From Klebsormidium nitens (Eukaryota; Plantae; Klebsormidiophyceae), in NCBI GenBank assembly GCA_000708835.1, contig DF237356.1, positions 19,942-83,941 on the forward strand: a stretch of 64,000 nt of DNA, in the 5' to 3' direction. Shown piece by piece: positions 1-64,000 of this stretch. How positions within the stretch are numbered: the stretch's first letter is position 1; every line of letters starts with the position of its first letter. Under the pieces are notes generated by a model that saw nothing but the letters and a program-made list of their open reading frames with translations, did not search any database and was not told where the DNA came from. The position numbers and the translations under genes were made by a program.

Positions 1-3000
1 GCTCAGCAGCCACCTCCTCGTTCTGGGACACAGCCTGCAGTTGCATCTCCTGCGCACGAAAGGAAACCCAACACTCAGCAGTCTGGATGTCAGACTGCAA
101 ATTGGATCACTTCTGCCTCCGGGATGCAGAACGCCACCGGCAGCTCGGCGGCCTCCTCTTTGTTTTGGGCACCGCTTGCAGCTGGAGCTCCTGAAAGAAG
201 ACGAAACAGAGAGACTCGAGGATCGGACTTCCGATTCGCCAATTCGCTCTCTATATGAACAATATTCTGCACCGTATGAGCCGCTGTGCAGGCCTCCAGG
301 ACAAACACTTGACGAAACACCTGAAACTAGGACACTAAGCAAATCCGCTAGGAAACCGCCCTGCCTCTGATCAGAGCCCTTTTGCATCCTCGCTCAATCC
401 AGGCTTTACCTCCATCTTCCGCAGCTGCAAACTCTGTCCCAGCAAACCCAATTCAGACCGAATCTATCTCCAACCCCAACAGAGGAAGGCAGCAAAAGCG
501 CGCCGACACACAGGTTGCGTGAAGGAACGCGTTGCTCAATTCCAACCTCAGCATAACTCCGGGAACATCAAACCAGCAGAGTCCTTTCAGATCAATGCAT
601 CTTCTCCAACAGTCTTGAGGCACAAAAGCGTTTTCGGGCGAGGGCCAACGCCCACGGCCCTGTGAAATACAGGCTTGTTAGGACCCAGCCTTACCTGCAT
701 CTTCTGCAGCTCCAGCTCTCGCTCCAACAGGGCCCGGTTCGTGCGGAACAGCTCGTAGTTGGTCTGCGCGAGCACTGAGCTCTCGTCCACATTCACGCCG
801 GCGCCGCCCGCCGCGTCCACGAGCGCTTGCGAGAGTGACGTGATCTGTGACATCACCGAGCCGGCCTCCGAGAGCTTCACGCTCTGCGCGTCGAAGTCGG
901 CGCGGATCGCAGAGAGTTGCTCGTCCTTTTGCACGAGGGTGGCCTGGAGTTTGGCGAGCTCGGACTCCTTGGAAGCTAGGCGGGCCTTCACGTGGGATAC
1001 TTCGCTCAGGAGCGAGGCGACCTGATGGAAACGAAAGGGAAGTTATGAGCAACGCGTGACGAATGAGCTTCGCAGCACGTCGAGAGAAGCAATTTTGAAC
1101 GTAACCAGTGGATCAATAGAATTTATCAGGCTCACAGCAGATGCGTCAATGGAAAAGCCAGAATGCGGGACGTGCGCTAGTGCAATTCGGCAAGGATTCC
1201 GGCTTCCATAAAGTGCGCAGAAAATGGCAAACAGTTTCCGGGTCCGACTTGGCCCTGCTCGACATTCAACAACCCCAGAATCTCTTTCACCTGCTCAGTC
1301 CGCCGTTTGCAGTTCCGCCTCAGCAAGAATTATCAAGCACACCATACTTCAACAGTTGCTGAATTCGACTCCCACGCCCAAGCTTGCTTGACTCACCTGC
1401 TTGTCCGCCATCTGCAGAGCCACCTCCTTATCCTGCAGCGCCATGTGCGCTGCCGCCACCTCAGACGACGCAGCCTGCAACTCCAGCTTAGAAGAAACGA
1501 GCTCCGCGCTCTTCAGCTGCAGCTGCAGCATCGTGTTGGACAGCGCAGCGTCGGCCTGGCGCACACGCTTCTTGAGCCCGTTCAGTTCAGACACCATCCC
1601 ACGCACCATGCGGCGGTCGGCGGCGGCGGTCGTCCGCAGCTTCTCCATCTGCTGGCGCTGCTCGCTCAGCTGCTTCTCCTGCCTGCAAATGAAGGGTGTA
1701 CTTCGGTTGAACGTTCCAATAAGTTCGGAATTACAAAATGTTGTTTAAAAATCTAGTCACCTTTTTCACAAGAAGAAAGTTAGAAAGCGTCAAGTATTCT
1801 TGGCAGCAACCCACTGGAAGTTTCCCGTCTGCTGGCACTGCTCTCTCAGCTGCCTCCTGCCTCCTGCCTCCTGCCTGGACACACGTAATGAGGAGATCAG
1901 GGAGTGGTTGACTAAATGTTAACGAGAAGAGAAGAGAATGACTTATGAAACTCTATGTAGAACGACAATCAATCCGAAAGGAGTGTGTTCAGTCCACTAC
2001 GTATTCCGTTCTGCTACTTCTGCATCTGGAGACGGTGCTGAATCGGCTACTTCTCCTGCCTGCAAACAGACATTTGCATCTCGAATGCGATTGAGATTGA
2101 CAGCAATAACTGGGAGACTCTCCTGCGTGCCAGAAATCACAGCATTCGAGCTGGTGTTCAAACATTTGGGAAAAGGGGCTGGAGGGTTCGCGCTAAACAG
2201 TCCCAATAATTGGGGCTGCAACTCTGCTCCTCAAGTCAACCAAGCGTTCTTCACTTTGAGCACAATTGAGGTAACTGAGTGCAGAGCCACTTGTTGGGGG
2301 GAAGTACAACACTCAACATTCACAAACAGACTTCGAAAAAGCGCGTCCTCAGGGCATCCCTAAAAGCGCAAGTAGGCCGTTCAGTTCCTTTGCCAGAAAA
2401 TCCCAGTTTGATCAACTATGTTAATGAGGCACCGTAACAGAGGCCCACCTTTCTAGCTCGGCGCGATTTGCTTTGACCTTCTGGCGCTCCTTCTCCAGGT
2501 GCTGCCGCGCCTCGGTGAGCTCCGCCGTCTGCTTCTCATAGGCAAGCTTCTTCGCAGCCATCGCCTTCTCGTTGTCCGCCAGCGTTGCGCCCTGCTTCTG
2601 GACGTTGGACCGGAACTGTGCGAGTGCGCTCTGGGACAACTCCAACTCGCTCTGCAGAGAAGGGGAAGGAGTCAGTCCCTGCTCTGAGACAAATGACCCC
2701 CTTGCACCTTCTGCGGAAGAGCCTCATCTGCCTGCAACTCCTCTCTCAGGTACATTCCAGCCGAACACACCTGCCTCTCAACCCTCAAATCTGGTACAAC
2801 TCCTCAACATGTCAAGGGATTTGAACATCCAAGCAAATCGAGGTTTGGAAAACTTGAACAGGGAGGCGAGTCAAGGTATGGAAAACTTAAACAGGGAGGC
2901 CAGTCAACCAAGTAACCATCATGCAGCAAAGCCTCAGCCCTATGGGGCTTGCACCTTGTCCCTTGAACAACTCCATCTACAACCGAAGCTTTCACCCTGA

Positions 3001-5762
3001 TTCTGAAACTTATTGATCCCTCTTTCTGAGGGTTCAAAAGCTTAATCAAATTTGAACACATTTTTGATCCTGCAAAACCCTGGTAATGCAAAGCAATCAA
3101 GCGGTCCCCACCTGCACATCCTGCAGCAGCGCCTTGGCCCCCTGCAGTTCTTGCTGCATCTCTGCGCTCGCCAGGTTGGACCCCTTCACAGCGGCCTCGA
3201 GCGCATTCACCTCGTCCTGCGCTGCCAAAAAGCTCTCCACCTTCCGCTGAAGCTCTGTTTCAGTCTGATACAGCTTAGCCGTCCGCTCGTGGAGCGCTTC
3301 AGTGGCCCTGCATTGCAGAGAGGTTAAGTTGTTAACTAAGACATAGTCAAAGTAGATCCGTCCCGATCCCTGCCAGCTTCAGCTGTTGTTTAACAAACCC
3401 AGGCTTCAGGAACCAGTGTTGCATGTATAAAATTGTGCATTTTGACACCTCATCATCCCTTTAGCAGATGAGAAAGTATGAGCAGATGAGAAAGTAAAAA
3501 CCTAACCAGTTTGCATTTACAAGGAATACGCAGGAATGTGCCCTTATACTCTCCTCCAGTACATCAGTCTCTAACAGATAGAGCACTGGGGCCAGAATGA
3601 CAAATAGTCAAGCTTCTCGCAACATGATGCAAACTTGAACACTCTGTTGCCCCATTTGGATGCACAAAGAGTGAACCATCCATGAACCTCGACATAAAAC
3701 CTAAACCCGAAAAAGCTGCCAACCAAAGCAAGAACTGTGGCACACCTGCTAAGCTCATTCTCCCGCTTTGTCAGCGCCGCCTTGACTTTGCTCAGCTGCA
3801 TCCCCTCTTCCACAACCTTCTTCTTGGCCCCGCGTAGTTCCCCCTCTTTCACCTTCAGTTCCGCGGCAAAGCTGCTGACCTCATCATCTCGCTCCGCCAG
3901 CCTTGCGTGCAATGCGCTAACCTCATCCTGCTTCTGGGAGAGCGCCATCTGCGCACGCCTGACCTCAGCATCACGCGCCTTCAGTGCGGATGTTGCTTCC
4001 TCGGCCTCCTTGGTGCGTTGCTCCAGTGCAAGCTGGAAGTTGGCAATCTCCTCGGCGTGGCTATCCTCAGTATCTTTGGCAGTCTCAAACTGCCGCTCCC
4101 TGTAGTCAAAACAAGATGACTATTAGGCCTTCCATAAGATGGAAGACATCAGGCAGTAGCATGCCCCTTGAGAATTTGAAGCTGCAAATGCTGAGAGTGA
4201 TTAATTTGGGCATATTGTCGGCATGATTGCAGATAGGCAATGCCAATTTCCCAGGTGACTGGAGCAGCTCTGCAATCGTCGCTGATCGCAAGCAAAGTAT
4301 TGTCAGGTTGGGTTTTGCAAAAGGAATATCGGGCTGCGTTGACACATTCACTACTCAAACCATGTGATGCAGACATACACAAACTCGCACATCGTTGCCA
4401 AAGACTTGCTCTGGATTGTTGGCTTGTTTTTGCTCAAACTGTGCTCTGTACGCCCATCCACCGATCACGATCACGAAAATGCCTCCTACCAACTCTCCAG
4501 GCTGCCGTAAAGTCAACTGGCGAATGCCCTAGAAGCTTTACAGTATGAAGTCTCTACCATCAATCTTCCTTTGGAAACTACGACGGACCTGATCCTGCAA
4601 CAAATACCTCCCTGCAGCTTCTGCATGCTGGATGGAAGGATCCTATATTACGGTGCAGGTATAAAAGATCGAAACCGCACAGAAGCAGCATTCACCTGCT
4701 CAGTAGCGCTTGCCGAGCTGCCTCGATCTGCTTTCGATCTGCCGCCAGAGCCTCCTCCGCCTGCCGCACCTCGTTCTCCTTCAACTTGAGTGCCTTCAAC
4801 GCCGCAGCCAGGTCCAATTCCAGCTCGGTCACGGCCTCCTCCAAAGCGTTTTCTGCCGCATACCCTGGATCCTGCAACCGCTCCTCATGCCGCTGAGCCT
4901 GCCTGAAGAGGCGCTCAAGGACAGCACGTGCATAGTCCTGGGGAATCTCCTCGTTGCTGCTTCCACTTGCTGTTCCGCTCCTCCGGTCAAGGATTGCCCG
5001 GGTGCAGGGGGACGGACGTGTTGAGGTGCGGGACTTAGGAATGCTAAATCGGAAAAAGGCTGGGCACAGGGTGCCTTCCAGAAGAGGGGACTGCAAACAA
5101 GTGAGAGCAGGTTTGGCAACAGACCCTGAAAGACTTGGTAGGAGCTGCTGCAGTTTGGGACCTACTTCGTGTGCAGCCAATCCTCAGGCAGCTTTAGCCT
5201 TTAGTACCAGAAATGTTCATAGTAATGCCCAATAACGTCCAGTTTGCAAAGCAGGGGCACTGCCAGGGAATATCCTACCATCTCAGAGAAGTTTGAACAT
5301 TGTCAACAACTGCAGGAAGTGACGCTGCATTGATATTGTGCGTCGTAAAACTTAAAGGTCCTGCAAGACTGAATCAAGCCATTCTTGAAATTTGTTTTGC
5401 CAAACCTCCGCATAGTTATTCATGCAGACTCTTCTACTGGGCCTTGAGGATAGACACTTTTGATGTAGCATACCTACAGAACCTGCATGCGTGTAGAGAT
5501 AACAGCAAGACCCCAATTTGTTCTGCCAAGCAACTCCACCTTAAAACTCGAGATGGATCTGTGGGGAAATTGTGGCTCTTTATCCTACTCAAATTGCTAC
5601 TCCCTCTAAGCAAGGCATCAAACAGTGGCTATCAGAAACAGAGGCTGTACCAGAAGGCGCAAATAAGTTCCTTACCCTAGGAGCCTGCGCACTGCATCTA
5701 CCAGCTGCTCGTCCAAAAAGTTGAGGGGCAGTCGCCAGCGGGCGAGCAACTGCCACCTCCAT
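1..5762 (-). CDS. MRC: MRC/PII1-like long coiled-coil plastid protein (starch granule initiation); 3' end lies beyond the window
   Basis: Exons (minus): 5676-5762 (tentative ATG exon MEVAVARPLATAPQLFGR), ~5150-4696, 4099-3746, 3307-3112, 2651-2449, 1682-1397, 1021-695, 49-<1. Junctions from 4696 onward are GT-AG and phase-consistent. After a Ser/Pro/Arg transit-like stretch comes YARAVLERLFRQAQRHEE..ELELDLAAALKALKLKENEVRQAEEALAADRKQIEAARQALLSRE. This matches my recollection of the Arabidopsis MRC/PII1 N-terminus (VLFDKLFARTHRLE..LESDLEAALVALLKREEDLHDAERKLLSD). The rest is heptad coiled-coil. Confidence 0.7.
2816..2910. repeat. Intronic minisatellite, 33-bp unit x ~3
   Basis: TT(G/A)AACA recurs at 2821, 2854 and 2887. 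Units 2 and 3 are near-identical (GGAAAACTT[G/A]AACAGGGAGGC[G/C]AGTCAA). Confidence 0.7.
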
Positions 5763-7604
5763 GCTTTTGAGCAGAGTCAGTACTGTCAGGACCTTTCGAA
5801 GAAACCTTATGTTCTTTCCCCCAGCCCGGAGGACCCTGTAGCTGCTTTGCCGATCTTCCGGCTACCAACTCGTGCGAGTCTTTTCAAGGAGTAGTGCAGC
5901 CGCCTCTCTCTATGTGTCAGCGTGAGTTGAAACTCCTGATTTGGAGAGGCGACAGACGCTATAGCATGACAGACAGGTAAAGGTCTCACAGTGATCAATT
6001 CACAATCGTTTTCAAACTCCAAGGCGGTGCTCGTGTTGCTACTAGATTAGCCAGTATTAAAGAAGAGCAATAGGGGCAGAAACCAGAAACAAAGCGTGTC
6101 CTTCAGCTCTAAGCCTCAGCTCGTTGTAGATCTCTGAATGTCTAAAGAACCAACTAAACAACCATAGCTCCCTCTGACTCCCTTAGCCTTGCTTGACGTC
6201 CCAGGAAGGTCCCAAGCCGCTGAGCTCGTGCCACAGGAAGAAGGACGCCCCTCAAAAGAAGCACGCCTTGCATATGTGGGCCCCAATTTTGCCTTCTCAA
6301 TCCCGTTCTTCAGGGCTTCCCAGACTCGGCCAGAGAAGTTCTCTGGCACCAGTGCCAGCGTTCGAAATGTGTGGTCCATGTTTTCGCGTCTCGAGTCTGG
6401 ACAGTTGACTCCGCTACGGTAGGTACGGTACCTACCTCCAATCCAACGGTAGGCACTGAACGACTCTAGGCTTATTTGTCAAATCGAGGGCCTCCTTTGC
6501 ACGTGCAAAATTCCACGTGGCTGCGGGGCATGGTTGTCAAAGTACACGTGTCTTCTTTCGAATCTAGTCAAGGATACGACACTGCACAGTCTTGAAAGTT
6601 GATCAACAGTGACTCTTAGCAAATCCGCATCCCCGACCGGGATCCCCAGGATCCGCAGCGAGGTCGACCCCGTTATCAATTCCATTCATGATTCCATTGC
6701 TGGTGCCGATCAACTTCAAGGCAATTTCAGGCGCATTCTTTCCTGAGATAGTCGGATAGGGCCTGGAACAAAAATTCCTAGCTTTATGCCGAAGACGCAC
6801 TGCACCGTGCTCCATGGCTCTGACAACGCTGATGATCGGCCAAAGGGGTACACAAGTGTTATACACGAGTGTTACTATCTGGCACGTGGCAATGGACCCA
6901 TCGCATTCATATGGGCCCCCCATGGCCATGCATGATCCTATGTTATAGGAAGTACCGTATATGAAGCTTGTCGGACATTGCGGCTCTTTTGTTACGCGAC
7001 CGTGCACCAAAACTCTATTGAATCTACTGCTTCGATCTTGGATCAACATGAAAGTTTTCGGTTGTCAGTACATGATTATGACCCAAATTTGACCGGTCAA
7101 TGGCTGGGCTGCTTCTTGTGCCCGGTTATCATGCATCACAAAGCCAGAAGAAAGTCTGAACTTGAAGGCGGCATGACTAGGTGCCTCTTCTTCGAGACGA
7201 TGGTATTACTCGAGCAGCAGTGACTTGCAGTACCCCGGTGCCACAGTTTGTAAAGGCCTGAATTGCATACACACTATGGCTGGCTACGCGAGAGCATACG
7301 ATTCAAGCGGTTAGGTTAGTGATCTCCAATTCTCGGGCATACCTACATCCAGCTAACCCTGATTGTATTCTTATCCTCGCAGCTCGAGCTCGGATCATGA
7401 GAATCTGATACCACAGTAGGAGGTGCTCACACAACTTGATGGACGTATGTCGCTGTATTTTCACGTGACCTCCCCAGAAGTGCACTTGTAGGGCAATCCT
7501 CAAGCAACAACTTGCCCGAAAAGCGCTTTACCTGATCGAGGGTAGTAGTTGGACGTGTGCGGAAAGGATCATGGCCTGAACGTCACCAAGCTGGGCACGA
7601 GCTC

Positions 7605-10600
7605 TCAATATTGTTCTCCCTCGGCAACACCTGCAAGGATTGACACGGAACAGAGTTCAGTGCTTCATGTCCGCAAGCAATAACAAAGGCATGGTCTGAA
7701 ATCGACTTCGCTGAAAGCAACATAATAAGAACAGGGTCTGGTCCAGGCGGGAAAACAATCAAGGAACGGACTCTCCGTTTGAAGGTCCTGTTTGATAAAT
7801 CTTGGCAGGATGGAGGCCCTCGATCCGGGAGCTAGGAGTCTGCTCACAATCTGCCTAGGCAAACTTCACCGCTAGCATGAATCCTTCTCGATCGCCTCAG
7901 GAAACTCCCCGCACAAAACCTACGGGTTCAGCAGCATTTGACCATTCCGTCGACCTTGCAGCCTGTCTCTTATTCACGAATTTCACTGCCCTTGCAAAGT
8001 ACGAATCAACGGAACATCGATGCCTGTGGACTCACCCATTCCTGTGAACCGTTCGAAGTTCAAACTGCTTTGCTTCTTCTTCCGATGAACTTTCAGGTAG
8101 TAAAACGCTCCCCCGGCGGCCGCCCCCCCTATTAACAAGATTGCTACAATGATTCCAAAGATCGCTCCGCCGGATAGGCCGTCGTCTCCATGCGAAAAGG
8201 TCTGCGGCAAGGGGCCGTCGGGAGGGTTTTCTGCAACAAAGAACGGAGAGAGTTAGATCAGGAGCGAGGGGCCGAGCTGGCCCCAGCCCACGCAAAACAT
8301 CTGCTGAAGACCATTGCCTGATTGCAGCTCCAATTTCACCTGGGTCGACAACGTTACGGGCTTAGGGAGGAGCCTCGGAACCAAGACCTTGTTGACCTTG
8401 CTTTGACCTTTTCCTTCAGTGAATTTCTCTTCTATTGAAACAAGAACCCCAACACTCGCCCTTTCCGTGTCTACAAACCGTCTCGGCGGCTGTCCCACAG
8501 AGGATGGGCATTCCTGAGCAGAGCAACAGGAAGAGGCTTACCGCACGACGTGATCCGAGGATCGCAAAGGCTGGGGTTGTCATTCACTCTGGAAGTGGAC
8601 AGTGAAACCTTTTAGTCGGCAGGAGCATTCGAAACAGCCGTTGCCAACTTCAGCTGGTGCAATTTGAGGTCAGAAAACTTGGAAGCGAAGGTAGAGCAAG
8701 TATGATAACGTTCGTTCGTGTTTCAACACGCCTGCTTAAAAATTATGCTGGAAGCATCCAGTGGAAACCCAAATGGTTTTAAAGAGACGAGGAATCGCTT
8801 ACAGAAGTGTCACCCCGCTCTTCAAAAGTAGACCAAGTGGTACAGTGCCGTCCAAGTTGTTGTAACTCATGTCACTGCAAAAGGGCCCGCTTTAAAAATG
8901 TCAGAAGTTCCAATGGATGGGTCGTGAGGTGATATCTCCGGAAGCAGAACAATGCAATGCATCTCCAAGTCTAGGTAGACAAGAAGACGTCACCCTCCTT
9001 AGGTTGCTTCTGTAATGATACAATCTGCAACAAGACGATACTCACATGATGGATAGACTTGTCAGATTTTGCAAGCCTGTTGGCATTGGCCCATAGAAGT
9101 AGTTGTGAGATACGTTCCTGCAAGTCATAGAGAGTATGTGATTAGATGAGATTGTTGGCTCTGCTGTGCATCTAAGCTCGCACTGCTGTACATCAAACCA
9201 GCAACACTTCCTCAACAACATGCGAGACGCAGAGTGAGCCAAGGGTGCAAGATTCTCTGTGCGTGTTCGGCAAAGGCAAAGAGCCACAATGTTCTCCTCA
9301 ACAGGAACTGTGGAGAGCTTACAAGATCTTGAGGTTGGTTACATTGAGCAACGCCGGGGAGATCGTGCCAGTCAGATTCAGGTTGCTGAGGTTTCTGCAG
9401 AGACAGTAGCGAAATGCGCGCAGTTAGGGACTTTGTCAACGGTCCAATCGAAAGGGTTGGCAGATGTCAGGTAACCCTATTGGAGTTGATGATGCCAAAC
9501 AGGCAAGTAACCACACTTCCTCAGAAGAGGATGCCCTACAGGATTCTCTTGTCAGCAGCCCCTGACATCAGATTCATGCTCCATCTTCAAAGTCAAGCAG
9601 TGCTGCAATGAAAAACTTCGATGAAGAGTGATTTTGACGAACTTTGGTGCACCTGAGTGCACCTAGTTTGTGGTGACAGCAAGGTGTTCAGTTGGACAGT
9701 AGGTCAAGGGATGTCTGAAATGTTCGTAATCAACTCACAGTCCCAACCAACCAGTATGAGAGCACCTCATCGTAAAGCGGGGCCGCATTGGGTCCTTCTC
9801 TAGTGAAATTAGGTTCTGGGCCTCGTAAGCCCTTTTCAGAGATTGTCCAAGGCAATCCGTGCCGAGGGGCCTCACTGCGGACGAAGCTATTTCCCCACAG
9901 CGACCTTTGCATTTTCGTGTCAAGGACTTACATTTCTGAAACAGCGTCCGTAGCACCAAAAGCCCCCGCCTCGATGCCCCCACAAGCGACCCCCTGGTAA
10001 AGGCATGGGTTTTCGCCCGCCCAGCTCGCAAGGTGGTTGTATGGGTCAACAATGAAGCTCCTGAACTGAGCAAGAGCACTTACTGCACCGGGTAGAGAGT
10101 TGCAATCAATCAGTCTCAATTTGGGCTCGCTAGCTGTCCCCTTCCCTTGGAAAACAACTTTCCTTTTGGTCAGTGATTTTGATGACAGTCCCTTGCTACC
10201 ACCAGGGGGTTAAGCATCTACTCTCTTGAGGCTTGGTGTATGCCATACTTGATTGTGTGCAACGTATAAGAATCTGACAAAGCTTAGGTGCAGCCTCAAG
10301 TCTGAGACTGAGAATCCTTGTGACAAGTAAAACTCAAAGCCAGTTCGTCAGTTTCGTCAATTGACCATCTAGTGTTCCCATTGAGCGACTCGAAACCCTC
10401 TTTGTAGAGATCTGCTTTCCTGCAAGCTCCCCAGTCTTTTGTCAAGGGGCTATATTTGTCCAGCCGGCAGGAGCAGGTGCGCCCTAGTGCTTGGATTCTT
10501 ACTTCGTGGCACACAAAAGTATTGCTTTTTGAGTCACCTCAGGGGACGAAGGAAAACAACGACTGACAAGAGAATCTGCATAGTCTATTCAAGTGTCAGT

Positions 10601-10859
10601 AGCCATAGGTCTGGGTGATTTGTAAAGTCTTGTCTCATGGTAGGAATGATGTGCAAAATATGCTCCAATGAATCATGTACAGGCAACAGAATGCAGACCA
10701 AGCATACATATGCAAACACATGGAAAGGCACGATTTGGGATGACTAGTGTCACCTTCAGCTTGTGTGACTTGAGCTGTGGCCACAGGCAACCCAACAACC
10801 GCCAGGACCAATGCCCAAAGCCACTTGCTCCTCAGATCAACATGCTTGAAGCCATCCAT
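7605..10859 (-). CDS. LRR receptor-like protein without kinase (signal peptide, LRRNT, 3 LRRs, LRRCT, TM, short tail), 246 aa
   Basis: Exons 10859-10754, 10082-9932, 9394-9323, 9117-9046, 8874-8803, 8588-8542, 8230-8036 and 7630-7605 total 741 nt, all in phase. Signal WLWALVLAVVGLPVATA; LRRNT ALAQFRSFIVDPYNHLASWAGENPCLYQGVAC; three 72-bp phase-2 LRR exons (NLSNLNLTGTISPAL, NVSHNYFYGPMPTGL, DMSYNNLDGTVPLGL); cap NDNPSLCDPRITSC; TM GAIFGIIVAILLIGGAAAGGAFYY; tail ends FERFTGMGVAEGEQY*. Confidence 0.85.
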
Positions 10860-12674
10860 TCCTCAGCTGGGGGCCACCTCAGAAGCAAGACTTTGTACCC
10901 AGGCAATGCCGGAGGTGGGGTGCCTGCTAGTGTGTCTAGAGGGCAACCCCGAGCCCAATTGAGCTGCAATGAGCTCCAAGATACTGGATCTTGAGAGGTC
11001 AACTCGCTGCAAGCAATTCCGCCCTGTTTTCGCCAGGCCTGCACGCCAATTGCAACTTGCAGGCCGCTCGGACAAATGGTTGTTAGAAAGCCCAAAGAAA
11101 TGAGCACAGTTGCTCTGCTTAGATCCTGGTTTCCATAGAGGATGCACTTTTCCCCGCACCTTTTCCCCTTTCAGATGTGAAGGCTGCCGCCACGATGTCT
11201 TGTCATTGATAATTTGATTGGCACCAGAGCGCAAGCTATTTTGACTCCTGAGCTCCGCTGACCGCCTCTGACTCTGTGTCAGAACGTTCTGCTGAGCTCC
11301 GAGTCCCGGGAAAACCGGAGCTGGCTTCGAAACTCGCTTCCGTCAGCAACACACCGCGGCGACCATGCTAGTCCCTCCAAGGATTGCAGTGTCGCTCCAC
11401 GCATTGTTAGGGTTCAGGCGTCTATGCAGCGCTCTTTTGACCTGCCTAGCTTTCAAAAGCTCGACAATCAAGCTGAACAGTTGCGAGGCTTGCGCTGATC
11501 GAGGGCATTGGATGAAATCCAGAACTCCATCCCTGTAGATTGAAGTTGAACATCAGTCAAGTGCAATGACAAAAGGTTGCAGGCTGAGTGCTCAGGAGGA
11601 AGTTAGGGAGTACGCGGGGCCGGACGTGGCAAGTACTTACTGTAATACTTACAGCTCCACACGTTTGAATTCAAGGAAAACTTTCGCAGATGTTGCTGCT
11701 CCCCAGTTCAACTCTGATGAGAGCTCCTGCCTTGCTACTGCACCAATTGTCACATCGATTGCTGATTACTTGCTCAAGCTACATTACTTCCGCGCTCGAG
11801 CAGTTGTGGCCTCCTAACCTGCAATCCCACGAGTGTCACCTCCTGGCAACATCCTGCTCCACAAGCCTGCTGCAATGCTAAACTCTGACCACAGTTCTTC
11901 TTAAGATACAAGTAAGCAGCCAGGATAGACATAGAGGAGCTCCAATGGCTGAAACACCACTCCTACTCCCCCAAATGACAGCAGTCACAGAGAGCGGAAT
12001 CCATGCCGGAGGCACATTTCCCTCTGCTTTTATGAGGAATTGTGGGCAGGTGAGCACAAAACGCAAAAGGAAGTTGCAGCTTCTAGAAATTGGGACGAAG
12101 ACCGGGGTCACCTCTTTTTAAGCCCAGGTTATTTGAAATTAACCTGCCTGTGATGGGTCTATTGTAAACATGGGTCACTGCGAAGCAGGTAATTCTTTGG
12201 CTTCGAATCTTCGGTATTAGCTCCGTTCTTGCTGTAACTTGAGCTTAATGTAACGAAACCCAAGGGAAGTTCAGGTCAGGAGGGAGCTGTTGTAAATGTT
12301 GAGGTGTTCTCTTCAAGTACCTCTGGGGTCTGAGAACACAGTCAGCTTGCAATTGGAGACAGCCACCTGCCGTCCATATTAAGCAGGGAATACAGATGCT
12401 CCTTCGGTGAAAAGGAGCACAAATTTTGCACTTAGGATACATAGCTCTCAAGCTATGCTCCCAAAAGTGGGTGCTGGGAACTTACCACCAGTTTCTATCC
12501 TTGCAGGAAAACGTTTTGCTGCGCACAGGTGGGTTTGAAATATTCATATCCATCCTAGAAGTGTCGTTCATCTTTGCTATTGGACTTTGTCACCACTGAC
12601 ACTCAATGAAGGGTGGATAACCTGTGGTACATAGTATTAGGAGACTGAGGGACTCTCTCCCAAACACTTGCTGT

Positions 12675-15600
12675 ATGAGCATCACAATGGTAGAAAGCCC
12701 TCAGAAACGCAGTTTCTCACCATCTCGAGACAAGAACGAAGCCAATCTTGCATGTGAAGGTAATTGATCTGTTTTGAAACTTGGAGTTCGCCTCAGTATC
12801 TAGGCTGGTTACTAGAAGGAAAGAAAGGCTAAAGAGTCTCTATGAAGTGCTCTTCTAAAGGGGCAGATTTTCTCTGTTCAAAGGGGAGTGACTTTGTTCC
12901 TATATAAGAGAGAGTGCTATGCATCAGGAATCAACAGCCCTATAGGCAAAGCCAGAAAGGCAACGTTTTGGAACACAGATACGTTTGTGAAACGGAAGAT
13001 GGGAAAACCACTGATGAAACTGAAAAGAGATCTGGATCTCCCATCTTAAAACTAATTTAGCTCGCTTCAATCCTTTACGCTGATAGGCTATGCACTCCAG
13101 AAAAGCTTGAGCAGAGGAGTCTGTTTTGTTTGACAGGCGAGCCAGTCGTGTCCACTGACAAGAAGCGGCGTGTGAGGGAACGGCTGAAAGAAGCCGAGAA
13201 GCGGCTGCAGAAGAACCAGCCAGTTGCACTGAGGTGGAGAGAAGCAGGCAAGGCACTGATGGTGAGCGCTTGATACCTCTGATTTACCTGAATCCGGTAC
13301 TCCTACCAAACCAGTGTTTTCCTATGTCCCATGATTTGTGCACGCCATATCTTATTTGAAGAAGACAAGCATCGGGTGATTAGTCAAACGTCAAGTTCGT
13401 TCATTTCTTTTGTGAGTTGACATGGAAGGCTGTAGAGTCGCACATAGGGAAAGCGTGGGACTGCGTTTCCTTAGTGGCCGGATCAATACAAAGATTCAGC
13501 TGCAAAGTCAGTTGCCTCGTGTCGTGGAAACTCAGCAGGGTAAGCTTTTTAGGTCGTACTTTCAATACGAGTACAAGGTGAGTTGAATCTGAGTAAGTCT
13601 TTCCTTACAACGGCCACAGCCCTCCTCCTCCGCCTTACGTTCTCAGAATTTTAATCGCTCCACTAAGGTATTCTTTTGAACGTCCTTCGTTCTTGGCTTG
13701 CTCATCAGATTCCATAAGATTCAACCAGGACGCCTCATGCCGTTTGACTCCGTCCCTGAAAGACCAAAGCTCCTGTTATTCAGAGTATCGTGAGCCACAG
13801 TGCCTCGGTTTTCTTGGGCTCCTGTCCCATAGGGACAGGAAAGCTCCAAAGTGTTTCATTGATGAAGAGGCAACCATTTCGGAAGGGAATTTTGTTTCCT
13901 TCTGAACCGCTGTACTTCACGCCGCTGTTTCCGGGAGGTCATTCTTGAGAACCTAACCGTCCTGCGAAACAAATTAACAGCCGTGCTATCAAGTGAGGCT
14001 CTTTCTGAACCGCTGAAGCTTGCGCCATTGCTCCCTGCAGGTCATTCTCGAGGTCCTAACCGTCTCGCGATATAGGTATACGGACGTTCTTTCAAGTGAG
14101 GCTCTCTCTGAAACGGTGAATCTCGCACCATTGCTTCCACAGGTTAGTCTCGAGAATCTCAATAACCGGCCTGCAAAATAAATCGATAGACGCTTCTCCA
14201 GATTAGCCTCCCTCTGATCCACTGGGCCTCGCGCCGTTGTTCCCTGCAGGTCATTCTCGAGGACCTAACCGTTCTACAGTACAAGTTTACGGACGCCCGT
14301 GGCCCGCCGGACGTCCAAAGCATCAAGATCGATCACTCCGTGGCGGACCAATCCCAAGAGCGGCTTCTATCAGGTAATTGAACGGCCTTCATCGCCGCCG
14401 AGTAGACTTATAAGTGGTGCGGCCACCCCGTCACTGCTTGGTCGATCTCGTGGCCAACGAAGACCTTGAAATCATTTTTGTCAGAGGCGTGCAAGCTCGC
14501 TGTAATTGGTAGATCGATGGACTAAGCGGGTCGGTGTGTATCTGCTGGGTTCGCTCCTTCGAAGTTCCGTTCAGAGCGGCAGCGAAACTTAACAAACACC
14601 TTGTGCATCAAGGGCCCTCCCGCTACTCTCCGCTCGCTGTGACAGGTCTTCAGGTGCGTTGACAGATGCGACGTCTCTAATCTTCGCTTTGCAGCTACTC
14701 CCAAGTGCTGCTTCTCATGTCCGTACTCAGATCGGCGAAACTCTTGCGAACATTTTCGAACCTGTCCGTACTCTTACGAGATTCGTCCGCCCCTTTCCGT
14801 GATACTCGCCTTTTGCAAAGGCGGATATTTGAGTCCGTCATTTCCTCCTTGTCCATTTGCTGGCAACCCGACCGTCCCGTTTCCGTTCCCAATACGCACC
14901 GACATCGACGTCACCTGCCAGCTCATGGTGGCCAGCACCCGCACCGGACGCCTCCTCCTCTTCAACGAGCGCAAGCACAAGTGTCGTCCGTTTGTCCGCT
15001 CTTACCCTAGCGTTCCGTTTCCGTTCTCAATCCGCACCGGACACTATCTTCATGGGCCAGCTCATCGTGGCCAGCACTCGCAACCGTCGCCTCCTCCTCT
15101 TTGACGCGCGCAAGCACAAATGTCGTCCGTCTCTCCGCATTGACAACACCGTTCCGTTTCCGTTCCCAATCCGGCAGCGGACATTGACGTCACGTGCCAG
15201 CTGATGATGACCAGCACCCGCAACTGTCGACACCTCCTCTTCGACGCGCGCAAGCACACACGTCTTCGTTTGCCCGCTTTACTTGACGTTCCTTATGTCG
15301 TCCATTTGTCCGCTGTTGCCCGACCGTTCCGTTTCCGTTCCAATGTGCAGCGGACACTGACGTCACGTGCCAGCTCATGGTGGCCGGCACACACAACGGG
15401 CACGTCCTTCTCTTCAACGCGCGCCAGCTCGAGACCAACTCTTAAGTGCATCATCATCGGGCTTTCAGCTTTCCAAAAATTCGTTCCGTTTCCGTTCCCC
15501 ATCCGCAGCGGACATTGGGGTCACGTGCCAGCTCATGGTGGCCAGCACCCGCAATGGTCGCCTCCTCCTCTTCGACGCGCGCAAGCACGAGCGGGGTGCT

Positions 15601-18600
15601 GCGGGCGACCACCTGGGCGCGTCCGGCACGCGCCTGCTGGAGGCCCTGGTAAGAACACGTGGCGGCTTGAGACTTGCTGAGAATGGCGTACGGCTATCTT
15701 GATTTCATCCAAAGACAGACACGGTTTTGCTGGAAAGCTACGGCCTGTTTTTGTCATTATCCTGATTTGCGGGCCTAAGTTCTCGCGGTGGCCCTTTTGG
15801 TGCGTTGGCTGCCCTCTTGGAGCTCCTTCCTAACATTCATCCGCTGAATTAGTAAAGAGGGTCGAACTCGATGAAAGGTCGATCACATAATCTCGAACTG
15901 CGGCAACCTCAGCACGAGATGAATTGTCTGGCCAACCAGGATTTTTCTGACGTTGACTGGGCGGATATCAGGGGTCATGAGGAAAACAGTTTTACTTCGA
16001 ATAAGGGAGCCTTCAGGTCTGCCTTGCCTTCTTGTAGCCCCTTTTCATTCCAGTGACAGACGAGACAATCTGTTTGAAATGACACTTAGGTCCCAGTACT
16101 TGATATTCAGCTCGAACTGATCGTCTCGGTCCTTGCGCTCGTATTTCTTCTTGCACAATTTAAGCAAAACCCGGGCGTTCTGACTGACGAAGAAAGTGCC
16201 CGCAGCTTTCCGCATTTCGATCGATAGTTGAAGAATAAGAAGACTCTAACTGGGACGGGTGGCGTTATTCGAAGGGTAAGGGTGGGTGCGGATGCGAGTA
16301 CAGGTGCAGGGCGCGATAACCTCTGGTTTAGCTTATTCGTTAGCCCCAATGCGTATTGTTCACTGAGCCCATTGTTAACCAAACCGCGAACTATTTGTTT
16401 CGCAGACGGCCAGCTCGGTGGCCCTGCCCGGCCCCGCCTCGCGCGTGCGCATTAATTGCAGCAGTGACCTCGTGCTCGCGCAGTGCGGCAGCCACGTCGT
16501 CATCATCCACGTCACGAGCGGCCCCCAGGGGTGAGTAAAACGGAGCAACTTTATTCGTTTTCGTTTGGATACGGTTGACAGTTCCAAAACAGTTTGTCAA
16601 AGGAGGTCCCAGTGTTTTGGCGCAAGAAAACAATTGGGCGCCTATGGTGGCTAGTCTAGATAAGGTTCAATGGTCGTCCGAAGCGCCTGGTATGTAGCGA
16701 GTCCGTGCTTATTGCAAGCACTATAGCCCGGTTTCGAAAGGTTGGACATTATTGTCCGGAGCATATTTGTGCAGGAGACTTGAGTGAGCCGGTTCCAGAC
16801 TCGGCGCACATTGAAACAACTGGGCGATCTGTCTTAGCCTGATCTTCTTTCGTATGAAGGGAAGGTACAAAGTTTCTGTCATCTGGTAAGCTTATTTCTT
16901 TCGGTCCGGGACAAGAACAATTGAACAAAAGTTCTTTGTCGCTTTCCGCAGCCGCAAGAGCGGCCCCGCCGTCCGCCAGATGTTCCTCTCCCCGGAGGAG
17001 GCCGACAAGGCGCGCGCGCCCACCGTCACGGATGACGTCATCTCGTGCCGCTTCAGCCGCCACCTGCCGAACCGCGTCCTCGTCGTGCAGCGCGCGCGCG
17101 CGCAGGGGACCTCGCTGGAGTTCCTGGCGCGCGCGTTCGAGTACCGAGAAGCCGAGGTGGGCCGCTGACGTCCTAGCATCCGTCATTCTTACGTCACCCT
17201 AGATCTCGCTGGCTGCTCGGTATCTGCCGGACTTTTGTTGGTGATTGACCGGAAAGGCATGTACCGAGCGGAACGCCCTCGACGCGGCTATCGGCTGCTG
17301 ACGTCACCATGTCAGGCATCCTGACACGACTCTTAAGTCTCAGGATCTCTGAGCGGTCCTGACTTTCGTATCCACACGTCGAGGCAGTCAGTAAGCATTC
17401 GAGATGCACAGCACTCCAGAGCTGCCCGGATCCCGCTGCTAGTAAAAAGTTTTAGGCATTAATTCGAACGGCCGTCCGGTTCTTTTGTAGAAGCCCAGTC
17501 GTCTTTCATTCTGAACTGCAATCAAGAGCATGCTTGTCAAGCCCGCAATCTCCAACTTTGTCTGTTTCAAACTTCGACTACTTGACGTTAAGAGCGACCA
17601 ATCAGAAGCATCAAGTCGCCGGGCGCCTCAAAAGGTCTCACGTTCCTGCTAATGGAGACTAGGACTTTCTTTGAAGTCGTGTCTTTCGGTGATTGTCATC
17701 CACCTAAGCCTTGATATCATAGCGTGAAGATCTTTCTGTGTCTTGCAGCGACAACTGGACTTGGTGACGTCATCCACCGTCGTCGGCCTCGAGAGCAACG
17801 TCACCGCCGTTGCTTGGAGCCCAAGGGAAGATCAGGTATGGACTCAACTTTGTGAAGTTCCCTAGGTTTCTCGGGATTTCAAAATCATAGAGCAATACGA
17901 CTTTTCAGATTCAATGTTGCAAGAGAGATGCCTTTTGAAGCTTGAGGTCCACAGGCTTGCTCTGCAAGGCGAGATAACCAGATCTTTGTTCCTCTGTCTT
18001 TCAAGTAAACGTCTCTGCCTCCGGATCTGCCATAAGTGCGAACATAACCGGGCTGCCGAATGCAGTACGAAATAGAGGCCATTTTCTATCACACGTCTGT
18101 GCTGACGTTCCAAACAGCACGGGCAGACAAATCAGATGCGTCCACCATTGCACTCAAATGCGGAGGAATCGCGTTGCGCTTGCCAGAGGAAGAAAGTGAA
18201 TGAGATCCGGAGATGCGACTTGAAAAGTAAGTATCCACCTGCGATAAGTGCTGACGTCAGCATCAATTGCCGACGCAGGTTGTTTTGGGCACGCGCGACG
18301 GGGGCATCTTTTTGCACGACCTCGGACGGGGCACGCTGCGGACGGTGCCGGGCTGCGGACGAGGAGAGGTGAGCGTCCGCCTTCGGATTCGGTAACTCGT
18401 CTTTACCAGCCAGATTCGGAGTCAAATGAAGTACTCCATTGCATCTGTGTTAAACTCGAGTTCGGCTCCTGTTTCTCGTTGGGGCTCCTTTGACTGCAAA
18501 GGAAGAAACTCTTATCTGGGGTTTCCGGAAACATGAAACGCTTCATGCGACACCGTGGAAAACAAAGCACACGTCTGAAATAGAATTCAGCTGAAGCAGA

Positions 18601-21600
18601 ACTGTACGCTCTTGCTTCTCAGACGGCACTTGCGAGGCTGCCTAGCAAAGCTCAGCTTCTGCAAAAGTTAAATTGAGACTGTAACTTTCCAGTGTACAAG
18701 AATTTTCTCGAGCACTCCGTATCGGTATTGACACCTCATGATCTCGTTCAAGAAGTCTCGTCGAAGGTATTTATGTGCCGATCTCGTCTTGCGTACCCAA
18801 CGTCTCAGGCACTCTGCTTTGTCTCCAGGTCGACTTGCTAACGTGGCATCCGGACGGCGCCCTGATCGCGGCCGCTTTCGGCAACGGCGAGGTTCTGTTC
18901 TTGGACGGTGCGCTACAGCGGACGGAATTGGAGTCCGATCTGAAGCCGGCGCTCGAGAGCCTACACCTGTCCAAAGTGCACGGGTGAGTGTACCGGGCAC
19001 TTCTTTTGAGTAAGCCGTGAGAGGTTTCCCGGACGCCCGACGAGCTGGTGTTTTGTTTCCAGCCCGTTAAGGGCAAAACGAGACTACTTGCAGGAGTTCA
19101 GCTGTAGATGTCTGACGGACTTGAGTGCCTACACCTGTTCAAGCTGCAAGGGTGAGTGTACCGGCCTAGTGATGGGTGATTGTATCAGATTCTACAGACG
19201 TCCGGTCAATAGATAGATCTCTTTTCTAGCTTTCCGAGTTCCGAAAGTGACTGATTGCGCACATTCTAGTTCGAATCGAAGAGTAGGACGGATTTGTAAG
19301 GCTGCACCTGTCCAAGTTCCTTGAAGCACAAGAGTGAGAGGAAGAGTGGCTATGCCAACCTTGAGACAGTCTACAGACACCCCGTCAACAGATAGGTTCG
19401 GAACGAGCGACAAAGGGCGAGACTTTTGCAGCACTTTTCAAGAATCTTATAGTGGGCGTACGGCATGCATGTACAACCTCGGTTGCATGGTGCCAAGACC
19501 CTTTGCGGCGCAACATCATTGCCGTTGAAAAGACCATAACGCCGTCGGAGATATTGGCTGACGTCAGGCAAACTTGAAGCCCACTTAAGATATACGACGG
19601 TTCGAGAGTCTTCACCGGTCAAGCTGCACTGTCGAGCCGTCCGAAGATACTGATGTAGAAATCCTACGAAGAACAGACAATTAAACCTCCCAACATTCAA
19701 GATTCCGTCAAATCCCCGAACGCGGCTCCTCTACCCTCTCTTCGTGCAATGCGAAGTCCTCCCCCGAGTGCGCTTGTGACATTGTCCAGCGTACGGTTGT
19801 TGCAGGTTTAAGTGTCACGTGGCGCTTTTCGAGTGGGCCGTTCAGCCGGCAAAGCCGGCGCCGGACTCCGCCGAGGGGAGTTGCCTGCACGCGGCGCTCG
19901 TGATGGAGCGGGGTCCGGTAGACGTGCTCCGCTTTCCGGTCCGGAGTTCCGGCGGAAGACTGAGGGCGAGGGACGTCGTAAAGCACTATATCGAGGACGG
20001 AACGCCGGAAAAGGCGAGTGCTCCCAAGCTCCCAGTGGGGCGGGGGAATTCGGTAATCTTTTGACGATTATCAAAGATCTTTTTCCGGAGGAGCGACTGA
20101 TCGGAACGAGATTCGGAAACTTGGAGATGATTTGGACAGGGATGTCGGACTTCCTTGTTGTGACAAGGCAATCGCGGCTTTAGGAGAACCTGGGTTCTGT
20201 GCTCGGGGCTGAGAGCGTTCTAATCCAAAACTGCAGCTTTCTGAAAGCAGCCTGTCAGTGATAGTGGAAAGTTTAGTGTGAAGAAGGTAGTCGCCTACTG
20301 GTGAAGACAACTAATTCGTTATCCGACCGAGACATAAAGTGCAATTCACAGCAGAATGGGTGCTAAAATTAGGCCCCAAAGTCTTGCCGTCGCTAAGCGT
20401 CTGTGCAGGCTCTCAAAGTGGCAGTTGTCCTGCCAAACGGCCCGACATCGGTTTCTAAACTAGGCATTGTAAGCTCAGATTATTGAAATGGGAAGGGTAG
20501 GGTTAGTAAGCTGGTTAAAGTGGGAACGGGTGCGGAGCGGTGAATATTCGGGTTTAGCTTCTTAGTGTTAGCTTCGTTCGTACTACAATATGAGCTTACT
20601 ATAAGAAGTGCTGGCCTGACCCTTATTCTGAAGCTAAACCCTTCTTGCAGGCACTCGAAGTCGCGGCCGCCCTGCCCGATGCTCTCGAGCGCTACCACTG
20701 CCTGCTCCAGATCCTGCCGGCCCTCCTGCGCCAAACCCTCAAACCCCGCGCGGCCGACGCGCTCCTCGACCGCGCCGCGCAGATGATCGCTTCGCCCACG
20801 TGGGATGACGTCAGCCCGCAGCAGCGGGAGGCGCTCCGCGCGCTGGCGCGGCGGTACGGCCAGAGACTGATCCGCGCGGGGTGCGCGGAGCGCGCGTTTC
20901 GACTGGGAAGAAAACTGGAGGTACGATTCCGTTGGAAAATGTTGTTTGGCGGGAAGAACTCTCGTACTGGGGTCCTCCCTCATGAAACAGAGAGGAAGTG
21001 GGGGTGTGACATCGGTTGGAACTTTTCGGAAAATCGTTGCGAAGAGGTTTCGTTGCTTGGTTTCTTGACTATTTCGAAAGGAGGGCGGCCATGGATCGTG
21101 AAGCTTTCTTGGCGATGAGAGTGATTCGGTTGGCGCCGGGGCGGGACTTTCGCTCTTTTTCCTGCGCCTTTCTCGGATACCTTTCTCGGTTGAATTTGAT
21201 TTTTGATTTTTTGATCGCAGACGGCCAAGATCAGGAATCCTTCCCCGTTTTCCAAACGACTTCTCCAAGATGAGATCTTGTGGGGCTTTCAAAAACAAAG
21301 TCGTTCCTCTAGTCAGATACTCGAGCTTGTAGAATGCGAGAGCACTGTACCATACTGCCTTTCGAAAGAGCCAAAACCTTTGGCTCTTGGCCATCGCGAT
21401 TCCGGCCTTCCCTCCTGCAGGGGCGCACGGAGGCTTTGGTAGAGGGACCGGATTACATGCCCCTTCTGATTCGTTGTATGCGGTTGCGATTAACCTGGTG
21501 TTAACGTGACACTTGGAAAGCTCGTAGTATGCGGCTTCGGTTTACCCTGGCTTTTGGGACAGCTGGAAAACTAAATCGCGCAAGCTTCTTGAGCTTTCCA

Positions 21601-21869
21601 TGATAATGTTTATTCCATGAGACCTTCCGAAAGGACCAAAGCCTCTTGTTTCTTGTTTCTTGTTTCTTCGGAAGGACGACGCTCTCCTTTCGGACGTCCT
21701 CGTTTGGGCCGTCCGAAACGACGAGGCCCCGCTTGCGGACGCTGTGAAGCGCCTCATTGTGCAACCGGCTTTGGGAAACCGGGACGCCGGCGGCGGTCCG
21801 CTTTCCGCGGCCGCGAGCTTGCCGACACCCTCCGAGTTCCGCGCGTTAAGTGCATTAGCTGTATGGTAA
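12675..21869 (+). CDS. WDPCP: WDPCP/Fritz (CPLANE subunit, WD40 plus helical C-terminus), ~600 aa; 5' end uncertain
   Basis: Exons 12675-12759 (tentative), 13137-13261, 14250-14373, 15509-15648, 16406-16530, 16952-17156, 17749-17835, 18279-18368, 18829-18983, 19806-20013 (GC donor), 20651-20920, 21675-21869; all phase-consistent. Colinear with recalled human WDPCP: VRERLKEAEKRLQKNQPVALRW ~ LRDSLKELEELMQNSRCVLSKW; WHPDGALIAAAFGNGEVLFLDGAL ~ CHPSGAILLVGSNQGELQIFDMAL; MERGPVDVLRF ~ FERGPLGVLLF; ARRYGQRLIRAGCAERAFRLG ~ ARRFFHHLLRYQRFEKAFLLA. Confidence 0.8.
13901..14290 (+). repeat. Tandem ~103-bp repeat x4 = 3' splice site plus start of WDPCP exon 14250; the last copy is the real exon
   Basis: AG|GT(C/T)A.TCT.GAG junctions at 13938, 14041, 14143 and 14250, each preceded by a TCTGA..C.CTG..CT.GC.CC.TTG.T.CC block. 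Confidence 0.85.
14860..15590 (+). repeat. Tandem ~140-175-bp repeat x5 = 3' splice site plus first ~80 nt of WDPCP exon 15509
   Basis: CCGTTTCCGTTC(C/T)CAAT..GCA[G/C]CGGACA..GACGTCAC.TGCCAGCT.ATG recurs near 14900, 15038, 15178, 15351 and 15509. The copies translate as D.DVTCQLM.AST..GRLLLF.ARKH. Confidence 0.9.
18950..19340 (+). repeat. Copies of the 3' end and donor of WDPCP exon 18829-18983 in the downstream intron
   Basis: Real: GAGAGCCTACACCTGTCCAAAGTGCACGG|GTGAGTGTACCGGGC. Copy at 19123-19165: GAGTGCCTACACCTGTTCAAGCTGCAAGG|GTGAGTGTACCGGCC. A degenerate third copy lies at ~19288-19340. Confidence 0.8.
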
Positions 21870-23353
21870 AGTCTGCTGTCCTGTACAGCGCGTCTTGTGT
21901 CAGTCCGTTGTCTTGGCAACTATAGTACAAGTCTGCAAGAGGAGAAAGGCTTGACAAAAGCCCACAAATTATATGTTTCGGAGGGTTTGGTCGTCATCCG
22001 AGTCGCCTTTCAGGTGAATGAAACATAGCGGCGATTGCGAGTGGCCCGCTTTAAGAAATCAACTGGTTTTGGAGGGTTGACGGAGAACGCAAACAAACAC
22101 GAGTTTTTTGCTCCCCTAGAGAATGTACTAAGAGGATGTGGGAGTACTCGTGTAGAAGGGCGCAGACACTAGGGTGCCGGGATGTGACGGGCGAGGCTCT
22201 CTAGCATGTGGCAGAGGGCCTCGCACTGTCGGCTTCCCCGGGCCAGAATGAAGAGGGTTCTTTCAATCGTGGTCGTGATTTCCTATCCGCCAGAGCATGT
22301 ATGGCCCAGAAGACGTCCAGGAATAGATACTTCAGCGGGGCCCGCCATCATGCCACTGGCCGAACTTTTAGTGGCCCTAAGTTCCCCTTATCGAGCAAGT
22401 GGTATACTACTATGGCGTGGCCGACCAGCCTGCCTGGCATTTAACTTGGAGTATGCACAGCAACGAGAGCATGCAGGGCTTTGCTAACCAGACATCGGTC
22501 GTCTCGAAGCTTAGATCATTTCACACCGCGCACTCATTGGCCAGGCTTGGCCCTAAGAAGCTCTAGCTCACGGACTTTGCATTGAATATACCGTTTAATT
22601 GCCAATATGAGAGCCAGATGTCCGCCGGTACGTCCTCGGCGGCCGCCGTCGCGGCATGTGTAGACATATACATGCGGATTTCAGAATCCTCGAGTTAACG
22701 ATATACACCATGGGAGGCTAGGCATGATGAAAGGGATCTCATGTGAGTACGTACCAGTTAGTATCAAAAGCTATAGTAAGCTCATAAGTTCCATGAATGA
22801 ATTGCGGCCATGTGGAGCCGCGCCTGTGATACATCCGATCAACATGGCACGATATTCAACCGACCGTGCATAAGCCATAACACCGATTTTTCGCAGCTAT
22901 ATACGGCATGTGCGATCCTAGCAACTCACGAGGAGGCCCGCTGAGTCTGACTATCTTCTCGAGCTTTTGGTCGACACAAGCGCAGCACAACTTGAATCGT
23001 CACTGCTGGTGACAACATGATCAACATTGAAAATTAGCGTGGCAACATTACAAAACTTCTAGATTACCGTTTGCTATCGCTTGCAGCTATTATAGACCAG
23101 GGCCGCAGCCGCACTTCAACAGCGAGCTTAGGAAACCGCCTTGACTTTCCATGGGGCTTAACTTGACTTACATTCCTGTACATCGCACCAGACCGTCGCA
23201 CAACCTTCGTTCGCCCTTCGTTCGACTGTCCTTGTGAATGAGCCATCCGACACCTGCCCACGGGCTTGCAACGCCGGAAGTGTCCGTTCGAAGATTTTCG
23301 CAGCCGCTGCATTCATCCCCCGAACGCCTCCCACTTACGGACGCTCAAAACGG

Positions 23354-26300
23354 TCACCGAGACTCCCCGTCCCTAACCGGCAACATCTCTATAATCGCCG
23401 GGGATCCCCCGTCGGCCGACTCTTCAGTGGCCACTCTAGTTTCCCGACTTCCTTCTACCGGCACCGCCCGAACGACTTGGCTCGACTCCCCGCTCCCTTC
23501 GACTGGCGACACCCTCCCGGCTTGACTCGACTCGGCCCCCGCCGCAACCCGCGAACTGTGCCGAACGTCCTCGGTCGCGATACTGATCGCCCCGCTCATC
23601 GCCAGCGTTTCCACACTCGGGTTCTCGCTCATTCCGGGTTGGATCACAACCACAAACGACCGCCCGTCTTTGCCAACCACGCACGCCTCGTCGCCCCCGG
23701 TCTCTTTCCCGGGGTCTAGATTCACCTCGTACATCGGAACGTCGACCACCCGCGCGCGCACCCCGCCAGGGGGGACGAACCGCAGCAAACTTCCCCCCCC
23801 GACTCGAGATGCCGACATGTGCGCGAGGTTTCGCCGCACGCGCGCACGCGCGAGCCGCCGGTTGCGGCATATGCCGATCAGGCAGCCGAGGGAGAAGACG
23901 ACGAGGACGCACGCGAGGACCCCCCCCACCATGACGATCACGCGCACGAAGAGCGTGTTGCTGAAGTAGCGCTGGAAGTTGTACAGGTCGCAGTACTCGG
24001 TGGACGACTGCATGATCTGGAACGTCAGCGGGATGGCGCTCTGGCACCTGCAGGGGGGTAAGCAAAATCTTCAGAGCGCAGTTCGTCAATGAGTAAAGGA
24101 CTTGGTTTGGGGGGGGGTTGGACGACTGCATGATCTGGAATGTAAGCGGGATGGAGCTTTGGCATTTGTATGGGTTAAGAAGAAGGTAAAAGGTAAGAGC
24201 TGAGACCCGGATTAACTTGAGGATTGTGTTTGAGGATTTGGACGACTGGCACGGTGAGGCGTATTGTGCAGGATGGCGCTTCGGCACCTGTCGGGGGGGT
24301 AAGAAAAGGTTCGGAGCACATCAACGTTTTGGTTTGAAGACTTGGTTTGGAGTCGCGTTGGACGACTGCCTGACGTACACTGCAAGTGGCTGGCGCTCAT
24401 TGGGGGTAGGGGATTCGAGGACTCGACCGCAGACCAGCGGTGTTCTGCACAAGTGTTTGATGCCGGAAGAGGAGTTCTTGAGCTGTTTTGATCTGGGGTT
24501 GGAAGACTGTTCACCCGACACCTGCACCGAATGGGACTTGAACAGGGGAGGCAGAGAAGACCAATGAACTTGATCAAAATTGAGTCAAAAGCGAGCCTTG
24601 CACTTCTGCCTTGCTTGAAACGCCCTGAGTACTGGGGCAGAGGAAAGCGGGGGGATCAGGGCTGAATTTGTGCTCACGTCGGGTTACAAAAGTATTGGGT
24701 TTGTACCTTAGGCACCTCGAAGAAGGGGGACAAGAAAACAAAGAGCCAGGCCGGGGATATCATACCAAGCCACCCTTGTACAAAAGAAAAGTAGCGGGAT
24801 GAAAAGCAATCAACTGCTCTAGAACGGAGTGTGACCGATGGCTTTGATATCTTTGCTCGCTCAAAGGTGCCACCGGATCCGAGCATCAAAGAGCGGATGC
24901 GAAGCTCGCGAAAGAGTTCGGGTGATCTTCGCAATGGGAACAGGCCCAAGGCGAAATCAAAAGCAAGATCACGCTCTCAATTCAAACTTCGAACCTTTTC
25001 CAGCCAAAGTGCAAGCTGAAGCTATGGTCCACTTATACATCTCAAGCGGCCATATGTGATGCAGAAACAGTCATTCTGAGAAACTCTATCACCGAATGGC
25101 AAAGCTATGTTCAGCACAGAAAGTGCATGCAACCTTTGATGCACGCAGCCCTTAACGTCTCAAATAGCAGACTGCCCATAGTTGGACAAGGTGATTAGCT
25201 AAACAAAACCAAGCAAACTTTGATATCTCGGGCTGCAGCAAATCAGTGCACTGTTCGTTCAGTCTCCCCCGTAGAGGGCTCCCCTCGTGCCAGCAACAAA
25301 AGGGGATGCAAACATTCTGCTGAAAGTCCAATGAGTTGCTTTGGAAAGTTGCTAGTTGATTCAGTGTGCTGATCAGACTGTAACTATGCGCACGCAATCG
25401 CAAATTATTGGACGTAGATACGAGGATCGAAGCAGCACCCACCCCTTAGGGTTTGCTAACAGCCCTGTACAAAAGTTGCCGGATACAATCCAATCAAAAC
25501 TGGGCTCTCTTTTTTTTGGGCTGTGAATCACAGCACACGATTTCCTGAGATTATAAAGAAGGGGCGATCAGAAAGGGAGAAGAAGGTTGTTCATTCTATC
25601 ACTGCAAAGAGATCCCCTCAGGCAAAGCGAGTAAAATTGATACGACGAATCCAAGAGGCAGACTTGAAAGCACAAAGGCAGTTTTCAGTTCAACATGTAA
25701 CAAGCAACATTACGACCACTCCACACAAACTCAAGGCCAAAGCAAAACCACCAACCAGAGGCCGTACCTGTTGTACAAGAAGAGCGTGCTCCGCAACTTG
25801 TTCTGGCACGCCGCGCTGAGCAGAAAACTCCCGTTTACCAACGAGGATGGCAGCGACCTCGGGTCAGGAAACGGCCCCCCCGAAACGTTCCAGAACGCGG
25901 ATGGCAGCGAGGGACACGTAAAGAACGACGTTTGCTGGCGCCCCCCGGCGTCCGCCACACTCCCCTGCAGCATTGCGCGTCCCCCCCTCAAATGCACCCC
26001 AGATGGACCCCCCTGAAGTGCACCACTCGGGGAACCCCCCCCGGTTTCCCACCCAAAACTCCCCCCCTGGAATACGTCCTCAAGAGGACCCGCCTCTTCT
26101 TCCTCAAAGAGCCCGGTGATTGGTCGGCGCGCATGGAGCGGTGCCCGACCCAAAAGCGGCGCCGGAGCGCTCGTCAAGTGCGCGAAACTTCTCAGCAGAA
26201 TAGAGGAGAACCAGCCCCGAGCACTGGTTTCGCTCCCGCCTACAATGCTGAGCAACCTCCGGTTGATCGTGTTGCCAACCCTCGTTGGGACGAGCAGGTT

Positions 26301-26564
26301 CGACGTCGTGGCGCCCGGGTCCCCCCCGGACGCTACGACCATCACCTGCGGCCCGCCGATGGTCACGCATCTAGTTGCCGCGGCTTCATCGGCCGCGAAG
26401 AATGTCCCCAAGAACGCGGTGTCGGTGTCTGCCGCCCCTACAGTTAGTAAGCTGCATTGCAGCGGGGGTGCGGTAAAGCGGAAACTGGTCTCAGCAAAAA
26501 CTAGGGGTAGCAGAAATGAGGAGAGGAGGAAGAATGCCAGTAGGGGCCTGATTGGTGCTGACAT
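23354..26564 (-). CDS. Type-I membrane protein of unknown function, 496 aa
   Basis: Exons 26564-25768 and 24047-23354 join in phase 2 (LYNR|CQSAIP), 1491 nt in total. Signal MSAPIRPLLAFFLLSSFLLPLVFA, Cys-containing ectodomain, TM VIVMVGGVLACVLVVFSLGCLIGIC, basic stop-transfer RNRRLARARVRR, Ser/Glu-rich tail. Confidence 0.75.
24000..24410 (-). repeat. Tandem ~120-bp repeat x4 = acceptor plus start of exon 24047 of the membrane-protein gene
   Basis: GACGACTG anchors at 24003, 24121, 24241 and 24361 (periods 118, 120, 120). The copy at 24118-24164 is nearly identical to the exon start. Confidence 0.85.
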
Positions 26565-27718
26565 GGTGAGGATGAGCTCCTGGGAGGGGTTTGTCTGACG
26601 CTCAGGTAGGTTCAAGGCCCCAAAGACAACCCAACGCTTTTGACGGTGTTTTCAGCGCGCTTTTTCTCAGCGCTGAGAACATGCGCAGGACTCTGAGAGG
26701 GAGCAACCCTTATTCGTTCATTGGCGTTCTCAGGAACAGCCTACAAGTTGTAGGTCGACCTCGCAGTCTCCGAATCCCAACGATATCAAGCGACGGTTCT
26801 GTAGATATTATACGCAAGGGGCAACAATCGAAGTTTGGCTGCTACAAACTTTGCTACTACCTAATAGCTCCTTCGCCCCCTGCAAGCTGCGTCCCTGTCC
26901 AGCTAGTGCACTGTGCGACACGGTACACCCTTCTGGCAAATGCTTGAAGTTGCAGAACTTTGAAGCCTGATCAGGCTGATGTCAGATGATTCAAGAAACA
27001 TTTTTCTAGGTAATATATCTCAGAAGCCAAATGGACTTTCCATCTTTGCGATGCTCGTATGTCACCTGATTTTCCAGTGGCTTGTGTTTATTTACAGTGT
27101 TGTATCAGATCAAGATGATGTGGAAGTCGCGGCCGCGGATGGATGGGCTTTGACAAAAGCGCGACTGAATTTACGATTAACAATCATTCAATCTGCAATA
27201 TGCAATATGCGCGTTGTACCCGCCTTCGGAAAACTGGTATTAGCGCGAGCAGCTAGCGCAATACCTCCAAATTAGGGTTCCGACATGCCCAGGCCCAGCT
27301 GCCAAAGTTGTCCAGGTCCTCGGCAGAGCATTGATTCCGTGTGGGCGACAGCCACTTTTGAGCTTACTTAGCTTAGTTGCCTTGCAGGTTACTGCTCTTG
27401 TCATCACGTTGGCATCTTAGCTGCTGTAAAGGCGATTTCAAATGCTTGAATAAGAGCGAAGAAAGATATAACGGAATGTAGGACTCACTTTGTGGAAGAG
27501 GCGCCTCTTGCAAGCGAGCGGGACAATCGTCCCAATGTTGAAAGAAGCTGCGATTGAAGCTCATACAATAGAGACTGTAAGAGTCTTGCAATTCAGCCTA
27601 GCATGGCCCCCTTTTGCCTTCATTACCAAGACTATATCTCCTCGCAGGAGTGTTGAATCAAACAATGTGAGCCTTGCGGTTGAGCTTTCAAACGCCGCTT
27701 GACTTTCTTTCATCAAGC

Positions 27719-30700
27719 ATGTCGCAGGTGGACATTCTCCAGCTGTCTGAATCGCACCAGGACTTCAGCAACTTCGATCCTGAGCACCGATTTGAGGATG
27801 CATTTTCACCAGCTGAGACGAGGCAGGTCCAGGTGCTTCTTTGGGACCATGTGAAGACGCTGCTTCAGGAGGCTGAGCAAGAAGAGGTCAAGAGAGCACT
27901 TGGGGCAGCAGCGATCGAAGAGAATGAGCAGCTCTTCAGGGAGGCTGCGAGCTTGGAGGAGATCCTGGGGGACTTGCAGCGGGGTGGGGAGAAGCAGGCT
28001 GAGGTGCAGAGGCTGTTTGAGACTCCGGCGAGGAGCCTGGTGAGCTCTTAAATCTCTGCTTTGGTTTCTCATCTTCGTTTCTTCCAGCTTTGTCGTGGTT
28101 TGTGGTCCGTGGGAATTTGCATTCTTGTCGCTAGATATAGAGCGGACGCTTTTTGGGTTGCGCAATCTGGCCTCCTTTGCCAAACCAGCAAAGCGAGTTG
28201 AGCTATGGAATTGTTATGCAGATAGACACCGTAAACCATGACGTCTAAGGAGTTTGTTCTGACATCTGTCTTTATGTACACACAGCGGTTTAAATGATGA
28301 TTGCCCACAGTCTCTCCAATCTCCCTTTGAAAGCAAGAAGGCCGTCAGCTTTTCACAAACTTTGTGACTAGCGATCAGTCTCGATTAGAGTTTCAGTTTG
28401 GCTGCTATCTAATCAAGAACATGGCCCAATTTTGACCCAAGCGAACATGAGGACTTCTCCATGCCTCTTGATATACTGCTCACCACCACGGAGACAAACG
28501 AATCTAACAAGGATTTACACTCCAAGAGAAGCGGAACACAGTGCCAATTGCAAACTTGAGCAAGGTCGTCTTCTTATTCTCCCCAGGTTGAGGATGAGAT
28601 CCGGCTCCTCCTTGAAGCACTCCACCGGTCCAGCTCTGAAGACGTTCCAAACACCCAGTTCGACAATCGCTTTCCCGAACCCCTCCCTGACGAGCCACAG
28701 GAATCAGACAACTTGGACTCTCCTGAGAGCCCCTCGGAGTCCTTCTACTTCGTCAAAGCGCCAACGCCACAAGCGAGCAAGTCAGCCAGTATTGGGACTC
28801 AGCACTCGCTGCCAACTGATCGCAGCTCGCCAACAGCTTCTAACAACTTCCCAACGACTTATGCTCACCTGCCGGCCGCTTATAGCAGCCTTCCTAGTCG
28901 GAGGGACTGCCACAGCGCTCCGATCCCTGTCCAGAATGCAAAAGACAAGCAGATCTTTGAGTATCTCACAGCTCGGCCCGCATCTAGCGGATCCGTACGG
29001 CCTCGGACGTCCGACGGGCGAAGCCTTCTCCGTCCGGGCACTGCACACCTCCCGCGTCCCGAGACCTCGGGGGGTGTACTTCTAAATCCACTCCCGAGAC
29101 CGCAAACCGCGGCTGTTCGTTACTTTCCAGACGATTGTGGACGGTTCCTCACGGGACAGAGCTTGGATTCTCCTGTTTGGGAGCGTCCGTCGAGCGCCAC
29201 ATCTTACGGAGGTGCATCTTCTAGGAATTCACGTGCTGACCCCATAGAAAGCCCGCGGTGTTCTGTACGAGCAACTGAAACGAACGGTCCCGCAAGTTCT
29301 TCGGGGCTTAACCAGCGGGGCGTAGAGTCGGGCGGTTCTTCGAGACCGGGGTCACAACGAGGGCGGGCGCTCTCGAGAAGTTCAGACGGTTCGGACCGCA
29401 AGGCAGACGGTTCGGACCGGGGGGTGGGTAGCAGACCGGGCACCGGAAGCTCCCTCGGGGGGCATCAATCGAGGCAGATCGTAGAGGCTGTGGCTGACCG
29501 GTTGAACGTGTTTGAGGTCGGGGCGGTGGCGGCGCCTCTGCAAAGGGCGCTGGCAGATGAGCGGGTAAGTCCGTCCCGAAATTACGCACTTTTTCTTGGT
29601 CTACTTGCACTTTTATCTTTTACACCAGCGCTGTCTTGGTAGTGGGCGTGCGAGGTGTCAAAGAAACCATTCGGGGTTTGGCTGTGGTATCGTCGGCCAG
29701 AACTCGGCATAAGTTCCGGTCAGGCCAGGTATGTTGCTCGCCCGTGCTGTGATGAAATGGAACTTCAGAAGGAAGGAATACGCACCCCGTGTTGCTTACT
29801 AAGCACCACCTCCACGGTAGCTGGAAATTTGGATTCGTAAAATGGCAAAACCAGTCATAAATAAATTGAGCGCCGATGTATCCGCAAAAATGGCGCTTGC
29901 CACGGTTCTTCCGACCATGTCGTGCGCGGATTGCTCGCATCAGACATGACCGACAGATTTAGCATACCGCACAAAAAGCAGATCTTACACTGGCATGTCC
30001 TCTGATTGTTGACGAATTGCTTCAAGAGGGCGCTAAGCAGGTGGTTGTGCGGCGGTCCCTGTGCGAGAAGAGAAGGGCATCACATCTGACCATGTTATGG
30101 CGACCAGATTATTGGCACACGGGCCATCTGGTCGCCGCAGCGTTACGGGCCACAAAACGTTAAAGCTTAACACGCTGTAACCTACACCCCTTGAATGCAG
30201 GCGGCACTCTTGGAGGACATCGAGTGCCTGCACCAACTGATTGACGAGGAGGCGGAGTCGCATCATAAGGTGACTGTCTGCCCCGGCGACGCGCTGAGAG
30301 CGTGCTGACGTTGTTTTCTGCGTTGGCTGACGTTACAATTTGTCTCTCGCGTTAGCTTCGCAGCAATAATTTTAACCGTTTCGTAGGCCGGATCATTGTA
30401 TGGTCTTGCCGACCAAGCCGGAAAAGCAGATTTGCTGGAGCAGAACAACAGTCACTTGGCAATTGCACGACGAAGTGCAGAGTGCGGGAAGAAGGACAAC
30501 GGACTGCCTCACCGAAACGATGTTTGAACGTGTGAGGTTAACCTTTGAGAAGAGAAATTGGCGAAGAACTGGCTTTTGCTTGTATGTCAACCGAACCGGC
30601 TTACGTGCAGATCGGAAGGAGTTTGTTTGTCCGGCTTTCTTTGAGCCTTGCCATCTGTGTTTTAGATCTGCTCAGTTTGATAAGCTGGCTACTCAATTGC

Positions 30701-31781
30701 AGGCACAACCGTCGCTTGCTTCCGGACTGCCTTCCAAGAAAGCCTCGGTCCCTGGACTGTTTTCGTTCGTTCAGGTGCTTTGGACTGCGACTGTGGGATT
30801 GAAAAATTTTCTTCGCATTGCCGTGTCTGTGAGTCGAGCTTCTGCGTCTTGGTATCAAGTCCGTCCCCAGCACTCAAGGTGTCCCCAACCTAGTTCTTAG
30901 CTCAGAAGCTCTGGAAGAAGCGTGGCCCAATGAGCAGATCATCCGGCAGACAATCGAGTGCTCAGCAAACGCAGCGACCTCCTGGTTTGCTGTTGAAACC
31001 CAGGTCGAGTCAGCTGGCATCTCAATTTGGCCTCGCACAGTCTTTCTTTTTCCGTCCTCAACCTCCAGCCTTGGCCGTCGTGGCAAGCGCATTTATCCAG
31101 GTTCCAACAAAGTACCTTGTACAAAAGGGAAACCAAAATGCTGACAGATTCGGTTGGCGGCGGCTCTTGCAGGCGTCGCGGCCGCCCCCGTCCATCAAAG
31201 ATTTGCGCGACTACGGCGCGCGCCTGGAGGCGTCCCTGCGCGCGCACATCGTAGAGGCCAATCTGACGCGCGAGCGGGCGTCACCGGCTCGGACCAGTAA
31301 GCAGATCGCTAGTGAGGCGAGAAACGGGAGGACTGGGGAATCCAGATTAGCAAGTCCTCGGAAAGTCGCGGAGCAACATAGCGCTGGAGGTTGGGAAGCG
31401 GGTACTAGGACCGACGGGCCTCGAGGTGACGGAATCAGCAAAGAAGAGGGAGTGAGACGTAATGGCGTTGATCGTCACATGACCGCAAACTGCGCCGGAG
31501 TTGACAGCCACAAGGGGGAATTGCAGAGAAGCAACGGTTGTGGGCGTACACAACAATCAGAGAAGAAGTCAAATGCGTTGAAACATGTTACGACCATCAA
31601 GGTGGATCGACTGGAACAGTTGCCTGTTTCAGTCGGAGACGAGGATGCGTCAGGGGAGCGCTGGAGCCCTAGCATGAAACGGACGTCCTCAAGCAAAGTT
31701 CGGAAGTTTCGCAGTTTCGTGATGGACTTGCAGACCGAAGCCTCTGGCGCTGCGTCGCTGTGTCGAGCAGAAATAACCTGA
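27719..31781 (+). CDS. CCDC24: CCDC24-family coiled-coil protein with low-complexity insertions
   Basis: Exons 27719-28039, 28587-29564, 30201-30269 and 31173-31781, all phase 0. LLWDHVKTLLQEAEQEEVKRALGAAAIEENEQLFREAASLEEIL and AVADRLNVFEVGAVAAPLQRALADERAALLEDIECLHQLIDEE match recalled CCDC24 blocks ([70 protein letters not shown]). Confidence 0.7.
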
Positions 31782-33311
31782 AAGAGTCTCTTTGCTTCTG
31801 TAAGCGAAAGTGCTAACGGCGTACTAAGAAAGAAACGCAGGATCTGCCAACGACTTTCAGGCAACTTAGATCACAACGTGGCAACTCGTCTACAATTGCA
31901 AGGTGATTGTCCGCCTGCATAGGTAGTAGTGACGGCTCCTTGGTACGTCCGTGCATTTGCGAGGCTGTTGCGCGCCATACCTTGAAGCCTTGATCGCACT
32001 GTGTGAGATCTCCAGAGGGGCTGAAACCAGGCTGTGCAATCAGCGCGGTCCATTCGATGTATCTGATACCAGTTGGCTGACAGAACGTGACTCAGTTTCG
32101 GGCCAATGTGGCACAGGTCGATGATCCACAAGGCGGCCAGGCTCGACTCAGCGCCAAAGCATGTGCGAATGTTTGCACCAAACGGCGATTCAATTGACTA
32201 AAAGATGCATCAGATGTCGCGCTCAGGTTGTCAAGTTCTTAGTGACATGTTACACGTTATGAGGCTCTTTTGAATTCAATTTTGAAAGAGCCTCATTGCT
32301 CTAGTTAACATGCATAGCAATCAGTGAGTGACTAATATGCCACCAAAAAGAAAGCGATATGCGCGACGTACATGCACTATAGTAAGCTATCATTCTGGCA
32401 CGTTGATCAGGCATGATCGAGAATCGAAACGTGTGATGCAGACTTCGTGTCGAATTGGGAAACTAGTTCTACACCTATACTAAGCTGCACAAAGCATGTA
32501 ATATGCGGGGCCCTCAAGGAGGCTGTTCTTTCAACCGCTATAATGCATCATGGCCACTGCACTTATGCATAAAGAAGGACATGATCACAAGTATGAGCTC
32601 AACTGATCGTTGACAAGCTTGCAAAGCATGCTTTGTTGCTCAAAAGATGCAGGAAATTGATAACTCAACCTGATTTAGCTTTCAAGGCTGCTCAGTTTGT
32701 TGGACATTGCGTTCAGAGTCCTGAGTAGAAATCTGAAAACTTGGTGCTTGTTGTAGGGCTGTAACCTAGCTCTGCATTCAGAATGAATGTGTAACAACCA
32801 CAAAGGGCCGTTGGTCAATTGTGCTACCTAAGTATATCATAGAGTGCCTTTTTCGATTTGTCTGTAGAACAGGGACCTATGTACAACTCCTTGCTACGTA
32901 ATCACTATACTTTCAACTCGAGTTCTCACAACCGCGGAGGGCGCGTAAACTGTTACTATTGTACTCCACTGCGGATACTCTCAGAAAAGTGTCGAGTCAA
33001 TCCTGAACTTGACCCTGTGTTGTAGCTCTTATTTGCATCCCAGCATTGCCTAGTATACCTGCAGAAGAAGCAGTAAGCAAAGGTTGGTCCCTGAAGTAGA
33101 TAGTCATCCAGCTTGAAGAAGCAGGACCAGTCCATCCACAGGTTGATGTCAGATATACTATCAAACAGGCCAGTGAATGCTGTGCCTACTCAAGAGAGGC
33201 TCGCAAATGTACGAGAGACCTGTGTACCATGCACAAGGACTCCAGTGAATGCTACAAAAACAGGATTCCAGAAAAAACCTTACATGCTCAAAGAATGCTC
33301 TCAATGTTGAC

Positions 33312-34105
33312 CTAGTTCCCGAACAAGTAGCCCAGTGAAGAACCCCCTCCTGGAGCAGCTAGAACCTTCGACGTTGGACGATCCTGTACACAGAGTGGAA
33401 ACACTAATCAGGAATCCAGAAGAGCATTTTGCAGCGGAGACAGAATGGCAGACTCGGGTGCAATCCTGAAAGGCAACACACCTTCAAAGGTACTTTAGCA
33501 AATGCATACCATCTTCTGTAGGGACATTAGGGAGACAGTCTGCTGATTCTCTGAGCCTCCTTGTTCACTGAGTGCTCTGAGGCTCAAAACTTAAAGTCTT
33601 TCCTCTTCAAAATGGCGTCTTGGCCTCTTGCACTGCACACACATGCTTGACTCGTCCAATCTGCTTGCCAATGACGTCAAAGATGCTCAGGTTTACTGAC
33701 GTACAGAAGATTAGAAACCTATGACCTTTTGGAATTTGAGGGAGCTTTCTGGAAATAAGGAGGGCACGGTTTCTTGATAAAATACAGCAGCTATCTTACC
33801 GTGATAAAGTTGCCGGTGTTCTGACCCTCGACCCTGACATAGTTGTTGTTGTTCCTCCCCAATTGCTCTGGCTTCTTGTATTCGCTGAAGGACAGAGAGT
33901 TATGGCTTTCATTTGCTGCAATCAGGTTGGGCTCCTGGTGAGCGAGAGGCGCAGAGGTCTGAGTGCCAGGCTTAGCAGTCACTTCCGCCTGCTCGCGGAC
34001 CCTCCCCCTCCCACCCTTGGTGTAAGGGGCCACTGGCTCCTCTCCGCCTCCAAAGAGATAGTTCAGCTGGCTGCTCCCGCCGCCGGACATCTGACCACGA
34101 CCCAT
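33312..34105 (-). CDS. SPR1: SPIRAL1-like microtubule-associated protein, 125 aa
   Basis: Exons 34105-33800 and 33383-33312. N-terminal MGRGQMSGGGSSQLNYLFGG and C-terminal [39 protein letters not shown] are the SPR1 signature repeats. Confidence 0.95.
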
Positions 34106-34903
34106 GGCGAAGCCTGAGCGGTTGAGAGCGGAAGGTGAAGTAAGGCTGGGAGATGCTGATGCGTGGAAAACTCCTGTGACTGCTGCAAAAAGGCGCCTGC
34201 TGAGGAATGATTCGGAAGAATGCTCTTTTTGTTGCTGAAAAGTTGTGTGATATTTTCCGCAGAATCTTCCTCTCTTGAACAGGCGGTTGGACGCGGACAA
34301 GGACTTGACTCGAGGTCGGTTGCGACACAGGGGCAGAGAACTGTCCGTTGAGTCGCACTTGTGTCTCATCTCGATCGTCCGTTGGGCCACGTCAAAAGAA
34401 GTCGTTGGTAATGGACGGATGACGATGAAGTTGCTGGATCACTCGTAACGACTTCAAGTTCAAAAGTGGCGAGCACTCAGCAGTCCTACCAAATTGAGCA
34501 CTGGTGACTGCCGCTGACTCTCGAGTCTCGAGTCTGGCACAGCCTGGCAAAGCACTTTTCATCGGAGATTCCGAGAAGACTTTTGGGCCCCGGCCCCCTA
34601 CGTTGATGAGAGGACTAGCCAAGCAAAGCCTGGTTTCTGTGCAACTAGAGCGGCCGTAAAGTCAATCTAGGAACGTTCAAGGGCCCTGCACCACCTTCCA
34701 AGTTGAAGTTTCTTCTTTTGAAGATGCTTTTGCAAGTCAGTTTGTGGACAAAGTGCAGCAGGTGTAGCATGGTTGAAGGGGGCTAGTGTGTTAGCAAACA
34801 TATGCTCTGCATCAAAATCGCATCTAAGCTTCAGCATGACATCTCATGTCTATCTATGAGAACGTAGAATGAGGCAGGCGCCGTAAGGTGAAGTGCAGGC
34901 AGG

Positions 34904-37900
34904 ATGGGGGAAGGGGAGGGTGGCCCTGTGCACTACGAGCTTGAGGATGTCTCAAGTCAGAACGTCAAGGTGGCCTTGAATATACGACCACTCATTGCGC
35001 AGGAACAGATTGAAGGATGCAGCGAGTGCATCACTGTGATTCTTGGAGAACCACAGGTAAAGTACAGGGTTTCTATCTTGTTTCGATATGGCCTGCATTT
35101 GGTAATTGGAAGTTGGCCTTGAGTTGGCATGCGCATAATCAGTATGCATGTCGGAATGGTTGATTGCTTTGAAATCAAACGGCGGGGAGCCTGGTGAAAG
35201 TAGGACTGCACAATTTTCGGTGCTTGGCAGCAATCGACTTTCAAGTAGTGTCCACGTGTATTTTGCACACCGAAGCAAAAAGCTCGGTGACGATCAAGCG
35301 GTGTTCTTCGCAGCTGCCACTTTGTGCCAAGTTTATAAGACTAGACCTCCAAGAAAGTCAGAAGTTGCTTTTCTGAGAGGGTTTTTTGGACTAAAGCTAG
35401 ACATCACCCCAATCTGTCCCAATGACCTCATGGCTTCTCTTCTTTCAGGTGCAACTTGGCCCAGAGCGAGTGTTCACTTATGACTCTGTCTACGGATCTC
35501 TCGGGAAGCCTTTAAGCTACCTCTTTAAAGATTGTGTTGCGCCACTGGTGGAAGGGTTATTCGGGGGATATAATGGCACCGTGCTTGCGTACGGGCAGAC
35601 AGGTTAGTAAAAAGGGTTTCGTAGTGAGTGCGGAGCGCAGCATCCACCTCAGTGGTTGTAATTGGCAAGACTGTGATCCAAGCATTTGGCAAGGTACATT
35701 GTCAGTGACGCTTGTGTGTGGCAATAAATTGCCCCACTGCAACAGAAGCCAACCAGTTCAAGATGCAAGATGCTTGAGAAAATTCTTCAGCTTGGGCTTA
35801 CTGCTAGCTTTCACCATCACCAGGCCCTTTTCTCAACTAAGTGGCAAGGACCTTCCTGCAGGGTCTGGTAAAACCTACACGATGGGGAGCGGTTACACTG
35901 TCGGTGGAAGCAACAGCGGCGTCATCCCGCAGGCCATGAAAATGCTGTTTGAATTGGTGGAAAGCAAGAAAGGAAAGGCAGAGTTTCAAATCAGAGTTTC
36001 CTACATTGAGGTAAGCTTGGTATCTGGAAGATGAAGAATCGTTTTAATTCAAGAAATGAAACCGGACATGAGGTTGTTGCAACGCACTCACCGGCTGTCA
36101 ATCAGAATAGCCTCTCCTACCAGTTTCTAGTACATCCTTACCGAAGGGACAGACTGTCGCAAAAGAAACGCTTTCAAACAAAAGATCCGCTCAGTGCTTG
36201 TCGAATCCTGATGTCATCAAACTCTTCCAAATCCAATATTTTCTCAAGCCGGCAGAGTTTATCGGCTCTGCCACAACAGAACGTCTTTCACGAAATCATA
36301 AGAGACGAGCCCCAGCTGCAGCGGATGGCCAGCCAACAACTTCGCGAACAAGAAGCTCCTGGCCCAACATCTCCTTCTTGCAATCACAGATACACAAGGA
36401 GGACGTCAGAGACCTGCTGGACCTGGTGTCTAACATCCAGCCATCCAGCAAGGCCCCCTCGGCCCCCGCTGTTCCGTCCTGCAAAGCCCCTATCTCAATC
36501 CGCGAAACCAGTGATGGAGGGATCACCCTAGCTGGGGTAACAGAAATGGACGTCCGCTCGATCGCTGAGATGGCGGCCTGCTTGGAGCAGGGGTCGCTGT
36601 GCAGAGCCACTGGGAGCACAAGCATGAACAGCCACTCGAGGTGAGCGAGTCCCTAGGATGTGACTGGCCCCTCCATGACGTTCCTTCTTGTCATTTCAAT
36701 GAAGAGTTTCGAGGGGTCATTCTAGGGGCGTCGAACTGCCAGATACCGAGGACGGGCTTCCGTTGCCTAGTCAGGACCCCACCTTAGATATTTCTCACTT
36801 TGGTCGATGGGGTCAATGCTGAACATGCGTCATTTGTCACCGTTGATCTGGGGTGTAGCCATGCACTTTCGAGTTAGTAGCACCGAAGGCCAGATTTTAT
36901 GTCCTCGAGCTCTCTCGAGTCGAATGCAGCTCGCAACCTATTGTTCTTTAAGTGCGTATGGATTTTCCAAAAGCGGACATAATTCTCGGTTCATTGATGA
37001 AACTTTCCCAATTCATCTCGCCTGGAACATTCTCTTCGAGGTCGACCGACAGTGCTCTTGTGTCCTGCAGCCGCTCGCACGCTATCTTCACGATTACACT
37101 GGAGCAGCGTCAGAAACTGGGAGCCGGTGACCTTGCCTCCAGTTCCAGTCCCGTGGTCGACGAAGACCACCTATGTGCAAAGCTGCACCTTGTAGACCTG
37201 GCAGGCTCGGAACGGGCCAAGAGGACGAAGGCAGATGGGCAAAGGTTGCAGGAAGGTATGCAAAGAGCTGACACTGTGAAGGGCCTGCAGGCCAGTTTGC
37301 TTGCTTTTCAATGCTCGAAGGAAGATCCGAATCCGACTCTCTCAACTGATGACCAAGTTGTTGTCGCATTTCTGGACGGCAATATCCAGGTCATATTACA
37401 CACGAATTGAGTACTCAATGGCCTCTCAAAGGCGTTAAGCAAAGCCTTCTTGTACGTCATGCAGGCATACACATCAACAAAGGGCTGCTTGCCCTGGGCA
37501 ACGTCATCAGTGCCCTCGGGGACGAGAAGAAGCGAAAGGAGGGAGGGCACGTGCCATACCGCGACAGCAAGCTGACTCGGCTGCTGCAAGACTCGCTAGG
37601 AGGAAATAGTCGGACGGTCATGATCGGTGAGATATATTCTCTTTCCTTGTTTGACACTGCAAGGTTGAGTAACTTAGAGCAATCGGGCTACACGATGGCG
37701 TTTGCTTCCAGTTCTCGCAAAACCAGCTGATTTGGGTACAAATTCCTCATTAGATTGCCTTATCCTTGGAAACTTTTATTCAGTCAGGGAGGTGATCCTC
37801 CCCCAAACGTTTCTCTCCTCAGGAAGAATTTCAGACTGCAAAGATTGTCTTTGTCAAGGCTCCTGACTTTTGAACATTCTGGAACCGTGCTTTGCTTGGT

Positions 37901-40900
37901 TCTGGCTCATATCAGCCTGTCCATTGTGCGCGCAGCATGCGTCAGCCCGGCAGACGTCAATCTGGACGAGACGCTCAACACGCTCAAGTACGCCAACCGG
38001 GCTCGCAACATCAAGAACAAGCCTGTGGTAAGTACGCTCGTTGGGAGACTCAGCTTATCCAACTGCTCCGAGTCTGAAGGGCCAGCTACTTGTTCACAAG
38101 CAAGGTTCTGTTTTCATGTCTCTATAGCTATCTGCTGATAGATGTCTCTCGTCCTCTTGTTAGTCTATTGACACACGGTTTTGTCTTCCCTTTTGCTTTC
38201 CGGGCTTTCATTCCGGGGGAATACTCTACTTGGCTCCTTTTCTTTCCATTCCAACAAATACTTTACTTTTCATCTGTTGGTGTGACGAGTATCAGCGGGA
38301 TTTCTGGTTTCTCATCATCTCAGGTAAACCGAGACGCATCGTCAGCCGAGGTGGCCCGGCTCCGGCAGCAGCTGCAGCTCATTCAAGCGGAGCTCTTCTG
38401 CTCCCAGGCCGCTGGCGGGGGCGACTCGCAGGTAAGCCACAGCTCGACCTCTAGACGTAGGATTTGAAGTCCTTGCCATCTTCTCGTCCAAGAAATTCTT
38501 CGCACTACTTGACAACGGCACCCGCGAAGATGCGCTTCTGCTATGATATTTCAAGTGAAGGACTTGAAAGGCTCTTGTGATGGCTTTCAGTCCGCCCGGA
38601 TGTCTGCACAACCAGCCCGCTAAATGATTGCCATGCAACATTGACCATGCTCCCTTGCACGAGTATGTTTACTGATTTCTCATTAGCACGAGGTCTTCAG
38701 AAGCACGAGGTTTTAGGGTCAATGGGAACGCGGTTTGAGGAAATTTCGAACCTATGAACGGTCTCACGGTTTCCGTCCGACTCCACAGGCACTCCGGCAG
38801 CACATCAGTCAACTAGAGACGGACAATGCAAAGCTCCGCTGTGACGTACGGATGGCGCAGCTGGCCACTAAAGCAGCAGAAGCGAAGGTGTCGGATGCGC
38901 AGACGGAGCGCGACCGCGTCCGGCTGCAGCTCGAGGCCTTGCAAAATGGGGGCTCCGTGGAGGATGCTGAAAAGGTAAAAGAATGAAACGGTCTCGCTGC
39001 TCGACGTCCAGTAAAGGCGTTCGTGCGTCCGCGGTAGTGGAGGAAGCGCAAACAAACTCTGCATGATTGTCAACCTCTTTGGCGACAACGAGAGGAGCCG
39101 TGGCTTTCGATGCTTGATGCACGACTGGTGTTGGCAATCCTGTGGCGCTCAGGATTTGTGAGCTGAACAGTTTTCGGACTTCTCTACAGGAGCGTCCAGA
39201 ATGTGAATCGTCCTTAAGCTCTCTCGTAGATCACCTCCCCTCGTATTCTGTCTAGCATTGAACCTGTAACGGATTCTTTGTCCATCAGTGCAAACCAAAT
39301 CCTCTGTGGAGAGCCATCTGGTGCCCATCCGGCAACTCACTATCGTCCTCCATCAAAGATATGCAAAGGAAACTCTCCCCGAGAAAGCGGCCATAGCCGG
39401 TTGTCCCCAAACCCAACTCGTGAATCACCTCCCCCCACAATATGGTTAAATCTAAACCTCACCCCGCAGACCATGTCCGTTGTGGAGGGCCACCTGGCGA
39501 CCATCCGGCACCTCGAGGCGCAGCTCCAGGACGTGAGGCTCCGGCAGGGGTCCCGCCCCAGTTCCGCCGTTCCGGGCCGCACCTTTTCCGTTCCGGCCTC
39601 GTTCGACACCGACAGCCCCACCGGCTTGGCGACGCCCCCTACTGGACTGGCGGGAGAGAACGATAGCCCGATGCCGGGAGAGACACGTGAGTAGTGTAAA
39701 TGAATGCGGCTTTATACAGATCTATTTTGTAGTAAGGATCGGCACCGCGCCTGTCTGCCTGTTGACTAAGGCGACTAAGGTAGGGTCTTGTCAATGTGAA
39801 GTCCTGCACATCGTGGGGCGCAAGTCGATCAACTCTTGACGCTTATGAGTAGCTCTCCATTCTAGGCACTCGTCGTTGAAGCATAAATGTATGCTCCTGA
39901 GACGCAAACCTCTGCGTCAAAAACTTAGGTACTGGTCGAAAAGAAACGCCCTCGCGGAGCTCACTTCCAATGCACCGGCCGTGAAACCTTCTTCATTTTT
40001 TTGGGGAGTCTGGTCGAAACCCGTTTTGCCATCCTTGCAGCTTCGTGTCTCAACTCAACGATGGCTGGCCCACTCCGTTTTTCGTCTTGCAGTCGAAGAG
40101 TGCGCTGCTCGGGAAGAAGCGGAAGCCCTAGCGGAGGCGAAAGGGTGGGAGCATCGACTGGCCCAAGAGAGAATGGACCAAGAGCTGCAGGACCTAAACA
40201 GGAAGCTCGAGGAAAAAGAGGTAGGATAGACCGGCAACTTTGATCTAAAATCTGCAGAATCAGATGTGTCTCGTTCGGCAACGTCTGGATAGGATATAAG
40301 CTTGAGCTCCGGTTCGCGACACCCAAGACCCTGCTTTCCGGACCCTTCGACCGTATTAACGACGTCGAAGGTCTTCTCGCTCGCGCCTGCAAAATTTACA
40401 TCCGATGAGAGAATCATTTGTTTGTAGACACTACTTTCTTGTTCAGGGAGCGCGTCAAAAGAACCCACTTCATCTGCTAACCCTTCCGCCTTTAAGCAGC
40501 CTGGGGCACCGCAGACCGCAACCATCGAGGTGGAAAGTATGCTTGATCAGCCGCGGTCGACACTTATTTTAAACCAAATCGGCCCGGCTGTCTTAATCTC
40601 GTCTACTTTGGTACAGGCACAAATGACTCGGGCAGCGTCTAGCGACCAGCGAATGCTGACTTTGAAGGCCCACTACGAGCGTGTGCTGAAGGAGATGGAA
40701 GAGGAACGGCAGACCCTTCAGGTACTTTGTAAGAGGACTTTGGTTGTCGTACAGCAATGTCTGGAAATTGACTCAGAATAAGGTGATGTGGAACTTTTTG
40801 CTCGTAAGGCGCCCCTCAGTGATGGACCGGATTGTACGGGTTGACTATTGAAACTAAGATGCATTCCAAAATGCTAGTCATGCGTATTTTCTCTGCAAGC

Positions 40901-43900
40901 ACCCTGGTGAGTACTTAAGCATTGACGTTTATTCCTGCAGGGTGAAAGGGACCGCTTGATGGCTTCCTTAGACTCGATGGCTGGCAAGAGCGACATTGAG
41001 AACACCAAGCTGAAAGAAACCTACAGGGGCAAAATCAAGCTGCTGGAGGAACAGGTGGGGGGCATCGCTCCTCGACTTGTTTTGCTGGCGGAGTTCTATC
41101 CAGTCGTACTGCTGCTTTAATCTGCTTTCTGAATTGTCCGGCTTTCTGGATATCGTTTCTCGCCCTGCGTCCTGCTTGAATCGTTGCTGGCGTTCTGGTC
41201 GTCTTCAGCCCGATTCTCGCTTTTAGAGACCACTTTCTCGCTGTCGTCTGGAAATTTTTCCTATCCGCAAGTGGATTGCTTCAGATTGCTCCCTGTCCGA
41301 CGCATAGGGTTTGTGGCATCGCTGCGCGCAATGGGTAAATTCCCTCAGAGTTGTTGCACTGTCCTGCTTTCAATTTTGCTGCTTAACTAACCGTACTCTC
41401 CCCCCCTCGCCCACAGCTGTCCGAGTTGAAGCGCAAGCAGGCCGCCAGCGGGCAGCTCCTGCGTCTCAAGCAGCGCAGCGACGAGTCCGCGAAGCGGCTC
41501 CAAGAAGAGATCCAGCGCATCAAGTCGCAAAAGGTGGCGCTACAGCGCAAGATGAAAGTAGAAAGCGACCAGTTCCAGAACTGGCGTGCCGCGCACGAGA
41601 AAGAGCTGGGGCAGCTGCGCAAGGCGGGCCGGCGCAACGAGTTTGAGATGCACAAGCTGCAGGCGTTGCACCAGAGGCAGCAAAAGGTGCGCGGCGCGGG
41701 ATATCTGGAATCGTCCTTTCGAACGATGTTGCAGAAATGCCGACAAGCATTGTGTCCCTGATATTAAGTGATTGACGTGCTGAACCCCTGAGCTGAAATG
41801 GTAGAAGGCCTATACTTACTCGTGCAACGACGATTGCTCCACACGGCCACGGGGGCTTTCGGACGACTTTCCTACTTTCTGTCGTACGAGGAGGTTTTTC
41901 TTTCTCAACCTGAATGTCAAATTGACATCAAAGCCGCCTTGAAGTTGTACTCTTTTGCAGCTTAAAGCTGGTCTGTGTCAGAAAGGTCGCTGCATGTAAC
42001 ACTGCTGCAGCATTTTGGGCTGTTTCCGCGTTTGGACGATGCTTGTCGTCGCGTCCGTACGCTGACATAATTCTTACACTAGGACTTGGGCAGCACAGGA
42101 CGAAGAGCAACCTCTCCGCTAAATGTGAACGTCATCAACCACTGCAGGTGCTCCAGCGGAAGACGGAAGAGGCCGCGGTGGCGACCAAGCGGCTGAAGGA
42201 AGTGCTTGCCGCACGCAAACTGCTCCCCAAGGACCCGCAGCCCCAGCAAACAGGCAAGTGGCCTTCTGGTCGGCCGCGTGGGACTCGTACTTCCTTCATT
42301 TGTCTTGATAACTCCATAATCTGGAAGCAAGTGCGACGCTTCCCAGCCTGACGATTGCAGTCAGATAAGACTCTCGAAATCTCAAAGGACTCCCTCCTCC
42401 TATAGAGTACTTCGTTCCTTCCGATCTCACGTGTCAACCGCGCCCTTCGGCCGTTCTGGAATCCTGTGCTCCAAATCCTCCTACTCTTGTTTCTCTTTGA
42501 GAAGTGAAGACCCTGTTAGCTCAGCTTTTATCCACTTCGTTAGTGACGTCACCCTCCCGTCACTGCCAGGTGGCGCGCTCGCGGGCAAGTCGTCCGAGGC
42601 CGTCGAGCGGCAGCTCAAGGCGTGGCTGGAGCGCGAGATCGAGGTCTACGTCCGAGTCCAGGACGTCCGAAACGCGCTGCAGCGCGAGGTCGTCCGTAGG
42701 AAAGAGATTGCGCACCAGCTTGCGGCACTGCGGGACGGGGAGCCGCCGGTAACTAGCAGCGGCGTGTTTTCGCCGCGCAAGAACGCGGCCAAGCTGGCGT
42801 CGCTGCAGGCGGAGGTGGCGGCGCGGTCCGCGAGCATCGCGGAGCTGCAGGTAAGGAGAGCGTCCAGTTGGTTCGTACCATCAATTGTGGCATTCATGTC
42901 GACCGAGTGACCTGTCACTGCCCTTTAGGGGCCGCACCGAGACTTCATACCCTTGCGAACGTGGAGTTGTGTTGGCTTCTTGTTTGGACAGGGGTTTCGA
43001 TGCCGTCGTTTCTTGCTGCGAACACGAAGGACGACTTCTCCGCTGTGTCAACAAAAGGGTTTCATTGAGCATCTCGCGGCAGCGACGGATCAAGTGCAAA
43101 GCAATCAAGAGCTACTACACCGTACGTCCCCTCCAGGGATTGTTCTTATATTCTGGTAGATGTTCTTGCATTCAGGGAAATCTTCGTTCTTGCGGAATGG
43201 GCATGTAACTCTTTTTGGGATTCTTAAGTAAGGTGTTTGTCGCCCCTGCAGGCGCAACTGCTGTCGGTGGAGGAGAGTCAGAAGGGCCTCTCCAACCCCG
43301 CCCACCGCTGGCTGCACGTGCGCTCGATGCCGGAGGCGCGGACTCTGCTCAACATCATGTTTGCCGCCACGACCGACTCCAGGTAAGGGTCCAGAGAAGG
43401 GCGGGTTTTCCAGGGTTTGTACACGCCTAACAATGATGAGGAACATTGACTAGGTGAAGGCTATATGACTTACTTTTACCAGTCGTGGCACTTGTGCCGG
43501 CAGGCAAGCCATTTACATTTCGCGTCGAAGCTTCTGCTTTTACGCCCTGTTTAAAGCGGGTTCGCTACTAGTAAGCATTAGACCCTCGTTACGATCGTCC
43601 TTGCTTTTGTTCGACGGCAAGTCGATCCATCAGAAAGCAGAAAGTTCTGACGTTTGTGTTTAGTGCGTGGGGCTAAGGTCGCTCCCACCTTCGTAAAAGT
43701 ATCAGCTTATTCTTGCTAGATGTCTAGCAAACAGACTCGATGGATGCTCGCCGCAGAGCATCGAAGAAGGGCGTTTCCAGTCTCGGCAGAGAGCATGGAG
43801 ATTTCTTTGCGCAGTGATCAACATGCCGACATCGCTTTGCAGGTGTCAGCTCCAGTCTTTACACGGCGACTTGGAGTACATGCACGAGCAGGTGGCGCAG

Positions 43901-46764
43901 TACGAAGTGGACCTGCGGTCCGCTCAGGAGGATCTGCGCCGGCGGAGAGTCCAGGAGACCGCGGTAAGCAGTGTCAATGCACCTCTCAGTATTACCACAG
44001 GATTGGCATTCTGACATTTTCTGCGCTTTGAGAGGCAAGGACGTCTGCTTCGGTGACATCAAATGCTCTCGGATCCTTTTGGAACTGGGACGTAGCATTA
44101 TGTAGCCGCTCTCTCAACGATAGGTGACCGCTTTGTTTTCAGCGGTCGTAGCCCGAGGTCAACATTGAAATCTTTATTCATGAGGCACTCCCGTCAAAAA
44201 GTGCCTTTAGAACATACTGGAGACGCGCGTGCGAAATCGAGCAAAGTGGACGCTGAGCCGTGTAAGCCGTCTCCTTTCCGCAGACAAAGCTGGCCATCAA
44301 GGAATGCTTCCAAAAGAGTCCCGGCACCGGTCTCGCCAAGGGCCTCGAGCAACTAGAGCGCGGCTTCCAAACCCTAAACCCCGCGCGCCCCAAACGGCGC
44401 CTGAGCAGCCTCTCCCCTATCGGCCGCATGCCTCTCGCGGCCGCGCCTGCGCCCGACGCGGCTCTCCCAAACCCCGAGGAGGGTTTGGAGGGCGTCAAGG
44501 CGACGGCCTCCGGCTACCTGGCGCGCAGGATGGGGCCACGTGGCGACTCGGACGGCGGCGATTGCGACATGGAGACGGACACGGACGGCGGGGAGGACAG
44601 CGGCGCGGAGGACTACGACGACCCGAACGACGAGGAGTACGTCCCGGGCCTGTCGCCAGCCCTGCCCGCGTATCGACGTCGAAGGGGCGCCTCGAACGGC
44701 GGCCGGCGGAGCAACCTGTCCGCCGGGAGCTCCGCCGAGCTGCAACTAGGCACGGCGGACAGTTTGGACGCGCCGGGGGGGAAGAAGAAGCGGCCGCAAA
44801 GTGGAAAACGGAGGGCCCCGTCGGAGCCGGGTGGGCTGGGTGGAGACTCTCTGGAAGGTGCGGAAGGGCCGTCTGACGGGGCCTCGGAAGGATGCCAGTG
44901 CACGGGGATGTGTAAAAGAAAGTGCGCGTGCAGGGCCGCCGGCGGCGAGTGTGGGCCGCACTGCGGGTGCTCCGTGGCGCGCTGCGCGAACAGACACGGG
45001 GCTGAGGAAGGTAAGAGCGCGTTCATTCCTGTCGGCGTCACTTTCGGTTGCTTTCGGAGCAAGGACAGCCGCCCTTATATGGGCATTCGTCACTGCCGCG
45101 TCTGGAAAAATGTCATCGGTGTACGGTTCGACGCCCATTGTTTTACTGGCCGTCCTCCACTGGAGGCGAGATCTCTTGTCACTCTGCAGTCTCCTTCCTG
45201 ATAACACGGCAACTGGCGTGGCTTGACACGCGCGTTTCAAGCACAGCCTGCGAACGGCCAACCTTTGGCTTTGCAACCCCTCCACTCAGATCATTCCGCT
45301 TTCCGCTGCAGGCGACGTCGATCCGGCCGCGAACGTGGCCGCCATCACCATGGACCTCGCCGAAGCGATGGAGACCGTTGAACTCGAAGCCGCGCTTCTC
45401 CTCGGCGGCAACCAAACCTCCCCCGAAACCCTCGAACCCTCCAGAACCCTCAGCCCCGAAACCCCTCCCGTGACGCGCGACGAGCCGGCCGCGACTTCGG
45501 ATGGCGGCAAGAGCCGCGCGTCGGCGAAGGTGGAGGAGGCACGTGCCTTGCTGGCGCGCCACGGGGCGAAGCTGACGCAAGCATGGCTGGAGGGCGCGAA
45601 GGGCGGGGCGGCGAAGCGCCAACCGCTGGGCGCGATTGACAAGAACCAGGTGAGCCACTCGCTGCTTTCGAATTTTTTGAGTGGGGCGGTCGGCGCAGCG
45701 AAGGTCTTCTGGCGACGCAAGCAGTGCGATGGTACGGTTGAAGCAGAGCTGGAAAGAAAACTCTGGAGGGTCCGAGGTCCGTTGCAGCAGCAGAAGAAGT
45801 CGCTGAAACGCATACCTGCGGTTCCTGCTCCCTTTCTTGGTCCTTTTCGCCTTTTGATCACATAGAGTTTCTCGTCTTGAACGAAGACATGGACCGCAGT
45901 AGAGTACACGGACATTTCACCCACTGCTGCCTCTTCCCGGAATGTCATTGCCATCTGCTGGGAGGAAGAAGCCTGGGCCGACTTATATTAGAATGCCAAG
46001 AAGGTGGCGGTGCATACCCAGGGGATGACACGCGGGAAGCGGTCTCGGATACTCTTCCATTTCCATTATTCGAATCCGCTGAGTTCCGCTCCGTGCAGAT
46101 GACTCAGGCCGCGCGACTTGGCGCCGCGAAGCAGAAGCGGCGACTGTACCAGCAGACACTGCCCAACCCCCTTACGGCCCCCAACAGCGAAAGCCCTCCC
46201 ACCGAGGCGCCTCCCGTTACGGGGCGCCAATCCCCATCTGAATCTCAGAACGGTTTGGGCGCACAGAATCAGACTGCAGTAGACGCGCGGTCCAACCGTC
46301 CCCGATCAGCGAATGCCCACGTGACTGTTTCTAGTTCCAGCGGACACCGGACAGCAACCGCACCCCCTGACGGTCCACAATCGGGCGACGGGCCCCTAGG
46401 AGAGAGCAGCCCCAACGTCGCCCACTGGGGCTCTGGTAGCCAAGCGCCAAGTGGCGCTGTTCCCGGCGACCGGAGGAAGCGTTCCGGGTCTTTTACTGGT
46501 CTGCAGCAAGTCGCCGACATCCTCGGCCCGCAGTCCGAGACGCCTTCCGGACGGCGGATTTCGGGCAGTCTGACTCACACCGTGTCACCCGCGCCGCAAG
46601 TTTCTGACCAGTCAGAGGCAAGGGATCCCCCGAAGCAGTCAAAAGAGCGTGTGAAGAGCCCGGGGAAAGGAGGCAAGGCGGGGAAGCACAGACGGGCGCC
46701 CAGCAGGGGAGATGGGGAGATGAGGGTGGGTGGACATGTAGACAAGGAGAATTACAGGTTATGA
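34904..46764 (+). CDS. KIN4: Kinesin-4 (chromokinesin/KIF4, FRA1/KIN4C-like) with Cys-rich domain, 21 exons, ~1547 aa
   Basis: Exons 34904-35056, 35449-35602, 35862-36010, 36390-36640, 37071-37255, 37465-37626, 37936-38027, 38324-38431, 38789-38974, 39470-39686, 40093-40220, 40617-40721, 40941-41054, 41417-41686, 42148-42253 (GC donor), 42570-42850, 43252-43382, 43843-43963, 44284-45010, 45312-45649, 46099-46764 total 4644 nt in phase. Motifs: [66 protein letters not shown]; kinesin-4 stalk; [34 protein letters not shown]. Confidence 0.95.
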
Positions 46765-48535
46765 GGATCCAGGACGGCTTAAAGATGACCAGGTGACGAA
46801 GTGCGTTGTCTTTAATGGCAGCTTGTTTCTGAGGATTTTCAGAGCTTCAAATTGATTGAATTCTTTGGATCCTGGCAAGAGGACCTTATCAGATTCGATG
46901 GAACGACAGGCCAAAGAAAAGCTACGATAGCCGACTGAACTTATCGAAGTGAAAGTTATCTTCTTCCATCTGCATCCTAGAAAATACAATTTTGTGTCCT
47001 GGAACGAGGAACACAATCTGTGGACGAGAGTGTTCAAACCATGCAGGCACTCGGATGGTCGATATTATTAGCCTCTCTCTCATAACGCTCACGATCAAGC
47101 CACGTGCATTCCCTGTCAGTCTTGCATACACACATGCTCAAAGTGTGCTGCAGTAATCAATTTGGCCGCGAAAATTTGGTGGATGTCGAGAGGCTAATGC
47201 AGTTCAGAAGTTGTCCTTTGAAAGCAATACTCACATTTGATAGGTGCAGTGTCCGCATACTGTCTTCGCCAATGCATATGCACATGACGCGGCCACAATG
47301 AAGGATGCCTGAAACTTAATATCTCCATACTACAGCTGATCGTTGTTGGCGGTTGACTTGCATGTCTCAGAATCACGTCTTTTGCAGCTTCTTGAAGATC
47401 GGACTCATCCCACTTGCTTGAGGGCGTTAAATGACGTGTACTACACCACAGATGCGATGTGTTTCATACAGAGGTACGTGGCGACCGCCTGTGTTAGGCG
47501 TTAATGTTGGGGTAGATCCAACGTCATATCGTTCGCAAATGGCGATAATCCGGGCTGCGGCCTCTCAATGTGTAGGATATACTAATGAATCTTGAACCAG
47601 GCATGAAAATTGTTGTTTCCAACAGCAGGCAGGCTAACGTCTGACGGTATAGTTCACACGGTTGAACTACAAAGCGTGTCAGCAGGTCAGTAGATCTTTC
47701 TGATATCGAAGCCTCCGGTATCCATTGTCCATGGCGGAGATGACGCCTTGGTTTGATCAGGTATAGGACCGCATGTCATGCGATTATATGCCCTCTGCAT
47801 CGATTGTCTTTGTCAATCACAAGTCCCATATGTCACTACTAGAACCTTGAATGGATGTCGGGTTACTCACATTCCAAACACCTGGAATGGTTTCTTTCTT
47901 GTGTGACGTGTCACCATTCTGGACGGCATGGAACTGTTTCGCTGTGCATGGAGCAAAGGCCCGGATTCCGAGCAAGTTCAGCTTTCAGCCAATACTTTAC
48001 AGAACTTTATGAATTTAACTTGCTGTATACATACTGCATGCCCGCTTCTGACTATCGGCTGCAATATGGGCAAGAGTTCTTGACCATCTGAATGGACTCA
48101 GCAGCGGATGAGTTCGCAATCCGTATCCAACAACCTTGAGTACCTATAATGATGGTCTTCATTGCGTTGGGCAATCGATCATTCAATGCAAGAACTCTCG
48201 TTTTTGGTCAGGCTACCTTTGTTGTGAGTCCGCTTCTGGGCGAACGTACGCTCATCGGAAGAAGAGCTGAGCACACCTTTTGCACCGGACCGCTGTTGCT
48301 GGTACCACTCGATATAAGCAAGGCAGAATGCACGAGCCATGTAGAAGTCCGTTGGAAAACTTTATATCCTATATCTGATGTCAGATTCCATGATCAAGCT
48401 TGATCATTAAAGACGGGCCGGCAGCTGTTGAGCCGCGTTGTAAAGAGACTTGAGAGCCGTTGACAGGTAGGGATACCTATTACTGAACGCCTCGACGACC
48501 TCGAGTAAGCCGGATCAGGGCCCGGCCCCTTACTG
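46089..48535 (+). repeat. Segmental direct repeat, copy 1 (kinesin last exon plus ~1.8 kb of 3' flank)
   Basis: Colinear similarity to 52709-55562, from CTCCGTGCAG|ATGACTCAGGCC through CCTCGAC[G/A]ACCTCGAGTAAGC..GCCCGGCCC. It is high across the exon and clearly lower in the flank. Confidence 0.9.
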
Positions 48536-49020
48536 CTATTCTTTTAGAACGGGGTTGAGTGCGGTAGTGCGGTTCGATTTCAGACTTTGCAATCGTATGC
48601 TGAACTGGCAGATTTCTTGAATTTGCTTGCCTTGAGCATGAAGTCCTAACGGTCTTGCGCCTGTCGACTCGGTTATATAGATCACATATGATACACATGT
48701 CGGCTGCGCGGAGCGGGTCCAAATTATTGTTGCTCCATAATAGGGTAGCTAAGCGAGAATAGGATCGTACATAATCCAGGAAACACATCAATTGGTATCT
48801 CAGGAGGCAATGGCCTCAGAATAAAAATGCAGAAGGAGATTTGGAATGCTCTATGCATGCGAGCTTAGTTGCTCGGAGTGACGTCATGATACTTCAGATA
48901 TAGACCAAAACACACGCCCCTCTTCTTGATTGCTAAGACCTGAGTGGAAAACCAAACGGGGAAAAGGGTTTCGTTCGTTCGACTTTCAGCCCTTCATCCG
49001 TCCGTTAGGACTCTCATTCC

Positions 49021-52000
49021 CTACTCGGCAAGATTGACTGTGTACAGAACCTGTCCCCGTGATCGCACCTCTGCTGAGACGAAGTGCTCGCAGAAGCTAA
49101 CGTGGTATGTGCTATGGACCAGCCGGTCGCGTACCGCAGGCCCCCCTACATTCCGGAAGTCCACAACTATCCAGGCCTTGAGCACTCCATCATTGATGAG
49201 CGGCCAGTAGCGCCCACCGGGTTGGAAGCTGCAAACCAAATTACAGGCTTGATGTCTTGAGCGAGATCGGATCCGTAACAAGATGTCTCTTAATGTTAAG
49301 AACCGCAGACACGCACCGCTTTCAGTGGGCTGCCAAGCGCGATGCCAATCTGCTGATGAGGATCTATAAGACAACCCTTGTTGCCAAAGGCCTCTTGCTC
49401 CTCGAAATTGTCGGTCAGCGCTCAAAAGCAACTTCAAGTTATTTTTATGAAGCAAAAAAGGAAAGGGGAAGGCATTGCACGCACCGAGCCTCGTGTTCCG
49501 CCAAGCCCCGGCCATCCACAAGGGCCTCGAATGCCCATCCCTGGGGCATCACAACCTTGTCGACATACGCCTTCAGCCCGTAGCGGATGCCGACGCCGGG
49601 CGAGATGCTGGCCTCCGATGGTAGTAGCGTATGTGCAGCCCTGTAGGAATGAGAAAAAGGAGCGGACGACCTGAAACAAATGTAAAGAAGATCCTTCAAC
49701 ATGAGAGCATGCAACCTGACTCTTGGATAACCAACAGCAATAACCAACAGCAAGGTATACAGATCTGCTTGCAAGAAGGTCAGGCTCATGAGGGGGGTCA
49801 GCACAGACGAAGCTTCTCAAGACGTCAACCGCCTGGGCCCATCCAAACACGCGAAAACATGCTGACTTTGAGCCTTAAAGGACGTCACGTTCCATAAGTT
49901 CGAGTTGCTGGTGCTATCTTACCGGTACAATTCCACATCAAACTGCGCTTCGTGGATGTCCCCCGTTTTGCTTGTGTTCAGACTCCTTTCCAGGCTCGAC
50001 CTCGACATCCTTGACACAACCTGCCTCAAAAAGACCTCGATGTCCTGGGGCATGTGCTGTGCTGCAGCGTAACGCGCGCGGAAGTAGTACGTGGTATACA
50101 CCTCGCGGTGTAGACCACTCGGGAACTCGATCTTCCCGAGGACGACATTCTCATGTAGGTAGCCCTTGCGGACCAGAGCGCGTGCAACTTCCGTCAGGGC
50201 CGGCCTCCGGCTTTGCAAGCCCGCAAAAGACACCTGAATGGAAAAGAGATATGACAAGGTTTAAGATGAACCAGGTTTTGATGACTTTCAACCCGGCATC
50301 ATCGCATATTACTTAACATCAGATACCAGCTTATTCCCTGGTTAGTGCAGATTTACATCAGTTACCAACTTCATGCAAGGTATCGCATGACCAGAGCGAA
50401 GCGGGCAGCACATGCTGCCTACACAGATCGTCACAAAGAATGTCAGTAGCGCAACTTGATGCTGAGGGGTTGAGTCCAATAACATGCCGTTTTACTTGCT
50501 TTCTAATTGCCAAGGCAGCTTTCTGGTCGTTTGTATCATACCCCGCCTTTGAGCATCCCACCAGAAGGCCTGAATATGAACTCCAGATCAGATTGAACCC
50601 TCAGTCATAAGTGTGCCCCTGGGCAAGAATCAAGAGTTTGGGCGTGCAAAAAAGAACAGCTTGTGAAGCATTGTAAATCCACAAGCCCCCCAACTTGTAT
50701 CGATGAGACTCAGCATCACTCACCGGGCCACTTCCGCTTAGAAGCTCGTCCAAGAGGTCCCACATGATGGGCGTATAGTCGTCGCTTCTGCAGGGGTGAT
50801 GAAAGTGGTCAGATCAGAAGCTGGTCTTCCTATACTCTCTCAGAAGAAGGGCAACACTGTCCGCAGCTTGAGGTAGATGAAAATAAGAATCAGCTTCAGG
50901 ACAAAAGAAAGAACTGCTTCAAAACCTATATGAGTTCTGCACCTTAAGGTCGTAAAGGAGAGCAACCAATGATGAGATGAACATTGATCTCAACAATTTT
51001 GCCCGGGCTGTCAGGTGCAAGCACAAAAATAAAGATGCTTCTTCTTGGCACACATCTCTTTCAGGTCCAGCCTTCATCACGGAGTGCACACACGACTGAG
51101 AAACTGCCTCCGACGTTTTCAAAGGACCAAATTTCTAAAAAAGAAGTCAGAATGCTTCTGAAAGACCAAGAAAGAAGGTAGTACCGTGGAAAAGTTCTCC
51201 CGTCCGCAAGACTTTCAACGAACGTGGGCCTGGAGAGGTAGAACAATGTCTTCTCTTGCCACTCAGCAGCGTCTGAGCAGCTGCTCGGAGACAGGCGGAC
51301 TCGGAGATGGTCCATGATGAGCATAGTGATGCCAGGGAGGAGCTCTGCTGCCTCAGCGACCATCTCCTTCAGCTCCCCGAGTGAGCCCTTCTCGAACCCC
51401 AGCAGCCTCTCATACTGCTCAAAGAGCTCGAGAAACTCTAACTCGGTGAACTGAAGGGCGATGTCGGTTGGGAGCGTGCGCCTGCAGTAGGCCAATATCA
51501 GATTGTGCCTGCAATAATCTCAGCTCATGAAGTTGCTGACATATTACTGACAGCAATGATACACTGAACTGCCCCCTCTAATCCGTGCTTGTCGACAGGG
51601 ACATCCAACTGTACATATTCAATGTCGAATTGAACTACTGGTCAAAGAAGAAAGGGAATACTCGCTTCTGGAGGTCCTGAACAAAGAACGAAAACATAAG
51701 CTGCACAGAGTACGCAAAGAACCTGGAGGCACCATTTCTCAGCATGTCTATGAATCTCTTCCAAAAACATCATTGAAGGTACCAGTCAGGAGATCCTTAA
51801 CGTTGAGCGCTTCTGATAGAGCATACAGAAGGGATTGATTACCTCATCGCCACCCGGTTGTCTGCCCCTATAGTGATTGGAGATGCTACGGCACTTTGAG
51901 CTGTCGAACCCCTTGACGCCGCCACCACAATGTCGACGGAGTGTCCATTAGAGGGCAGCAGCCCTTTCAGGTTGTCCCAAAACTCAAGATCGCTGGCATA

Positions 52001-52432
52001 GATGACGTGCGCTTCATCAAAAATTAGCATCTTTCTTCTGATCACGAGCGGATTTGCACTCTTTGTGGGGCTCGGCTCTGGGGACGTGAGCAGATCCTCC
52101 AGGGACATTCCCGTGACCCGGAACACAAAGTCCGCCAGAGATTCATTTCTTCTTTTCCTGGCGCAATTTATATACAAGACAAACGCGTTATCGTACTCTT
52201 GCCGCTTGCGTGCCCTGCCATAAATCAGCTGGCAGGTGGCCGTCTTGCCCATCCGAGGGACTGCAACTATCCACAAGAGCTTGACTCGCTGCACCTTAGC
52301 AATTAGGGCATCAATAGTTGCAGTTCTATACGTAAATAGCCCTTGTTGTATCCGCCCATATGCTCCATCAGCTTCGTTTCCTGCTAACTGAGTAACACCA
52401 AAATCAAAATCTGCATGCACATGAGCCGCCAT
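49021..52432 (-). CDS. Crinkler-type P-loop NTPase + PD-(D/E)xK restriction-endonuclease-fold protein, 541 aa, no recognisable N-terminal header
   Basis: Exons 52432-51843, 51481-51185, 50787-50724, 50233-49923, 49640-49485 and 49228-49021 total 1626 nt with no stops. Walker A LWIVAVPRMGKTATCQL; Walker B MLIFDEAHVIY..FWDNLK..IVVAASRGS; FPSGLHREVY; HEAQFDVELYRAAHTLLP..ISPGVG..KAYVD..WAFEALVDG..LAEHEARF..GGRY..WIVVDFR. Confidence 0.75.
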
Positions 52433-52718
52433 TCCACACTCTGCTAAGCGCGCCCACAGTGAGCTAGAGTAATGGTGCACTTGAGCAGATCAAGTCAGCA
52501 AGCCGAATGAAGTTCCGGCCACTCAGAGGCCGCCATGTCATACCCCCCTCGGCAGACCGGCCATGCCCAGCACTTTTAAGGTTTTGGTACCGTCGTTCTT
52601 GCATCACCTGTTTGAACGGAAGCAAGTCGGCGATACATACCGATGAAATGACAAGCATGGACCAGTCGATTGTACTCATTCACCTCTGTAAACAAGTTGA
52701 TACCGATTCTCCGTGCAG

Positions 52719-53386
52719 ATGACTCAGGCCGCACGACTCGGCGCCGCGAAGCAGAAGCGGCGACTGTACCAACAGATACTGCCCAACCCCCTCACGGCCC
52801 CCAACAGCTAAAACCCTCCCACCGAGGCGCCTCCCGTTACGGGGCGCCAGTCCCCATTTGAATCACAGAACGGTTTAGGCGCACAGAACCAGACTGCAGT
52901 AGACGCGCGGTCCAACCGTCTCCGATCAGCGACTGCCCACATGACTGTTTCTAACCCCAACGGACATCGAACAGCAACGGCACCCCCTGACGGTCCACAA
53001 GCGGGCGACGGGCCCCTCGGAGAGAGCAGCCCCAACGTCGCCCACTGGGGCTTTGGTAGCCAAGCGCCAAGCGGCGCCGTTCCCGGCGACCGGAGGAAGC
53101 GTTCCGGGTCTTTTACTGGTCTGCAGCAGGTCGCCGACATTCTGGGCCCGCAGTCCGAGACGCCTTCCGGACGACGGATCTTGGGCAGTTTGATTCATAC
53201 TGTGTCACCGGCGCCGCAAGTTCCGGACCAATCAGACGCAAGGGATCCCCCGAAGAAGTCAAAAGAACGTGTGAAGAGCCCGGCGAAAGGAGGCAAGGCG
53301 GGCCCGGAAGCACGGACGGGCTCCCAGCAGGGGAGATGGGGAGATGAGGGCGGGTGGACATTTAGACAAGGAGAATTATAGGTTAT
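52719..53386 (+). pseudogene. Disabled duplicate of the kinesin-4 terminal exon
   Basis: Intact acceptor, then [30 protein letters not shown] followed by an in-frame TAA at 52809-52811 (GAA in the original). There is a further indel near 53300. Confidence 0.8.
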
Positions 53387-55286
53387 GAGGATCCAGAACG
53401 GCATACCGTTGACCAGGTGATGACGTGAAAGTTTCTTTAATCGGCAGGTTGTTTCTGAGGACATTTCGAGCTTTAGTAAAATTGGTTGAATCTTTTGAAT
53501 CCTGGCCAGAGGACCTTACTGAAATCAGTTTCGATGGAACGACAGGCCAATGAAAGTTATAACGGCATGAGTCAGTGAACCTTATGAAAGTGGAAGTTAG
53601 GTTCTTCCATCTGTATCAGGTAGAAAGCTCTCTGTTTTTTGGATCAAGGAACACAGTCTTTGGACGAGAGGGTCAAAACTATGCAGATGTCACTCGACTC
53701 GTCAATTTTACCACTTCTTTCTCATGACGCTCGCGTTCAAGCCAGGTGTATTCCTACCAGCATGCATACCACTTGCAATCTCAGTGTGCTGCAGCTTATC
53801 ACATTGAACGTGGAAATCCCAATGCACCAATGAAGGTGTCCTTGATTAAAATTATGCACTGTGATAGGTGCGATGTCCGCATGACGTCTGCGCCAGCATC
53901 ATTATGACGGCAAGCCCCTGTATGTTGCATGTGACAAATAGAATATGCTCTAAACAAGCAATAATGCATATAGATATCAATCGCCCAATGAATGATTGTC
54001 TTCAATGCAAATTGTTGGACTACCGTCGTCTTTTGCAGCTTATTGAAGAAATATCGACTGTGAAAACGTGCTTGAGTGCCGATGCATGACGTATGCATCA
54101 CGATGCGTTTCGTCCAGAGGTATGTAGCGGCCGCCCGCCTGAGTTAAGCGCAAATCCAACGGGAATTCGCCAATCCTGGTCATTTACAAAGCAGACAGGA
54201 CGGCTGGAGGGAGGACATGGACTCCCGCGGGCAACCTTCGTGAGCCCCCTTGTCTATAATCTCAGGGAATCGCGGCGGCTGACCCTGACGGAGAGACCTT
54301 TTTCGGACTTTCGGACCTTCGACTCGTAGCTGGTCATAGCTGAATTTGAACTGACCAACCGGAAGCCCTCCTTCCATTTATTCAGACAGGGTCATGATGA
54401 CGGTACACCATTTGCGTGCACACGGTGAAACTACAAACCGGCGTAACAGCATGTCAGTCGATCTTTCTTAATCATACACCCAAGGCTCTGATGATTGCCC
54501 AGATGGCGCCGTGGTCTGATCAGGTAGAATTGCATGCCATGCGGATTTGCCCTGTGCATCAATGATCATGGCATCATTGTCACTCAGTACAAGTCCCAGC
54601 ACTTGGCCAGAGATTCAACAGATGTCTGTGTATAATGGAATCATCACATTGGTTGCTTCCTTGTGCAACCTGTACCCATCCTAAATGACATGAATCCGCT
54701 TTGGCAGATTATAAGACCAAAGGCCCATTTCAATGCGGATGCTTTTGCTACGCTACATGCGGAGCATAGTACCGCTCTACAGAACTCTATGTAAGTAGCT
54801 TTCTGTCAGATACTGCGGGCCGCATGTCAGCCTTTGAACAGTGTCCGAGTCAGCTGCATGGGCTTAGTGCTCGACCATCTTAAAGGACGCAGAACTTGAG
54901 TGCAAATTCGCATCAAGTATCCTGAGTACTACCTATATGGTCTTCAACGCAATGGCACTCAGTGGGCACTCATTCCCGGGCAGGCTGCCTTCACTCTCAG
55001 TTTGTTTCGGGGCGGACGCTCATGGGTGGGAAGGAGAGCTGAGAAGACCAGTTGCGCAGGACGGGCGCACTTGAGACCACTGCTCAATCCGGTAGCACTT
55101 GATGACTTGATAGGATCAAAGAGTAGGATTACACGATGCACGAGCCATGCAGAAGCTGAGTCCCTCCGCTCCATCTGATGTCAGGATCCATGACGGAGCT
55201 TGGAGTCATGAAAGAAAGGCGGCTTTTGAGCCGCGCTGTATAGAAGTTCGAGATTGAGCTGTGATGGACAGATACGAAGAATGTAG

Positions 55287-55526
55287 TGAACCAGGCTTGT
55301 CTTGGGCTTGGATTTCCGCGGTGGAAGCAGTTTCCGCATGTTTCCGCGGGGCTTCCGCGGGGCTTCCGCGCTGCTTCCGCAGCGGGTCCGCGTCTCTGCA
55401 GACTTTCCACTATGCTTCCGCTGTCATCATAGCCCTCATGTTTCTAGCGTATTATGTAACTTTTCGTATGCTTTGAACATCCTTCCGCGCACCAGATCCG
55501 CATGGAATTCCGCACGCTCTTGAACC
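55287..55526. mobile_element. Candidate small non-autonomous insertion rich in TTCCGC repeats
   Basis: Present only in repeat copy 2. Flanked by TGAACC at 55287-55292 and 55521-55526, where copy 1 has a single TGAACG. Internal 11-bp GCTTCCGCGGG tandem units. Confidence 0.4.
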
Positions 55527-57436
55527 TCGACAACCTCGAGTAAGCAGACAAGCCCGGCCCGGATCTGGCGTGCATTAGGCGTCGATGTGACCAGAACGGG
55601 ATAGCTTTTCACTTTTTCATGTGTTGCTCGCCCGGCCCGTTAACGTTGCTCGTCACTAGGCTAGCGGCCGCCGCATTGAAGAACATGGCGGGCCTTTTCT
55701 AAAACATTGCACATATGTAAGTCGTTTGATACCTCGCTCAATTCATCCATCCATTCATTCATGTCTTGCGCATTGAATTGCCAGCCTCGAAGGTAATCCG
55801 CCAACTTGACCTCCCCTTGACCTCGCAGGCATCACTGCTTTTGCGACCTGAGTCCTGACTCGTTATGACCGCCAGGTCCCGTGACCGTTGGATCAACCTT
55901 TCAGGGAGATCTTGAATATGCTGTGCCGTCCGATGGGGTCCTACTTTACATGCTATCAAATCGTGCCAAGTGGCAGCTTCGGAGCTGACGGCGCTCCCCA
56001 GCTTTCAATGAAATGGTGCCACGTATCAGAGCTTTCACCGACATCAGGACTAATCAGGCTGGTAACAAATAATGGCGGCTTGGCTCAGGAGTCAGGGCTG
56101 GTATCAAAATTCAGAACCTACCTAGACATTCTCCCCTTATCTCCTGATCTACATGCTTCGCTCTCAACCTTCTTCTCGCGTTGTGTGGATCAGCTGCGCC
56201 AGAGAGCTGATCAATTGAGGTGTGCTTCGCTTGCAGCCCGCCGGCATGGCGGCCTCTGCTCTAGCTCGGGCCGCAGCTCCCTCTTTATTTTGTGTCAGTG
56301 GCAACAAGACCAGTGAGAGAAAGGGGGCGTTCCATTCTCAGTGTAGAGTTAAATCGCTTCAATCAGGTTGGGGAACCGATTGTGCAGCGCAAAGGTGAGT
56401 TGACAAGCCATTACGGCGAGCTGAATCTATGCATGCCCTTGGGCCCAGCTGTTTTTGAGTATCTTTGTGGAGTGTCTTTGTCTTAAAGGAAGGTCGGATT
56501 TACTATCACCTTAGAGACAACGTGAAGACAGATAGAAGGAAGAAAGGAAGGACATTGACTTTGTAAACATGGCCTACAGAGCATGTGTCAGACAGTGACA
56601 GTACTACTGTCAGGACTTCTCAGGAATGCGCCACAACTGATGCCGTTATGCAAGGCCAGGCTGACTTATCGAATTGATCTTTCCACTACTCACTCGTAAA
56701 ACCACACAATCTGTGCCAGGTAGTGCGACATTGTTCATGTTGCAGATCAGTTCATGTTCAATGTGTTCCGCCTCTGCAAAGGTGGTGGTGTGGAAGCTAA
56801 CCATCCCATTTTGGATTTGCAGTTTGACTGCGAGGGCTTCCACCTTTACCACCGGTGTGCAGCTAGGAGCCACTCCATGCAGCTCTCTACGGTCACATGG
56901 TAGGTTCCTGCAGTGCACAATTCTACAGTCCCACTTCAACAACCGATAGTTTCAAAAGAACTTTTGAGGGACTGTCCCTGATCTGGACTGCTGTTTTGCA
57001 AAATCTTTGTGCTACTACCTTTGTCTGGGTGCGTTTGGTTTTCAAAATTCTGATTTTCCGAGTACATTGTTCTCATTTTCAAGAGCATTAGGCTCGTTCA
57101 GCTTTGACGCAGATGGTGATGTACTTGGTGAGCCGGTAGCTTCGTATGCAATACCAAATCAGTTCAAGCAAATTCTATCATTTTCCAACTAAAAGTTCCT
57201 GGCAGCATATTCTTTCATCATTAAACACGAACTTGCGCCAGTCAGCCGTAGTCCAGAGTCAGGACGTTTGTGCACCAGGGCTCTCAGGGCTTTATGATTT
57301 GCCATCTCTCAAGCTATGCATATCTTTCCTGAGCGTCGTTAAAGGCAACACCTTCGTAGAAGGAATTGGATAAAGGCAAGACAAATACAGATAGAAAAGC
57401 CGCGTGATCAGTCCCGGCGTTTCAATTTGTTTGCAG

Positions 57437-60400
57437 CACGCAATCCCCGCAGCATAACCTGCAAGGGGAATGACGACAACGGGCTTGTGCCGACCAAGGT
57501 GAAGAAGAAGGATAAGAAGAAGAAGAAGTACTTCAAGCGGGAGGATGTGATTGAGGCCGAGGAGGAGGGGGACCCTATCGGCGACCTGTTCCCACGGCCC
57601 AGCTGGGAAGGCATCAAGCGAAGCGTGAGTCTTTGTCAACTGAACCCCATGGTCTGATCTTGTGCTCCAGGCTTGTCTAGGACTGTCGGTGAGAATACTG
57701 TGGTGACATTGCGAAGATTCGAGGCGATTCATGGTTGAGGGGTTATGTTCCACTTTCAATATTTGAGTGGTGCAAAGGGGTCTGAAGAAATAAGGACTGC
57801 AAAGCTTCGATTGTCTGGTTGCACATTCAATCTGGGGTCCAGGAAAGCTTCTGCAAGGTGTGAAGGGGTCTTTGTTGTCTGGGGACACCTTATCACTCCC
57901 TTCTGAAGATGCTGCTGAAATCATTTGTAGACGAATCGTTGCTCGGATGCGTCAGAATAGGTGCTCGAATCATTGAAGGGGTCGCCGATTAGACTCTGCA
58001 ACAACAAAGAGTGGATGCACTCTGATTGAATTCTTGTAGCGGGCAGTGTCATAAACGTTAAGTGTTCACGTGAAGTCTAAATAGCCAATAACATAGAAGT
58101 TCGCCAATACGCAGGCGCACGTGTCGGACGACGCATTTGCAAAGCGGGAGAAGCCCCAGCCGGAGGACGGCAAGCGGCCGTACAAGTACAAGGAGGAGCT
58201 CGCGGAGCTGCAAGCGGAGCTAGTGAAGTTGCAGGAGTGGATCAAGCACAAGGGTGAGCGCGGGCTTTCCGAGAAAGAATTCCAAGGGCTTTGGGTTCAC
58301 AGAGTGCCCTGTCACGAGGTTTGGTGTTGTGTAAGAGAATGGCGAGTTTCCCGGATGTAGAGCTTGGATAGAACAAGGATTTCTTTGCCTAGTTCCGGAA
58401 CTTGAATTTGAGCAGCTGCAGGGGTGGGTTGATATCGAGGCTGAGCATTTACTCCATCTCTAAATTTCTTAAATGCAAGGGGACATTTCGCACACGCGTG
58501 AAGATTGTGATGCAAGAAGAGCTTTGCAGATTAACTCAACGTTTCGTTCAGCACGCATTACGGCTGGTGCGGAGTGATAAATGTCAAGGAGGCTCGATTT
58601 CAGGGACTCGGGCTCTAACTTCACAGATGGATAAGGAGGGCCCTGCTTGATCGACTCTTTAACTTGCGAGACTTTTCTTTCCGCTTACCTTAAACTTCTA
58701 TCTTGGAGGATGAGAGAGTCAGCATTCTTGCCCGTCACTCCAGAAACAGACGTTGTGAGTCAGCAGAAAGCCCAGGTATCAATCCGGGTCAGCCCCGTTT
58801 GAGTGAGCTGGCAAGTTTTCTCTGTGCCAACGATTGTTTAGCCTCCTTTTCCCGCCTCCTTATGTCCTCCTTATACTTACTCTTTGTTTTTCCTCTGCAG
58901 GCTTGCGTGTTGTGACCATTTTCGAGGGGCGCGACGCGGCTGGCAAGGGCGGCATCATCAGGCGTATCACGGAGCGCACGAGCCCCCGGACGGTCTCCGT
59001 CGCGGCGCTCGGCACGCCGTCCGATCGGGAGAAGACGCAGTGGTACTTCCAGGTGGGCTGAAGAGACTGTTCGTTTCTGGTCACCTTCTCTGGTCGACTG
59101 ATCAATCAGCTGTACCTTCTGCTGACGAGGAGATTCGATCTGTGCTTTTTCGACTGATCAATCAGCTGTACCTTCTGCTGACGAGGAGATTGGATCTGTT
59201 TGACATCCGTCCGACCGCAAAAAAGACGGAGTGGTGCTTTCAGGTGGGCGGAAGATAAGGCTAGCCTCCACGTCATTAGGCTGTGATGATTTGCCTGAAA
59301 ATCCAGCCGTGATCTGTATTTGAGATCTGTATTTGGCGGTTGGACTTTTCTCCATGCTCGTACGGCACGGCTACCAGCCAGAAGACGACGCAGTGGCGCT
59401 TTCAAGTGTGGGAGCTGGATGGTCTCTTGTTGGGGGTGGTGCTTCTTTCGCGGTTCAAGAAGCTGGTTGTGTCGATATTCCCTGAACGGCGAAATTCCGA
59501 TGTTTGTTTGGAACGACCACTGAGAAGAGGCATAAGCGATTTCGAGTGTGGTCGAGGGGGTTTTCAGGTCAGGTCCGACTCCGAAGTTGAAAGTATGTTG
59601 CATTCAGCGAGTGCTTCTTTCCGCACGCTTCGCTGCGCCGAAAAGGGTCTCTGTCTTTCCACCCTCCTCTTTCCCCTTTCAAAAGAAACGAGCCCGGTCA
59701 TGCTTACCCAGCATGGGCCCCAAAACGAAAGGGTGCGAAGAAGTGTTCATGCTTGGCGTCGTTTATACAACGGCAGCCACACAAAGCTTGAACGGGGTGT
59801 CGGTGCGATTCAGGACCACAAAGCTCCGCAAGCGGCCGCCTAGGGCGGAGTTGTCGAACGCATAGTTGCATTAATCATCAACAACTCGCAACGTTTCGCC
59901 ATCCAACTTCCTCTGTAGCTTTCGCAAAAGGTACTCAAATCGCAGATTCGAGATCATACGAAGAGCCTTCTGGTCAGACAAACCACGTTCGACACGATCG
60001 CAGGCTGGAATGAGTACGGCAGGTGCCTCGATTGCGAACCGTCTCAGCAGACCCGCGGTTTCTAGCCGACCTTCGATTCGAAACGTCGCATACGTGAGCT
60101 GCGTTTCCTCAACTCTCTCTGGATTTTCTGCGCAGCGGTACGTGCCACGTCTGCCGGCCGCTGGCGAGTGGATCATCTTCGATCGCAGCTGGTACAACAG
60201 GGCGGGAGTGGAGAAGGTGAGCTCGTTACGAATGAGTCGGCCTCCTTTTTGGAATGTTTTGGTAACCGAGAGCTACCAAAACGCACCGCTATGTCAGATT
60301 ATACCTGCTTATGCTTTCCAACGTGTGCGTGACGTGCCTAGCCATGGATCCTGGTGCCTCGATGATCATCGTGCAGCAATCAATAGATGCACCCGGATCA

Positions 60401-62993
60401 GGTTGCTGGCATTCTTGGAACTTGCATCACGGAAGTGAAGTCCCTAAGTTGGAGTCTTCCATGTTGCAAGCAAGTGGAGATTTCGACGGCCAGGAAGAGT
60501 GCGGTTGATGATTCACTTGATCATTAGTGATTCCAGAGCTGAAGCAGTTACGTATTGTTAATTTTGTCCTCCATATACTTTCGTTTTAGGCCAAGCATCT
60601 CCTCGCAGGAGTTAGTGACGCAGTGCTGACGTTTGCTTGTCCGCAGGTCATGGGCTTCTGCACTGATGCAGAGTACAAGCAGTTCCTGAAAACGTGAGTC
60701 GCTTCCGCTCAGACGCTGTCCGCAGCACTGAGTTGCTTACCGATAGCAGCACCACGAAATTCCGTAGTTTGACCTCAACTAGACCGGGACGAGTTTCGGG
60801 CGGCACTCAAAAAGTGGTGCTTACCCAAGACGTTAGCGCCGATCACGTCGATTAACGCTGATTACGCCGATTGCGTTGATTACGTTGCGGCGACTTGGTT
60901 AGTCCGATAAGGGTTTAGAACAGGAAGCCCGCCTACTTGTAGCGGGAGACTGTATTGAGCATTAAACTCATCGCAAGCTGTATGCAGGGAGTATCTTCAA
61001 ACTGAAACCTTCGTTCTGGTAGACAACGAAGTAATTGCCGCAGTTTCATCGATCGCAGACTAGGGCGTCTGTCATGCTAAGCGGTCGCCCTGAACGCCAG
61101 CGCAGCTCCAGGCGAAGCGGGCGACCAGTCTTGACACTCTTTGTGCGCGCGCGAGAGCAGCGACCTGATCCGCACATTGCGTGTGCAGTTGCCCGCTGTT
61201 TGAGAACCTGCTGATCGACTCGGGGATCATCCTGATCAAATACTGGGTGTCCGTCAGCTCCAAGGAGCAGGAAAAGCGGTTCAAGGTAGGTTGTGCAATC
61301 CAGTGACAAACCCAGGGCGCAAAGCAGCTTTTCTTATTCGTCGCCGTATGTTTAGTTGGGTCAGTCAGGGTCCGCAAACCGTCAAAATTATATGCCCCGG
61401 AAAAGCCGCTTGAGGTGGTTGCGATTTTGACACTCGCCTCGTCAAAGGAAAAGATGGAAGGCAGACAAGCCGGAATCATCTCTCATCGCGTTATTCCTAG
61501 TCTCGCCTGTGTACGAGGAGCGTCCGCAAGCCTGTGTTCGGTGCTCGGACGGTTTGCCGAAGCGTGAAGCGTCCGGAGATGTGCTGTTGACCGAAGCGAA
61601 CGGTGGACTGTCTTTCTGTCTTGCATATGGAAGTGAATCTCTGATTGTGAATGACTGGTCGACTTTACACATAAATCTGCTAGCGGACAAAACGGTGTTC
61701 GTTACCCTGTGTTCGGACGGTTCGCAGGAGCGCTTGACGCGCTCGAAGCAGCGCTTTTGTCCACTGTGAAGGCAAGTACTTGTCTCCACCAAATGATAAC
61801 TTCCTTTTCCGTCTTGCTCTGTTAACCGCTTTCCTTCTTAGTAGATTCCAGCCAGCGGACGAACAGCGTTCTCGATTATGTTTGTACGGTTCGCAGGCGC
61901 TTGAGGCGTCCGGAGAAGCGTGCCTATCCGCTTCAAACGACACCTTTTCTTTTTGCCCCGCTCTAACGCTCCTGCTCTTTCTTACTTGAGCGAACTCCAG
62001 GTAGCGGACGAGGAGCATTCTTAACCCTGTGTTCGGACGGTCCGCAGGAGCGCACTTTTCCGCTTCAAATGACACACTTGTTTTCTGCCTTGCCTGCTCT
62101 TCCTTATAGTAGTGAACTCCAGCTAAAAGATGAGGAGTGGGCTGAATTTGTGTTTGGACGGTCCGCAGGAGCGCTTGAAGCGTCCGGAGAAGCGGTGGAA
62201 GCTGAGCCCGATGGACCTGTACGCGCGCAGCCGCTGGTCCGATTATTCGTACGCCAAGGACGTCATGTTCTCCCACACGGACACCAAGACGGTGAGCGGC
62301 ACAAACTCTGCTTTCAGAAACTCTCAAGAGCTTGCTGAATTCGATGAACGGATCTCGCGTTTTGCCATCTTGGAAGGTTGTATAACAAACCCCGAAGTGG
62401 TTTGCGGTCGACTTTGTTTGCGACCCGTTTTTGGAGAAGTGCGGATCTATGAAGCGGGGCTTCCACGGGCTTGTGAGAGACGCACGAGTTTACCCGGTGG
62501 TTCTCAAGCAAAGTTGGAGTCACTTAAGGAAAGCCAACGTGAGGTTAACTGTTCAACCTTTCTGGTCCGATACTTTTATTTTGGTATGGATTCCGACCTG
62601 ATATTTGAAGCTTCGCCGCTACTCTTTCAATGTACTCGAAAGCGTTTTATATTGGCACACCGTTGTTTCTCTCGAGGAGCTTGTTTCAGATATGTATACG
62701 CAAATCTACTCGTCGAGTGTTCATGCTCATTTTAAAGCAAAGCCCGTGCTTGTACCTTAATCTGCATGCTTTTCTCACTCTTTTCTTCTTTTCGTGCTGC
62801 GCAGTCCCCGTGGTTCGTGATCGACGGGAACGACAAGAAGGCTGCGCGCCTCAACACGATCCGGCACATCCTCTCCCTGATTCCGTACGAGGACGTCATC
62901 AAGACGCAAGACATCAAGATCCCGCCCAAGCAGGAGGACAACTACGAGCGGCCGCCGTTGCGCGAGCAGACGTTCGTCCCGCAGGAGTTTTAG
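57437..62993 (+). CDS. ppk2: Polyphosphate kinase 2, class I type; start exon not located
   Basis: Exons 57437-57624, 58115-58253, 58901-59052, 60136-60216, 60647-60693, 61189-61285, 62169-62291 and 62805-62993, all in phase. Motifs: [108 protein letters not shown]. Confidence 0.93.
59094..59199. repeat. Near-perfect ~50-bp tandem duplication (period 56) in a PPK2 intron
   Basis: TCGACTGATCAATCAGCTGTACCTTCTGCTGACGAGGAGATT[C/G]GATCTGT at 59094 and 59150. Confidence 0.9.
59208..59412 (+). repeat. Two copies of the 3' end and donor of PPK2 exon 58901-59052
   Basis: Real: CCGTCCGATCGGGAGAAGACGCAGTGGTACTTCCAG|GTGGGCTGAAG. Copy: CCGTCCGACCGCAAAAAAGACGGAGTGGTGCTTTCAG|GTGGGCGGAAG (59208-59251). A degenerate copy lies at ~59364-59412. 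Confidence 0.85.
61500..62200 (+). repeat. Four partial copies of the acceptor and start of PPK2 exon 62169
   Basis: TGT(G/T)TT.G[G/T]ACGGT[T/C]CGCAG|G(A)GCGC junctions at 61728, 61897, 62048 and the real one at 62169, plus a degenerate copy at ~61531-61580. Confidence 0.85.
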
Positions 62994-64000
62994 GTTTCGC
63001 TCGCCAGGCTAGTTGCGGAAGAGAGACCTTCGTCGGGGTAGTTTTGAAAGTTGTGTGAATAACGCAAAGCCTAGTCGCAGAAGTCTAGGAATCGATAGGG
63101 GCAGGGATGTAGAAGTGTTTGCTATGGCAGGGCTGTGCGGAATGTCGCAATCGTTGCATTAACAGGGTCGCGACTTTCCTCTTGCCAGTTGTAAGCTGGT
63201 GCACGCGTGAAGTTGTTAGTGAACCGGTTGCATCAGATTCTTAATCAAATAAAGAGTCGAGGTACATGCATTTAAAACATCAAGTTGCCAATAGCGCAGG
63301 AGAAGCAGTGCTTGTATAGGCTAGATTGAGAAACTTTTGTTAGAACGCCCACATGAGCAGGTTAGAATTACTAGATGATGTAGGATGCACGAGTGCACTG
63401 TAAAATCCAGACAGGCATGCAGGTTTTAGCCCTTTTCGAAACGCAAGGTTTGACTCCCTAATTGTGCTGACGTAGATTTATTTACATCAAAAGCAAAGTG
63501 TCGGAACGTGTCGCATCCTAGGCGGTGTAGTCAAGCTAGGTGAGAGACACCCAAACCTTCAGTTTCATGTGTATTGACCACCTCAAAAATGGCTTCTGAC
63601 TTGGCAGACTCCTCTTAAAGATGGTTCATCCAGGAACTTACTATTTAAAAAACAATCCTGTTGTGCACCATGCATGCGAGACGTTTCTTTTCAGAAGTTG
63701 AGCTTTAGCAATACGTTGCATGCCGATCCAAACACGCCGGTGTGCCCAGTGTGAGGATCGATCAGCCGAAGACTTTTGGAGAGGTGAAAATTGTGTACTG
63801 CATGACTCGGGCCGCCCGTTTTCATGCGGCACGGGATAGCTACGGTGCGGAATTTGAGACCGGGAACTTCGTCGGTCGGCTCGGCGGGATACCGGGTCCG
63901 TACCCGGGTTCCGACATTTTACCGTCGGTCGGACCGGGACAATTTCCCCGGATCGGACCTGCAAAAAACGCGCAATCTACCTGCAAATATCGCCGGTGGG

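Follow-up and report, generated by a model that had tools for sequence, protein, structure and literature searches.

The C-terminal modules of Crinkler proteins have been studied as pathogen toxins. According to three papers (PMC5289972, PMC6131194, PMC12957317), the combination of an NTPase, an HTH domain and an REase is the most frequent C-terminus of Phytophthora Crinkler (CRN) proteins, and CR proteins are also present in free-living eukaryotes. Two of them (PMC5289972 and PMC12957317, each referring to Zhang et al. 2016) place the family in free-living algae and plants, and why free-living organisms retain Crinkler C-terminal modules is treated as an open question in PMC12957317. The origin of the NTPase+REase module is traced to prokaryotic transposon-linked pairs in PMC5289972.

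Here we analyse KFL_004070110 of Klebsormidium nitens within a 64-kb stretch of DNA (the window), whose positions are used throughout. The closest described systems are the CR effectors with NTPase, HTH and REase parts (Zhang et al. 2016, via PMC5289972; example KAL3662135.1), with which the algal protein shares the whole post-header module in the same domain order. We consider it probable that KFL_004070110, as a predicted model, is an intact, spliced gene resident in the nuclear genome and coding for the header-less "toxin" half of a CR protein, which would act in the cells of the alga as an NTP-switched DNA nuclease. This is a modest addition, as CR genes without a header have been described before in free-living organisms, and no new kind of system is proposed.

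Gene structure and homology to Crinkler C-termini

The gene occupies positions 49021–52432 of the minus strand and consists of six exons and five introns, with 1626 nt of coding sequence comprising 541 codons and a TAG stop. The introns are 256–490 nt long and all of the form GT...AG, their GC content is 0.44–0.48 compared to 0.51–0.65 in the exons, and none of the six exons contains an in-phase internal stop. Exon 1 (51843–52432, 590 nt, with the ATG at 52430–52432) encodes, in order, 10–15 non-conserved N-terminal residues, a conserved block preceding the P-loop, Walker A, an S-P-x-x-S-P loop and Walker B, and its 3' end reads ...ADNRVAM followed by AG|GTAATC. Exon 2 (51185–51481, 297 nt) encodes a helical region beyond the NTPase core (RTLPTDIALQFTELEF...GRTFP); its GT–AG junctions and phase were checked, it is matched with 100% identity by tblastn of the database protein P0001 (KFL_004070110, 481 aa), and it aligns with the homologues P0014 and P0012 with no additional exon required. 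Exon 3 (50724–50787, 64 nt, SDDYTPIMWDLLDELLSGSGP) is likewise placed by its junctions and by tblastn of P0001. Exon 4 (49923–50233, 311 nt) encodes the winged-helix (HTH) domain together with helix 1 of the nuclease-like C-terminal domain, and exon 5 (49485–49640, 156 nt) the nuclease-like core strands and the beginning of the AEHEAR helix. The C-terminal strands (FQPGGRYW...WIVVDFR) come from exon 6 (49021–49228, 208 nt), which ends with the TAG stop at 49021–49023.

The same six blocks are recovered by tblastn of P0001 at 96–100% identity. For exon 1 the analysis was by reference, for the remainder of the protein via P0001. Exon phases, GT–AG introns and the mapping of P0001 thus bear out the intact six-exon, 541-aa frame of a preliminary description made from the sequence. 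A seventh exon at about 51640–51770 was considered and dropped, as an insertion there is required neither by the deposited model nor by alignment with P0012 or P0014.

The homology to Crinkler proteins extends from end to end. BLASTP aligns residues 2–480 of P0001 with residues 175–633 of P0014 (Phytophthora oleae KAL3662135.1) at 4e-29 and 24% identity, which is the region behind the Crinkler header, the N-terminus of P0014 itself matching the Pfam Crinkler family PF20147 at 2.4e-14. Residues common to the two proteins include GKT, DEA, E..ELY.A, D, W.xE.L, H..RF, G.Y and DF, and the C-terminal toxin module is thereby homologous to that of known CRNs with NTPase, HTH and REase parts. P0012 is matched at 1e-20. 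A scan of metagenomes yielded one locus, L001, a header-bearing, intron-containing gene with one ORF for a Crinkler header (PF20147, 9e-17), one for an NTPase and a third, C-terminal one matching P0001 residues 275–440.

Relatives are few: an exhaustive search with exon 1 returned 14 matches at E ≤ 1e-3 among 1.84 billion representatives, mostly exon-1-like ORF fragments. Word-index protein searches with exon 1, P0001 and a three-sequence profile found nothing beyond the query's own entries, which reflects the limits of the method for so divergent a family and not absent kin. A scan of viral contigs gave no match. The closest full-length relatives found were the oomycete protein, a EukProt transcriptome protein and a fungal-looking metagenome gene.

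Domain architecture

The encoded protein comprises a P-loop NTPase, a winged helix and a C-terminal domain in which E, D, E-x-L, H..RF and G.Y are invariant. Walker A (AVPRMGKT) lies at 52241–52264 and Walker B (MLIFDEAH) at 52007–52030. The replacement of the first Gly of Walker A by Ala, already pointed out in the preliminary description, is real. It is a family trait and not a defect, the corresponding motifs of homologues being APPLSGKT, SPPSSGKT, ATPCSGKT and APPCTGKT. Exon 1 matches Pfam AAA_22 at 1e-5 with 26.3 bits against a cut-off of 27, and the paralogue P0003 reaches 30.2 bits; the features of exon 1 are similar to those of AAA_22 and AAA_35 clusters. The GKT and DEA motifs together with the AAA_22 match place the domain among the P-loop NTPases of the AAA_22-like kind, in the neighbourhood of ORC/Cdc6 and STAND proteins.

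All the C-terminal motifs listed earlier were located: the Asp codon of YVD is at 49559–49561 and the Glu codon of WAFE(AL) at 49526–49528, ELYR|AA spans intron 4, EHEAR|F spans intron 5, and GRY and VVDFR are in exon 6. Across four distant members, the alignments show the residues E, E, D, E, H, R, F, G, Y and D to be invariant. The two leading Glu residues are carried by the HEAQFDVELY helix of exon 4; the invariant columns of exon 5 in two alignments are D, W, E, L, H and R, and those of exon 6 are F, G, Y, D and F. The canonical Lys of the (D/E)xK motif is replaced by Leu, giving E-x-L, in all four aligned members, and the invariant His and Arg in the next helix might substitute for it.

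An REase fold was looked for in predicted structures. AlphaFold was run with alignments of three and four sequences, giving mean pLDDT values of 47 and 51, and both models predict the order helix-strand-strand-strand-helix-strand at a pLDDT of about 50 in this domain. This order fits the alpha-beta-beta-beta-alpha-beta core of PD-(D/E)xK nucleases, as far as such poor models allow a prediction. Structure searches of the PDB (Foldseek, VIA) with both models returned AAA+ and winged-helix matches only, and no REase; the winged helix was seen on the model of a homologue. The ESM Atlas model of the KFL_004070110 protein has a pLDDT of 0.73, and its residues 325–481 match PDDEXK_3, PDDEXK_9, PDDEXK_4 and DUF8371 clusters at TM 0.51–0.59, several of these bacterial PD-(D/E)xK clusters being fused to AAA_35 or AAA-ATPase_like domains. 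The same model also matches fungal clusters, among them a Mucoromycota cluster at TM 0.78 in which 38% of the members carry Crinkler headers.

Profile searches of the C-terminal domain of four members against Pfam, NCBIfam and PADLOC (E ≤ 1) and against PDB sequences (E ≤ 10) returned no nuclease. The earlier assignment to the NTPase+REase Crinkler module therefore stands in two different ways: its Crinkler part follows from the homology to the CRN C-terminus, whereas the REase fold, which no HMM profile matched, is a prediction drawn from one predicted-structure comparison, topology and motifs, and the literature. We accordingly describe the gene as encoding an NTPase with a P-loop, of AAA_22, ORC-Cdc6 or STAND type, helical linkers, a winged helix and a C-terminal domain of putative PD-(D/E)xK fold.

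A comparable two-part logic, a P-loop ATPase followed by an REase-fold domain, is found in bacterial fusions of AAA_35 or AAA-ATPase_like domains with PD-(D/E)xK domains (PDDEXK_3, PDDEXK_9, DUF8370/DUF8371). The C-terminal domain resembles these at TM 0.55–0.59 in predicted structure and at 0.90–0.91 in language-model features. There is no Pfam match at the sequence level, and the algal protein has E-x-L where the bacterial proteins have E-x-K. The kinship is one of predicted structures only.

Start codon and upstream region

The public model KFL_004070110 uses the same exons and starts 60 residues later, at M61 of the 541-codon model and inside the Walker A loop; since 481 + 60 = 541, the longer model is the public one extended to the ATG at 52430–52432. 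Homology with paralogous exon-1 ORFs favours the longer start: nine exon-1-like ORFs can be aligned with it from about residue 12 onwards and stop at an identical exon boundary, and several of them likewise start 8–15 residues ahead of the conserved block. A public gene model that begins within the P-loop is thereby corrected. KFL_004070110 belongs to a diversified family of paralogues.

The preliminary description noted the absence of an effector header, and our searches agree. Pfam detected neither PF20147 nor any other header in exon 1 or in upstream minus-strand ORFs, and the header parts of P0014, P0012 and L001 had no tblastn match in the window. The 276 nt upstream of the ATG (52433–52708, minus strand) contain no header-like coding sequence, and no NPGP motif of a 2A leader was found in any frame. 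No minus-strand ORF recognisable by Pfam occurs in the 5.6 kb upstream as far as the PPK2 gene, most of which is taken up by a plus-strand exon duplicate. Unlike CRN effectors, the algal protein has no detectable ubiquitin-like LxLFLAK/HVLVxxP header and no indications of export, and its gene belongs to a free-living streptophyte and is interrupted by five spliceosomal introns.

It is conceivable that a header or leader is encoded by an unannotated upstream exon, in which case this would be an ordinary CR protein with a targeting part at its N-terminus, and its header-less state an artefact of annotation. A CAG acceptor-like site is present just 5' of the ATG, at 52440, and the public model has already been seen to misplace the start. 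However, an in-frame stop lies at 52490–52492, 19 codons upstream of the ATG, the candidate acceptors are without a pyrimidine tract, and the 5.6 kb up to PPK2, largely occupied by the plus-strand duplicate, offer no Pfam ORF, no NPGP and nothing that BLAST finds similar to any of the three headers available. The paralogous ORFs that also begin shortly before the conserved block argue in the same direction. We regard a hidden upstream exon as improbable, and the gene as probably header-less.

Flanking duplicates and the role of the gene

KFL_004070110 alone occupies a 4.2-kb unique segment (48511–52708) bracketed by two copies of a duplicated plus-strand stretch. The left copy (46089–48510) belongs to a neighbouring plus-strand gene, of which it holds the 3' exon, with an ORF to 46764, and the sequence that follows; the right copy (52709–55545) is 85% identical to it over 1.1 kb and more weakly beyond, and its exon-like part contains an in-frame TAA at 52809–52811. 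The copies differ by 27 synonymous and 20 non-synonymous changes and one stop, with 29 of 50 differences in third positions, and the duplicated stretches begin at an acceptor-like site. The third-position bias and the acceptor-like start indicate that the bracketing repeats are paralogous exons; this coding-type divergence rules out a reading as LTRs or target duplications. Weak tblastn matches of exon pieces at 8.5 and 10–12 kb were non-collinear and were taken as chance.

The proximity of a decaying exon duplicate raises the question of whether KFL_004070110 is itself a silent relic, an intact-looking family member that is unexpressed or functionless and heading for decay. The small number of sequence relatives and slight departures from the family consensus in Walker A and B (V for P, M for S, H for Q) would be compatible with such a state. 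The gene nevertheless retains every family-invariant residue, its 541 codons run through six exons without stop or frameshift and with canonical splice sites throughout, and a GC3 of 0.65 compared to the intron GC given above argues for maintained coding. A relic is thus very unlikely.

The preliminary description had also entertained a selfish or mobile element and a horizontal acquisition, but there is no support for mobility or for a recent transfer. The solitary position of the gene between stretches of 1.1–2.4 kb, the transposon-linked ancestry of the module (PMC5289972) and the oomycete and fungal-looking affinities of its nearest full-length relatives could suggest the cargo or core of an inserted element descended from an NTPase+REase transposon, or a recent arrival from a fungus or oomycete. 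However, inverted and direct repeats of at least 9 nt are absent from the edges of the segment, and neither TIRs, TSDs, LTRs, a transposase or an RT nor a second copy of the gene is present in the 64-kb window; the repeats diverge as coding exons, the first of the five spliceosomal introns coincides in position with that of nine divergent paralogous ORFs, the oomycete protein is only 24% identical, and GC3 is host-like, similar to that of the neighbouring exon. Insertion or recent transfer is accordingly an extremely doubtful account of this locus.

The favoured reading is thus that of a resident header-less CR gene. Since the protein has no delivery header, we infer that it acts inside the alga's own cells. 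In the mechanism we propose, the winged helix would bind DNA, the P-loop domain would license or assemble the nuclease on binding or hydrolysing NTP, and the E...D...E-x-L centre, perhaps aided by the invariant His and Arg of the next helix, would cut the DNA. Such an activity would most likely serve in genetic conflict, either as defence against invading DNA or as a self-serving toxic activity held in check, and the anti-parasite nuclease of the preliminary description may be a further candidate. Export as an effector is less likely. A role of this kind inside the cell, in conflict, has a precedent in the Crinkler-derived ART toxin module of a free-living eukaryote, whose N-terminal targeting domain is likewise lost or degenerate. 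That module differs in being an ART and not an NTPase-REase, and in spreading with adjacent hAT elements, whereas no transposon association was found at the algal locus.

These results lead to a wider speculation, which we think unlikely although it merits statement: KFL_004070110 and the exon-1-like ORFs that begin shortly before the conserved block could form a header-less CR clade of immune nucleases, cell-autonomous and NTP-switched, which streptophyte algae maintain. The clade would be a eukaryotic counterpart of the bacterial ATPase and PD-(D/E)xK conflict systems, and the headed Crinkler toxins might have arisen from such a pre-effector state. An intact header-less copy in a culturable alga near the land-plant lineage would in any case be a convenient test case, which could reveal whether the NTPase-nuclease module has a cell-internal role and how the NTPase controls the nuclease.

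Gene structure and start codon of KFL_004070110

The exon structure of KFL_004070110 was built from stop-free same-frame segments and a list of phased GT/AG sites, and each exon was checked singly, in its own phase. The combination has a unique solution on the minus strand, consisting of six exons at 52432-51843, 51481-51185, 50787-50724, 50233-49923, 49640-49485 and 49228-49021, each supported by a stop-free frame and splice sites. Together they amount to 1626 nt, or 541 codons plus a TAG stop. The five introns measure 256-490 nt and have GT...AG ends in all five cases; introns 1, 2, 4 and 5 each fall within an Arg codon, in phase 2 (AG/G, CG/A, CG/G and CG/C, respectively). The GC content of the exons is 0.51-0.65 compared to 0.44-0.48 in the introns. 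An exhaustive protein search with exon 1 as the query recovered the deposited 481-aa protein ('hypothetical protein KFL_004070110 [Klebsormidium nitens]', here P0001), which is 100% identical to exon 1 from residue 61 on. Its tblastn blocks coincide exactly with the six exons. Hence, the 541-aa frame is the public model extended by 60 N-terminal residues, and the intact six-exon frame of the preliminary description is borne out by both the splice-site and phase analysis and the tblastn blocks.

The public model starts at the Met of AVPRMGKT (window position 52252, minus strand), which lies within the Walker A loop, so that the strand before this loop is missing. In other assemblies, nine ORFs resembling exon 1 (P0002-P0005 and P0007-P0011) align to the window from approximately residue 12, sharing the block GLG..EG...R...G.F..R..T followed by the P-loop. 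Because this alignment begins ahead of the P-loop, translation from the ATG at 52430-52432 is preferable, and the sequence comparison indicates that this is the true start, 60 codons upstream of the public one. Most of these ORFs stop at the exon 1 donor (...DQRIPLR, compared to ...ADNRVAMR in the window), which implies that the position of intron 1 is common to divergent paralogues.

Relationship to Crinkler proteins and domain composition

At the level of sequence, the family assignment is settled decisively by pairwise comparison. Residues 2-480 of P0001 align with residues 175-633 of P0014 (Phytophthora oleae KAL3662135.1) with E = 4e-29 and 24% identity. UniRef names the oomycete protein 'Crinkler effector N-terminal domain-containing protein', and the Pfam Crinkler profile PF20147 matches its first 109 residues (2.4e-14). 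P0012, a 595-aa EukProt transcriptome protein with a different helical N-terminus, matches P0001 at 1e-20. A gene of fungal appearance, divided by introns, is present on the metagenome contig L001; it comprises a Crinkler-header ORF (PF20147, 9e-17) terminating in IHILVELP, a second ORF for the NTPase, and a C-terminal ORF that aligns with residues 275-440 of P0001. The P0014 alignment and the L001 match both uphold the proposed Crinkler-type C-terminal module.

Among the profile libraries only the NTPase was recognized, with no match in exons other than exon 1: Pfam AAA_22 scores 26.3 bits there (1e-5), slightly below the cut-off of 27, and TniB gives 0.053. The Ala noted earlier in place of the first Walker A Gly is present, and it is the family norm as judged from the alignments, the homologues having A, S or G at that position. 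A Ser/Pro loop lies between Walker A and B (TSPEPSP, minus strand, about 52060-52090 in exon 1; compared with P0002-P0008). Its S-P-x-x-S-P pattern is kept in most of the exon-1-like paralogous ORFs, and the loop may serve in phosphorylation or regulation. A 6474-aa protein (P0006) matches exon 1 in ten stretches at query residues 95-148, which is probably low-complexity Ser/Pro similarity.

The evidence on the C-terminal domain is mixed, and we consider a REase fold quite likely. Thirteen residues in the last 130 positions are invariant in all four aligned sequences (P0001 numbering: E352, E358, Y360, D388, W396, E399, L401, H410, R413, F414, G418, Y420, D436). Both AlphaFold models predict the order helix, three strands, helix, strand, with the invariant Glu residues on the first helix, Asp on the second strand and Glu on the third. 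The ESM Atlas includes the same protein and provides a separate model of it (pLDDT 0.73); the structures nearest to residues 325-481 of that model are fungal clusters (TM 0.74-0.88), one of them from Mucoromycota with a Crinkler header in 38% of members. The bacterial clusters PDDEXK_3, PDDEXK_9, PDDEXK_4 and DUF8370/8371 match at TM 0.51-0.59, several of them fused to AAA_35 or AAA-ATPase_like domains, and a feature-based Atlas search gave 0.90-0.91 to PDDEXK_3 and DUF8371 clusters. The Atlas matches, topology and invariant residues favor the REase C-terminus suggested previously. Against it, the domain has no HMM profile match and no PDB sequence match, the Lys of (D/E)xK is replaced by Leu in all members, and the two AlphaFold models, for which alignments of only 3-4 sequences were used, yielded no REase match, their pLDDT in this domain being close to 50.

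Header, flanking sequences and origin

No effector header was detected, in agreement with the preliminary description. Exon 1 has only 10-15 residues ahead of the conserved block, with an in-frame stop 19 codons upstream of the ATG. The next gene upstream is on the plus strand from about 58.1 kb and encodes polyphosphate kinase 2 (PPK2; exons at 58121-59061 and 62130-62732 with Pfam matches of 2.5e-19 and 9e-11, belonging to a single spliced gene or to two copies). In the interval separating KFL_004070110 from PPK2, the ten minus-strand ORFs gave no meaningful Pfam match, tblastn with the headers of P0014, P0012 and L001 as queries found no match in the 64-kb window, and a 2A-type NPGP motif is absent from every frame. 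It is possible that a header is encoded in a missed upstream exon; acceptor-like sites upstream of exon 1 are poor.

Horizontal acquisition was also raised initially; a recent transfer is unlikely given the presence of five introns, of which one occupies a position conserved in the family, the 24% identity to the oomycete protein and the host-like GC3 of the coding sequence (0.65).

KFL_004070110 is the only gene in a unique segment of 4.2 kb (48511-52708) flanked by a duplicated stretch (46089-47175 and 52709-53817, 85% identity) that stays patchily similar out to 48510 and 55545, respectively. The similarity starts about 10 nt ahead of an acceptor-like CAG/ATG. Each copy contains a plus-strand exon-like ORF with no Pfam match: 46089-46764, part of the left neighbor gene, and 52709-53381, with an in-frame TAA at 52809-52811. 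Over the first 221 codons, the two copies are distinguished by 27 synonymous and 20 non-synonymous changes and one stop (right copy), with 29 of 50 differences at third positions. This coding-type divergence and the acceptor-like start rule out an LTR or long target duplication; the duplicates are paralogous exons of the plus-strand neighbor gene, the right one probably a decaying partial paralogue. The left neighbor also includes a GC-rich plus-strand ORF (44428-45201, GC 0.67) with a Cys-rich CxC-type stretch and no Pfam match. Inverted or direct repeats of at least 9 nt are absent from the segment edges, the gene occurs only once in the window, and the large ORFs scanned there include no transposase or reverse transcriptase, leaving the suggested mobile element unsupported.

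Proposed role

We infer that the protein is an intracellular NTP-regulated DNA nuclease. In this scheme, DNA binding would fall to the winged helix and cleavage to the E/D/E center, with the P-loop domain acting as the switch or the assembly module, a function suggested for this domain in CRNs (PMC5289972). As a delivery header is lacking, a cell-internal conflict role appears more likely than that of an exported effector, and could consist of defense against invading DNA or selfish toxic activity. A published precedent is the teleost AACRNL, a Crinkler-like toxin whose header is degenerate and which works within the free-living host itself (PMC12957317). We found no paper tying Klebsormidium to Crinklers specifically; the only one naming both concerns oomycete saprotrophy. 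According to reviews and subsequent papers, free-living eukaryotes, algae and land plants among them, have Crinkler-RHS-type (CR) proteins (PMC5289972, PMC6131194, PMC12957317, citing Zhang et al. 2016). The new points here are limited to the header-less state and the corrected start, and KFL_004070110 is a further case of this already known protein type in free-living eukaryotes.
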